A stretch of 64,000 nt of DNA from positions 56,608,001 to 56,672,000 of the forward strand of contig NC_086108.1 in the NCBI RefSeq assembly GCF_963921235.1. Reading direction: 5' to 3'. Origin of the DNA: Mobula hypostoma (lineage: Eukaryota). A program made the translations under genes and the position numbers. Shown here in pieces: positions 1-64,000 of this stretch. Under the pieces are notes generated by a model, which made no database searches, was not told the origin of the DNA, and worked only from the letters and a program-made list of their open reading frames with translations. Each line of letters starts with the position of its first letter. Position 1 is the stretch's first letter.

Positions 1-521
1 AATTATGTCAAAATGTAATTGTCATGTAATGTTCTTTGGAAAATACATAAATTCTAAACAGTTTTCAGAGACTAAACATACATTGGTTCTATAATTATTG
101 CTTTTGTCATGGTCCAGATCGGGGTCCCTTTAAATTTACCTTGTTTACGTTACGATCCGGACCGTTGATTCCCTGTTTTCCTGTGTCCCTTGACTTTGGT
201 GATTAGAGGCAATTAGCACTCGGCTGAACCGGTAGTTTATAGTCTCCGGCTTTCAGCCGTTTGGCGCGGGAGTGTCTGCAAAGTCATCCAAGGTACGGTG
301 TGCCGATGCCATCTGGCCGGAGCAAGCCTAGTCTCTGCTGAAGTGAGTGCCAGTAATTCGCCTCTCCTCACCGGAACAACCCTGTCCGGTTACCTCACCA
401 AAGCGAGCCTGCAAAGTTTCCTCACCGAGGTGGGTCTGTCAGTTAACCCGCCGGAGGGAATCAAGAACCGCTGTCTACTGTTCCCAGGCTGAGTCGAGAG
501 CTCGCCACTACCTGGAGGTTC

Positions 522-895
522 CAAGTCAAGTCCTGGCTCTGGTGGCATTCAAGCTCCAAGTCAAGTCCTGGCTCCGGCAGCATTCAAGCACCAAGTCAAG
601 TCCTGTCCCTGGCGGCATTCAAGCACCAAGTCAAGTCCTGGCCCTGGCGGCATTCAAGCACCAAGTCAGGTCCTGGCCCTGGCGGCATTCAAACACCAAG
701 TCAAGTCCTGGCCCTGGCGGCATTCAAGCACCAAGTCAAGTCCTGGACCTGGCGGCATTCAAGCACCAAGTCAGGTCCTGGCCCTGGCGGCATTCAAGCA
801 CCAAGTCAGGTCCTGGCCCTGGCGGCATTCAAACACCAAGTCATGTCCTGGCCCTGGCGGCCTCCCAGTTCTGAGTCAAGTCCTGGCCCTGGCGG
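522..895. repeat. 35-bp tandem repeat, about 10.5 copies
   Basis: Unit CAAGTCAAGTCCTGGCCCTGGCGGCATTCAAGCAC recurs at 522, 557, 592, 627 ... 837. Confidence 0.97.
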
Positions 896-1024
896 TCCGT
901 GATTCCTATCCTACCCCCTTGTCTGAATCCCTTCTCCATTCCTCTAGCCCTCATCTGCAGCCCTCGCCTGCTCTTTGGTCTAGTTCTATCACCGGAGCTA
1001 GATAGGTATTGTCTGGTGTGCTTT

Positions 1025-1315
1025 CATGTTGGTCTTGTCCTGTCCTTGCCTCCGTGGGGTAAGTCAAGTCGTCTTGCCGTTACCCCGCAGGGGGTCATGT
1101 CTTGTCTCGTCTGGTCCTCGCCTCCGTGGGGTAAGTCTGGCCGTCTTGCCGTTGCCCCGCAGAGAGTCATGTCTTGTCTCGTCTTGTCCTCACCTCCGTG
1201 GGGTAAGTCTGGCCGTCTTGCCATTGCCCCATGGAGAGTCATGTCTTGTCGTGTCTTGTCCTTGCCTCCGTGGGATAAGTCAGGCCGTCTTGCCGTTGCC
1301 CCGCGGGGGGTCATG
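1025..1315. repeat. 72-bp tandem repeat, 4 copies (followed by about 59-bp x2 at 1313-1430)
   Basis: TCCGTGGG anchor at 1051, 1123, 1195, 1267 (period 72). Confidence 0.95.
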
Positions 1316-3099
1316 AGTCCCGGCCCTATGTCCTGTACCCAAGGAGGGGTCCCGGCTCTCTGTTCTGTGTGTGAGTCCCGGCCCTATGCCCTGTACCCAA
1401 GGAAGGGTCCCGACTCTGTGTTCTGTGTATGTGTCCATGGTTCCATGTACCTGCTCTCCCGAGACCGAGGCTCTGTGTTCCCATGTTCCTCCTCTCCCTA
1501 GCCCATGTCATGTCCATACCTGGTTCTGGGGTCTGAGCCCGAGGCAAGACCCAGGTATTGGGTCCTTGCCCAGTTTCTGGCTTGGAGTCCATACCGTAGC
1601 CTCTTCATGTCTCCTCTAGTTCTGGGAGCTGATTCCGAGTCCTAGCCCAGACCCCTAGTCCCAGCCTAGTCGTAGTCCTGAGTCCTTGTCCAATTCGCTA
1701 CTCCTGCTCCTGCCTTGCTCTCCTGGTATCGAACAATAAACTAAATCTAAGTAATCTCACAAGATGCGTCTTGCATTTGGGTCTACCCTTGCTCCCTATG
1801 CCCCCACCAGCGTGACAGCTTTAACTGTTTATTTTGCAATAAAACAGTATAAACATAAATTGGTATTTCTGCCTAAGTTACCCAGTGTCGGAATTTCCAA
1901 CCACAATGTAGTGAGAGTAAACAGTAGAAAAAAAAGGAATTTTAATATTTATGTTGTCCTTTCAATTTACATCACATTTGATGTGGGTGGTTTAAACCAG
2001 TCTGAACATTTCCGCAGATAAAAACAATATGGAAGCCTAGTAGAAGCAAGTTTTCTTCCGAACATCTGACCAAGAAAGTTGAACTGCATCATCAAAAGTT
2101 TTAAAAATGCTCTAAATGACATTTTATTTATTAGATTGTTAACATGGAAAAAATACAATGAGTTACTTTTGGATAACATACTACAGAACATTAAGTAAAT
2201 TAGAATACTATTATTTATGCAGTGTAAATGCTGAAGACAAATTTGGCTGAAATAAAGGAGCAATTGCAAATTTGAATTTGGGATGCAGTTCTCAACCTGC
2301 AGTAAAGTTGTTGAACATTTTTTTTGAAGTGTTATTTTTTACCTGTTACAAAAGATTTGTGATCACAAACTTATCTGAAGTAGGAATTTGTGCACCTTAT
2401 TTGTGGCCACTTAAAAGATGTTCTGCACTGTCTATGTTGTGCTAGACTGATAAGAAGCATGATGTCTGCATTTAAAGGCAGTTCCTGATGCAACATGGTT
2501 AAAATTGAGGATGCTTTAATCGCAATATCAATGCAACATATTCAGTTAATGCAAACTTATTGAAGAAATATGTAGGTTTAATATTTTTGAAGAAACGAGG
2601 TGTTTGTTGATACTTCATTTTGATAAATACATTGGCTGTTGTAGAATCCTGAGTTTGTGAATTTACTCAGTCATGTTAAATGTAGAAATACGACATTCAA
2701 CATCAGCTTTGGAGAGGAAGTATTACTGACTAGTTCTGCTCCTTGTCACTATCTAATGATACCTGCTGGAAAATTCTTCACGTGAAAACATTGAATGGAA
2801 ATATTAAGTATTCTTGGTAATTGCTACATTTTGTTACAAATTAATTTGGTAAAATGGGAACAAACAGGTCTTGGATCTCTTCTTTGCAAATAGAAAGTTA
2901 CTGTTTGCAAACTTCTGTTTCAGGCCTGCGTCTCGGATCTCTCTCTTGATGCCCATGTCAGTACATCACGTGTCACAGTTCTGGCTCAGAAACCACATGA
3001 AGAAGACAGTGGTCATAAGTGTGTGTCAGCAAGACCAAGGGTTATTGACTACAGGAGGAGGAAACCAGAGGTCCATGAGTCAGTCCTCATCGGGGGACT

Positions 3100-3905
3100 A
3101 GATGTGGAGAGGGCCGGCATCTCCAAGTACTTTGTTGTAATCATTTGAGAGGTTCTGTCCTGGGCCCAGCGTGCAAGTGCCATTACCAGGAAAGCACAGC
3201 AGCACCTCTACTTTCTTAGAAGATAGTGTAGATCTGGCATCCAAAACTTAGACCAACTTTTACAAATGTGCGGTACGGGTACAGTACATTGACTGGTTGC
3301 ATCACAACCTGGTATGTAAATACCAATGCCCTTGAATGAAAAAGCCTACAAAAGGTAGTGGATACAGCCCAGTCCATCACAGGTAAAACTCTCCCTACCA
3401 TTGAGCACAGCTACATGGGGTACTATAATAGGAAATGCAGCATCCATCATCAAGGACCCCCACCATCCAGGCTATGGTCTTGTCTCTCTGCTACCATCAG
3501 GAAGAAGGTACAGGAGCCTCAGGTGCACGCCACCAGGTTCAGGAACATTTATTACCCCTCAGCCATCAGGCTCTTGTATCAGAGGGGATAACCACTCAGC
3601 TTCAGCCACCCCATTACTGAACTGTTCCCACAACCCATGGACTCACTTTCAAAGACTCTTCCTCTCATATTCTTGATGCTTATTGCTTATTTATTATTAC
3701 TGTTATTGTCATTTCTTTTTGTGTTTGCAGAGTTTGTCGTCTTTTGCACATTGGTGGTTTGTCTTTTTTTACTGGATGTAGTCTAACATTGATTCTATTG
3801 TATTTATTTGTATTTACTGTGAATTGTCTGCAAGAAAATAAACCTCAGGGTCGTATATAGTGACTTATATGTATTCTGATAATAAATTTACTTTTAACTA
3901 TGAAG
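3100..3905 (+). mobile_element. Rex1/Babar-type LINE 3' fragment, decayed
   Basis: Broken frames give QHLYFLR, LTGCITTWY, LQKVVDTAQSITG, IIKDPHHP, LLPSGRRYRS; AT-rich 3' UTR with AATAAA. Confidence 0.8.
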
Positions 3906-4869
3906 TTCCTGCACTCATTTACATAAAATGAGTGCAGAGTCAGTGGAATTATAGGCCAAGACCACTACACCACTAGATTCAGGAACAATGCCTGCAAGAA
4001 AATGAATCCAAAGGTATTACATGATAACATACATGTACTTAGATATCAAATGTACTTTGAACTTTGAAGAACAGCTTATTATATTATGTTCTTCTTTACT
4101 TCTTGTTTCCATTAAAGAAATTCATTCATAAATACATGTAGTTATCTGCATACCCATCAGCTCTTTCTGGTAAATGGACTACCATTATCTGAATGTATGA
4201 GTTTAACCTCAGTGGTCAGCTGACAGTTGCACTATCCCTTTCTTTTTTCCTTTCCCTGTGTGCAGTGTAATTCATAGCATTGAATTATAGAAACTTTTCT
4301 ATGCAGAAGGAGGCTATTTGTTCTATTAGGTGTCTCTGAAGTCTATAATGCTGCTGGTTATCAAGATTTATAACAGGTAATGGTGTAAGCAAAACATCCT
4401 TTATTTAATGCAGTCAACTCCATCTAATGGGAGCAACTAGTATAACTGATCAAATGACAGTCATATACATGGTGCTCAGATTTGTAACACTAATACTCAA
4501 ACATACTCTAAAAATGCAGTAAACTGATAACAAGTTATTTGCTAATTCCATACATAAATCCAACTAAATATACATTTACTCATACTTGAGTCTTTACACC
4601 CACAAGCATTTAATTCATGAACCACATTTAACATTTCTGAATTGTCCAGTTCAGACACAAATAATTCTAGTGGATCATCTCTCCAAATAATTGTCATCTA
4701 TATTTGATCTCACATGCTCGTCTTCATAAACATATTGAATAACAATGACCTCATATAAATACATTTTTTCCAACATTATCTGTTAACATTAAACTTAACA
4801 TAAGCCAGCAATACTGTGCATACATACACTTGGGCATATGACAATAAACTCAACTCAACTTGACCTCCA

Positions 4870-5800
4870 GCTGTTCAGCAAACCCATTTTGAGCATCCAC
4901 ATGACTTACTGTGAAGAAGGCCGAGTTACCATTACTGTGGACATATTCTCTGCCTGCATCACAGAATTCTGCCTTGAGTGAAAACCCTTCATATTTTTGT
5001 ACAGGTGGATATTTTAAACACTAAAATGTTAAGTCCAAAGCCTTGAATAGTTCTGCTTGAAATTTGTTAGTCTGCACAACTATGTAATCTCACAAGCCCA
5101 ATTTCAAATGTCTGGAAACTTCTTATAAAACTGGATCCAGGTGAGTGCAGTTCATCTGGTCTGTGCCTGGTTAGATAAGACTGGATCCAGGCGAGTGCAG
5201 TTCATCTGGTCTGTGCCTGGTTAGATAAGACTGGATCCAGGTGAGTGCAGTTCACCTGGTCTGTGCCTGGTTAGATAAGACTGGATCCAGGTGAGTGCAG
5301 TTCCACCTGATTGATCAAGGGAGAAATGTTGAAGGAGGGGGACGATCTGATCAGTCAAACAAAAGAATGCAATTTGGACAAGGAGGGGTTGTTTACTGTA
5401 TTCATATTCACACAACACATCACTTTTGATCTTCATAAGAGAAGTTTCAGAACTTTTGTGGGTGAGAAAAATTGGATTCGAGCTTGAAGTTCTGGGAAAA
5501 TAGTTATCAATTTTTGAGTTGACAGTGCATTCAAGAACTTTGCAGCGAAAAAGGTTAGGGCTGGGGAAGTTGTATACAAGGATAACTAATTGATGGATAT
5601 GGTGAGAACAAATTTGAAGGGCAGAGAAACAAGGTCCCACGGATGAGAAATATTGATCAAAATTGCTAGCTTGAGACCACAGAGAAAGTTGAGTGGTCAG
5701 CAGTTTGGTGAGTATGTGGTTAAGAAGATAGTTTTCTTTGTTACCCCACCCATTTCCTCAGACTGGGGAGAAATAAGAAAGAAACTGGAGTAAAATTGCA
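4870..5800 (-). mobile_element. L2-like LINE RT fragment, highly decayed
   Basis: ORF 5221-5640(-) has KVLECTV, SSETSLMKIKSDVL and GTALTWIQSYL, resembling L2 RT motifs HSTETAL and GTALSWFSSYL. Confidence 0.6.
5124..5308. repeat. 50-bp tandem repeat, about 3.5 copies, inside the L2 remnant
   Basis: CTGGATCCAG at 5131, 5181, 5231, 5281 with near-identical units. Confidence 0.97.
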
Positions 5801-7589
5801 AGTACAGAGCTGAATAAGGTAGAGTCCTAATGAGTGATTTGTCCTTGTGGGCTAGAAAAGTACCGAAATGTCCAAGACCTTTTTGCCCTTGTGAGAGTGG
5901 TGAAGGTAGTGGAGAGAGGTGGTTTGGATGGTAGTTTGTAGTGAAAGCAACCAAGCCAACATTTCCTGGAGAATTTAGGATTTCATCAGGATTCAGTAGT
6001 GGTATGTGTGATCCACCAGTTGTGTTAATGATAGGTTGAATAAGCTGATCATCATTAAGGTGACCACTCAGATGTGAATATTCTTTACTGATTTTTCTTT
6101 TCCAGGTGATCATTTGTGCACTCAATGTGGCTTAGACGGAGAACCAAGTAGAGCAGAAAGCTAACTTTTAATGTCTCTGTTTTATAATACATCATCTAAA
6201 CACCATCATGGGGCCATATATGACATCAAACCTATATGCAGTCTGCTTCAGTATCAGATAAAAACAAGTTTCAGGCTACTCAAGCATAATTTTCTCACAC
6301 CAGGTAAAATATAGTTCTAAGTTTACTGAAAAAGTTTTATGTGCATGAACGGACAACTTGTCAGTACTGCAACTCTGCTTGTATATTTCTTTTTAGTGAT
6401 TGTGATCCCATGGGGTTAAATTTTTAATACATAAATGATAAATAACTTAATCCATATGTTTCAACAGTAGACAATCACCTGGATTCTGAAAGAATTTCTG
6501 AAATTCTGAAAGATATGATTTCTTCTGAGAAGTTTGATTCTTTAGTTTAAGTTCCTTTGTGTGTATTCTTCTGGGACTGTCCAAGATCCAGTTCAAACAT
6601 AATCTCTCTTGTATGCTTAATCATCAGCTGAAACGTCATCTGTATGTATCCTTTGCAAATTCCCCACTTTCTACAAATATAGAATATGCACAAAAGCTAT
6701 GAATTATCATCAAATTTAATGGTTTTCTTTGCTTTGATTTAGTTTTCGTTCCTTTTCTATTTTCACAAGAAGACAGCAGTAGCATAAAACACTCGTAATA
6801 TTCACACCACCCTCAACAAATTTATATACATAGTCCCATGTTAAGTTTTGCTTTGTGCACACTGATTCAGTGCCTGGGAAAGCAAATATATTAACTAAAT
6901 GCATATATTTTAGTTAAAATTGAGTTGGGATGTGCCACATTCTGTTCTGGCCTTTGATTAAATTGTTGCCTTTATCAAGGTGGTAACTGGGGTAAGTCCA
7001 GTGTTTTCTTTTTGCCAGACTGGTTAGGCAATATTAATCAGTGACCATTCACTCTTGATGATTAGTCAAATCTTCCTCTTTAAAATAAGCCAAGGCAGGT
7101 TGGGATTCACATTATTTCTCCAACTTCAATGGTTAAAGACAAAAAATATCTAGACAAAGAATACTGACAAACTATTCAAAGTTTTTATCATGTTTGCCTT
7201 AGTTCTTTCAATTTCATCTGGTATCAATTAGTTGCCCTAACTTGGAATATTTAGCTAAAATCTCCGCAGAATAAATATCCAAAATTTCTAATCAGTCTCT
7301 CTGAAATTTCTGTTGAAACAGATACAAGTGAATCATAATCAAAATTACATTTATTAATAACATAATTTTTCATTAAAATATTTTTTTCCAAATTAACATG
7401 TAACTACAATACACAATACTTCTGGCTCATTCTCAGCAAGACCCTATACAAATGCAATAGGACTTTTTTGCTCCTTTAATCAAACCCTTTTGTAATAAAG
7501 GCCAACATATCATTTGTCACCCTAAGTGGATTTTGGCCTTCAGTGAATAGCACACCTTAGTCCCTTTGAATGTTAATGTTGCTGATTTT

Positions 7590-7721
7590 CCCGCATTTTT
7601 ACTAGCTCTTCCTTCAGTTAGTCCTGACGAAGGCTCTCGGCCTGAAACATCAACTGTACCTCTTCCTAGAGATGTTGCCTGGCCTGCTGCGCTCACCAGC
7701 AACTTTGATGTGTGTTGCTTG
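7590..7721 (+). mobile_element. Penelope-like terminal fragment with hammerhead motif
   Basis: CTGACGA-AGGC-TCTCG-GCCT-GAAA at 7624-7647. Similar to the termini of the GIY-YIG-bearing copies at 18715 and 60153. Confidence 0.8.
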
Positions 7722-8230
7722 AGAAACTTAAGTCACTTTCACACCTGCTTAGAATCATCCTGATTACTCGTTGGCACATGTTCTTCATAGGACATTTCAA
7801 AAGCAACTTTACTAAAGATCTGTAGAAATTAAAATTTCTGAGGGAATTGCTAAATGATACAAAATGGGAAATTGGTGAAAAGGATAATTACAGACCTGTT
7901 TGAAATTGCCATGTTTCTTTTCAGTGTGTAGTTATAACAGTTTGAAATAACTGAATGGTTTACTGCCCTGTTTCTGAGAGTAATTAGCAGCTGACCACAG
8001 TGAACGAAATTTTTTTCGTAAATAATGGCAGAACAACTGGCATCTCCCCCATAAAAGGGGGAAGTTCACTGATACAGAATGCTTATTTGAAGTTGAAAGT
8101 TTTAGATTACCTGAGATATACTGCCCTTCCAATTGCTGTTTGGTGTTTAAATTCTCCAGTTGACATGATCAATTAGAATTTGCATGTACCAGATTATTAG
8201 CTCTGGATTACTACCTCAACCATTGTACTT

Positions 8231-9445
8231 TGAGAACATAGAACATAGAACGTACATGACAGGAATAGGCCCTTCGGCCCACAATGTTGTGCCAAACCAA
8301 TTAAATTAGTAATCAAGTGGCAAATGAATTTATCTCTTCTGCCTACACAATATTCATATCCCTTCATTTTCCTCACGTTCATATGTCCTTTCTCACCTGA
8401 AATGCATGCCCTCTAGTATTAAACATTTCGATCCTTGGGAAAGATATTATCTGTCAACTCTATCTGTGCCTTTCATAATCGTATAAACCTCTATCAGATC
8501 TCCCTTCAGCCTCTACTGCTCCAGAGAAAGCAACCCTAGTTTGCCCAACCTCTCGTTATTACACATACCCTCTAATCCAGGCACCATTCTGGTAAACCTC
8601 TTCTGCACTCTCCCCAAAGCCTCACCATCCTTCCTGTAACGGGGGGTGGGGGGGGGGCATTGGTGACAGGAACTGTATGCAATACTTCAGATGCAGCCTA
8701 ACTAGAGTTTTATTAAGTTGCAACGTAACTTCCTGACTTGTGAACTCAATGCCTCAGGATTGTCTAGTACGTACATTCTTTGATAATAAATGTACTTTGA
8801 ATCCTTAAAGCAAAGCATGCCGTATACCTTCTTAACCGCCCTGTCAACCTGTGTAGCAACTTACAGGGAGCAATGAACTTGGACCCCAGGATTCCTCTGC
8901 CCATCAGTACTGTTAAGGATATTGCCCTTAACAGTGTACTGTCTCTTTAAGTTTGACCTAGCAAAGTGCAGCACTTCATATTTGTCTCAGTTAAACTCCA
9001 CCTGCCATTTATCAGCCCCTATCTGCAGATAAATTATCTAGATCCTATTGTATTCTTTCCCAATCTTCTACGTTCCACAACACAACCAATCTTTGTATCA
9101 CTGGCAAACTTACTAACCCACCCATCTACATTTTCATCCAGGTCATTTATATACATCACAAGCAGCAGAGGTCCCTGTACAGATCCCTCTGGAGCACCAC
9201 TAATCACAGACCTCCAGCTAAAATAAACCCCTTCAACCACCATCCTGTGTCTTCTATGGGCAAGACAGTTCTGAATCCAATTAGCCAATTCACCATAGAT
9301 CCCATGCATCTTAATTTTCTGGATGAGCCTCCCATGAGGGACCTTGTCAAACGCCATACTAAAATCCATGTATAAAATGTCCAGATCTCTACCTTCATCA
9401 TTCACCCTCATCACTTTGTCACCTCGTCAAAAACTCAATCAAAAT
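8231..9445 (-). mobile_element. CR1 LINE 3' portion (RT to tail)
   Basis: ORF 9034-9414(-): YMDFSMAFDKVPH, SGAPEGSVQGPLL, FASDTKIG; (AGAACAT)n tail at 8231-8251. Confidence 0.9.
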
Positions 9446-10389
9446 ATTGCACCCTATGTGCGGCTTCCACACAAACCACTATAGCGAAGTCATTTCATTT
9501 ATTTGCTAGATATTCATTCCCATGCCCAAAGATTAGGTTTGACTACTGGATCGTAGTTGACTACTGGATCAGTCTGATATACAGAACCCGATCAATGGTG
9601 GATTATTGTTAAATAATACTTATTCCACTGTATATCATCTGTACAAATTCATAATCAGAATCAATACCTATTAAAAACCATAGGCTTCTTTTAAAACACT
9701 TTCAATGTAGTAAAACATTTCATGTGCTTCACTAAAGTTTTAACATTGACACCAACTGTAGACTTTCAGGAAATAACTGAAACCTCATTGGCTGTATTAT
9801 GGTACAAGGGGTCTGATGTGAACTTCAGTTCCATTACTAGTATATAGAATCATGTCAGCCATAATTTTACTGGTGAAACCTCAACCTTTGCAAAATGGTA
9901 TCATTCACTTCCATTCTGCACCGAAGTTATTTGACTTAATGCAATGTCAAATATACATCCAGTAAAATATTGCCAGCAATGCACCTTAACCCTTTCTACT
10001 CGAACTGATCTTCTCAAATCAGGAGAGTTATAGTCATGTGATAGTCACAATAAAGGTGCACTAACTGTGGAAATCCCAACTGATGGATTTTCATTTTGAT
10101 CTTGATGTTAAGATCAGACCATCTGATAGATTCATATTCTACAGGCCAAACTACACATTCATTTTTGTTTGCCAAACTTTGTTTGGAGTCTTTGTGTTGC
10201 CAGCCTACTCCAATGAACATCCTACACATTGCTGGGGTATGAGGACACTCACTGCGAGGCATTCGCTATCTGTGATGTGCCAGTTTGTGGGGTTCTGGAG
10301 ACCTTTTATATTAATATTCTTGTGACAATACTTCTGTCGCAGCAGATGTTTTGAGGCCAGGCTAATGGAAATAATAGCGCCTGTCATGG

Positions 10390-11610
10390 CACGAGTGATC
10401 TTCCAATACCTCACTTGGATGGTTGAGCAAGTGTCAGTGCTTGGCCTGTAATGTTTCCATAATGCATTGTTCTTGTCTGTCTGATGAAACAGAGTAATCA
10501 TTATGATGCTTCAGGCATCTGTCAAGAGGAGGACCCCTTAGGAGATGGCCTTCCCAATCCGTTCCTTGCTGACTATGACGAAGCCTTGCTATTGGAATGG
10601 CTGCCTCCTGACTGCTGAAGTTCCATCCGTACTATGGATAGAAATGAGTGATTTCTGTGGGGTAGCCTCTGCACATGACCTATCACAAAACTTCACAAAG
10701 CAAGATGCTCATCCAGTGGGGAACCAAGCTGAATGGAGACCAACCTCATAAATTGGACTACAGTTTGCAGAAAATGCTTGTGGCATGATCAGAAGCCAAG
10801 CTCCAGCATTGTTGACTCTTACACAGAAGCATTCAAGAGAATGGCACGTACACCCAACACCTGCAAACAAAAGTGATCTACCTACCTGCCTCTGATGCAC
10901 CACACTGTTTTCTGACAATAAAGGTTCACAGTGAGACTTGCGAGAACTTGGACCACTTTGTATATCTCAGAGCCACCTCTCAACAAAGAAACACATGGGT
11001 GATGCATGTCTTTAATGTGCCAGTACAATCTTTTTTCCAGATGACAAATTGGGTATTTAAAGCTCATGGTTTTCTGGACTGCATTGACACCAGCTTTTCT
11101 ATATACTTATGACACCTGGATTACCTGCAGAAGGCATCTCAAAGCACTGGGAAAACACCACCAATGCTGTCTTCCACAAAATCTTCCAAGCTCATTGGGA
11201 AGATAAATGAACCAGCAATAATGTCTTTTTCCAGGACAACGTGCCAGTGTTAGTTCCCCAATTACACTCAGTTGGCCATATTGTTCAGATTCCTGACACT
11301 GAACTTCCAACTGACACTCTTTCCTGAGCTCTGTCATGGCTAGAGATTTTCAGTCAGATGGAAGAAAAGATTCAAGGATGTATTCAAAGCTTGCCTGAAG
11401 AAATACAATGTCCTCTTTAACTTCTGGGCCCAAGACCATTCAAAGTGAAGAAGGAGTACTCTGAATGGTAATAAGAACCTCAAGGCTTTGGATTGGAAGT
11501 ACATGATATAAATAGTGGAAGGATCACCTCATAAACTACCTATTCACCCATCCTGTCAGCCATCTGTGGATGACTCAGTTTCCCCCATTGGCTCCATCAG
11601 CCTCTTCAAC
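10390..11610 (+). mobile_element. Old RTE-clade LINE remnant
   Basis: Decayed motifs LQHC..SY/FAENA, ENLDHFVYLRATSQ and HLKALGKHHQCC resemble RTE RT C-terminal regions; similar to 58090-58950. Confidence 0.5.
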
Positions 11611-11783
11611 AATGTCTTATAAGCAGGTGGCCACACACACTGTCCTTCATATTTCAAAATTCAGTACAGTCTGTCTACCTTATGTGTTGTAAACACAAAA
11701 TAATCTGTGGAGGCTGGGGTGAAAGCAACACTCACAACAAGCTGGAGGAACTCAGCAGGTCGGGCAGCATCCGTGAAAAAGAT

Positions 11784-11821
11784 TGGTTGACGTTTCGGGC
11801 CGGAACCCTTCGTCAGGACTG
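11784..11821 (-). ncRNA. Type I hammerhead ribozyme motif (Penelope-associated)
   Basis: Minus strand reads CAGTC-CTGACGA-A-GGG-TTCCGG-CCC-GAAA-C-GTC. Core boxes and GUC triplet intact; 3' strand of stem I decayed. Confidence 0.72.
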
Positions 11822-12022
11822 TAGGGACTTGGTTCCGCCTCCTTCGACTACCCATTCTGTTTTCCCCTATTCTTTCTTCACCTTTCCTGCCTATCACCTC
11901 CCTGCCTCCCTTCCCCCACCCCTTTATCTTTCCCCTTACTGGTTTTCCTCCTGGAACCTACCAGCCTTCTCCTTCCCACCCTCCCCCCACCTTCTTTATA
12001 GGGCCTCTGCCCCTTCCCCCAA

Positions 12023-12060
12023 CAGTCCTGACGAAGGGTTCCAGCCCGAAACATCGACCG
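12023..12060 (+). ncRNA. Type I hammerhead ribozyme motif (Penelope-associated)
   Basis: CAGTC-CTGACGA-A-GGG-TTCCAG-CCC-GAAA-C-ATC-GACCG. Stem I 4 of 5 pairs; triplet AUC, probably CpG decay of GUC. Confidence 0.7.
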
Positions 12061-12129
12061 ATCTTTTTCACGGATGCTGCCGGACCTGCTGAGTTCCTTC
12101 AGCTTGTTGTGAGTGTATCTTATGTGTTC

Positions 12130-12340
12130 TTGTACCATCATTTCAATGCATTCTCAACACAACTCGTGTTTCCTCAAACGATGAACCTCTGAAGTGTTTG
12201 AGATGTTGTTCCACAGGGCCTAGTCCATCTGCAGGACCCTAGATTATGGTCGTTCCCCACAAAGTCTCGGCAGTCGTCGTACTGAGTTTCAGGAGATCCC
12301 TCAGCACGTTGGCTCAGAGGAAGGAAGCCGAAGCGGGTCC
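12130..12340 (-). mobile_element. Possible Tx1/L1-clade LINE 3' end fragment
   Basis: Minus frame VLRDLLKLSTTTAETLWGTTII* resembles Tx1-like ORF2 C-termini (recall only). Confidence 0.35.
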
Positions 12341-12344
12341 TGAA

Positions 12345-13345
12345 GATTTTTTTCTGAAATGGAGACCAGTGACCAGCAGTGTGCTGCAGAGGTCAGTGTT
12401 GGGAACCTTGTTATTCATTATTTATACATTTTATTCGGATTTGAATGTACATGGTCTGATCAGTAAATTTGCAGATTGCACAAACTTAGGAGGTGGTATT
12501 GATAGTGAAGAAGATTGTGGTGGACTACTATAAAACATAGGAGCAGAATTAGGTCATTACGGGGAGGGCTTGATAAAATAGTGAAGTGGGATGAGGAGCG
12601 GCAAATGGATTCCAATACAAATAAGTATGAGGTGGTGCATTTTGGAAAGTCAAACCAGTGTAGGACTTGTCGTATGAATGCTAGGGCATTAGGGAGTGTA
12701 ATGGAACAGATTACCGAGGAATACAAGTGCATAATTTGTTGCAAACTATGGTGTCACTGATGGACAAGGTGGTGAAAAGAAATTAAACATGCTGGCCTTC
12801 TTCAGTCTGGCAAGGGGTATAGTGTTGCGACATTATGTTGCTGTTGTACAAAGTTGGTAAGCCATACTCAGAGTACAGTGTACAGTTTTAATCACCCTGT
12901 TATAGGAAAGATGTTAAGCTGGAAAGAGTGCAAAAAAGATTTATGAAGTTGTTGCCAGGATTAGAAGGCCTGAGTTATAAAGAGAACTTGGCCAGGATAG
13001 ATCTTTATTCTTTGGAATGTAGGAGAATGAGGGGTGACCTTATGGAAATGTTTAAAACTGAGAGGAGTAGATAAGGAGGATCATAACAATCTTTCCCCAG
13101 GGCAGAGGAGTTCTAAACAAGGGGGCGTAGATTTAGACTGAGAGGGTAAATATTTAAAAGGGACTTGGGGCAACTTTTCCACATAGGGTGGTGCATATAT
13201 AGAATGAGTTGCGAGGAAGTATTTGAAGTGGCTACAATAGGTACATGGAAGGGAGTATCTGAAGAGATAAGACTGAAGGCATAAAATTGGGACCAACTAG
13301 TTGGGAATGTGGTTGGCATGGACTAGTTGGGTCAAAGAGCCTGTA
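12345..13345 (+). mobile_element. CR1 LINE 3' portion
   Basis: WRPVTSSVLQRSVLGTLLF, SKFADCTNLGG, KYEVVHFGKSN; CR1-type 3' region. Confidence 0.88.
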
Positions 13346-13785
13346 TAGAAACATAGAAACATTGAAAACCTACAGCACAATACAGATCCTTCGGCCCACA
13401 GAGTTGTGCCGAACATGTCCCTACCTTAAAAGTTGCTAGGCTTACCTATAGCCCTCTGTTTTACTAAGCTCCATGTACCTATCTAAAAGTCTCTTAAAAG
13501 ACCCTATCGTATCCGCCTCCACCACCGTTGCCGGCAGCCCATTCCACGCTCTCACCACTCTCTGAGTAAAAAACCTACCCCTGACATCTTCTCTGTATCT
13601 ACTCCCCAACACCTTAAACCTGTGTCCTCTTGTGGCAGCCATTTCAGCCCCGGGAAAAAGCCTCTGACTAACCACACAATCAATGCCTCTCAACGCCTTA
13701 TACACCTCTATCAGGTCACCTCTCATCCTCCGTCTCTCCAAGGAGAAAAGGCCGAGTTCACTCAACCTATTCTCATAAGGCATGT
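13346..13785 (-). mobile_element. CR1 LINE 3' end, younger copy, tail-to-tail with the previous one
   Basis: ORF 13442-13783(-): LGLFSLERRRMRGDLIEVYK, FFTQRVVRAWNGLP; (TAGAAACA)n tail. Confidence 0.92.
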
Positions 13786-13829
13786 ATCCATGTTATATTG
13801 CTCTATGACTGTAATACCTAGTCTCGTAT

Positions 13830-15605
13830 AGAGATGTAGAACACTATAGCACAGAAGAAGGCCCTTCCATCCATCTAGTCCACGCTGAACTATTAATCTA
13901 CTAGTCCCATTGACCTGTACTCAGGACCATAGCCATCCCTACCCCTCCCATCTACGTGCGGTAATTGATAAGTTCGTGGCCTAAGGTAGAAGGAGTCAAT
14001 TTTAGAAAACCTAGCACATTTATTTTTCAACATAGTCCCCTCCTATATGTACACACTTAGTCCAGTGGTCGTGGAGCATACGGATCTCTTCCTTGTAAAA
14101 GTGATCCACAGCAGGGTGATTGATAAGTTTGTGGCCTAAGGTAGAAGGAGATGAGTTATTAACCTCAAACTTTCTACATTATCATTCAAAGAGTTGAACT
14201 GCATGTGCATATAACGAGAGCATCTTGGACCTCCAGGTGGTCCACAGCAGGGGAGATTGATAAGTTCGTGGCCTAAGGCAAAAGGAGATGAGTTATACAG
14301 CTCTCGTTACACGCACGTGCAGTTCAACTCTTTGAGTGAAAATGCAGAAAGTTTGAAGTTTCTCCTCATCTTGTTCTACCTTAGGCCACAAACTTATCAA
14401 TCACCCCTGCTGTGGACCACTTCTGGAGGTCCAAGACGCCAATCTCTACAAAGAAGGAATCTGTATGCTCCATGACCGCTGGACTAAGTGTGTAAATGTA
14501 GGAAAAATAAATGTGCTAGGTTTTCTAAAATTGACTCCTTCTACCTTAGGTCATGAACTTATCAATCACCCTTCATATGTACTTATACCAATTTCTCTTA
14601 GATGTTGAAATTGAGCCCACATCCACCAGTTGCACTGGCAGCTTGTACCACACCCTCACCACCCTCTGAGTGAAAAAGTTCCCCTCATATTCCCCTTAAC
14701 TTTAACCCATGACCTCTAGTTCTCATCTTAGCCAATCTTAGTGGGAAAACCCTATCTATACCCCTCATAATTTTGTATACCTCTATCAAATCTCCCCTCA
14801 TTTTCCTATACTGTTTTGAAAATCTCCTATATTGTAAAGTTTGCCTGTACTCTTTCAATCTTATTGATATGTTTCCTACAGGTAAGTGACCAGAACTACA
14901 TACAATACTCCAAATTATACCACGCCAATGTCTTCTTCACCTTCCACATAACATGCCAACTCCCGTATTAAGTGCTTTGATTTATGACAGCCAGTGTGTC
15001 AGTGGTATTCTTTATGACCCTATCTACCTGTGATGCTACTTTCAAGGATTGTGGAGCTGTATTCACAGATCCCCCAGTTCTATTAAACTCCTCAGTGTCC
15101 TGCTGCTCACCATGTACGTCCTACCCTGGTTTGTTTTCTCCAAGTGCAACACCTCAAACTTGTCTGCATTAAATCACATTTGCCATTTTTCAGCCCACTT
15201 TTCCAGCTGGTCTAGATCCCACTGCAAGCTTTGGTAGTCTTCCTCACTATCCACTATACCCCCAATCTTGGTGCCATCTGCAAATTTGCTGATCCAGTTA
15301 ACCACGTTATCATCCAGATTGTTGATACAGATGACAAACAACAACAGACTAGCACCAGCCCCTCGGAACATCACTAATCACTGGCTTCAAGTCAGAGAGG
15401 CAACCATCTACAACTACTCTCTGGCTTCTCCCACGAAGCCAATGTCAAATCCAATTTACTACCTCATCCTGAATGCCAAGCGACTGAACCTTCTTGACCA
15501 AACTCCCATGCGGGACCTTGTCAAAGGTCTTACTAAAGTTCGTGTAGACAACATCCATTACCTTCCCTTCATCAACTTTCTTGGTAACTTCCTCGAAAAA
15601 CTCTA
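13830..15605 (-). mobile_element. CR1 LINE (RT to tail) interrupted by a MITE
   Basis: ORFs 15445-15645(-) FSKTFDKVPH and 15174-15374(-) SKFADGTKIGG; the 3' region continues on both sides of the MITE. Confidence 0.88.
13955..14575. mobile_element. Tc1/mariner-type MITE (non-autonomous)
   Basis: Long terminal inverted repeats (GATAAGTTCGTGGCCTAAGGTAGAAGGAGTCAATTTTAGAAAACCTAGCACATTTATTTTTC and its reverse complement). TA at 13953-13954 and 14576-14577. Confidence 0.88.
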
Positions 15606-16019
15606 CCTTCAAACTTGCCTGTTGGAAGCATTCACTTGTGAACACATTCTAACACTGGAAGTCCTAAAGTTATGGACAGACTAAGGGGGATTGCATTGTT
15701 GCACCCCCCCGCAACCTTTGCTACATTTTCTTCATGTCCCAGTGTTAGTGCACATTAATTTCTAATTTCCCGGCCAACTTGTACATTATCAGGTCTGAAA
15801 AAGATGTCTGTCTAACGTTGCGCATAAAGACTGCATAGCTGAGCCATAGATACACATTGCATTAACTGTTCTAAAGTAATTGCAGTGCTTACTTAAGCTG
15901 ATAATATTGAAAGTGACAGAAAAGCCTGCAACCAATAAAATACTGCATTGTATAGTTCTCCACAAAAGAAGCACGGCAAAGAACGTAGATTTCTTGATAC
16001 CACTGTGTCAGAGAGATGA

Positions 16020-16660
16020 CTTATTCCCTGTAGGCCATCTCATTATTGTTTGAGATAAGGCCGATCAACGTAGTGTCGTCGGCAAATTTAATGAGCGGAT
16101 TGGAGCAGTAGGTGGCGATTCATGGGTATACAGGGAGTAAAGGAGGGGACTCAGTACGCAGACCTGAGGGGCTCCTGTATTGAGAGTCAGGGGGTTGAAG
16201 GTGAAGGAGCCCACTCTTTCCTACACTGGGATCCCCTGCTTGTGCGATCCATGGGAGACTCATTTCTTACACCGCCACCGCCTTGGAAGAAGCATGGAGG
16301 CAAGGGAGAAGGGCCGGTGTCCTGGTGAGGCTGAGACAGCATGCAAATCGACCGCCGCTCCCTGGCATACTCCTGGCTAATGTTCAGTCCCTGGATAACA
16401 AGCTTTGTGAACTGAGAGCCAGAATCTCCTATCAGCGGGAAACAAAGGAATGCAACGTTTTGTGCTTCGTGGAGACCTGGCTGATGGAGGAGGTACCAGG
16501 TCATGCCATCAAGCCCTCTGGGTTCTCCCTGTTCCAGGCAGACAGGTCGAAAAACTTCACTGGGAAGAGTAAAGGAGGAGGGGTTTGCTTCATGGTCAAC
16601 AATGCTTGGTGCGACCCCCAGAGTGTGCATCCCCTCAAATCCTTTTGTTCACCAGACCTG
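16020..16660. mobile_element. Rex1/Babar fragments: RT piece (-) joined to AP-endonuclease N-terminus (+)
   Basis: ORF 16283-16762(+): LANVQSLDNKL, CFVETWL, DR..GKSKGGGVCFMVNNAWC. Minus strand 16020-16190 gives LLYSLYTH and KFADDTTLIGLIS. Confidence 0.8.
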
Positions 16661-16669
16661 GGACCGATC

Positions 16670-17190
16670 ACGATGCCAATACAAACTCGTCCCATCTGCC
16701 TGTATATGGTCAATATCTCCCCACTCCCTATCAGTTCGTGTGTCTTTCTAACTACCCCTTAAGTGTTCTTATTGAATCTTTATCAACCACTTCCCCTTGA
16801 GGACATTCCAACACAAATTTCCTTGTAAATCCTCTGAAAACAACCCCTCCCCCACTTAAAATCATGGGCCCTAGTAAATAATATTTCCACCCTGGGTAAA
16901 AGGCTCTGATTATCTACACTGTCATTTGCACTCATAATTTTATATTTTTCTATTGTGTTGCCCTCAGCTTTCAAAACTCCAATTCATTGTCCAAACTTTC
17001 CTTATACTGTACCTAATACTTTCTAATCCAGTTACCAACCTGGTTGAACCTGTTCTACAACATCTCCAAAGTTTACACATCCTTCCTGTCATGTGACAAC
17101 CAGAACTGCAACAATACTCTCTATGTGGCTTACCCAAAGCTATGTAGACTTGCAACATGACTTTCTGACTTTTATGCACAATGCCCATAC
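16670..17190 (-). mobile_element. CR1 3' fragment, decayed
   Basis: VMLQVYIALGKPHREYC; IEKYKIM. Confidence 0.75.
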
Positions 17191-17620
17191 CAATGGAGGC
17201 AGATAAGGAGAGAAAAAAATTGGGAGATAGATGGGGCAAGATCGTGGGTGGAGAGAATGAAACTTGGAGACAATTGCTAGATGGAGAAAGGCAGGAGCAC
17301 AAAGGATTATCAGTGCTAGAATCTGATAAGGAGCTGAGACTGAGAACCACGAGGGAAGAGGAGAATGGCAGGAGGAACTGGAACCAAAACAGGGAAAGTG
17401 GTGGGGGTGGAGGGATGGGGAAAGAACCCACTGGGTTAATTGAAAATGAAAAACATTAGACGTTCATACCATTGGCTTGTATATTACCCAGGCTGAATAC
17501 GAAATATTGTTAATCTAGTTTGCATTGAGTCTCACACTTGCAGTATAGAAGGCCGACCCAAGGATTGGCAGTTCAGTGTGGAACTGGGAAGGGGAATTGA
17601 AATGGCGTACAACTGGGGGC
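17190..17620 (-). mobile_element. Old Penelope-like fragment (endonuclease C-terminus and pyrimidine-rich UTR)
   Basis: Minus frame QYFVFSLGNIQANGMNV matches EQHFILCLRSLQPDGMNID of the copy at 19074. Confidence 0.6.
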
Positions 17621-18714
17621 TCAGGATGGACGCTAGGCTTCTAAGCAACCCACCATTTACTGTACACTTTCCTCTGATTTATGAACTCTTGCAAAGAAAA
17701 CTTTTTTTTTGCTTTAACCTGAAAAAGCATTCAAGTTGCCTGCGTATGCTGTAGGTTAGGAGATTTTGAGATCCTTAATATCATAGAATTCCAGTGATGA
17801 TATCACATAGAAAACGTCAAGCATGGATTAAGTACATACTTACAGTACATTTCACTTCACTCCCCCACAGGCAGCTTTGCTGACACTGCTTGTTTTCTGC
17901 TATGTTGTCACTGACTATGTCATCATTAGGTGAGAGATACCTACTTTATCCAAAATGAAATAGCTGCAAATTTGGTATGAACATTTTTTTAAAACTACAG
18001 TCATCTTGTACTGCATTATTGAAAACATTTTTAAAACTCTTTTTTGACCAGTAATTCATAAAGAACAGCATATTTAAGCCACAATAACTAGAAATCTCAT
18101 GAATGAATTACAAGATCTGGATCTTCTAATGTACTGTTTATCTGAAATTAATTTTCTGTGGTAATGAAAGAATGATTTTAAACAAGGTAATTTGTGTCCG
18201 TGTGATCCAGCATTGGAATAATTATGCGCTGTAAAAGTTTTTCCAATTAACAATAAATTGCAGATATGAAGAGTAAAATAGATTTAGTTGAAGTTATTTA
18301 ATAGTATACCATTCTGTGGGTTTTTGTGTGTTCAGCACTCGGTCTCAACTCCAGGGTACCTGCTTGTAGCAACTTGGTTGCCATGGAGATGAAGCCTTTC
18401 TATTCTTTAATAAAGGATTTATGTAAATGGGAAAGGTGCATTTTTATTGAATTTATTATTAAACCCACTGGTTTATCTTACTTCTGAGGGTATCAAGTAA
18501 TTTCTGCCCCAAAGGTCCAAAGACCCTTCTGCCTGCTGCTCTCCATCGTGCTGGCTAATATTCCTTTCTGCATTCCCAATAAAATATTTAAATCATTTTA
18601 TTTTATGTTCGGAGAATGAAAGATACGTGGAATGGGAAAAGATAGTATTCAGTAGTATGCGATGTATTTGTTGGAATGTGTTGCTCTTTACATTCACTGA
18701 CTGTGACTTTTTTC

Positions 18715-19415
18715 TAAAGCAACACACACAAATGCTGGAGGAACTCAGCAGGTCAGGAAGCATTTATGGAAATATACAGACAGTCGACGTTTCAGGCTGA
18801 GACCGTTCTTCAGGATTGAAAAGGAAAGGGGAAGATGCCAGAATAAAAAGGTGGGGTGGGGGGGGCGTGGTGGAAGGAGAATAACTGGAAAGTGATAGGT
18901 GAAGTCAGGTGGGTTGGAAGGATAAAGGGCTGGAGAAGAAGGAATCTGATGGGAGAAGAGAGTGGACCAAAGGGAAAGGGGAGGATACCTAGGGGAGATG
19001 ATAGGCAGGTGAGAAGAAGTAAGAGGCCAGAGTGAGGAATAGAAGAAGAGGGGAGGGGGAGGGAAAAACATTTTTACCAGAAGGAGAAATCGATATTCAT
19101 GCCATCAGGTTGGAGGCTCCTCAAACACAATATAAAGTGTTGCTCCTCCACTCTGAGGGTGGCCTTATCTTGGCACAAAAGGACGCCATGGATTGACATG
19201 TCAAAACAGGAATGGGTGTTTGACCACCAGGAAGTTCTGTTTTTGGCGGATGGTGCGGAGGTGCTCGACGAAGCAGTCCCCCAATTTACGACGGGTCTCA
19301 CCAATGTAGAGGAGGCCACATCAGGAGCACCAGACACAACAGATGATCCCAACATATTCGCAGGTAAGTGCTGGCTCACCTGGAAGGACCATTTAGGGCC
19401 CTGAATGGAGGTGAT
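18715..19415 (-). mobile_element. Penelope-like retroelement fragment: GIY-YIG endonuclease end, UTR and hammerhead motif
   Basis: ORF 19074-19514(-) ends LRVEEQHFILCLRSLQPDGMNIDFS. Hammerhead-like CAATC-CTGAAGA...GAAACGTC-GACTG at 18781-18818(-). Confidence 0.88.
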
Positions 19416-19589
19416 TCTATTCCTCCTTTCCACCAACAGGAAAAATAACAATGGAATTATTGCTTCAAAAGTACTTCCCTCAGTGTATGCCACTTTGAGG
19501 AAGTTTGTGAACATGAAATAGGTTAGGAGGGTTTTTTCCTTTCATTAGTGCTGATTCGGTTTTGGTTGCCCATTGTACAGTGCAGGCAG

Positions 19590-20438
19590 GATGACAGTGG
19601 AATGCTCCTCCTGTAGGATGTGGGAATTCATGGAGCCTGATGGTCTTCCTGATGATTACAACTACGGGAAGTGCGGTCAACTCCAGCTCATGAAAAACCA
19701 CATTAAGGATCATCTGGGAGGCAGAGCAATTGATAGATACAACTTTTGAGCAGACAGGTGAACACCAAGAGAGGTAAAGGGAGAAAAGTCGGTGCAAGGT
19801 ACCCCTGTCACCTTTCCCCTCAGCAACAGGTATACCCCTTTGGATAGTGCTAAAGGGGTTGACCTGAAGCAGCCAGACCAATAGCACTGTGGTCAGCTCT
19901 GAGCCTCAGAAGGGTAGGAGGAAGTCAGGTGAAGCAATAGTCATAGGGGACTCGATAGTTAGGGAGACAGATAGGAGATTCTGCAGCAGCAAAAGAGGTG
20001 CCAGAATAGTGTGTTGCCTCCCGGGTGCCAGGGTCCAGGATGTCTCTGAGTGGTTGCAGAATATTCCTGAAGGGGAGGGTGAGCAGCTGGAGTTCATGGT
20101 ACATGTTGGTACCGATGATATAAACAGGAGAGGAGTTGAGGTCTTGCACAGTAAGTTTAGGGAGTTAGGAAAAAGGCTGAGGAGCAGGACATCCAAGGTG
20201 GTAATCTCCGGATTACTCCGGATGCAACCAACTAGTGAAGGTCAGAACAGGAAGATAGCACAGATGAATGAGTGGCTGAGGAGATGGTGCAGGGGGCAGG
20301 GTTCAAGTTCTTGGAACATTGGAACCTTTTTTGGGGAACTGGTCACCTGTACAAATGGGACAGGTTGCACTTGAACTGGAACAGAACCAATATCCTGGGA
20401 GGGAAGTTTGCTAATGTTATTGGGGTGGGTTTAAACTA
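19590..20438 (+). pseudogene. CR1 ORF1 (zinc finger plus SGNH esterase domain), frameshifted
   Basis: VECSSCRMWE; IVIGDSIVR (block I), CLPGARV (II), VHVGTDD (III), DRLHL (V). Confidence 0.85.
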
Positions 20439-22239
20439 GATTTGCCGGGGGTGGGAACCAAAGTGAAGAGGCAGAGGATGGGGTGGTTGGTGCACAAGTA
20501 GTGATAGCTTGTAGGGAGTTTGTGAGGAAGGATAAGCAGATGAGCAAAGATGCACTCAGCCAGATGGTTCGAGATGTGTCTATTTTAATGCAAGGAGTAT
20601 CATAAACAAGGCGGATGAACTTAAAGCATGGATCAATATGTGGAACTATGATGTTGTGGCTATTACAGAGACTTGGAATGTCTCAGAGGCAGGAATGGCT
20701 GCTGAGTGTGCTGGTCTTTAGAGGTTTCAAAAAGGACAGGGAGGGAAGCAAAAGAGGTGGGGGCATGGCATTGCTAATCAGGGATAGTGTCATGGCTGCT
20801 GAGAAGGAGAAAGTCATGGAGGGATTATCTACTAGGTCATTGTGGGTGGAAGTCAGAAACAGGAAGGGGGCAATAACTACTGGGTGTTTTTATAGACCCC
20901 CCCCCCCCGAATAGTAACAGGGACATTGAGGAGCAGATAGGGAGGCAGATTCTGGAACGATGCAATAATAATAGGGTTGTTGTGATGGGTGATTTTAACT
21001 TTCCTAATATTGATTGGCACCTCCTCAGAGCAAGGGATTTAGATGGGATGGAGTTTGTTAGGTGTGTTCAGGAAGGTTTCCTGATGCAATATGTAGATAA
21101 GCCAACTAGTGGAGAGGTTGTACTTGATCTGTTGTTGGGAAATGAACCTGGTCAGGTGTCAGTTCTCTCGGTGGGAGATCATTTTAGAGGTAGTGATCAC
21201 AACTCTGTCTCCTATACCATAACACTGGAGAGGGATAGGAACAGACAATTTGGGAAAATGCTTAATTGGGGTAGGGGAAAATATGATACTATTAAGCAGA
21301 AACTTGGAAACATAAATTGGGAGCAGATGTTCTCAGGGAAACGTGGCAAATGTTCAGGGAACATTTGCATGGAGTTCTGCGTAGATATGTTCCATTGAGG
21401 CAGGGAAAGGATGGTAGGGTTAAAGAACCATGGTGTACAAAGGATGTAGAAAATCTAGTTAAGAAGAAATGAAAAGCTTACAAAAGGTTAAAGAAACTAG
21501 GTACAAATAGAGCTCTAGAAAATTACAAGGGTGCCAGGAAGGAGCTCAAGAATGAAATCAGGAGAGTTAGAAAGGACCATGGGCAGGCCTTGGCAAGCAG
21601 GATTATGGAAAACCCAAAAACATTCTACAAGTATGTGAAGAGCAAGAGGAAGAGCCACGTGAGAATAGGACCAATCAGGAGCGATAGTGGACACGTGCAT
21701 GGAACCGGAGGAGGTAGCGGAGATGTTTAATGAATACTTCGCTTCAGTATTCACCAGTGAAAAGGACCTTGGCAATTCTGGGGATGACTTACAGCAGACT
21801 GAAACACTTGAGTGTATAGACATTAAGAAAGAGGATGTGCTGTAGCTTTTGAAAGGTATTAAGTTAGATAAGTTGCCAGGACCGGATGAGATGTTCCCCA
21901 GGCTGCTGTGGGAAGTGAGGGACGAGATTGCTGAGCCTCTGGCGATGATCTTTGTATCTTCAATAGGGATGGGAGAAGTACCAGAGGATTGGAAGGTTGC
22001 AAATGTTGCTCCCTTGTTCAAGAAAGAGAGTAGAGTTAACTCAGGAAATTATAGACCAGTGAGTCTTACTTCAGTGGTGGGCAAGTTGTTGAAGAAGATC
22101 CTGAGAGGCAGGATTTATGAGCATTCAGAGATACATAATCTGATTAGGGATAGTCAACACGGCTTTGTCAAGGGCAGGTCATGCCTTTAAGAGATTCTTT
22201 GGTACATGGAGCTTAGAAAAATAGAGCGCTATGTGAGCT

Positions 22240-22603
22240 ATTTCGCTGCCTGGGCAGGGCGAAAAGCATTATCAGGGATGCATCTCACCCTAAACATGGA
22301 CTTTTTACTCTCCTCCCATCCGGTAGGCGCTACAGGAGCCTCTGCTCCCGCACCAGCAGGGACAAGAAGAGCTTCTTCCCTGAGGCTGTGACACTGCTGA
22401 ACCTCTCATCACAGCGCTAAGCAGTATTGCATCCGTATTGTACTGTCTCAGTACTTTTATATTTGTGCGCTGTAGCACTTTTTTTATTTGCAATTATTTT
22501 GTAAATAACACTATTCTTTGCATTTCTGGTCAGATGCTAAATGCATTTCATTGGCTTTGTATCTGTACTCAGCACAATGACAATAAAGTTGAATCTAATC
22601 TAA
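22240..22603 (+). mobile_element. Rex1/Babar 3' fragment inserted in the CR1 3' end
   Basis: AKSIIRDASHP, LLPSGRRYRSL; ATGACAATAAA plus (AATCT)n tail. Confidence 0.8.
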
Positions 22604-24059
22604 TCGGGTTATGGTTTCTATTCTGTGCGCAGTTCAGTGGAACTAGGCCGAAAATGGTTCGGCACAGCCAAGAAGGGCCAAAAGGCCTGTTTCTGTGCTG
22701 TAGTTTTTCTATGGTTTTCTATGGTTTCTATGGTAATTCTAGGCATTTACTAGAGAAGGTTACATGGTCAGCACAACATTGTAGGCCGAAGGACTTGTAA
22801 TGTGCTGTAGATTTCTATGTTCTATTAAATGTAAAATAATTATAAGAATCCTTAGTAGTTTTGATAGTGAATATAATACCTGGAGCTCTGGCAGGTTGCA
22901 TTCTGGCAACCTGTGCATGGATCTTAGCTCCTTTGCAAATAAGCCCAAAAGCCAATGAAAAGAGGTGCAATAATTACAATGCACAAATTCAAGATTCAAG
23001 ATTATTTATTGTCATTCATCAGTACACAAGTGTAAAGGATAGCAAAATGATTGTTACTCTGGACCCGATGCAGCATTAAAAAAAAACAGAATAAGCATGC
23101 AATAAATATAAATAACTAAGTTTAGTTTCTACACATAAACTGACTGCATGTATGTAAAGTGAAGCTAGGTATAAGAGTACCTGTTAGTAATGTGACTTTG
23201 ATAGGAAATGATAAAGTAGTGGTGGTTGGTCAATTAGTTCAACCATGGAAAGTCTTTCAATTTCATTTGCCCACTAACCTGCACTAACCATTCTGTTCAT
23301 TGACTAAGTGCTTCAGCAGAATGACTGGGTTAGTTTGCCATGGTTAAAACTACCTTTTGTTAATTACAGGGAGTCTGCAGGTCTTAAAGAGGAAACACGT
23401 TTCAGCTGAAGATATCTGCAAGTGAAATTGACCTGGGAAGTGGTGAAGAAAGGAATAACATGGGAGATGGCAGTGCTCTGTTTCGCAATGGCTGCATGGG
23501 GAGGTTTGTTACTGAACATGGAAAAGAAGAAGTCTTCAGGAAGCCAGACTTCCACACAGACAGTGTGAAAGGATGGGCCGGGGTGGGGGGGAAAGGGGGG
23601 GAAGAAGGGGGGGAAAGAAGGAGGTCAATGCTAAAAGTCATGCCTCAAAGACCTGGCTGCAATAGGGCAGGATGTTTAATGACTTCACACAAATGATTGA
23701 AGCCACCTAGTAATAGTATCGGTTTCCATGTTCTGTTGAACGACTCCCAGCCTTAGGTGCTGACTAATTTACTCACATCACTCACCTATATATTTTTGTA
23801 ATTTATCCATCAGTCACCTATCAGAAATCTCAGAATAAATTCTCTGATCAGAGTTGCAATTGAAGAAGTTGGGGATAAATTGAGTAATATTAAGAACATA
23901 CTAATAACAGTCTCTTGTTCTGATTTTCCATCAAAGCAGATATCTGTATTTTTAGCTCCTGAAGTACCCAATGCCAAAATCCTTAATGTTGAAGAATGTG
24001 AGGGCTTTCCATTAATTTCCAGTAAGAGATATGTTGTGTTTATTGTATTAAAATCTACT

Positions 24060-24395
24060 GGCATAGATATGGTAGACAGTCAGAATCTTTTCCCTCAGGG
24101 AGAAATGTCAACTATGCATTTAAGTTAGAGTGGGTAAGTTTAAAGGCAACATGAGGGGCAAGTTTTTTTTACACACAGGGTGTTACCTCCCTTGAATAGG
24201 TTGCCAAGGATAGCTGTGGAAGCAGGGTGTTTGGCAGAGTTTAAGAGGCACTTAGATAGATGAATGAATACAAAAGGAATGGGGTGATTTGGTTGATAAA
24301 CAGGAAGAGCGTCTTTAGCATAAATTAGCATCAAGATTGGCACAATATCATGGACTGACTGGCCTGTCCAGTGCTGTACTGTTCAATGTTCTAAA
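24060..24395 (+). mobile_element. CR1 3' end fragment
   Basis: GIDMVDSQNLFP; TTTAAGAGGCACTTAGATAG; CR1-type tail. Confidence 0.75.
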
Positions 24396-24500
24396 CTCTC
24401 ACATGTAGACCATACCTTCACACAAAGGACCGGTTTCAGAGCTCACAACTTACATTCAAAGGCAGTCATTCAACCATAAGTGAAACAACAACGAAATGGG

Positions 24501-24797
24501 TTTAAGGCTTGCACTGGCGGGCACCTCCCAGTCTGCACCTAGCTAGCAGGAGTCACTAATTTCCAAATTATCACCTGCAGCCTATCTAATCCCGGATTTC
24601 ACCCACAATTCACCCATTGAGTCACCTGCTCCTAGCCTTGAGTCACCTTCTTGCCTTGTCATGTTAAGTATGTGTTCTCTCTTGTTTTGTGCACCTTGTG
24701 ACTTATTATTTTCCAGTTTATAGGTAAAGTATCATTTACTGCTAAAATCATCTCCTGTGCCCTGATTTGAGTCAAGCTTCCTCTACATCTCCCGACA
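24501..24797 (+). repeat. 5' LTR of the chromovirus
   Basis: Shares GGCACCTCCCAG, AGCTAGCAGGAGTCAC and ATCACCTGCAGCCTAT with 28815-29130; ends ..GACA just before gag. Confidence 0.8.
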
Positions 24798-26191
24798 GGA
24801 TGAGTGAACCAATGACTGACCCAGCGGAATTTGCTAGCCTAAAGGAATTCATTGGTCAACTGTGATCCTGAAAAGGCAGGAAACCATTGACCACCTGCTT
24901 GCCACTCTCCTCCAACTCTCCATCTCGATACAGCAATCCTGCACCAGCCAACCTCCTCCTTTGGAGCCCCAGACTCCGGTGCATGAATGGTTCAGTGGAT
25001 CCCCAACTGGAAGCTGCAACTTTCTGTCCCAGTGCGTCTTGCACTTAGAGCTCCAGCTATCTCTGTATTCTACAGACCGAGCCAAATTGGCCTTTGTCAT
25101 CTCTCTCCTGACTGGACGAGCTCTGAGCTGGGACAGTAAAATCACTATTTACAATAAATTTGAAGAATCCACCACTGAGATGCGTGGGTTTTTGACCATC
25201 GAGGAAGTGGAAGCATGTTATCTGATTGAATACTTCACATTCAACAGGGCTCACGCTCAGTGCTGGATTACACTTTGGAGTTCAGGACCCCTGCAGCTAA
25301 GTGGGGCTGGAATGCAGAAACACTGCTGGCCCGTCACCATCATGGCCTCTCAGAAAGACAAGCTGCCTCCTGGCAGATGCCCACTGACCTTGAAAATCTC
25401 ATCACTCTACCCTCCAAATTGACAAGCATCTTATGGAAGGGCCCTCCAAATTATCAGCAAAACCCCCATTTCTGTTCCCAGAACCATTTCTAGGCTGCAA
25501 GACCTGCACTAGCAATGTGTCCAGAACTCATGCAGTTAGAGAGGTTCCTTAACCGACATTCCACCCCCGCAAGAACATAAGCATCAGCGGAGAAACAATT
25601 TGTGCGCATACTGCAGAGCTGCTGATCACCCATACATTAAATGACCACTGTATCTGGGAAAAGGGCACCACCAGGTAGAGGTGAGGTGGATTCTATCTAG
25701 TAAGCTCTTTCTGTCCTCCTCCGTACCCCAATGACTCTATGCCCACAGGAGGTCCTGCTGGATTCCTGTACACCAGGCAACTTCCTGGACCGGACTCTGT
25801 GTGTGCAGCTTGAACTGTCTACCAACCCTATCTCTCAGCCTTTCTGCATCACGGCTATTGAAGGACGTGCCTTGTAGTCTGGGATAGTCAGAGCACACAC
25901 ATGGCATCAGAGTGCGCCTCAGGTCCATCCAATTCTTTCTTATCAACTCACCCAAGACTCCACTCATCTGCTGTTACGCCTGGCACTGCACTCACAAGTC
26001 TCACTTCACCTGATCATCTGGTTCACTAGGGGACCCACCTGATGGACCATCTGCCTGAAATCTCAGTTAACTTCGCCCTGCAACTCTCGACCTCACCAAA
26101 CTCCCACAGGAATACCACGACTCACTTCATCGCCTTTGGTAAAAGAGAAGCCAGTACCCTGATTTCTCAAAGATCACTGGACTGTGTGATC

Positions 26192-26844
26192 AGATTAGAT
26201 TAGATTATGAGGACACGCAGTCCTCTTTTATTGTCATTTAGTAATGCATGCATTAAGAAATGATACAATGTTTTTCCAGAATGATATCACAGAAACACAT
26301 GACAAACCAAGACTGAAAAACTGACAAAAACCACATAATTATAACATATAGTTACAACAGTGCAAAGCAATACCGTAATTTGATAAGAACAGACCATGGG
26401 CACGGTAAAATCTCAGAGTCTCTCGAAAGTCCCATCATCTCCCGCAGACGGTAAACTTCCAGCGCCGCAAACTTGCCAATGCAGCATCCCAGAGCATCCA
26501 ACCACAGTCCGACTCTGAGTCCGTCTGAAAACTCTGAGCCTCCGCCCAGCTCCCCAACACTGATGCAGCAAGCGCCATCTCTGTCGAGTGCTTTGACCCT
26601 GGCCCTGGCAACAGGCAATAGACAAGGCCGAGGATTTGGGGCCTTCCCTCTGGAGATTCTCGATCACGCAGTAGCAGCAGCAGCGAAGCAGGCATTTCAG
26701 AAGTTACTCCAGATGTTCCTCCGTGCTTCTTCACGTCTGTCTCCATCAAATCAGGATTGTGCACGGCATCCTACTTCACAGATACGATAGCAATTCAGAA
26801 CTGCCACGCACACTACGTCGCGCCGCCATCTTCTCCTCCCTCCC
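26192..26844 (-). mobile_element. Non-autonomous retroposon copy 1 (full length), nested in Gypsy pol
   Basis: Homologous to 32729-33258 and 42891-43560. Minus strand begins GAAGATGGCGGCG and ends GACAATAAA, stem-loop, (TAATC)n. Gypsy frame DCVI|..LLPG resumes across it. Confidence 0.88.
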
Positions 26845-28814
26845 TTCAGCCTCCTCCCAGGCACTACCCCTCCCCGAGGTCACCTGCCCTCCCTTTTCCA
26901 TCCTAAGCCAAGAATGACTACATCACTGAAGCACTACAGTACGACTTCATTTGTCCATCCCAGTCCCCAGCTGGTGCAGGATTCTTCATGGTTAGAAAGA
27001 AAGATGGGGGGGTCTCCATTCCTGCATCGACTATCATGGACTCAGTGAAATCACCATTAGGAGCTGTTACCCCTTGATGGTTAGTACATTCAAAACACTC
27101 CACAGGGCCCAGATCTTCACCAAACTGGATCTATGGAGTCCATGCAATATGATCGGCATCCACCAGGGCTATCATTGAAGAACAACATTCCTAATACCGA
27201 CTGACCACTACGAATACTTGGTGATGCCTTTCAGACTTCCCAAAAGTCCGGCTATTACCAAACCTTCATCAAGAAGGTCTGCTGAGACATGCTACACAGG
27301 TATGTGTTTGTTTACCTCAATGACATCCTCATCTTCTCCAAGGACACCCAAGACCACATCTGTCACACCCATTCAGTCCTTCAGTGTCTCCTCGAAAACC
27401 AGCTGTAGTGCAAGTTAGAAAAATGGCAGTTCCACACCCCAGTCATTTCTCTCCCGGGTTATGTCCTTTATGTCCTTTCACCCCAGTGCATAACCATGAA
27501 TCCAGAGAAAGTGCGCGCTGTTGTTGAATGACCCCGCTAGCGTTCCCTCACACAGCGCTTCTTGGGCTTCTCCAAATTCTACTGCTGCTTTCATCAGGAA
27601 TTACTACCAAAGCGCTGCTCCTCTCACCTCCCTCCCCAAATTACCTACCTCGTGGATAACCTTGTCTGAGCCATGGACAATGCTCTCGAAGAGCTCAAGA
27701 AGTGCTTCATCACTGCTCCAGTTCTGTGCCATCTGAGGCCCTCTGGACCTGTTGTGTTAGAGGTGGGCATTTGGGCCACCCTCTCCCAGCAAGGGCTGGA
27801 CGGAAAGACACAATCTCGTGCCGCTTTCTCGTGAAAGCTCAGCGTTGCCCTTACGGAGCAGGAGGCAGGTTGAAGCTCACCCTCAAATGGGCTTTGAAGG
27901 ATTGGAGACATTGGCTGTGGGGAAACACCTGGTCTGGACTGACCACTAGAACCTCCTATCCATATAACAGACCTGCCAACTCAACCCATGGCAGGCTTAC
28001 TGGGCCCTTCTTCAAGCAATACAACTTCACCATCTCCTACCGGCCCAGTTCCAAGAACACTAAGGTAGACACATTGTCATGACGGTTTGACCTAGCTGAG
28101 ATGGAGATCAACCCTTAGCCCATCATTTCATCCTCACAGATCCTCACCCCATTCATTTAGGATCTTGATGACTGCCAGGACCTACAGCTCAAGCCTGCTC
28201 CAGCTGACACACCTGACAGCCACCTGTACATGCCAGCGGCTACACACCCTGAGGCAATTCTGCAGGCCCATTCCTCTCTCATCTCTGGCCATGCAGGTGT
28301 TTGACAGACTTCTTCCAAGCTGCCAGCTATGTTTTTGCTGCGAATAACTGCTGCTGGTGATTCTCAGACTACTCTGGGGACTGTGTCTGGCTGTCCACCC
28401 AAGATCTGCCCGTGCACACCGACTCCCACAAGCACTTGTCTCAATTCATTGTTCCCTTTAGGGTTCTCCATTCGCATCAACCCAGTCACTTACCATCCCC
28501 AGATGTCATCATCCCTCAGGATCACACCTACCTTCCATGTGTCCTGCATCAAGCCTGTGGTTCATGGGCCTCTCAACCCACCTGAGCCTGCACCTCTGGG
28601 ACACAGAATGGTGGAAGGTGGTCTGGTGTGCGTGGTTTGCCGGTTGATGGATTCATGTAATTGTGGATGGGGTATGGAGTCCCTGGTTGACTGGGTAGGG
28701 TACAGCCCAGAGGAGAGTTCTTGGGTGCCATTTAGGTTCATCTTGGCTCCATTGCTCATCGAAGAGTTCCCCCAGCCCCATCCAGATTATACTGGGCCAA
28801 TAGGTGCCAACCAT

Positions 28815-29130
28815 AGGCTGCAGAGGCAGGCACCTCCCAGCCTCCACCCAGCTAGCAGGAGTCACCTGCCATTCATTTCCAACTCATCACCTGCAGCCTA
28901 TTTAAACCCGGCTCTCATCCACAGTCATTTGTTCACCCATCAAACCAGCCAGCTTCAACCAGTAGCTCCAAGCCTTCAGCTACCTTGTTGCCTTGTCGTG
29001 TTAAGTATCTGTTCTCCTTTGTTTTGTGGCCCCTTGAGGCTTGTTATTTTGCACTTTTTAGTAAAGTAATGTTTTCTGCTAAAATTGTCTCTGCTGCTCT
29101 ATTTTGGGTCAAATATCCTCTCTGTCACCC
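28815..29130 (+). repeat. 3' LTR of the chromovirus (5' edge and PPT eroded)
   Basis: Diverged direct repeat of 24501-24797, downstream of the chromodomain. Confidence 0.78.
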
Positions 29131-30233
29131 ATTCCATTTTTCTTAAAGAATAAAGTAGATATCAGCTCGTGAAAGTTATTTTTTCTGGGGTCTTGGATAA
29201 GAACTTTGATGTGGCTGGCTGCATTGATAGTGAATGTGCAAATGCCTGCCAGACGTGATTAGTATCAAGGAGCACTAACATGCCTGGGAGCTTTGAACAG
29301 AACAGAGAACCAGTTTCCACTACCCCACCCCCCGCCCCAAATGATGATTTTTCAACAACCTTGTGGACACAAACATAATGAGCTACCTGAAGCTGCAGCT
29401 TCCACTGCAACACAAGCAGCAGTCACCCGGCATCTGAGCACTGCATTGGAAACTCATGTTTCTGTCATGCAGCCTTCATCTGTTGCATCATGGCAGTGGA
29501 TAGCATAAGAACATAAGAAGTATGAGCAGGAGTAGGCCATCGGACCCGTTGAGTCTGCTCCACCATTCAATAAGGTCATGGCTGATCTGACCATGGACTT
29601 GTCTCCACATACCTGCCTTTTCTCCATAACCCTTCATTCCCCTACTATGCAAAAGTCTATCCAACATTGTCTTAAATATATTTACTGAGGTAGCATCCAC
29701 TGCTTCATTGGGCAGAGAATTCCACAGATTCACCACTCTTTGGCAAAAGCAGTTCCTCCTCATCTCCGTCCTAAGTTTACTCTCCTGAATCATGAGGCTA
29801 TGTTCCCCTAGTTCTGGTCTCACCTACCAATGGAAACAACTTTGCTGCCTCTATCTTATCTATTCCTTTCATAATTTTATATGTTTCTATAAGATCTTCT
29901 CCTCTCATCCTTCTGAATTCTAGCGAGTACAGTCCCAGGCAACTCAATCTCTCCTTATAATCTAACCCCAGCATCTCTGGAATCAACCCGGTAAATCTCT
30001 GCACCACTTCCAAAGCCAGTATATCCTTCCTCAAGTAAGGAGACCAGAACTGCACGCAGTACAGTTGCAGCATAACCTCCCTGCTCTTAAATTCAATCCA
30101 TCTAGCAATGAAGGCCAATATTCCATTTGCCTTCTTGATAAGCTGCTGCACCTACAAACCAACCTTTTGCGATTCATGCACAAACACTCCCAAGTCCCGC
30201 TGCACAGCTGCATGCTGCAATCTTTTACCATTT

Positions 30234-32540
30234 AGTGGATATTAGTAGAGCTACTAGGATTTGATGTTTCAATCCCTATGGTAAATCGGCACTCTCGATT
30301 TTGGCAGTGGGCTTGGAGTGGTGACAAGGAGGGAGGGTAGGTACGTCATCGGGGTCATCAGGTGGGCACCCTCCTTCTTTGACATTTTGTTGATAAGCCC
30401 ACGACGTCTCCAGAGGGCTCAACGGTGCTACCTGGCGTCCCAGATACACCCCCCCCCCTCAGTTCCATACTCTCCTGTCTTCATCTTGCAGCCCAGTTGT
30501 TGTCTTTCCTTTTAATCCAAATCCAATTGCTGCTTTCTTCTGCTGCATTTGACAAGGACTCGATTGCTTGTTGGAGGGAGTGACCCCTCACCCCCATCTT
30601 CTTCAATAGACTGGTCGTAGATGTAGCAACGAATCCCCTGCATCCCACTTCTACAGGGAAAATCTTGGTCTTCCAGCCGTTCTGGGCAGCTTCAGTTGCC
30701 AGTTCAGAGTACTTGGTCTTTTTCCTCTCATAAGCTTCTTCGACACCATCTTCCCATGGTACTGTCAATTCCACAACATATGCCAGCTTGGATCATGTCT
30801 GGCCGGAATGTTGTAGCCACAATGTCTGGGGGGAACGCAAGCTTTTTTCCCAAGTCCACGTCCATTTTCCAATCCCAAGCAACCTGCAGAATGCTTACAT
30901 CTTTTGATGTTATATGGTGCTCTGGAGGTTGCCCTGCTGGTACAAATCGTGTGATGTGGACATTTCCTGCCGATGTTTGTGGGAGAGCATTTGTGGTGAT
31001 TCACCTCTGTTCCAAGGTTGATGCCAGCTGTCTGAGAACTTGGTTATGCCACCAAATGTACCACCCCTGGGTGAGGCTTGTGGTGTATCCTGTTAAAAAG
31101 AGCCTTAGTGAGGCAGGTGCTTGGCAAAGACAGCAAGCGGGGTCTTCTCCCCACCACTGATTCAGGTTCTGGGATGTGGGTAGGAGGTCATAAGTGGCTC
31201 TGATGACAAAACTTAGCTGAGATCTCTCCATCTCCCAGATGTCATGCCAGCTAAGTTTCCTCTTTTCCAGGCTCTCCCATTGGCCCTGCTTGGCCATTGA
31301 GACGGCCCTGGCATGTCGCTCTACCTCCTCCTGTCTTCTCACCATGAGCCGTCTCTTCTGCACTGATGTTGCCTTGTGCCATTGAGGAGTTTTTGGGACA
31401 AGCCCGAGCCCGGCTCTCCCATGTTGGACTTGGCCAACCACATCCCTGAAGCGAAGAGCAGACTTAGCACTCTGAACGGCATCAGATGGGGTTCACTTCC
31501 TCCCCGTTGCCACACGGGGGGCTGTTGTTCGAATAACAGTATCTTCAGATTCAGTGAGGGTCATGACCAACCTTGCGTTGGTGCATTTGAATTCTTCCAC
31601 AAGACTTGCAATTGGTATTTCCAATTTGCCTTTCCCGTACAGTCCAACGGGACTTAAGCATCGTGGAAGCCCAAGCCACTGTTTTACATGTGTGCTGATC
31701 ACTAGAGCTTTTCAATCTTGTTGATGGGGATTTCATACACTGTTAAAGGCCACATGAGTCTTGGAGTATGCCGAACTGGAAGCACCACAGCTTGAGTTTT
31801 CCTGGCAGCAAGGTCTTGTTGATGCGAGCTGTGTACATGATGGTATCCTTTTTTAGTTGTTTAAACTGCTCAGTGTCCTTGAGCTTAGCATCATACCATC
31901 GGCCCAAGCTCTTCACTGGCATTTCTGAAGCAGTTGGGACAGGTGTCCCGTCAATCTAAAATCTTTTATCCGTGACTTGACCTTTGACGATGGAGATGGT
32001 TCTGCACTTGCTGGACTTGACCTTCATCCTCGCCCATGTGGTGTTTTGATGAAGCTTTTCCAGAAGTCTCTTGGTGCAGGGGACAGTTATCGTCAGTATT
32101 GTTATATCGTCCATATACTGTCATATGGGTGGTAACCGTTGACCAAACTGTAGCCTTTTTCCTCCCGCAACCCATTTTGAGGCTCTGATAATGAGCTCCA
32201 TTGCCATAGTAAAGGCCAATGGGGAGATGGTGCACCCCGCCATGATGCCTACTTCCAGTGGTTGCCACGTTGTGGTGAAGTCTGATGTTGTGAGACAAAC
32301 TTGCAGATCCTGGAAGTAGTGTTTTACCAGATTTGTTGTTGTTGCAGGCACCTGAAAGAATTCAAAAGCAGTCCACAGTAGGGAATGAGGAACTGATCCA
32401 TAGGCGTTGGCCAGGTCGATGCAGATCCTTTCTTTCTTTCTTAGCCATCTGGATTTGATGCCATATGATGAGGGTATGTTCAAGGCATCCCAAGAAGCCT
32501 GCTATGCCAGCCTTTTGGATTGACGTATCAATGAAATGAA
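30234..32540 (-). mobile_element. Hero-clade (R2 superfamily) non-LTR retrotransposon, 5'-truncated
   Basis: RT DLANAYGSVPH, GIMAGCTISPLAF, YMDD. Decayed CCHC CCLC..SL....WHNQVL. Restriction-like endonuclease ELTVPWE..YERKKTKY..PVEVGCRGF. Confidence 0.85.
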
Positions 32541-32728
32541 ATGGTAATAATCTGATTTTTCATGTTTCCTTCCAAAGTGGATGACCCCGCTTTTACCAAC
32601 ATTGTACTCCATCCGCTAGATCCTTGCCCACTCACTTAACCTATCTATATCTCTCTATAGTCTCTCCATATCTTCTGCACAATTTGCTTTTCCACTTAAT
32701 TTAGTGTCATCAGCAAATTTAGATACAG

Positions 32729-33258
32729 TAGATTAGATTATAAGGACACTCAGTCCTCGTTTATTGTCATTTAGAAATGCATGCATTAAAAAATGATACA
32801 ACATTCCTCCAGAATGATATCACAAAAAATAACACAGGACAAACCAAGACTAAAACTTACAAAACCATATAATTATAACATATAGTTACAACAGTGCAAA
32901 GCAATACCATAATTTGATAAAGAGCAGACCATGGGCGTGGTAAAAAAAGTCTCAAAGTCCCGATAGCCTCATCATCTCACGCAGGTGGTAGAAAGGAGAA
33001 ACTCTCCCTGCCATGAACCTCCAAGCGCCACAAACTTGCCGATGCAGCACCATTGGAAGCGCCCGACCGCAGAGAACTCTGAGTCAGTCCGAAAACTTTG
33101 AGCCTCCTACCAGCCCCTCTGACACAGCCTCTCCGAGCACCATCCTCTACCGAGCACTTCGACCCTTCCCTGGCCGCCGAGCAACAAGCAAAGCCGAGGA
33201 CTCGGGGCCTTCCCCTCCGGAGAATCTAGACCACACAGTAGCAGCAGCAGCGAAGCAG
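32729..33258 (-). mobile_element. Non-autonomous retroposon copy 2 (5'-truncated), nested in CR1
   Basis: Same tail and body as copies 1 and 3; the CR1 RT sequence continues across it. Confidence 0.88.
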
Positions 33259-35644
33259 TGAAGCACTACACTCAGTCCCCTCTTCCAGATCATTAATGTA
33301 TATCATGACCAGCTGTGGGCCCAACACTGATCCCTGCGGCACACTGTTCTTCACTGATTGCGAACCAAAGTAATACCCATGTAGCCCAACTCTCTTCTTT
33401 CTGTTAGTTAACCAATCCTCTATCCATGCTAATCCATCACCCACAACTCTATGCATCCTTATCTTATGGATAAGTCTTTTATGTGACACATTATTGAATG
33501 CTTTCTGGAAATCCAAGTAAATAGCGTTCATCTGTACCCCTCTATCCAATGTGCTTGTTATATCCTCAAAGAGCTCCAGTATGTTTATCAAACAGGATCT
33601 GCCTTTGCTAAATCCATGCTGCATCTGCCTGATGGATCTATTTCTCTCCAGATGTCTCACTATTTCTTCTTTAATGATAGCTTCAAGCATTTTCCCAACT
33701 ACAGATGTTAAAGTAACTGGCCTATAGTTACCTGCCTTTTGCTTACATCCTTTTTTGAACAGTGGCGTGACATTCGCCTTCTTCCAATCCACTGGGACCT
33801 GCCCAGAGTCCAGAGAATTCTAGTAAATTATCTACTATAACCTCTGCCATTTCTTTCAGGACCGTGGGATAAAATCCATCAGGAGCAGGGGACTTGTCCA
33901 TCTTTAGGCCCACAAGTTTGCTCAGCACTACCATCTTCAGTGATAGCTGTTGTATTGAGGTCCTTGCCTCCCATTGCATCCATATCATCTCTCTTTGATA
34001 TGTTAGATGTGTTCTCCACTGTGAAGACCAACACATTCAAAGCCTCAGCCATTTCTTCATTACCCAATATCAATTCCCCCTTTCATCCTCCGAGGGACCT
34101 ACGTTCATTTCAGCCACCCTTTTCTGCTTTATATAATTATAAAATCTTTAACTATCCATTTTTATATTTTGTGCTACTTTATTTTCATAATCTATCTTCC
34201 CTTTCTTTATTGCTCGCTTAATGGTTCTTTGTTGCTTTTTAAAGTTTTCCCAATCTTCCAGTTTCCCATTACTCTTGGCGACTTTGTATGCAAGAGCTTT
34301 TAGTTTGATGCCTTCTTTTATTTCCTTAGTTATCCATGGCTAACTCTCTCCACCCTTACTGCCCTTGCTTTTAACTGGAATATACTTTTATTGAGCACCG
34401 TGAAAAATCTCTTTGAAAGTCTTCCACTGTTCCTCAACCATCCCACCAATAGCCTGTGACCCCAGTCTATAGTAGCCAAATCCTCCCTCGTCACATTGTA
34501 GTCTCCATTGTTTAGGCATAATACACTGGTTTTAAATCGAAATATTGGAAACTCAATCATACTGTGATCACTCTTTCCAAGAGGATCCCTAACTACAAGA
34601 TCACTGATTTTACCTGCCTCATTGCACAGGATCAGATCAAAGATAGCACATTCCTTTGTAGTAACATGCTGTTCAAGAAAGCTATCATGTATGTATTCTA
34701 TGAAGTCCTCCTCAAGCTTTGACCAACTTGATTCATCCAATCTATGCACGAGTTAAAGCCCCCCATAATAACTACTGTTCCATTGTTTGATGCCTCAGAT
34801 ATTTCTCGGTTTATTGCCTGTGCCACTGTAATGCTGCTATTCGGTGGCCGTTGGACAACTCCCACCAGTGATATTTCCCCTTTACTATCCCTAATCTCTA
34901 CTCAGATGGATTCAACATTCTGCTCCTTAGATCTTATATCGTTTCTCACTATCACCCTGATCTCATCCTTAATTAAGAGTGCTACTCCACCTCCCTTACT
35001 TTCCTGCCTATCCTTCCATATAACCTGATATCCTTGGAAATTTAGTTCCCAATCCTCTCCACCCTGCGACTACGCTTCTGTAATGGCCACTAAATCATAC
35101 CCCTTTGTATTGAGTTGTGCCGCAAGTTCACTGACCTTGTTTGGAATGCTACAGGCATTCAGATAAAGTGCCTTTACACTCATTGTGCTTTTAAAATATA
35201 GTAATCTTTATCTCTTTTGTGCTCCACCCTTTCTTTTCTCTTTTTTTATCTTTTACTTTTATTTTATATTTATCCACACTTTTCTCTTTTACTTTATCCG
35301 TACTTCCCAATCTGTTGAACCCACCCCCTGCTATTCAGTTTAAAGCCCTATCAAAGCCGTATTTATATGATTTGCCAGGACTCAGGTCCCATCACGGTTC
35401 AGGTGGAGCCCGTCTCAATGGAACAGTTCTCTCCTTTCCCAGATTCCCATGAATTCAAACCCATTTCTCCTACGCCACACATTTGACTCTCTAATCTTCT
35501 TAACCCTTTGCCAATTTGCATGTGGCTCAGGTAGTAATCCAGAGATTACCATATTTTTGGTTCAGTTTTTTAACTGTGAGAAAGGTGGTTTGTGAGAATA
35601 CACAATAGACAATTAATCTGCTCTCCCAAAACATCAAGTAGGAA

Positions 35645-38032
35645 TGTAATAGTAGGTGATTTTAACTTTCCACATATTGACTGGGACTCTTGTACTGTAA
35701 AAAGGCTGGATGGGCAAGAGTTCGCCAGATATGTTCAGGAAAATTTCCTTAATTAGTACATAGAAGTCCACCTAGAGAGAATATGATACTAGATCTTCTG
35801 TTGGGGAATGAGTCAGGGCATGTTGCAGAAGCTTGTGTAGGGGAACACTTTGCATCTAGTGATCATAATGCTATTGGTTTCAAGGTAATTATGAAAAGGA
35901 TAAGTCTAGTCCACAGGCTGAGATTCTAAATTGGAGAAAGGGCAATTTTGAAGTTATCAGGAAAGATCTGGCAAGTATGTATTAGGACAGGGTGTTTTCT
36001 GGTAAAGGTGTACTCAGTAAGTGGGAGGCCTTAAAAAGCGAAATTTTGAGAGTAGTCTGTATGTTCCTGTCAAAATAAAAGGCAAGTGTAACAGGTTTAG
36101 TGAACCTTGGTTTTCAAGAAATATTGTGGCCCTGGTTAAGGAAAAAAAGGGGTGCATAGCAGGTATTGGCAGGCAGGAACAAATAAAGTACTTGAAGAGT
36201 ATAAGAAATGCAAGAGAACACTTCAAAAGGGAGTCAGGGGGCTGAAAAAAAAGACATGAGGTTGCTCTAACAGAGAAGGTGAAGGAGAATCCTAAAGGCT
36301 TTTAGAGATAAAAAAAACAAACGGGACAAAATTGGTCCTCTGGTAAATTAGAGTGGCAATCTAGGCATGGAGACAAAAGAGATGGGGGAGAACTTAAATG
36401 GATTATTTGCATCTGTATTTATTTGGGAGATGGAGACAGAGTCTAAAGAAGTGAGGTAATGCAGCAGTGAACTCATAGACCCTATGCAGATTACAGAGGA
36501 GAAGGTGCTTGCTGTCTTGAGGCAAATTAGGGCAGACATATCCTCTGGGCCTGAAAAGTTGTTCACTTGGACCCTGTGGGAGGCCAATAGAAAAATTTGA
36601 AGAGGCCCCTAGCAGAGATATTTTAAACATCCATGGTCACGGGTGATGTGCTGGAACGTTGAAGGATAACTAATGTTGTTCCATTGTTTAAGAAAGGCTC
36701 TAAGAATAAGTCAAGAAATTATAGACCAGCAAGCCTGATACCAGTAGTGGAAATGTATTGGAAGATATTCCAGGGGACCAGATATTAGTAAGTATTTGGA
36801 TAGCAGTGTCTGATTAGTGATAATCAACATGGCTTTGTGTGTGGTAGGTCATATCTAACCAATCTTGTAAGGTTTTTTGAGAAGTTACCAGGAAAGTTGA
36901 AGGCAAGGCAGTAGATGTTGTCTACATGGACTTTAGCAAGGCCTTTGACAAAGTCCCACATGGGAGGTTGGTCAAGAAGTTTCAGTCCCTTGGCCTTCAA
37001 GATGAGGTAGTAAAATAGATTAGAGTTACACACTTTTGTGTTAATAAAAATGAAAGGATAGCAAGGGACAAAATTAATCCTCTAGAAAATTAGAGTATTA
37101 GCACATTTTTTTCTTGTTTTTAAAGTGGATTAGGTATTGGATTTGTAGAAGAAGCCAGAGAGTGGTTGTAGATGGTTGCCTCTCTGACTAGAGGCCTGTG
37201 ACTAAGGGTGTGCCGCAGGGATCTGTGCTGGGTCTGTTGTTGTTTGTCATCTATATCAATGATCTGAATGATAATGTGTTAATCAGGAACAGCAAATTTG
37301 TGGACACCAAGATTGGGGGTGTAGTGGACAGAGAGGAAGACTATCAAAGTTTGTAGGGGGTATCTGGACCATCTGGTGAAATGAGCTGAAAAATGCCAGA
37401 TGTAATTTAATGCAGACAAGGTGCTACACCTTGTGAGGATCAACCAGGGCAGGTCTTGCACAGTGTGCTTTAGGGCACTGAGGAGTGTGATAGAACAGAG
37501 GGACTGTGTCTAGTTTTGTTCACCTACCTACAGGAAAGACGTAAGTAAGATTGAAAGAGTGCAGAGAAAATTTACAAGGACATTGCTGGAACTTCAGGAC
37601 CTGAGTTATTGAGAAAGATTGAACAGGTTTGGACTTTATTCTCTAGAATGCAGAAAGCTGAAGGGAGATTTGATAGATGTAAAATGTAAAATTATGAGAG
37701 GTATGGTTAGTGTAACTGTAAGAAAGCTTTTCCCACTGAGGTTGGGTTAGACTAAAGCTAGGGGGCATGGGTTAAGGGTGAAAGGTGAAACGTTTACAGG
37801 AAATATGAGGGGGATCTTCTTCACTCAGAGTGTGGAGCGAACTGCCAGTGCAAGTGGCAGATGCAGGGTCAATTTCAACATATAAGAGAAATTTGGATAG
37901 GTACACAGCTGGGAGGGGTATGCAGGCCTATGGTTCAGGTGCAGGTCGATGGGACTATGTAGATTAATGGTTCAGCACAGATTAGATGGGCTGAAGGGCC
38001 CTTTTCTTTGCTGTAGTGTTCTATGACTCTAT
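35645..38032 (+). mobile_element. CR1 LINE ORF2 (endonuclease end through RT to tail), decayed
   Basis: GDFNFPHIDW, SDHN, YMDFSKAFDKVPH, GVPQGSVLG, CR1-type tail. Confidence 0.88.
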
Positions 38033-39709
38033 GGTTGCTGATGCAATCCTCTAGTGCTGTGGTAGTTACCATATAATAATAGGCATATTACATGATATGA
38101 GCATCATGGCAATGTCTGGGAATTCAGGGAGAACTACCAGTTTTTCATCCACAAATCATTGTGTTTCCCCACCTAGTCTTTCTGAATATGGTCTCCTTGA
38201 ATGGGGCCAATCAATCTCCATGCTTGTAGTAACACTAAAGGAATCAGTTTTATTTTGCAATTTCTCTGCAGAATTGCACAGATAGAGAATACACCTAAGA
38301 ATCAACCTAATTTCTTGACATGTGTTACATGAACTTATATATTTCCTTTTAAATAACCCATTGGCCTATTTTGGATCTTGAGATGATTGTGTGGTTTCAT
38401 TTTAATGTAAGCTTCAACCGCAGGGTCAGGAAATGACATGAAATAGCACAAACGGAAATAAACTACGGCACAAACATTATATAAGAAATAAATGATTAAT
38501 GATTAAATGTCACTGTTTTAAGCATTAATCAATAACATTTTATTGAAAAGGTCAAATAAAATTCTTACGATATTAAGAAAATGAGAAAGAGCCATTTTTA
38601 ACTAATAGTAATACCCTGGAGAGATGACGTCACTCTGAACACTGACCTAATTTTTGTTAGAACATCTACACAAAATATTCCTACTTATTAAGCTTAATAT
38701 TTCCTGTATTGGGTGGTTAGACATTTATTCATCAGTAGGTTTGAACTTGTGAGTTGCCAGAGAAAAACCTTGACAACTGATGAACTCAGTTGCCTAGATT
38801 TTCCACTCTCGTAATACTAACAGAAGTGTGTCAGGGTGGGACTTCCACCCAATCTTCAAGTTTGACAGACAGCCAGCTCATTTAAACCTCTGCCGTTGAT
38901 GTTCCCAAGAATGGCTGCGAAAAGAATGAGGCTAGCTACCCCACCCCATAAAACGTAGAGCTACAGAAATGCCAGGAGAAGCTCCAAAGACCTCATCCCT
39001 GGGACAGGAATAGAAGGCACATCGGGGACACCTTGCAAGACTGGCCCAGGACAGAGGACTCTGGTGAGCTTCGGCCAGCATCCAGTGCCCCAGTAGGGGT
39101 GATGGGCTTAACGCTCTCCTCATTTAAACATTGCTGAGTGTACAGACACATTAATCACTTCACACTGAGTAGGGGCAGGGATGTGACACACTGCAAGGTT
39201 GGAGGTCATGCAGTAATCAGGGAGTGGCTATCCAGGCAAGTCTACCAAGGAAAGGAAGATTCAATTCAGGGTCTGAATCATATATTTCCATAATATTGAG
39301 CAGAAATTCTCACATAGCAAATAGATATAAGCAGAGGCTCTGTATTTGTGCTGACAGTGGTAGTGTGGGGCATTATCAGGGAGACACCAATGTGGTAAGT
39401 GGCCCTTGCAGTCTCTTTCCCTGCGATCCCTCTCCAGACAAACAAATAATGTGAAAAATATCTAAATGTGAGATTCTAAAGGATGAATAAGGTATTGCAA
39501 CCTCAAGTACACTGTCCCAAAGGATACTGTATGACTTATTCCATCATCACTTATATAATTCTTCGCCTGATTTTTGCTACTTTCTTATTACTGCTCCATA
39601 TCTACCTATTCATCTTATTTCATTATCTAGACTTTATGCTTCCATGTGAAAGGCACATGGATTTCATGCTGTTGCAAACAGCAGGTGTTGGTATCATTGA
39701 TGATCTATT

Positions 39710-42670
39710 ATAAGATATAGGAGCAGAATTAGAGCATTTGGCTAATCAAGTCTGCTCTGCAATTCCATCATGTCCGATTCATTACCTCTTTCAACTCCAT
39801 TCTCCTGTCTTCTCACCATAACCTTTAATAGCCTTTATTAATCAGGAACCTATCAACCTCTGCTTAAATATACTCAATCACTTGACCAGTCATCTGTGGC
39901 AATGAATTTCACAGATTCACCACCATCTGGGTAAAGAAATTCCTCCTCATTTATGTTCTAAAGGAACGTCCTTCTATTCTGAGGCTGTTCCACCTCACCC
40001 TAGATTCCCCCACTATAGGAAACAGCATCTCCACATCCACTCTGTCTAGGCTTTTCAATATTTGCTAGATTTCAAGGAAATCTTCCTTCATTCTTGTAAA
40101 CTCCAGCAAGTATAGGCCCAGAATCATCAAACGCACCTGATACCTTAACCCTTTCATTCCCAAAACATTCTTGTGAACCTCCGCTGGATCCTCTCCAATG
40201 CCAGAACATCCTTTCTTAGATCATCATCATCATCTGGCCGTGCCCAGTTTGAGCTTTGACTGCCATGGCCAACACACTCCTGTTGCAGGTCAAGTGGATC
40301 AGTTCATTGGTATTCATTTCCAGTTCTCTGGCTGCTGTCTCCATCATCATTTGTCTTTGTCTTCCTCTTGCTTTCTTCCCTTCAATCTTTCCCATAATTA
40401 CTGTGCATTCTAACTCCTCTTTCCTAATCACATGTCCAATGAAGTTACATTGCCTTTTCATGATTTCATACATTATTTCTCTTTTTGTGTTTGCTCTGTT
40501 CATGACATCCTCGTTAGATATTCGCTTTGTCCATGATATTCATTGCATTCTTCTCAAAAACCACATCTCTGCTGCTTCAATTCATTTCCTCATGTTACTA
40601 GGTATTGTCCAACATTTTGAGCCATATAACATAACTGGATAAACGTAACATTTCAGTACTCTGAGGTGGGTTGTCATGCCTAGTTTAGTGTTGGTCAGTA
40701 TATTCTTCATTCTCGTAAAGGTGTCTTTTGCCATCCCTATTCTTCTTTTGATGTCCATGTCGCACCTGCCAACTGATGTCACCCAGCTTCCTAAGTAGCA
40801 AAAGTTCTTTACTTGTTTTATGTCTTCCCCATTTATTCTCAGCCTGAAGATAGCATTCTCCTTCTTTTTGGATATCACCATACATTGTCTTTTTGCAATT
40901 GATGGATAGACCCATTTTTGCACTTTCCTCAAGAATTATATCAATTAAGTTTTGTAGTTCTTCCTCCATACTTGCAACTAACACAGTGTCATCTGCATAT
41001 CTGAAATTATTGATGTTTTCACTGCCAACTTTGATTCCCAAGATTTCTCTTATTTTTTGTAATATTGTTTCACTGTACACGTTAAATAAATCAGGGGAGA
41101 AAACACACCCTTGTCTAACGCCTCTCTTGATTTTCGTAAATGGACTCACTTTTCCATCTATTCTTACACCGGCAGTTTGTTCCCAGTACAGATTTCTGAT
41201 TAGGCGGAGGTCTTTCGAATCTAGATCTAGAGTTTTCTGTAATATTTCAAATAACTTATTGTGCTTCACTTTATCAAACGCTTTTGTGTAGTCGATAAAA
41301 CAAACAAACAAATCTTTTTGCACTTGAATAGCTCGTTCTGATGGTATCCTTAACATCAATTTTGCATTTCTTGTACCTTTGTCTTTCACAAAACCACACT
41401 GTTCTTTACCTATTTCAGCTTGTATCTTACTTTTAGCTCATCATCAAAATTCTTAGAAGTATCTTGGATAAGGGGCCCAAAACTGGTTTCAATACTCCAA
41501 GTGATATCTGACCAATGCCTTTCTCAAGCTTCAGCATAATGTCCTTGCTTTTATACTCTAGTCCTCTCAAAATAAATGCTAACATTGCATTTGCCTTCCT
41601 ATTGCCAACTCAACCCACAAGTTAGCATTTAAGGAATCCTGCACACATCTGATGTCTGAATTTTTTCCCTATTAGAAAATAGCCAAAGCCTTTTTTTCCT
41701 TCCACAAAAGTGTACAACCATTCACTTCCCTGCGCTCTATTCCATCTGCCACTTCTATGCCCATTCTCCTAATCTGTCTAAAACCTTCTACAGACTCCCT
41801 GAACACTACCTGTCCCTCCAACTATCTTTGTATCATCTTCAAACTTGGCCACAAAGCCATCAATTCTGTACTTCAAAGCATTGGCATATAACATGAAAAG
41901 AAGTTTTCAATACCGATTCCTGTGGAACACCACTAGTCACCAGCAGCCAACCAGAAAAGACCCCTGTTATTTCCATTCTTTGCCTCTTGCCAGCCTGCTG
42001 ATCTATCCATGCTAGTATCTTTTCTGTATTACAGGAAAAATGTCAGTGGATGTTGTTCACTTGGATTTTCAGAAGGCCTTTGACAAATAACCACACACGA
42101 GGCAGCTAAACAAGATAAGAGCCCATGGTATTATTGCTTATCAGACTCACATGCGGCACCTTGTCAAAGGCCTTCTGAAAATCCAAGTAAACAACATCCA
42201 CTAACATTACTTTGTCCATCCTGCCTGTTATTTCCTCAAAGAATTGCAACAGGCAAGATTTCCCCTTAACAAAATCATGCTGATTTTGGCCTATTTCATC
42301 ATGGGCCTCCAAGTACACTGAAGCCACGTACTTAATAATCGATTCCAACATCTTACCAACCACTGAAGTTAGACTAACTGGCCCATAATTTCTTTTCTTC
42401 TGCCTCCCTCCCTTCTTAAAGAGTAGAGTGACATTTGCAATTTTCCAGTTTTCTGGAGCCGTTGCAGAATTTAATGATACTTGAAAGATCATTGATCATA
42501 CCTCTACAATCTCTCCAGCAACCTCTTTTAGAACTGAGGGGTGTAATCCATCTGGTCTGGATGACTTACCTACCTTAAAACCTTTCAGTTTCCCAAGCAC
42601 CTTCTCCCTAATTATGGCAACTACACTCACTTTATCCCCATGATACTCTTGAATTTATGGCATAATGCTG
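39710..42670 (-). mobile_element. CR1 LINE (RT to tail) interrupted by an RTE element
   Basis: ORF 42106-42492(-): WKIANVTLLFKKG, YLDFQKAFDKVPH; tail near 39710. Confidence 0.88.
40222..41461 (-). mobile_element. RTE-clade LINE, 5'-truncated, fairly young
   Basis: ORF 40685-41389(-): FVCFIDYTKAFDKV, GVRQGCVFSPDLFNVY, FRYADDTVL. (GAT)n tail at 40222-40233. Flanks TCTTAGAT / TCTTGGAT. Confidence 0.92.
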
Positions 42671-42890
42671 GTGTCTTTGAAACACGCACCCTTTTTCAGG
42701 AAGGACTGCACACTAACAGCTCTCCGGTCATTTGTGAGAAAAGGCATAGTGAATGAGGTGAAGTGAGGGTCTGTGTGGGAAGACATGCCTAGTGCAATAG
42801 TCAGGAAACAACAAAAAAGGCCAATATGCACATGCAGCAAGTGATTAATAATGCAAATGATTAGTTAACCTTCATTATGATAGTTCTTTT

Positions 42891-43560
42891 TAGATTATGA
42901 GAACACTCAGTCCTCATTTATTGTCATTTAGAAATGCTACATTAAAAAATGATACAACGTTCCTCCAGAATGATATCACAAGAAAACACAGGAAAAACCA
43001 AGACTAAAACTGACAAAACCACCTAACTCTAACATATAGTTACAACAGTGCAAAGCAATACCATAATTTGATAAAGAGCAGACCATGGGCACGGTAAAAA
43101 AAAGTCTCAAAATCCAATAGCCTCATCATCTCATGCAGGCAGCAGAAGGGAGGAACTCTCCCGCCATGAACCTCCAAGCGCCGCCAACTTGCCGATGCAG
43201 CACCATTGGAAGCACCCGACCGCAGCGGACTCTGAGTCTGTCCGAAAACTTCGAGCCTCTGACCAGCCCCTCCAACACAGCTTCTCTGAGCACCATACTC
43301 TGTGGAGCGCTTTGACCCCGCCCCGGCCACCGAGCAACAAGCAAAGCCGAGGACTCTGGACCTTCTTCAGAGATTCTCTACCACACAGTAGCAGCAGCAG
43401 CAAAGCAGGCGTTTCAGAAGTTTCACCAGATGTTCCTCCGTGCTCTCACGTCCGTCTCCATCAAATCAGGATTGTGCACGGCACCATACTTGACAAATAA
43501 CAGACATCACCACTGGAGTGGCCGCTGCAAGCTATATCGCGTCGCCATCTTCTCTTCTCT
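42891..43560 (-). mobile_element. Non-autonomous retroposon copy 3 (full length)
   Basis: End-to-end homology with 26192-26844; head GAAGATGGCGACG. Confidence 0.88.
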
Positions 43561-43572
43561 ATTTGATTATAG

Positions 43573-44320
43573 TGTAATGCCCTGGTTCATATTTTTACTG
43601 TTATGCTGTATGTATTTCATTTTGGCAGTTCTGTAAGAGCAGTCTGTTCTGTTTTCATGCTTGTTTGGGTTATTGTTTAAGATAAGAGATGAGAAGAAAT
43701 GTGTCCATCCAATTAGGATGGTTGAATCTAGGGAGGTTTCTCTGGTGAGGGACACCAAGGCTGGGCTTGGGGCTTTTGTTCAAGAGGAGATGAAGAGAGA
43801 GGATGTTGGGGAGAACCAGTCATAGCATATGATCCGGTGAGAGACCCGTTTGTTTGAGGTGGATTGAGAGCGACGTTCAGAAGATGGTGTGTGCTTTCAC
43901 ATTGACCAAGGGCCCAGTGTGTGAGTGATAGAGAAGTTCAAGATGAACTCCAACTTGTGCACATTTGACTGTTTAATTAGAATGGGCCCTTTTCTTTGTC
44001 TGTTATTTCGTGGCACTAATTTGTAACAGGGTAGCAAATTACACAGTGTTGTTTATGTGGCCTGGTTACACAACAATGCTATTATTAAAAATGCCAGAGA
44101 TGGGAGCTAAGGTTCATGGTTCTTTACTGACAGAAACTGAACTCGGCACACACGTACAGATCAATACGTGCCTAATAGCGCATGCAACGACGTGTTACTA
44201 AAACATAAAGTAGTCCCTTATTATACTGTCACCTATATGGTACACACAGCATCCATACAAACAGGGGTTTGGGGTGGGATCGGCCTTCTCAATCTTACTA
44301 GTTTGGCAGGGCTTGAATAG
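43573..44320 (+). mobile_element. Possible solo-LTR-like insertion in an old CR1
   Basis: Starts TGTAAT and interrupts CR1-like sequence (..TTTGATTATAG | GGAATAAGGAAGTC..). No clean CA end or TSD found. Confidence 0.4.
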
Positions 44321-44324
44321 GGAT

Positions 44325-44885
44325 ACAGGAATAAGGAAGTCTCATTGCTATTGTATAGAGCTTTGATGAGACTCTATCAGAAGTATCATTTCCAGTTTTA
44401 TTCCAAAGAAAGAACCTACTCTTAACACAGGAAGTGCAATAAAGATTTACTGTGGCAGGGCAGCTATAAAAGAAGAGATTTTTTAGACTGGGATTAGATT
44501 CACCAGCGTTTAGAGGAATAACAGATGATCTCATTGAAACTTGTAAAATACATAAATTACTTGACAGGCTAATTTTCAGGAAAGGCGTTTCCTCTGACTG
44601 AAGAGGGTAGGACAAGGGACACATTTCTGGAATACGGGGTATGCTATTTAGGACTAATATTAGGAGAAATTTCTTCACTTATATTGTGTTAAACTTTTGG
44701 AATTCTCAACCCCAGAAGGTTGCAGAGATTTAATTTCAAAGCACAAATTGATAAAATTCTTGACAATAAGAGAATTAAGGGATAGAAATTATTTCAAAAT
44801 AGCACACATATCAGCCACCATCTTAATGAATGGCAGAGCAGACTCAAAGAGTTGGTTGACTTCCTTCTGGTGTTGCTATGTTGTT
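44325..44885 (+). mobile_element. Old CR1 3' fragment
   Basis: GATCTCATTGAAACTTGTAAAAT; GGAGAAATTTCTTCACT; TGGAATTCTC; CR1-type tail. Confidence 0.7.
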
Positions 44886-46810
44886 ACAGTTGCCTTAAGG
44901 TCACTGCCCTCCTTCTACAGCCAGTATGAAATGCTACACTGCTAGAAAAAATGCAGAAGAAAATTACTGACAAATGGACAAAGTGTATAACTGTATCAAG
45001 GGTTCTATTCTCACAAAACTCTGTAACAGTACTGATGTAACCAGAGCCTGACTTGTGATTCCTTGGGTTGTCAACTGATCATTTCTCTTCAGAATGCAAC
45101 ACAATTTTTCTTGGACTCTTTGTTCTAAAGAAAGATAATTGATCAGAAATGTTGGCTCACTTTCTCTCTCTACAAATGCTTGCTGATGTGTTGAGTATTT
45201 TCAACATTTTATTCCATCCATAAGCAAAACTAGTTATAGAATAATGATAAGTAGGTAGTGAGGTGCCCCTTTCTGGTCCTATTATCTTTCTGCCTCTGTG
45301 GCTCATGAGTATGTTTTGTGCTTGTGTGGCATACAGAGCAGAGTAGTTTGGTAGTCATACATCTCAAAAACTTTTAGTCATTACTTTAACTGGTTTTAAT
45401 GCAAAGGTCAAAAATTCTGTAAGTTTCTGATGTCATTATTTGCCTTGCTTCTAGTGCTTGTAGTAAGCCTTTTTCGGTCAGGTTATGGAAAGATCATGAA
45501 TAGCCACAGTTTCTGAGTCCGCTCTTACTCCTTTTTCCGATTGAGGTATTTGAGCTTCACAGTTCTCCTGCCAGCCCAGACATTGGTGCTCCAATAATTT
45601 GAAGTTAAACAATTAAGGATCCTCTCTGTTGGTCATCCTTGATATGTTGAGGATTATCCATGATGACTTATCAAGAAAATCTTGAAGAGATATTCCTGCA
45701 ACAGAACATGCCAGGTTGTCCAACAGGTTAAATATATAATACCAATTGTTTTGATCCACATTGTGTATTGAGTGGACACTCATTGTTATTGAAGTCAACA
45801 ATAATGGATCTACCCTCAACTTCTGCCTTTTCTGATTCATTTCTGTTTCTGAAAACTCTTTCCTTTCAATTTCAATGAATACCATCCCTAAAGTTTATGA
45901 ATCATCATGAAAAAGAGTAAATCTGATCTCAAGAGCATTTTTCCTATGTTAACTTCTATTGATGTTCTGATAAAAACCTGTTAGTCTTGGTGCTGACTAC
46001 ATGTTTTGTCAAGTATGACAATGTGGTTCATAGATTTGTTTCTATGACCTTTCCAGCCCTTCCTCCGTTTCAAGGTATTGATCACCATATTTCTGTTGGG
46101 CTCAATTTTGGTTCTGAAAAATTAGTATGTTTGTTACCCCAAAAAATGATTCAGTACCTTTATCTTTTCTTCCAAATTTCTTTATGGAGCTTCTGCTTCA
46201 ATAATCAGCCAAAAAGCACTTCCATGATTCCAGTCTTTGGCCTTCTTTTTCTTTCCTTTCCATTTTACTTTGGTTCAGACTCATCTTCATCTTCTTTTAG
46301 CATGCTCACCTTTCCAGACTCCAGATTGTCTGTGTTTGCTGTGCTTTGACTGCTTTGCCGTTAGCACTGTGACCTAATTTCTGATAGTATAAACATCAAG
46401 TTACTCTGATAGATCTGAATAGTTTCCTTGACGAAGATAACAGTCTTTTCTTGTCTTATTGCTTCACATGGCCTAGATCTGATGTACAAACCCTTTTTCA
46501 TTCAAGGCATACATGTGCATATCTGTCTCCTGCATCCTAAATGGAAATTCTCTTTTCAAATACAATGTATTTAAGAACTTTGTCTGAAACATGCTTGTCG
46601 ACAAGTCAACAAACAAAGCAATCTCATACGATATTCCCTGCGAATACTTTAAAGTTAAGTTAGCACAAAAAATCATTTAATTCATTGTTTCCCTAAGTTT
46701 TTAATTGTGAGGTACAAAAATGTAACTTTCAGTATTTTCTGAGGGTAATTGATTAAAGTTGTGAATAAACTCTTCTGAGACTTCAAGTCAGGTGTAGGTA
46801 TCAATTGTAA

Positions 46811-46849
46811 CTGACGATTCAATGACAAAGTCTGCCATCTTCTTCAGGG
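46811..46849 (-). ncRNA. Decayed hammerhead motif of a second Penelope-like family
   Basis: Minus strand: CTGAAGA-A-GATGGCA-GACTT-TGTCATT-GAAT-CGTC. 7-bp stem II; GAAA mutated to GAAT. Confidence 0.55.
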
Positions 46850-48014
46850 ATGATGCCAAGGCATGTGCAGTCCACTGGTATTTATACCACTGTTTATTTG
46901 TCATATATGCCGGGAAAGCACTAGATCTTTTTTGATTAAAGTGGCCCCATAATATTACAGCAACTGTGTTGAACTGGGTTGCAAGGTATTTGTAGATAAA
47001 CTAACATGTCATAATTATCCTGGCCTATTTCCACTAGCAGGGCAGACTTCTTATACTCCCATCTGCCACCTCTGTTGCATTATTAACATGGAAAAATAAT
47101 TCCAAAAAGATACCAAGCATTTCCTGCTTCTTTGTGTACTCTCTGATTTCTATTAGCCTGCCATTTTACATAACTTTATGTTTGTTTCTTAGATACATCT
47201 CTGGACTTGCTGCACTTGCTTGCAATGTTCTCAAATTCACACACTTTCTCTAGTCCCGACTTTTCATAGGGACCGATGCTTATTACCATTGTCCGGGTTG
47301 TCTGCGCACCCTAGTGAGTGAAGAGCCAATCAAAGTCAAACACACTTCTGAAGGAGCAAACACACGTGACTGTTTATTCCAGCAGACACTCTAAATTGAA
47401 CCAACGTCTTTGTAGACATTGGTCCAAAACCTGGAAATAATCAGCGGATCAGACAACTTTTACAGGTAAGTACTACAGAGAGCTATTGATGATATGATTC
47501 TGCTGAATGAGGTAGTAAGCTTAAAGTACAGATATTCTGTAAAACCCATTACTAGGTATGTTACAGGATCGGTTTATAAGTAAATGTTGTGAGGTAAAAT
47601 AGCAGACCATATTGTCGTATCCTGTCAGTGCCAATTTCCTTTATCTCACTCCAGAGTTTTCTTTCATAGGTCCCAACAACTTTTTCTCTCTTGAGGGTAA
47701 CCTTACTAAAATGGCAAGCTATCCTTTTGTCTCATTTTACAATACTCTTGTCTTCTTTCGGCTTGACTATCCTAAACCATCAATGGAAAACATCGTTTAA
47801 AAACTGGAGTAAAATCATATGTGTAGCACATTACATGACACTGAATTCTGTGAGCCAAAACTTTAAACTGATGTTTCCTCCCTTATTGCCAGCCATGACA
47901 CTTTCTAGATTGTGCAGTACTTCCTTAGTATGGCCTAGCAGTGGATGCCGCTTTTCAAGGGAGCTGTGAGGGAAAACTGTCAATGGACAGTTGAAAAGCT
48001 GATCCAACAAATGC

Positions 48015-48147
48015 CAAACACAAAAGATTCTGTAGATGCTGGAAATTTTAAGCAACACACGTGATGAAGAGTCGCAGCCCACAACATCAGCTGTTTTTTC
48101 CCCTCCATAGATGCAGCCTGACTTGCTGAGTTCCTCCAACAAATGTT
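48015..48147. mobile_element. Short Penelope terminal fragments in inverted arrangement
   Basis: TCTGTAGATGCTGGAAAT..GCAACACAC joined to TGATGAAG..ATGCAGCCTGACTTGCTGAGTTCCTCCA. Confidence 0.7.
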
Positions 48148-48247
48148 GTCAGGTTTAGCTCTATAGTACATCAGTGGACAGAAATCTAAATTCATTAGTT
48201 TAAAATACAGGATTTCCATTAAGATTTTGCACATGTGCACTATTTTT

Positions 48248-48800
48248 TAAGATAAGATAAGATAAAACTTTATTTATCCTGAAGGAAATTATTGTTGCAA
48301 GGTTATTCAGTTAGAGATATACACTTTAAAATACAAAATGTAAGCATTGAGATATGAAACAGAATACAAAATGTGTATTAAAAAGTAATAGTGCAAAATA
48401 CAGACGTGCAATGAAACCATACACTGATATATGTGAGGAGGACGAGTTGTAGAGTATGATAGCCACAGGGTGAAAGGATCTCCTCTGGTGTTCAGTGGTG
48501 CACCCCGGTGAAATCAGTCTTCCACTAAAGCTGCTCCTCTGTTTGTCCAGCATGTCATGGAGGGTGTGAGAGGGATTGTCCATAATGCTCCGTAGCTTCT
48601 GCAGCATTCTCCTGTCAGACACAATCACCAAGGAATCCAGTTCCACCCCCAGAACAGAACCAGCCTTCCTGATGAGTTTATTGATCTTCTTGGCGTCAGC
48701 AGACTACAGTGTAGAGTAGAAGGCTGGCCACCACTGAGTCATAGAACGTCTGCAACATAGCACTGCAGACGTTGAATAACTGGAGTCTCCTCAGGAAGGA
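48248..48800 (-). mobile_element. Rex1/Babar LINE 3' fragment
   Basis: LYLLRRLQ, KLIRKAGSVLG, IMDNPSHTLH, RRSFHPVAIILYN; (TAAGA)n tail at 48248-48264. Confidence 0.85.
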
Positions 48801-48809
48801 GATATAACT

Positions 48810-49105
48810 GGAAGGTAAATCTAAAGGATGTCCTTTTAAGATGAACGAAGAAAAGTTTTGGAAGATATCAGAGGTTGGTTTTTACACGAGAGTTGTGAGT
48901 GCCCCAAATCACTGTCAGGGTGGTAGCTGAGGCTCTACATTAGGGACATTTAAGAGATTCTTAGATAGGCACATGGATAAAAGAAAAATAGAGGGTTATG
49001 GGTTATGTAGCTGGGAGGGATTCGATTGATTATGAAGTAGGCTTATAAATTGGCAGAACATCTGGACCAAGGGGCTCATGTTGTGCTGTATTTTTCTGCG
49101 TTCTG
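48810..49105 (+). mobile_element. CR1 3' end fragment
   Basis: TTTTTACACGAGAGT; GGGACATTTAAGAGATTCTTAGATAGGCACATGGAT. Confidence 0.75.
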
Positions 49106-49449
49106 TGTAATGAAAATGTTGTTACCAATTTACTGTGTCCTTGACAGTTGACATACTAACCATGAGGTTATGTTGTAATGAAAAGTCACAGTTATTAAGC
49201 CTATTGTGGTCAATGTGTCGTAGATTGAGGTTAACACTTAGCACACAGCTAATACCACTTAGAGAAGTTAAAAATGTTAATCAGTTTGATTGAAAATCAT
49301 CATAAAAATTAATTTTAACAGTATCAGTAGAAGGCAGAATTTTTTGAAGGTATTATTCAAAAGATTAAGATATGCTATGGCATTTAAATAGAAATCCATA
49401 TTTTTGATGAATTATTTCAGAGAAGCCTAAAGGAACAGAAATCTTTTAT

Positions 49450-50045
49450 AGACCACAAGACCATAAGACATAGAAGCAGAATTAGGCCATTTGGCTCATC
49501 TGCCATGGCTGATCATTTTTTTCCCTCCTCAGCCTTCCCACTCCCCAGCCTTCTTCCCGTAACCTATGATGCCATGTCCAGCCAAAAACCTATCAAGCTC
49601 TGCCTTAAATACATCCAACGATCTGGCCTCAACAGCTGTCTGTGGTAATAAATTCCACAAATTCACCACCCTCTGGCTAAAGAAATTTCTCCGCATCTCT
49701 GTTTTAAATAGATGCTCCTCTATCCAGAGGCCGTGCCCTTTTGCTCCAGATTCTCCCTCCATGGGAAACATCCTTCTCCAATGCCAGCACATCTTTTCTT
49801 AGATGAGGAGCCCAAAACTGTTCAAAATACTCAAGGTGAGATCTCACCAGTGCCTTATAAAGCCTCAACATCACATCCTGCTCTTGTATTCTAGACCGCT
49901 TGAAATGAATGCTAACATTGCATTTGCCTTCCTCACCACTGACTCAACATGCAGGTTAACTTCTAGGATGTTCTACATAAGGACTCCCAGGTCCCTTTGC
50001 ATCTCAGATTTTTGGATTTTCTCCCCATTTAGAAAATAATCTGCA
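49450..50045 (-). mobile_element. CR1 3' fragment with internal deletion
   Basis: EMRRNFFSQRVVNLWNLLP; (AGACCAT/AAGAC)n tail. Confidence 0.85.
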
Positions 50046-50689
50046 CATGCTAGCAGTGAAACTGAGCTTGAATTAAAAATAAGTCAGTATGGCAATATTC
50101 ATTCCAAGAATCCAACATATGAAGTTCCAAACTAAGTTTAACGGGCTCAGTATTTGCATTGTTACTCCCTTTTAAAAGTCATGAAATCAGAGATCATGAT
50201 AGTTACAGCATGCTTAATATGAATATGAAAACTCCTGTAATTCTCTCTCTGGTCCATTGTTGGTGAGACTTTGAACACTTACTTTTGCACTTGATTAATA
50301 TATTGAATTTAAATTGAAGTCCATATTTTTGACGACTTCTAAACTTGGAGATATGTTTTCATGCATTGTAGAAGTATTGTCCCTCTCTCCTACTGTAGAT
50401 GTAGACTAAGAGAAGGTGCCGGAAGGAAGTGACACCATGGCTCCACATGTGTGGTTAATTCAGACCACACATGATTGGATAGAACTTGAACTTGCTGGAA
50501 GAACCAATCACTCAGTTTAGGATTGAAAATACAAGATAATGCATTATTAATTATAACACTGCAATAGATTGAGAGGGTATTACAGGAATAGAAAAATAAT
50601 CTGGTAATCCTGTGAGTTGTTTTCTTTCTGCTGAAATGTTTAAATGGAGGGTAGTACAAAGGGATCAGGGAATCCTGGTACATGATATA

Positions 50690-51012
50690 CAAAATGTTAG
50701 CATCCGATTAGGAATACCAAGAAAATGTTGAATGTTTTGATTCAGATAGGTGACTTTGTATCTGGAATACTCCATTCAATTTTAATCTCAGCGTTAAAGG
50801 AGGATATACTGGACTTGCATTGGAGGCAATGCAGAGAAGATTCACTAGGCTGATTTTTGAGTTAAGGATTTAGTGCGTAAAAAGAAGTTGAAAACATTAG
50901 CTTATTTTGATTGTAGCTTAGAATTAATTATAAGAAAATAACTTATTGAAAGATTAGATTCTCAGTGAGATTGATATTATTGATATCGAGAAAACATTTC
51001 CCCCAGTAGGGG
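50690..51012 (+). mobile_element. Old CR1 3' fragment, left half of the ERV target site
   Basis: AAGGAGGATATACT..TTGGAGGCAATGCAGAGAAGATTCACTAGG..TTTCCCCCAGTAGGGG; continues at 57085. Confidence 0.75.
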
Positions 51013-51648
51013 TGATAAGGGTATTCTCAGATTCCTGTAAATAATGATTAAGGTTGTGTCTGTGTATTCTGGTTTGAGAATGGCTGCAGCGTGTTTGAGC
51101 AGCTGCTCTTTGGAGTGAGATAAGTTTTAAGAGCTCACAAAACCTACAAGAGGATATCTCCTGACTTTTCACAATTTTGGTTTCGACAAAAATCGGTTGC
51201 TGATGGAAATTAGACAGGACATTCCTTTCTTAATTAAAGCATAAAAGTTGGTGGGTGTTCTTATCTTTGTAATTAAGTTTTGGCTCCAACAAAACAGGTA
51301 GGGCATTCCTTTAAAATGGCTGGAGCGTCTATCAAACTGAATGTCCTTTTGTATCAATAATCCACTTACTTGACTGGAATATCTATTTTGTTTGAGGTGA
51401 TTAAGTGGTCTTTGTCTCGGACTATCACTGTTGCTGAGCATGTGACTGTGAGGGTTAGCTAGAAATAGTTTTCTGCATACGTGCAAAGATGTATAAAAAC
51501 TCTGTATCTCTGTGCTACGACAGAGAGAACTCCGTGGCTGTGAGAGTGCAGAAAGAGGGCTCTCTCTCTCGTAGCTTGCTACTAATAAAGGTGGAAAAGA
51601 ATGAACTGTGGTTCTTGTTTCATTACATTGGGTTGATCACCGTTAACA
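51013..51648 (+). repeat. ERV 5' LTR
   Basis: TGATAA...TTAACA; TATAAA at 51492-51497; AATAAA at 51584-51589; direct repeat of 56435-57084. Confidence 0.96.
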
Positions 51649-51651
51649 ATT

Positions 51652-51669
51652 TGGTGAGCCAGCCAGGAG
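51652..51669 (+). promoter_or_regulatory. Primer-binding site, tRNA-Arg(ACG) type
   Basis: TGGTGAGCCAGCCAGGAG, 3 nt after the LTR. 17/18 match to the complement of the vertebrate tRNA-Arg(ACG) 3' end as recalled (TGGCGAGCCAGCCAGGAG). Confidence 0.85.
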
Positions 51670-51743
51670 TTCAAACGAGTGATCTCCATGAGACGGCGTC
51701 AGCGATAATCTGTGTGGCAACGACCTGAGACAGATGAGCCCAC

Positions 51744-51752
51744 AAGGTAAGA
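51744..51752 (+). promoter_or_regulatory. Candidate major splice donor of the ERV
   Basis: AAG|GTAAGA in the leader downstream of the PBS. Candidate env acceptor TTTCTCCACTCTCAG|G at 54790-54805. Confidence 0.55.
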
Positions 51753-52059
51753 TTCACCTTGATTTCTCTCACTAGCCAGTCGCATGGAAAATCCATTCGT
51801 CTCATGGGCTACTCTCTAACGGACTCCTGCAGAACCTAGTTAAGGATCACCCAAGTGCCATGGTTAGATCTGGGTTTGAGTCCTCGGCTAAGCAAAAAGA
51901 GTTGGGTTCGAGGCCACATCTTGAGTATCTACACCCTGCCTTAGACCGGTTGTTAAGAGGGGAAATCCCCCATGCGAAGGTCAGGAACCTGAAGTGGGCG
52001 GAAGGAAAACAGTGGCCGATTAGTGCTTGAGAGACGAATATATAAAATTGTACGGAACG

Positions 52060-52765
52060 GTGGGTCAGACCTTAGATAAAGCGGGAAATAACACACTGTT
52101 ATTTAAATTATGTAAAGATGATCCAGAAAAAGAAAACAACTATCGTAGGTTATCAGCATGCTTAAATAAGTAATTGGGTAATGATATTTGGCCTTTGGGG
52201 GAAACTTGGGATATTGATAAATGCCTCAAAGCCAAGAGGTGATTTGGAAACACAACACCGGGCAGAAATGAAAAGTCTTAATGTCTATTTGGAGAAAAAC
52301 AGCCGAAGAATTAACCAATAGATCTAAACAAACTAGCTGGGAGCACAACATGCATTGGAGAGTTACCTGATACCGAAGGGGAATCTGAAGTCTTGGGAGA
52401 CATTGAGGGGTCAATGTGAGGATTATGATAATCAAGAGCAGAAGAATTATAGGCAAGGTAGTAAGGACAAAAGTAATAAGAAAGAAAAGGATAAAAGGAA
52501 GGCTAAAGCTGGCAGAGGTAAAACTGAGGTACCTCTTGACCTGTCTGGACTGACCATGCTATTTGACGATAATGAGACCAAGCAGAAGGAGGACTGGAGA
52601 GATCAACCCATGGTCCCCATCCACCCCTCCCTTCTACCACCACCACAACCGCCATATAATGCAAGTACAACCAACAACCAACCTACGCAGAGTGCCTCCC
52701 CGATCCAATCCCACGATCCCATAGCCTCCCGAATGAGGGGCCAGCTCAAGCAGAGGCGTAAGAGG
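52060..52765 (+). pseudogene. gag: gag N-terminal remnant (matrix and proline-rich region)
   Basis: GTG-GGT-CAG reads (M)GQTLDK, a myristoylation-type start. WPLGETW, basic patch, PPPQPPY late-domain-like motif. Stops and frameshifts; no CA or NC follows. Confidence 0.7.
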
Positions 52766-55026
52766 CCTGCAAAGAGGCTCTGTATACCAGGCACTTAAGC
52801 CCTGTGGCCTCCAGTTTGGCCAAGGGACCAAAAGAATTGCTAGAACAGCAGAAAGAGGCCTTCGAGGAACTGAACAAGTCCCTCTCCAGAGCGCCGGCAC
52901 TTGGCCGCCCGCTCTATGACCAGCCATTCCAATTTTCTGTCAACGTCTTAGATGGATGTGCCACCGCAGTGTTTACCCAGACCCATGGCAACAGGTGCAG
53001 ACCCGTTGCTTATTACTCTACTAAACTAGACCCCCTAGCCCAGGGACTGCCCCCTTGCTCACAGGTGCTCCCAGCCATTTACTCCCTAGTTACAGGGGCA
53101 TCAAACATCACTCTCCAACAGCCGGTGACAGTTTATTCATCGCACACCATTACGGCTCGACTTACCTCGCACCAGACACAGCAGCTTACCCAGGCGAGAC
53201 TAAGCCGATATGACCCACTCCTTACCTTCACCCTATTGTAACACTATCAACCCAGCAACATTCCTAGAAGCACCCCCAGCCGAGTTGGGAGAACCTCCTC
53301 ATGACTGCCTGCTACGGAACCATCTTCTCACCTCACCCCGACCCGACCTCTCAGATACGGCCATACATGGGGCACAACTCACCCTTTACGTTGACGGCAG
53401 CTCGACAGTCTCTGAGACTGGGGAACACCTCTGTGGATACGCCGTTACAAACGATGCCCAGACCTAAGAGAGTGGCTCCCTTCAGCCCCCTGTCTCTGCC
53501 CAGAAGGCAGAGCTATTTGCACTCACCCAAGCCTGCATCCTGGCCAAGGGTAAAGATGCAAACATTTACACGGATTCCCGCTATGCTTTTGGGGTAGCCC
53601 ATGACTTTGGACAATTGTGGGCTCAAAGGGGGTTCCTGACCTTCTCTGGTGGGCTGATTCAGAATGCTACCTATGTAAAGAACCTCTTCCAGGCTACCTT
53701 CCTCCCTGAGAAATTGGCAATTATAAAATGCTCAGCTCACCTACATGATGATTCTGCAGTGACTAAAGGAAATAATCGGGCAGACTTAACAGCCAATCAG
53801 GCTGCGCAAGAGGCAACTATTGTAGTTTTAACTGCAGAGAAATCAGCCTTTACAGTAAGTCATCCCAAGCACCGGGCACTCCAGAGATGGCCACAATCCA
53901 AAAACTACAGGGGAACGCCCCTGATTCCGAGAAAGAACTCTGGAAGACACAGGGATGTGCGCGTTCGGTGTCCATAGGCCTCTGGCATACCCCAATCGGC
54001 CAAGTCTGTACTCCTAATACATTACTGCCAATGTTGCTTGATTGCGTGCATGCAGACACCCACCTTGGCACGGAGGGAATATTTTACACCGCACATGGTG
54101 ACATCCAAGATTGGAAGAGGCTGCCAAAGTAAAAATACAATCCTGTTTGATCTGCCAGAAGACTAATGCAGATAAGGGGATAAGATGCCCCACAGGAAAA
54201 ACTCCCTTGCCAGGTGAGCCATTTGAATGCATTCAGCTTGACTTTATTGAGTTACTGCGGGTGCACTGTTATAAATATTGCCTTGTTGTGGTAGATGCTT
54301 TTAGTAGGTGGATCGAAGCCTTCCCAACTACCAATAGTAAAGCCTCAACAGTGGTACAATTAGTACTGACAGAGATCATATCAAAGTTTGGGGTAACTCA
54401 GCAGATTAGTTCAGATAATGGCCCACACTTTGCGGGAAAGATTAACAAGGAGCTGTGTGAGGCCTTGCACATTGAGCAGCAGTTCCACTGTTCCTATCAC
54501 CCCAAAGCAGCAGGTATTGTGAAAAGGGCAAACGGAACGCTGAAAAACAAGCGAACAAAATTGACCTCAGAGACGGGGCTGAATCAGTTAAAGGTGCTTC
54601 CCTTGGCCCGATATCACATGAGAATTACCCCACACTCTGCCACAGGGGTATCCGCAGCAGAGATCGTCTATGGCCGACCAGGAAGAACACTCTGGGATTC
54701 CAATATAACACCCCCCGACTCAGGTGGATCTCCACATCATGTGGGAGGAACTGCAGAAATATTTTCACCAGTTAACACCCTCTTTAAAGTTTCTCCACTC
54801 TCAGGTGCAGAAGACCTTTAAGGAACCCAGGCAAGAGGCAGACCAGCCGGACCTAAGGATTGGAGACCGAGTGCTAATTCATGACTGGGAACGACCCAAG
54901 CTTGGACCTAGGTGGAAAGGTTATCTTCAGGTCCTGTTGCAAATGCCCATAGCCGTTCAGGTACAAGGCCAGGAACATTGGATACACCTCAGCGACTGCA
55001 AGAGATGGCTCCCAGCCCAAGATTAA
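52766..55026 (+). pseudogene. pol: pol 3' half: RT connection, RNase H and integrase, frameshifted
   Basis: AFEELNKSLSRAPAL, PVAYYSTKLDP; LYVDGSS, SAQKAEL, IYTDSRYAFG, KGNNRAD; HADTHLG..CLIC, LDFIEL, SSDNGPHF, YHPKAAGIVKRANGTLK, LGPRWKG. Confidence 0.95.
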
Positions 55027-56405
55027 TCATTTACAGACTTATCTCTTTGCTTTATGATGAATTTAATGCTTTGGAAGATAACCTGTTTTATCAAACACAT
55101 ATGCGATTGCCTGTAACCGTACTGCATGCTATTCTTTGGCACAATCTGCAGAAGCACTGTTTATAGCTAACCCATCAGGGCTACTCTGGAAGGAGCATGA
55201 TCTAACAGTGAAGGATGGATCAGGGGCAGAATGTAGAGGGAGACGGGGAAAGTTTTGGAAAGGGATATGGGGACAATGTATTGACAATCTAAACGATACG
55301 ACTATAGATAATCATGCCAGTGGTAAACAGAACCCTGGGTGCCTGGGAACCCGCAAGTGGCATGGGGTAAGGGATGGGGGAGAGTGGGTAACTAGCCCGT
55401 GCTGCAAGAGCACAAGGGACTACCCCTTCTGTTTCTTGGGGAAAGGATGGGGGTGCGTCACAGCCCAGGTACCCAGAGAAATACCTTGCTTGGAGAAACA
55501 TTGTTTGGACCACCAATGTAAGATAACGAAGGGAAAATTCTCTTGCGAATGTATCCAAGAGCAATGCGTGCCCCTTTCAAAGGGAATTCAGTATGTATGT
55601 GGATATTGTAATGGGACTCGTGTTAGCTGGCTCAGGGACTTTTGAATACTCCTCCCTGTACCCCAAGGACCATTTATGGTATGATAAAATGTTAGCTGGT
55701 AATAACACTTGCTATTGAGCCAAGAAAGGATACGTATTCTTGTTCAACGGCACCTATACTAAGGCTACCACCAACCTGCCTCCATTCTTCACGATCAGGA
55801 CAAACGGTCCCCTTTCTGTTCCCTGCCCCACATCCGACAGCGACTGACAGCCCAGTCTGTGAGTAAGAAATTCTGTACAGATTGGAAAGATCTTGTTACT
55901 CTGGGCTCCTCTTTGGGCCATGGGTTTCTGAGTACTCTCTCTCTAGGGGGTTCGGCAGGAACCATAGCCGAAAAGAACGTGACTACCTCATTTGTGAAGG
56001 CTGACGGCACTGGGAAACAGCACTATGAAAGGATTGGAGGCTATCAACCAGGAGATGGCGGAACTACAACTCTATGCACAGCAGACTCGATATGCTGTAG
56101 ATTACCAGTTAGCACAACAGGGAGGAGTATCTGTGATTGTGGGAGGCAAGTGTGTTACCCATGTTAGGGTTGAGTCCTATAATGTATCTCCAGGAGCAAC
56201 TAGACAGTTTTAGACAAGGACCCACTGGAGGGGATGGGTGGTTAGGCTGGTTACTAGGAGGAGATCTTGGACATCTTATTTGCTACACGGAGCAATAATA
56301 CTGATATTAATTATCATAGCATGCTGTGTATTGCTGACTCGCTTTAAAGGCTGCTGTAAAGCCTTTAGGAACAAGCTCTCTGATCCATTCTCAGCACTAC
56401 TTTAG
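55005..56405 (+). pseudogene. env: env (Cys-rich SU plus TM), frameshifted
   Basis: ATG overlapping the pol end. Cys-rich SU with CGYC. Heptad/ISD-like LEAINQEMAELQLYAQQTRYAVDYQLAQQGG, (S)x6C, membrane span LLHGAIILILIIIACCVLL, stop at 56403-56405. Confidence 0.9.
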
Positions 56406-56421
56406 TTTATCATCAGATGAT

Positions 56422-56434
56422 AAAAAGGAGGGAA
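56422..56434 (+). promoter_or_regulatory. Polypurine tract
   Basis: AAAAAGGAGGGAA immediately before the 3' LTR. Confidence 0.9.
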
Positions 56435-57084
56435 TGATAAAGTCTTAAGGAGATTCTCAAATTCCTGTAAATAATGGTTAAGGTTGAGTCTGTGTATTCT
56501 GGTTTGAGAATGGCTGCAGCGTGTTTGAACAGCTGCTCTTTGGAGTGAGATAAGGATTAAAAGCTCATAAAACCCACAAAAGGATATCTCCTGACTTTTC
56601 ACAATTTTGGTTTCGACAAAAATCGGTTGCTGATGGAAATTAGACAGGACATTCCTTTCTTAATTAAAGCATAAAAGTTGGTGGGTGTTCTTATCTTTGT
56701 AATTAAGTTTTGGCTCCAACAAACCAGGTAGGGCATTCCTTTCTTAATGAAAGTTGCTGGAGTCTCCATCAAACTGATTGTCCTTTTGTATCAATAATCC
56801 ACTTACTTGACTGGAATATCTATTTTGTTTGAGGTGATTAAGTGGTCTTTGTCTCAGACTATCACTGTTGCTGAACATGTGACTGTGAGGGTTAGCTAGA
56901 AATAGTTTTCTGCATATGTGACAAAGATGTATAAAAACTTTGTATCTCTGTGCTACGACAGAGAGAACTCCGTGGCTGTGAGAGTGCAGAAAGTGGGTTC
57001 TCTCTCTTAGCTTGCTACTAATAAAGGTGGAAAAGAATGAACTGTGGTTCTTGTTTCATTACATTGGGTTGATCACCGTTGACA
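56435..57084 (+). repeat. ERV 3' LTR
   Basis: TGATAA...TTGACA; AATAAA at 57020-57025; roughly 95% identical to the 5' LTR by eye. Confidence 0.96.
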
Positions 57085-57258
57085 GGGATATCTAGAACTA
57101 TTCAGTATTAAGATAAAAATGTGGAAGAATTTCATCACTCATTTGGCTGTGAATCTTTGGAGAGTTGTTTAGGTGGAGAGTGAGCTATGATGTTGGTGAA
57201 TGGAGTAGACTTGACAGATGAACTGTCTACTCCTGCTTCTATTTCTTATGTTCTTATA
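57085..57258 (+). mobile_element. Old CR1 3' end, right half of the ERV target site
   Basis: GGGATATCTAGAACTA..GAAGAATTTCATCACTCA..GTGAATCTTTGG..TACTCCTGCTTCTATTTCTTATGTTCTTAT. Confidence 0.75.
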
Positions 57259-58089
57259 TCCCCACCTGGAGATGATCATGGCCCACATTCCAAAGGATGA
57301 CAAAGAGATACTCCAGGGTGACTACAATGAAAGGGCTGGAATGTAAGCAAGCCTGTGGTAAGGCTTAAGAGGTAAAGAATGAGCAAGGAAAGGCAACAAC
57401 ATTGGAATTCTCCACCTGACAAAATGTTTGAATAAGGTATTGTCATAACCGAAACTTGCTTGGATTGAGAGACAAAAGTCCTCAAAGCAGCACATTCAAT
57501 CCAGGGATTGACAATGTTCGGATTATGTCGTTATCCCAGCGAGAGACTGCAAGGATGTTGGCATCATCCATGCCATGACTGGTATTGATTATAGTTTGAC
57601 TGACCACTGCCTAGTCCACTCTGTTATCTCTATTGGCCCCAAAACAAAGAAAATGGCATAAATGATACTGCAGGTCCTTAGGACTTCTCAAAGAAATCTC
57701 TTCTCAGAAGTACTCCATCAACTGGCAGATGAGTCCCACCCAATGAGATGTAATGTTGTCCGCCGTTATTAACACCTGCAAAGGAACTTACCAACTAAAA
57801 AATACCAGGAAGTGTCTGAAGAATACAACTATAATATCCAGGAGCTAAATAACCTCAAACCCAATACATTCTTAGATTGGAAACTTCACCAAGGGAAATA
57901 GTAGCTTTAAAAGCATCTGAAGGTCAAGGTCTAAGGAGGGCCATGTGGGAGGGAAGAGATAGATTGATGTTGGAGTAGATTAGAAAGTCAGTATAATATC
58001 GTGGGTTGAAGAGCATGTACTGTGCTGCACTATTGGATGTTCCATGTCCAACAAAATAGATGTGATCTGAATAAAGTAAGTGAGTAGGA

Positions 58090-58950
58090 AGAATGTGGGA
58101 GATCCTGCAACTCACTGATAGTCACAACTTGTATGGATTCTGCAACATTGTCAAAACTATCCACGGTCGAAACACACAGTACTGCTGAGAGCCAAACCTG
58201 AGGAGAACTTGTCATGGACAGAAAGTCAAGCACCACCTGTTGGAAGAAATATTTTGAAAAACTCATCAATTTAGACTCAGTCCTTTGAAGGAATGCCCTT
58301 GACTGCATCCCACAGTCCACTGTCCATCCAGTCTTGCTGCCATCCCAGAATGACAAGAAACTGGAAAGGTCTCATGGCAACTGAGAAAGATTGTGTCCTT
58401 TAAAGCAGCAGTATCCTTGTTGAAATCCAAAGTTTTGCAGGAAAGGACCTTTAGACAAACATTTACAACTTCGTCTCCTACGCTTGGTATGAGGAGGACT
58501 TGCTATGGGCATCAGGGATACTGTTATCAAGATCATCGACAGGAAGGGAGACAAATCTGGTGACTGTAGCTGCAGAGGAGCCTCCTGTTGGTATCTCTTC
58601 CATCGCTTGTTCCCAGTGACTGAAGAGCTGCTTCTGCAATAACCACCCTGCTCCTGGCACTAAAAGGCCACAATGAAACATTTGCATTTCTTGGGGATCA
58701 TTTCTCAATGAAGGTGAGACATTGATGATGAAATTCTCATCCCTTGCAATATGGCAGCAGGGCCTTTAGCCATCTGAGAAAAAATGTGTTTGAAAGTAAC
58801 AATCTCAAGCCCAACACAACTCTATTGGATAGCAGTAATCCTTGCCCTGTTGTACACTTCAATGAACACTTCACTTTATTTTTTGAAGTACTTCAAAGCC
58901 CTAGAAAAGTACCTCTTGTGCCAATGTCTGCAGATCCTACATTGACCTCA
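58090..58950 (+). mobile_element. Old RTE-clade LINE remnant
   Basis: WKKYFEKLIN, DIDDEI, SRAFSHLRKNVFE. Confidence 0.5.
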
Positions 58951-60152
58951 CTGGCCACCTCAAAAATTAGATGGAAGACAGTTATCTTTAATCCCAAGGG
59001 CCATGTAGGAAAGACAGGATTAGATTCAGAGTACTGTTGTAAACAATATACCCTTGTGCTAAATGAGGTTGTGTTTATGAAACTAATATGCAGTAAATGC
59101 AACTATGTCAAGATGTGGGTGCAAAGGACATGTTAACTTGACTCAAGATCAATATGTATTGTTATGGTGAGGTAAACTCTCAATCTCAAGGCAATACAGT
59201 TGAAGCAAACATATCATCTGGTGCTAACGCGCGAAAGGACCGTGGTAAAGCTTGCTGTGTAGGTGGTGATCAAGAGAGATATGATGCAGTATTCATTGCA
59301 GCATATCAGAAAGATGTCCAGTCTATAACACGGAGTGGTTGGTATTCCAGTTGGGATCGATAAAGGTACACTATGGCAGTAACATGACTTCAATGCAATC
59401 TTTTCAGCTGCCCACTTCAAAGAAGAACGTGCGGATGTTTTTAGTCACACTTGAGAGAAAATAGCCAATAGTAAATCCATCAAGGTAAGCTCCACTAATC
59501 TACCTCAATGCACTATTTAGTAAATATCTTTGAAGGAAAATGCCATTTGGAATCAGTGCAGCACTGTGGGGATTTCAGAGAAAGTTGCATGATATTTCTG
59601 TAAGTGTTGTTGAGTACAGGCCAAAACTGATAATTTCTTCAAAGAAAAAGGACAGTGGAAAATGTCATGCTGTATCAGGACTGAACACAGCAGATACTCA
59701 AAAAAAACCCCACTCAAACTGTAACAGATATCATCTGCACGATTTGCATCTGCTTTCTATAGTTGTCATTTCCTTCAAGATCTCAGCTTGAGCTTAGCTC
59801 TGGCTTTTTTTTCTCCTCATCAAAGGGGAGAAATTAATTAGTAAGTGTGGTACATCATAGAGCAGCACAGAAGGACATCCATTGGCCCAGATACTTGCCA
59901 TGCTCTATTAGTGGGGTTCTAGAGCCCTTTGTGTGTAGCCATCAACTGCGTATGCAGTAATGATTGTCAAGTACTGCAACAGACTGCTCCAGGCATTTTC
60001 TGTCCTCTTGCAGATACCAGTACTTACTGTCTACAAAAGGACTGGTTAGTACAGTTCTTAGCACATGTAGTATTTTGTTTCGTCACTAGGATGTTGCCGC
60101 TTCAGAGGGCACCAAAAACAGGTGAAGCCATATTAAAAACTGGAAAGAAGAT

Positions 60153-60957
60153 AGCAAGCAACACACACAAAATGCTGGTGGAACGCAGCAGGCCAGGCAG
60201 CATCTATAGGAAGAAGTACACTCAACTTTTCGGGCCGAGACCCTTCATCAGGACTAACCGAAAAAAGAAATAGTAAGAGATTTGAAAGTGGGAGGGGGAG
60301 GGGGAGATCCGAAATGATAGGAGAAGACAGGTGGGGGAGGGATGAAGCTTAGAGCTGGAAAGTTGATTGCCAAAAGGGATACAGAGTTGGAGAAGGGAGA
60401 GGATCATGGGACGGGAGGCCTATGGAGAAAGAAAGGGGGAAGGGAGCACCCGAGGAAGATGGAGAGCAGGCAAGGAGTTATTGTTAGAGGGACAGAAAGA
60501 GAAAAGAGAGAGAAAGAGGAAAAAAGGAAAAAAATAATAAATAAATAGATAAATAAATAAATAGATAGATAGATAGAGGGATGGGGTAAGAAAGGGAGGA
60601 GGGACATTAACGGAAGTTAGAGAAATCAATGTTCATGCCATCAGGTTGGGGGCTACGCAGATGGAATATAAGCTGTTGTTCCTCCAACCTGAGTGTGGCT
60701 TCATCTTGACAGTAGAGGAGGCCATGGATTGACATATCATAATGGGAATGGGACGTGGAATTCAAATGTGTGGCCACTGGGAGATCCTGCTTTCTCTGGC
60801 ATACAGAGCATAGGTGTTCAGCGAAGCGGTCTCCCAGCCTGCATCAGGCCTCACCATTATATAGAAGGCTGCACCGGGAGCACCAGACGCAGAATATCAC
60901 CCCAGCCGACTCACAGGTGAAGTGTCGCCTCAGCTGGAAGGACTGTCTGGGGCCAAA
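60153..60957 (-). mobile_element. Penelope-like retroelement fragment: GIY-YIG endonuclease, UTR and hammerhead motif
   Basis: Minus frame FTCESAGVIFCVWCSRCSLLYNGEA*CRLGDRFAEH..LEEQQLIFHL..QPDGMNIDFS. CTGATGA-A-GGG-TCTCGG-CCC-GAAA at about 60219-60257(-). (ATAA/ATAG)n at 60533-60576. Confidence 0.92.
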
Positions 60958-61019
60958 TAAAGTCAGCAGCCAGCACTGGGAGTAAATAATGTTAAACATT
61001 GTCATTGCTGAAATACTGT

Positions 61020-61862
61020 ACAAGAGAGAAAATTAAGAAACTGGTGGCATGGTGCGAAGACAATAACCTATCCCTCAACGTTCTCAAGACGAAGGAATTG
61101 GTTGTTGATTTCAGAAGAAATAGCGGACCGCACGACCCAATTTACATCGGTGGTGCACAAGTGGAACAGGTCAAAAGCTTTAAGTTCCTCGGGGTCAATA
61201 TCACAAATGACCTGACTTGGTCTAACCAAGCACAGTCCACTGCCAAGAAGGCCCACCAGCGCCTTTACTTCCTGAGAAAACTAAAGAAATTTGGCCTGTC
61301 CCCTAAAACCCTCACTAATTTTTATAGATGCACCGTAGAAAGCATTCTTCTAGGGTGCATCACAACCTGGTATGGAAGTTGTCCTGTCCAAGACCAAAAG
61401 AAGCTGCAGAAGATCGTGAACACGGCGCAGCACATCACACAAACCAATCTTCCATCCTTGGACTCAGTTTACACCGCACGCTGTCGGAGCAGTGCTGTCA
61501 GGATAATCAAAGACATAACCCACCCAGCCAACACACTTTTTGTCCCTTCTCTCACTGGGAGAAGGCTCAGGAGCTTGAAGACTCATACGGCCAGATTTGG
61601 TAACAGCTTCTTTCCAACTGTGATAAGACTGCTGAACGGATCCTGACCCGGATCTGGGCCGTACCCTCCAAATATCTGGACCTGCCTCTCGGTTTTTTTG
61701 TACTACCTTATTTTTCATTTTTCTATTTTCTATTTATGATTTATAATTTAAATTTTTAATATTTACTATCAATTTGTAATCCAGGGAGCGGGAAGCGCAG
61801 AATCAAATATTACTGTGATGATTGTACATTCTAGTATCAATTGTTTGGCAACAATAAAGTAT
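61020..61862 (+). mobile_element. Rex1/Babar LINE 3' portion, young, frame still open
   Basis: ORF 60999-61646: LSLNVLKTKELVVDFRR, KFLGV, KAHQRLYFLRKL, FYRCTVESIL, SFFPTVIRLLN; AATAAA near 61853. Confidence 0.92.
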
Positions 61863-62532
61863 GAAGCTGACTCAAGATATAAACAAGTCCAAAGAAGGCC
61901 TACAGATTCTAATGCCCTGATAAGGATGCACTGAATATGTGTGTCAGTGGTCTCAGCTGCTGCCTAACATCTGAAGTTATCCAGAAATTTCTGGGCTAGT
62001 GATGGCCAGTTCTGTGGCCAAGGGAGAAGAGGAGCTGTGGAGTCTAGCAATAGGTAAGGTGAGGGTTGGGTGAAGGGAAGAGGGAAAGAGACTTTGAAAA
62101 TCCATGAGCAGAAAAGCATCAAAACCTGGAGATGGGTGAGTGTACATTGAGGAAGAGGAATCAGTGGCATTACATGATAGATTGTCAAGAGGGGGGTGGT
62201 GTTGGGAGATTGAGAGTTTTGAAGTGATAGACTAAGGAATAGAATATCAAGTTAACATGGTGTTCAATTCTTGTACGTGATACACGGCAGCCTTCATCCT
62301 TCTAGATGGTAGAGGTTCTGAGCTTGGAAGGGTCTATCAAAGTAGTCTGGCTATAACTACAGTGCATGTTGTAGTCATTGTGGGCTAGTGGTGGAAGTAA
62401 TGTATGTTTAGGTTGGTGAATGAGATACCAATTAAGGGAAATGCTTTTTCCTAGATCACCATGGAGTTATGGAGAGAAGCAGCTTGGAAACTGGACTTTG
62501 ACCCACCAAATCAGTGCCAACCATTTCCAACC

Positions 62533-63009
62533 TGTCATGGTGCACTCACAGGGGACTGGACCCAGGAGCGGAAGAATAGCAGGATCCCCAGGAAGAGTCA
62601 GAAACAGGAGACCAAACATCGGAACCAGAGCCTCGAATGAGCGACCGAGCAACGCCACGAGGTAATTCATCTTCTCCAGCACAAACCTACTCTTCCCAGG
62701 AACTGCAGTCAACAGGCTCATGACTCGAACCAGGAACAGAGGAATGGATCCCCAGGAAGAGACGAAAACAAGAGGTTAGACATTAGAATACCAACAGAGT
62801 CTCAGAAAAGCGACTGAGGCTCTGTTCATTCTCTCCGACACAGTGACCCTGTTAGGCACTGGGAAAAATGTGCCAGCCACAATTAACGACAATATTAAAC
62901 CGAAAATCCAGGGGCTTAACAACTCCCTTTAAGATATTGGTTCGTAAATACAGGTGTTCAAAAACCCTATAAACTCAATGTTCTATGGCAAGCCACAGGG
63001 CTCATGACA
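62533..63009. mobile_element. Solo LTR, 477 bp
   Basis: Perfect 7-bp inverted termini TGTCATG / CATGACA. Identical 5-bp flanks CAACC at 62528-62532 and 63010-63014. Confidence 0.88.
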
Positions 63010-63099
63010 CAACCATTGATATCAATCCTATATTTTTCCTTTTTTATTTTCCTCACATTCTTATCAGTTACCTCCAGATTTTATGAGTCATTGCACACT

Positions 63100-63300
63100 T
63101 GAGGCCATTTAGAGCAGCCAGTTCACCTCGTAACTCTCATGTTTCAGGGATAAGGAAAGAAACTGGAACATCTGGAGGAAAACATGTGGTCAAAGGAGAA
63201 CAGGCAAACTCCATGCAGGCAATGCCCAAGGTTAAAATTGAACTCTGGTCTATGGCACTGTGATGCAGAGGCTCTACTAGGTACACCACTAGTCCACCCT
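63100..63300 (-). mobile_element. V-SINE-like fragment
   Basis: Minus strand TGCATGGAGTTTGCCTGTTCTCC..TTTTCCTCCAGATGTTCCAGTTTCTT resembles the V-domain core. Confidence 0.6.
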
Positions 63301-63354
63301 CTTGCGTCAAGGGCTGCAACAATCAGTCCGATCGTTCAGACAATAGATTTCATA

Positions 63355-64000
63355 AAGTTATAGAAGCATACAGCATGGGAACAGACTATTTGGTCCAATT
63401 TGTCCTTGCACGCTTCCATATTTACACACTGATCAGCACTTGTCCATATCCCTCTATGCATAAGCAACTCAAGTGCTCATCTTGAAACTTCTTAAATGCT
63501 GTCAATGACCCCGCTTCAGCCATTCTCTTAGGCAGAGCATTTCAAATGCCTACCACTCTCTGGATGAAGACTATCTCCCTCGTATACCCTTTAATCCTTC
63601 CCCCTACCCTATAGTTTTATTTACCTCTGATATCGGGAAATTCTTCCTGTTTTCTACCCTAACTGTGCCCCCCATAATCCCATATACCTCAATCCTGCTT
63701 CCTGTTAACCTCCTCCACTTCCGGCAGAATAGATCCAGCTCCTCCAGTCTCTGCTCACAACACCCTGCTCCTTTCACCAGCACTCTCACATCTTTCCTCT
63801 ACCTTGGTGGCCAGTGTAAGCAGTAGCTCAGCTGAAGTCTGAACAAGGTTTTATAACTTTGGAACACACTGATATTGCCAACCTTTGACAATCTTTGGAC
63901 CGTTTCTCCAAGGTCCCTCTGTTTCTCAGTACTCCTTAGGGCCCTATTATTCATCTTGTGTGCCTTAGCCTCACCAGTACTCCCAGAATGCGAATCTTCA
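63355..64000 (-). mobile_element. Old CR1 3' fragment running off the window
   Basis: LEELDLFCRKWRRLTGSRIEVYGIM; CR1 tail near 63355. Confidence 0.8.

Follow-up and report, generated by a model that had tools for sequence, protein, structure and literature searches.

ERVs of cartilaginous fish (genera Chiloscyllium, Scyliorhinus, Amblyraja and Leucoraja) have been reported to carry filovirus-like Env ectodomains, which were placed as sister to the glycoproteins (GPs) of Ebola, Marburg, Lloviu and Mengla viruses with a posterior of 0.83 (Nino Barreat and Katzourakis 2024; PMC11521997). The same paper, in agreement with its preprint, pairs Tapajos virus with Mabuya and Varanus elements. On the proposed descent of filovirus GP2 from a retroviral env this is the one published tree, and the analysis behind it left out SU and the fusion loop. 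Among retroviruses, the avian gamma-type (alpharetroviral) Env carries an internal fusion peptide with cysteines on either side, and in gamma-type Envs a third Cys makes the SU-TM disulfide (PMC3758190). Frog ERVs carry cysteine-flanked fusion peptides on epsilon-like or ERV-L pol (bioRxiv 10.1101/2024.07.05.601823), bats and amphibians have alpha-like envs joined to a gamma-like pol (PMC13568524, PMC12690878), and Mab-Env3 has been treated as alpha-like (Hotzel, 10.1101/2021.11.05.467493). Chen et al. (10.1101/2021.11.23.469661) described gamma-type envs in six cartilaginous fish, as well as a CXnC subtype and novel fusion peptides. Syncytin-like Envs of chondrichthyans are the subject of a 2026 preprint (10.64898/2026.05.06.723177), in which only CX6CC candidates are reported.

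We analyzed one stretch of 64,000 nucleotides (the window), which holds a defective class I ERV, likely of a shark or ray, with a frameshifted env. It is quite probable that the front of the TM subunit of this env carries a predicted Cys-clamped internal fusion loop, as in filovirus GP2. The family to which the env belongs is most likely the cartilaginous-fish group of PMC11521997, an identity drawn from descriptions rather than from a sequence comparison: the ERV context, the chondrichthyan host (taken from relatives) and the best viral matches among filovirus GPs all fit. Both are cartilaginous-fish env ectodomains with Tapajos, Mengla and Marburg GPs as best viral matches, and LTR-bounded elements of about 6 kb appear in the table of that paper as well as here. 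The first-pass annotation had suggested an undescribed lineage; since PMC11521997 reports this relationship in cartilaginous-fish ERVs, the lineage is very likely one already reported, and the figures or supplements of Chen et al. (10.1101/2021.11.23.469661) may already show the family. The pairing of an epsilon-like pol with a cysteine-flanked fusion peptide has a precedent in the frog ERVs (bioRxiv 10.1101/2024.07.05.601823). What is added here is anatomy, namely the lack of a third Cys and of a canonical furin site, together with the placing of Mab-Env2 and Tapajos virus as closest named kin. The main text of PMC11521997 makes no mention of cysteine, disulfide, loop or CX6CC and does not describe the loop anatomy, and its placement beside Ebola and Marburg differs from that of our trees, which place the family with Tapajos and Mab-Env2. 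In the open-access literature we found no description, for this family, of the loop, the missing Cys or the SU homology to Mab-Env2.

The provirus and its env gene

The provirus is about 6.1 kb long and dead, with its env spread over many frames and its RT core deleted. Its features are listed below in window coordinates.

51013..51648, + strand: 5' LTR (TG...CA), direct repeat with the 3' LTR, 96% identical (605/631 aligned bases; K2P distance 0.044)
51652..51669, + strand: primer-binding site, TGG start, immediately 3' of the LTR
51670..52777, + strand: leader and presumed 5' gag remnant, stopping at an internal deletion
52777..53977, + strand: pol remnant, RT connection domain and RNase H, several frames (PF17919, E 1.6e-13; PF00075, E 3.8e-15)
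53978..55026, + strand: pol remnant, integrase core and MLV-type C-terminal domain, several frames (PF00665, E 4e-17; PF18697, E 1.1e-10)
55026..55850, + strand: env signal peptide and SU, with frameshifts and one stop (tblastn of intact relatives P0001-P0003; the family SU profile matches Mab-Env2)
55832..55873, + strand: basic stretch 5' of the first loop Cys, likely the SU/TM boundary region, without R-X-K/R-R
55874..55995, + strand: Gly-rich hydrophobic segment between Cys codons, predicted internal fusion loop, split here by a frameshift
55998..56189, + strand: N-glycan sequon, HR1, ISD-like stretch and CX6C chain-reversal loop
56188..56405, + strand: two frames that hold HR2, a membrane-proximal stretch rich in Trp, the membrane anchor and a short tail
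56422..56434, + strand: polypurine tract, adjoining the 3' LTR
56435..57084, + strand: 3' LTR (TG...CA), direct repeat with the 5' LTR

Paired LTRs, a primer-binding site, a polypurine tract and the gag-pol-env order make up the anatomy of a class I ERV, and a target-site duplication of 4 bases with one mismatch flanks the element. The primer-binding site is one we take to be of the tRNA-Arg type; no tRNA genes were found within the 64-kb window. The gag remnant is presumed to be gag from its position, Pfam having given no match to it. An internal deletion of about 2.9 kb at 52777 has removed 3' gag, protease and the RT core. It was seen by blastn against a longer, likewise broken copy (L061), where the alignment jumps from 7514 to 4644, and the RT motifs fall within the missing part. 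Sibling RTs have the YVDD motif, and MLV RT is their closest match (E 2e-41, against 1e-23 for foamy RT); judged by these sequences the pol of the env family is class I, on the gamma/epsilon side, as the first-pass annotation had it. A search of the integrase against the PDB yielded no classification. The named close relatives of the env family all come from sharks or rays. A cartilaginous fish is therefore the likely host, in agreement with the earlier proposal.

The window copy is thus a defective ordinary provirus, a fossil that makes no Env. A filovirus EVE was rejected because of the LTR-pol-env context, and a host-captured (syncytin-like) env was rejected for the window copy, which has at least seven breaks in env and no intact ORF. 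The closest sibling proviruses (in G000, C45:52761516-52764764, C78:32882894-32885901 and C5:170172240-170176988) are short, with 3-4.7 kb between LTR matches, and are differently deleted copies that retain env.

Three-frame translation and tblastn place env, fragmented into many pieces, at about 55026-56405. The first-pass annotation had joined three pieces in three frames across two frameshifts, and this layout is borne out: the breaks lie near 55978 and 55996-56000, the loop Cys codons at 55874 and 55993 stand in different frames in the window copy, and an N-S-T sequon follows the second Cys at the start of HR1, as it does in most siblings. Both frameshifts are present, but the count of two was too low, with further breaks near 55110, 55625, 55829 and 56189 and ahead of the membrane anchor. 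An open frame at 55998-56210 holds the heptad/ISD-like piece; its part at 55998..56189 has Marburg GP2 as best PDB match (E 7.6e-4) and Tapajos GP as best named match (39% over 56 aa). No significant Pfam match was obtained for the window env frames. Using the natural open piece at 55998-56210 to search the genome gave at least 119 matches among 150 scored candidates, which is a lower bound and not a copy number. The 40 best matches (one of them the window copy, leaving 39 siblings) and 20 more distant matches were examined.

Relatives of the family Env

A TM profile built from 15 natural TM frames was searched against the PDB and matched filovirus GP at E 5e-19, syncytin-2 at 8e-11 and ASLV TM at 0.035. 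When 1.8 billion proteins were searched by profile, Tapajos ranked 33 and filovirus GPs 61-73 among the 150 matches listed. Five of 104 loop-less TMs outscored all filoviruses on the core, and the core similarity does not by itself single out filoviruses.

A core tree was produced from 55 rows and 103 columns; 26 rows were picked at random from the 105 loop-less ones, and 11 loop rows were left out. The window piece fell within a 17-row clade (96/97), and a branch with support of 88/93 joined that clade to Tapajos, Mab-Env2, CAS virus, the filoviruses and one loop-less row; 25 loop-less, three squamate and three alpha-like rows lay on its other side. The TM does not, then, group with ordinary gamma Envs, 25 of the 26 loop-less TMs being separated from it by this branch. 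The kinship with filovirus GP2 claimed in the first-pass annotation finds support both in the PDB profile match and in the position of the filoviruses on the family's side. When the loop was included (39 rows, 147 columns) the clade joined Tapajos and Mab-Env2 at 96/93, a grouping that had 88/83 after 12 of the 39 rows were dropped and 65/76 on the core alone. The deep branches are based on 103-147 columns, in trees where long branches meet and which hold no true Ebola or ASLV row. A protein labelled as Zaire ebolavirus GP (P0171, ALT19595.1) is identical to Marburg GP at 654 of 674 positions, so that no true Ebola sequence entered the trees. P0171 is also a best match in the table of PMC11521997.

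SU was compared separately. Among 185 proteins an SU-only profile matched Mab-Env2 at E 7e-14 and matched no filovirus, and profile alignments reached 357 columns in Mab-Env2, 181 in Tapajos GP and 85 in Marburg GP. The ESM Atlas gave feature matches of SU to TLV_coat and Avian_gp85 clusters (0.92-0.93), which serve as a lead only. On these sequence comparisons the closest named relatives are the lizard Mab-Env2 and Tapajos virus GP, both missed by the first-pass annotation, rather than Ebola and Marburg, although a pairing of the fish family with the filoviruses was not rejected (p-AU 0.158 and 0.139).

Mab-Env2 (the captured env of the Mabuya lizard, ATY46612) is homologous to the family from the SU N-terminus to the anchor, and has a cysteine-flanked loop of 37 residues and no third Cys. 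It differs in its identity of about 22-26%, its CX7C and a longer stretch from the basic site to the first Cys, and it is an intact host gene, whereas the window copy is a decayed provirus. Tapajos virus GP (from a snake filovirus, YP_010798909), besides being the best named match of the window's open piece, also lacks the third Cys, and its alignment spans the last SU strand through the loop. Unlike the family it belongs to an RNA virus and has CX7C and an R-X-X-R; SU homology beyond the last strand is non-significant (E 0.12). Marburg, Mengla and Lloviu (and Ebola) GP2 have a Cys-flanked internal loop with a sequon after the second Cys, as the family does. In Marburg, Mengla and Lloviu GP2 the second Cys stands exactly 45 residues before CX6C, the same register as in the family, and core identity is 31-33%. 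They (and Ebola) differ from it by CX6CC with a GP1-GP2 disulfide and by a 44-residue loop of different sequence, and the profile comparison detected no SU/GP1 similarity. The first-pass annotation, in likening the loop to that of Ebola GP2, had overlooked the absence of a third Cys: the family has CX6C where Ebola and Marburg have CX6CC.

It is possible, though we think it doubtful, that the family is nevertheless the true sister of Ebola/Marburg/Lloviu/Mengla GP2, the third Cys having been lost here or regained there. The published posterior of 0.83 (PMC11521997) and the two AU values speak for such a placement, as do the N-x-N-x-x-x-C-x-L before HR1 that is common to the family and the filoviruses and the best blastp match of a second env family, which is to Marburg by a small margin. 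However, trees left free place the family with Tapajos and Mab-Env2 at the supports given above (including the lower values on the core alone), SU homology extends to Mab-Env2 only, and the missing third Cys is common to Tapajos and Mab-Env2, not to these filoviruses. We therefore retain the grouping with Mab-Env2 and Tapajos GP as the preferred one.

The avian gamma-type Env and the alpha-like envs of frogs, caecilians, lizards and bats resemble the family in their Cys-flanked internal fusion peptide, but they have CX6CC and a furin site, and a grouping of the fish clade with the alpha-like rows was rejected (p-AU 0.041, from three alpha-like rows and no ASLV row). As a statement of kinship the label 'ASLV-type' given by the first-pass annotation is not supported, in view of this test and the ASLV TM match at only E 0.035. 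Since it has no third Cys, the family would work like an avian gamma-type Env but is not filed as one. The standard gamma-type Env (MLV, syncytin) differs from the family in an N-terminal fusion peptide directly after the furin site, in CX6CC and in its loop-less grouping.

In sequence the loop is weakly similar to filovirus loops (mean z 0.7-2.3) and more similar to squamate ERV loops (z 4.0-5.6). Three squamate Envs, P0114 (Anolis), P0107 (Ahaetulla) and P0152, have a cysteine-flanked loop of 48-49 residues and no third Cys; in sequence no other loops come nearer to that of the fish (mean z 4.0-5.6), yet their core groups with alpha-like TMs. Two unnamed clade members (P0017 and P0051) have a fusion-loop stretch nearly identical to that of the CAS reptarenavirus GP2 (P0108; max z 6.5).

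Cysteines, cleavage and the predicted fusion loop

Behind the ISD the family has CX6C and then a hydrophobic residue, with no third Cys; the window copy has in addition lost one of the two CX6C cysteines. Among 156 proteins, the first Cys of the motif was present in 151 and the CC ending in 121. Every one of the 20 clade proteins spanning the motif is among the 30 without CC, the rest being Tapajos GP, Mab-Env2, three Envs of squamate type and five more. With the third Cys missing, SU and TM were likely associated non-covalently, and a trigger by disulfide isomerase would then be absent.

The canonical furin site R-X-K/R-R is absent family-wide, a second feature that the first-pass annotation had missed, and the basic stretch before the loop does not fit the furin consensus. 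Even the looser R-X-X-R was found in none of 15 sibling frames and none of 12 relatives within the 16 residues before the first Cys (a further five sibling frames and one protein did not extend far enough to be counted). An Arg is kept seven residues before the first Cys in 11 of the 15 sibling frames and 11 of the 12 relatives, and a dibasic pair lies further upstream in 8/15 and 11/12, respectively. In a sister family of the same clade, 8 of 12 rows have R-X-K/R-R seven residues before the same Cys. Both candidate cuts lie upstream of the first Cys, so that the loop would stay internal. Subtilisin S1P-type enzymes cut at R-X-hydrophobic-Z, a rule that fits some copies and does not fit relatives with Val at P1.

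An alternative, which we judge improbable, is that the first Cys stays with SU or bonds an SU Cys, which would give a covalent SU-TM link in place of the third Cys and make the hydrophobic stretch a near-N-terminal fusion peptide. It would accord with the absence of a canonical furin site in the family, with an SU that is Cys-rich (CxxC in four of six long relatives) and with a predicted structure that gives the clamp no support. Against it stand the sister family, with its R-X-K/R-R upstream of the very same Cys at the position where the present family keeps an Arg, the absence of a basic site inside the loop, and a Cys spacing that fits GP2 and alpha-like TMs. The clamped internal loop accordingly remains the reading that we prefer.

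The whole loop and HR1 lie in one open frame in 20 of the 39 siblings; in the remaining 19 the frame is interrupted within the loop or close to it. All 20 open siblings retain the first Cys, and 16 retain the second; the Cys-Cys spacing is 39 residues in 14, 35 in five and 40 in one (siblings L016 and L017, near-duplicates, are both counted). Nine of 12 database relatives have C-x39-C, one has lost the second Cys and two are partial. The ERV env TM with an internal cysteine-flanked hydrophobic loop that the first-pass annotation described is thus found in single natural frames, with both cysteines in one frame, and R-X-X-R is absent inside the loop in all 39 frames examined, and no furin site directly precedes the hydrophobic stretch. 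At 39/50 and 57/63 positions, and in the correct order, the window pieces agree with an open frame that occurs naturally in a sibling, which argues that the window motif is not a chance assembly. Although the window pieces occupy three frames, an artefact of joining them by eye can be set aside with near certainty, since unjoined single frames in 20 siblings and nine database proteins carry the motif.

Pooled pairwise dN/dS among 12 open copies came to 0.27 for the loop and 0.09 for the core, from copies picked for their open frames and pairs that are non-independent. These values suggest that the loop was constrained during virus replication.

A natural sibling TM frame was modeled as a post-fusion hairpin with a mean pLDDT of 62.5, and with values below 50 at loop residues 20-47. 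By analogy the two flanking cysteines likely formed a disulfide, in a part of the model where pLDDT is below 50. The best PDB matches of the TM model were CAS, Marburg and Ebola GP2 (E 3e-3 to 1e-2), followed by syncytin-1 (0.025) and ASLV (0.25); no match in this PDB fold search reached E 0.001. In BFVD the best match was an Ebola GP fragment (5.6e-4). The fold matches are not independent evidence, because filovirus and CAS GP2 rows were present in the folding alignment. A full-length model of a natural relative had a pLDDT of 41.7 and was unusable.

Proposed mechanism and wider context

Cleavage, insertion of a clamped loop and six-helix refolding are modeled here on GP2 and ASLV (PMC9967133; bioRxiv 10.1101/2023.10.07.561363). 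A host protease would cleave between SU and TM at a basic site of non-canonical type, 7 to 11 residues upstream of the first Cys, and SU and TM would then be held together non-covalently without the third Cys. The disulfide-clamped loop would enter the target membrane, and HR1 with its leading glycan, the CX6C turn and HR2 would refold into the usual six-helix hairpin or bundle. A low-pH trigger is plausible by the same analogy.

We tentatively propose, as a minority view of our own data, that the shark and ray ERVs, Mab-Env2 and Tapajos GP form one whole-Env lineage extending from fish to reptiles. It would be characterized by a clamped internal loop and a non-covalent SU-TM association, with the main fish branch matured by a protease other than furin. 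Such a lineage may represent the retroviral source of the filovirus fusion subunit, and would redraw the published pairing of shark ERVs with Ebola and Marburg. The family adds many copies and long natural open frames that include SU and the fusion loop, which makes the origin of GP2 testable beyond the ectodomain core.

A gamma-type Env that has an internal loop but neither the SU-TM Cys nor the furin consensus would be missed by screens for R-X-X-R and CX6CC. Full-length Env ORFs of this family, 463-497 aa long, exist in other records (P0001, P0002, P0004, P0008 and P0185), and as these lack R-X-X-R and CX6CC they would fail the filters described in bioRxiv 10.64898/2026.05.06.723177.

Other env sequences were found in the same genome as the window copy. 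A second env family (L041-L048, L052, L053 and L056) has a cysteine-flanked loop of 38-41 residues and falls in the same clade; it is without the third Cys but has a canonical R-L-K-R site, and is nearly identical to a database protein (P0013). Remnants of ordinary gamma-type env with CX6CC (L050, L051 and L057-L060) provide an internal contrast. Elsewhere in the window, tandem arrays with units of 35, 72, 58 and 50 bases lie at 521-895, 1024-1436 and 5125-5303. Dispersed repeats that are 78-92% alike, in inverted and direct orientation, occur at 14832-15571 and 36898-37577, and in a second set at 26196-26727, 32729-33294 and 42890-43444, and are probably host transposons.
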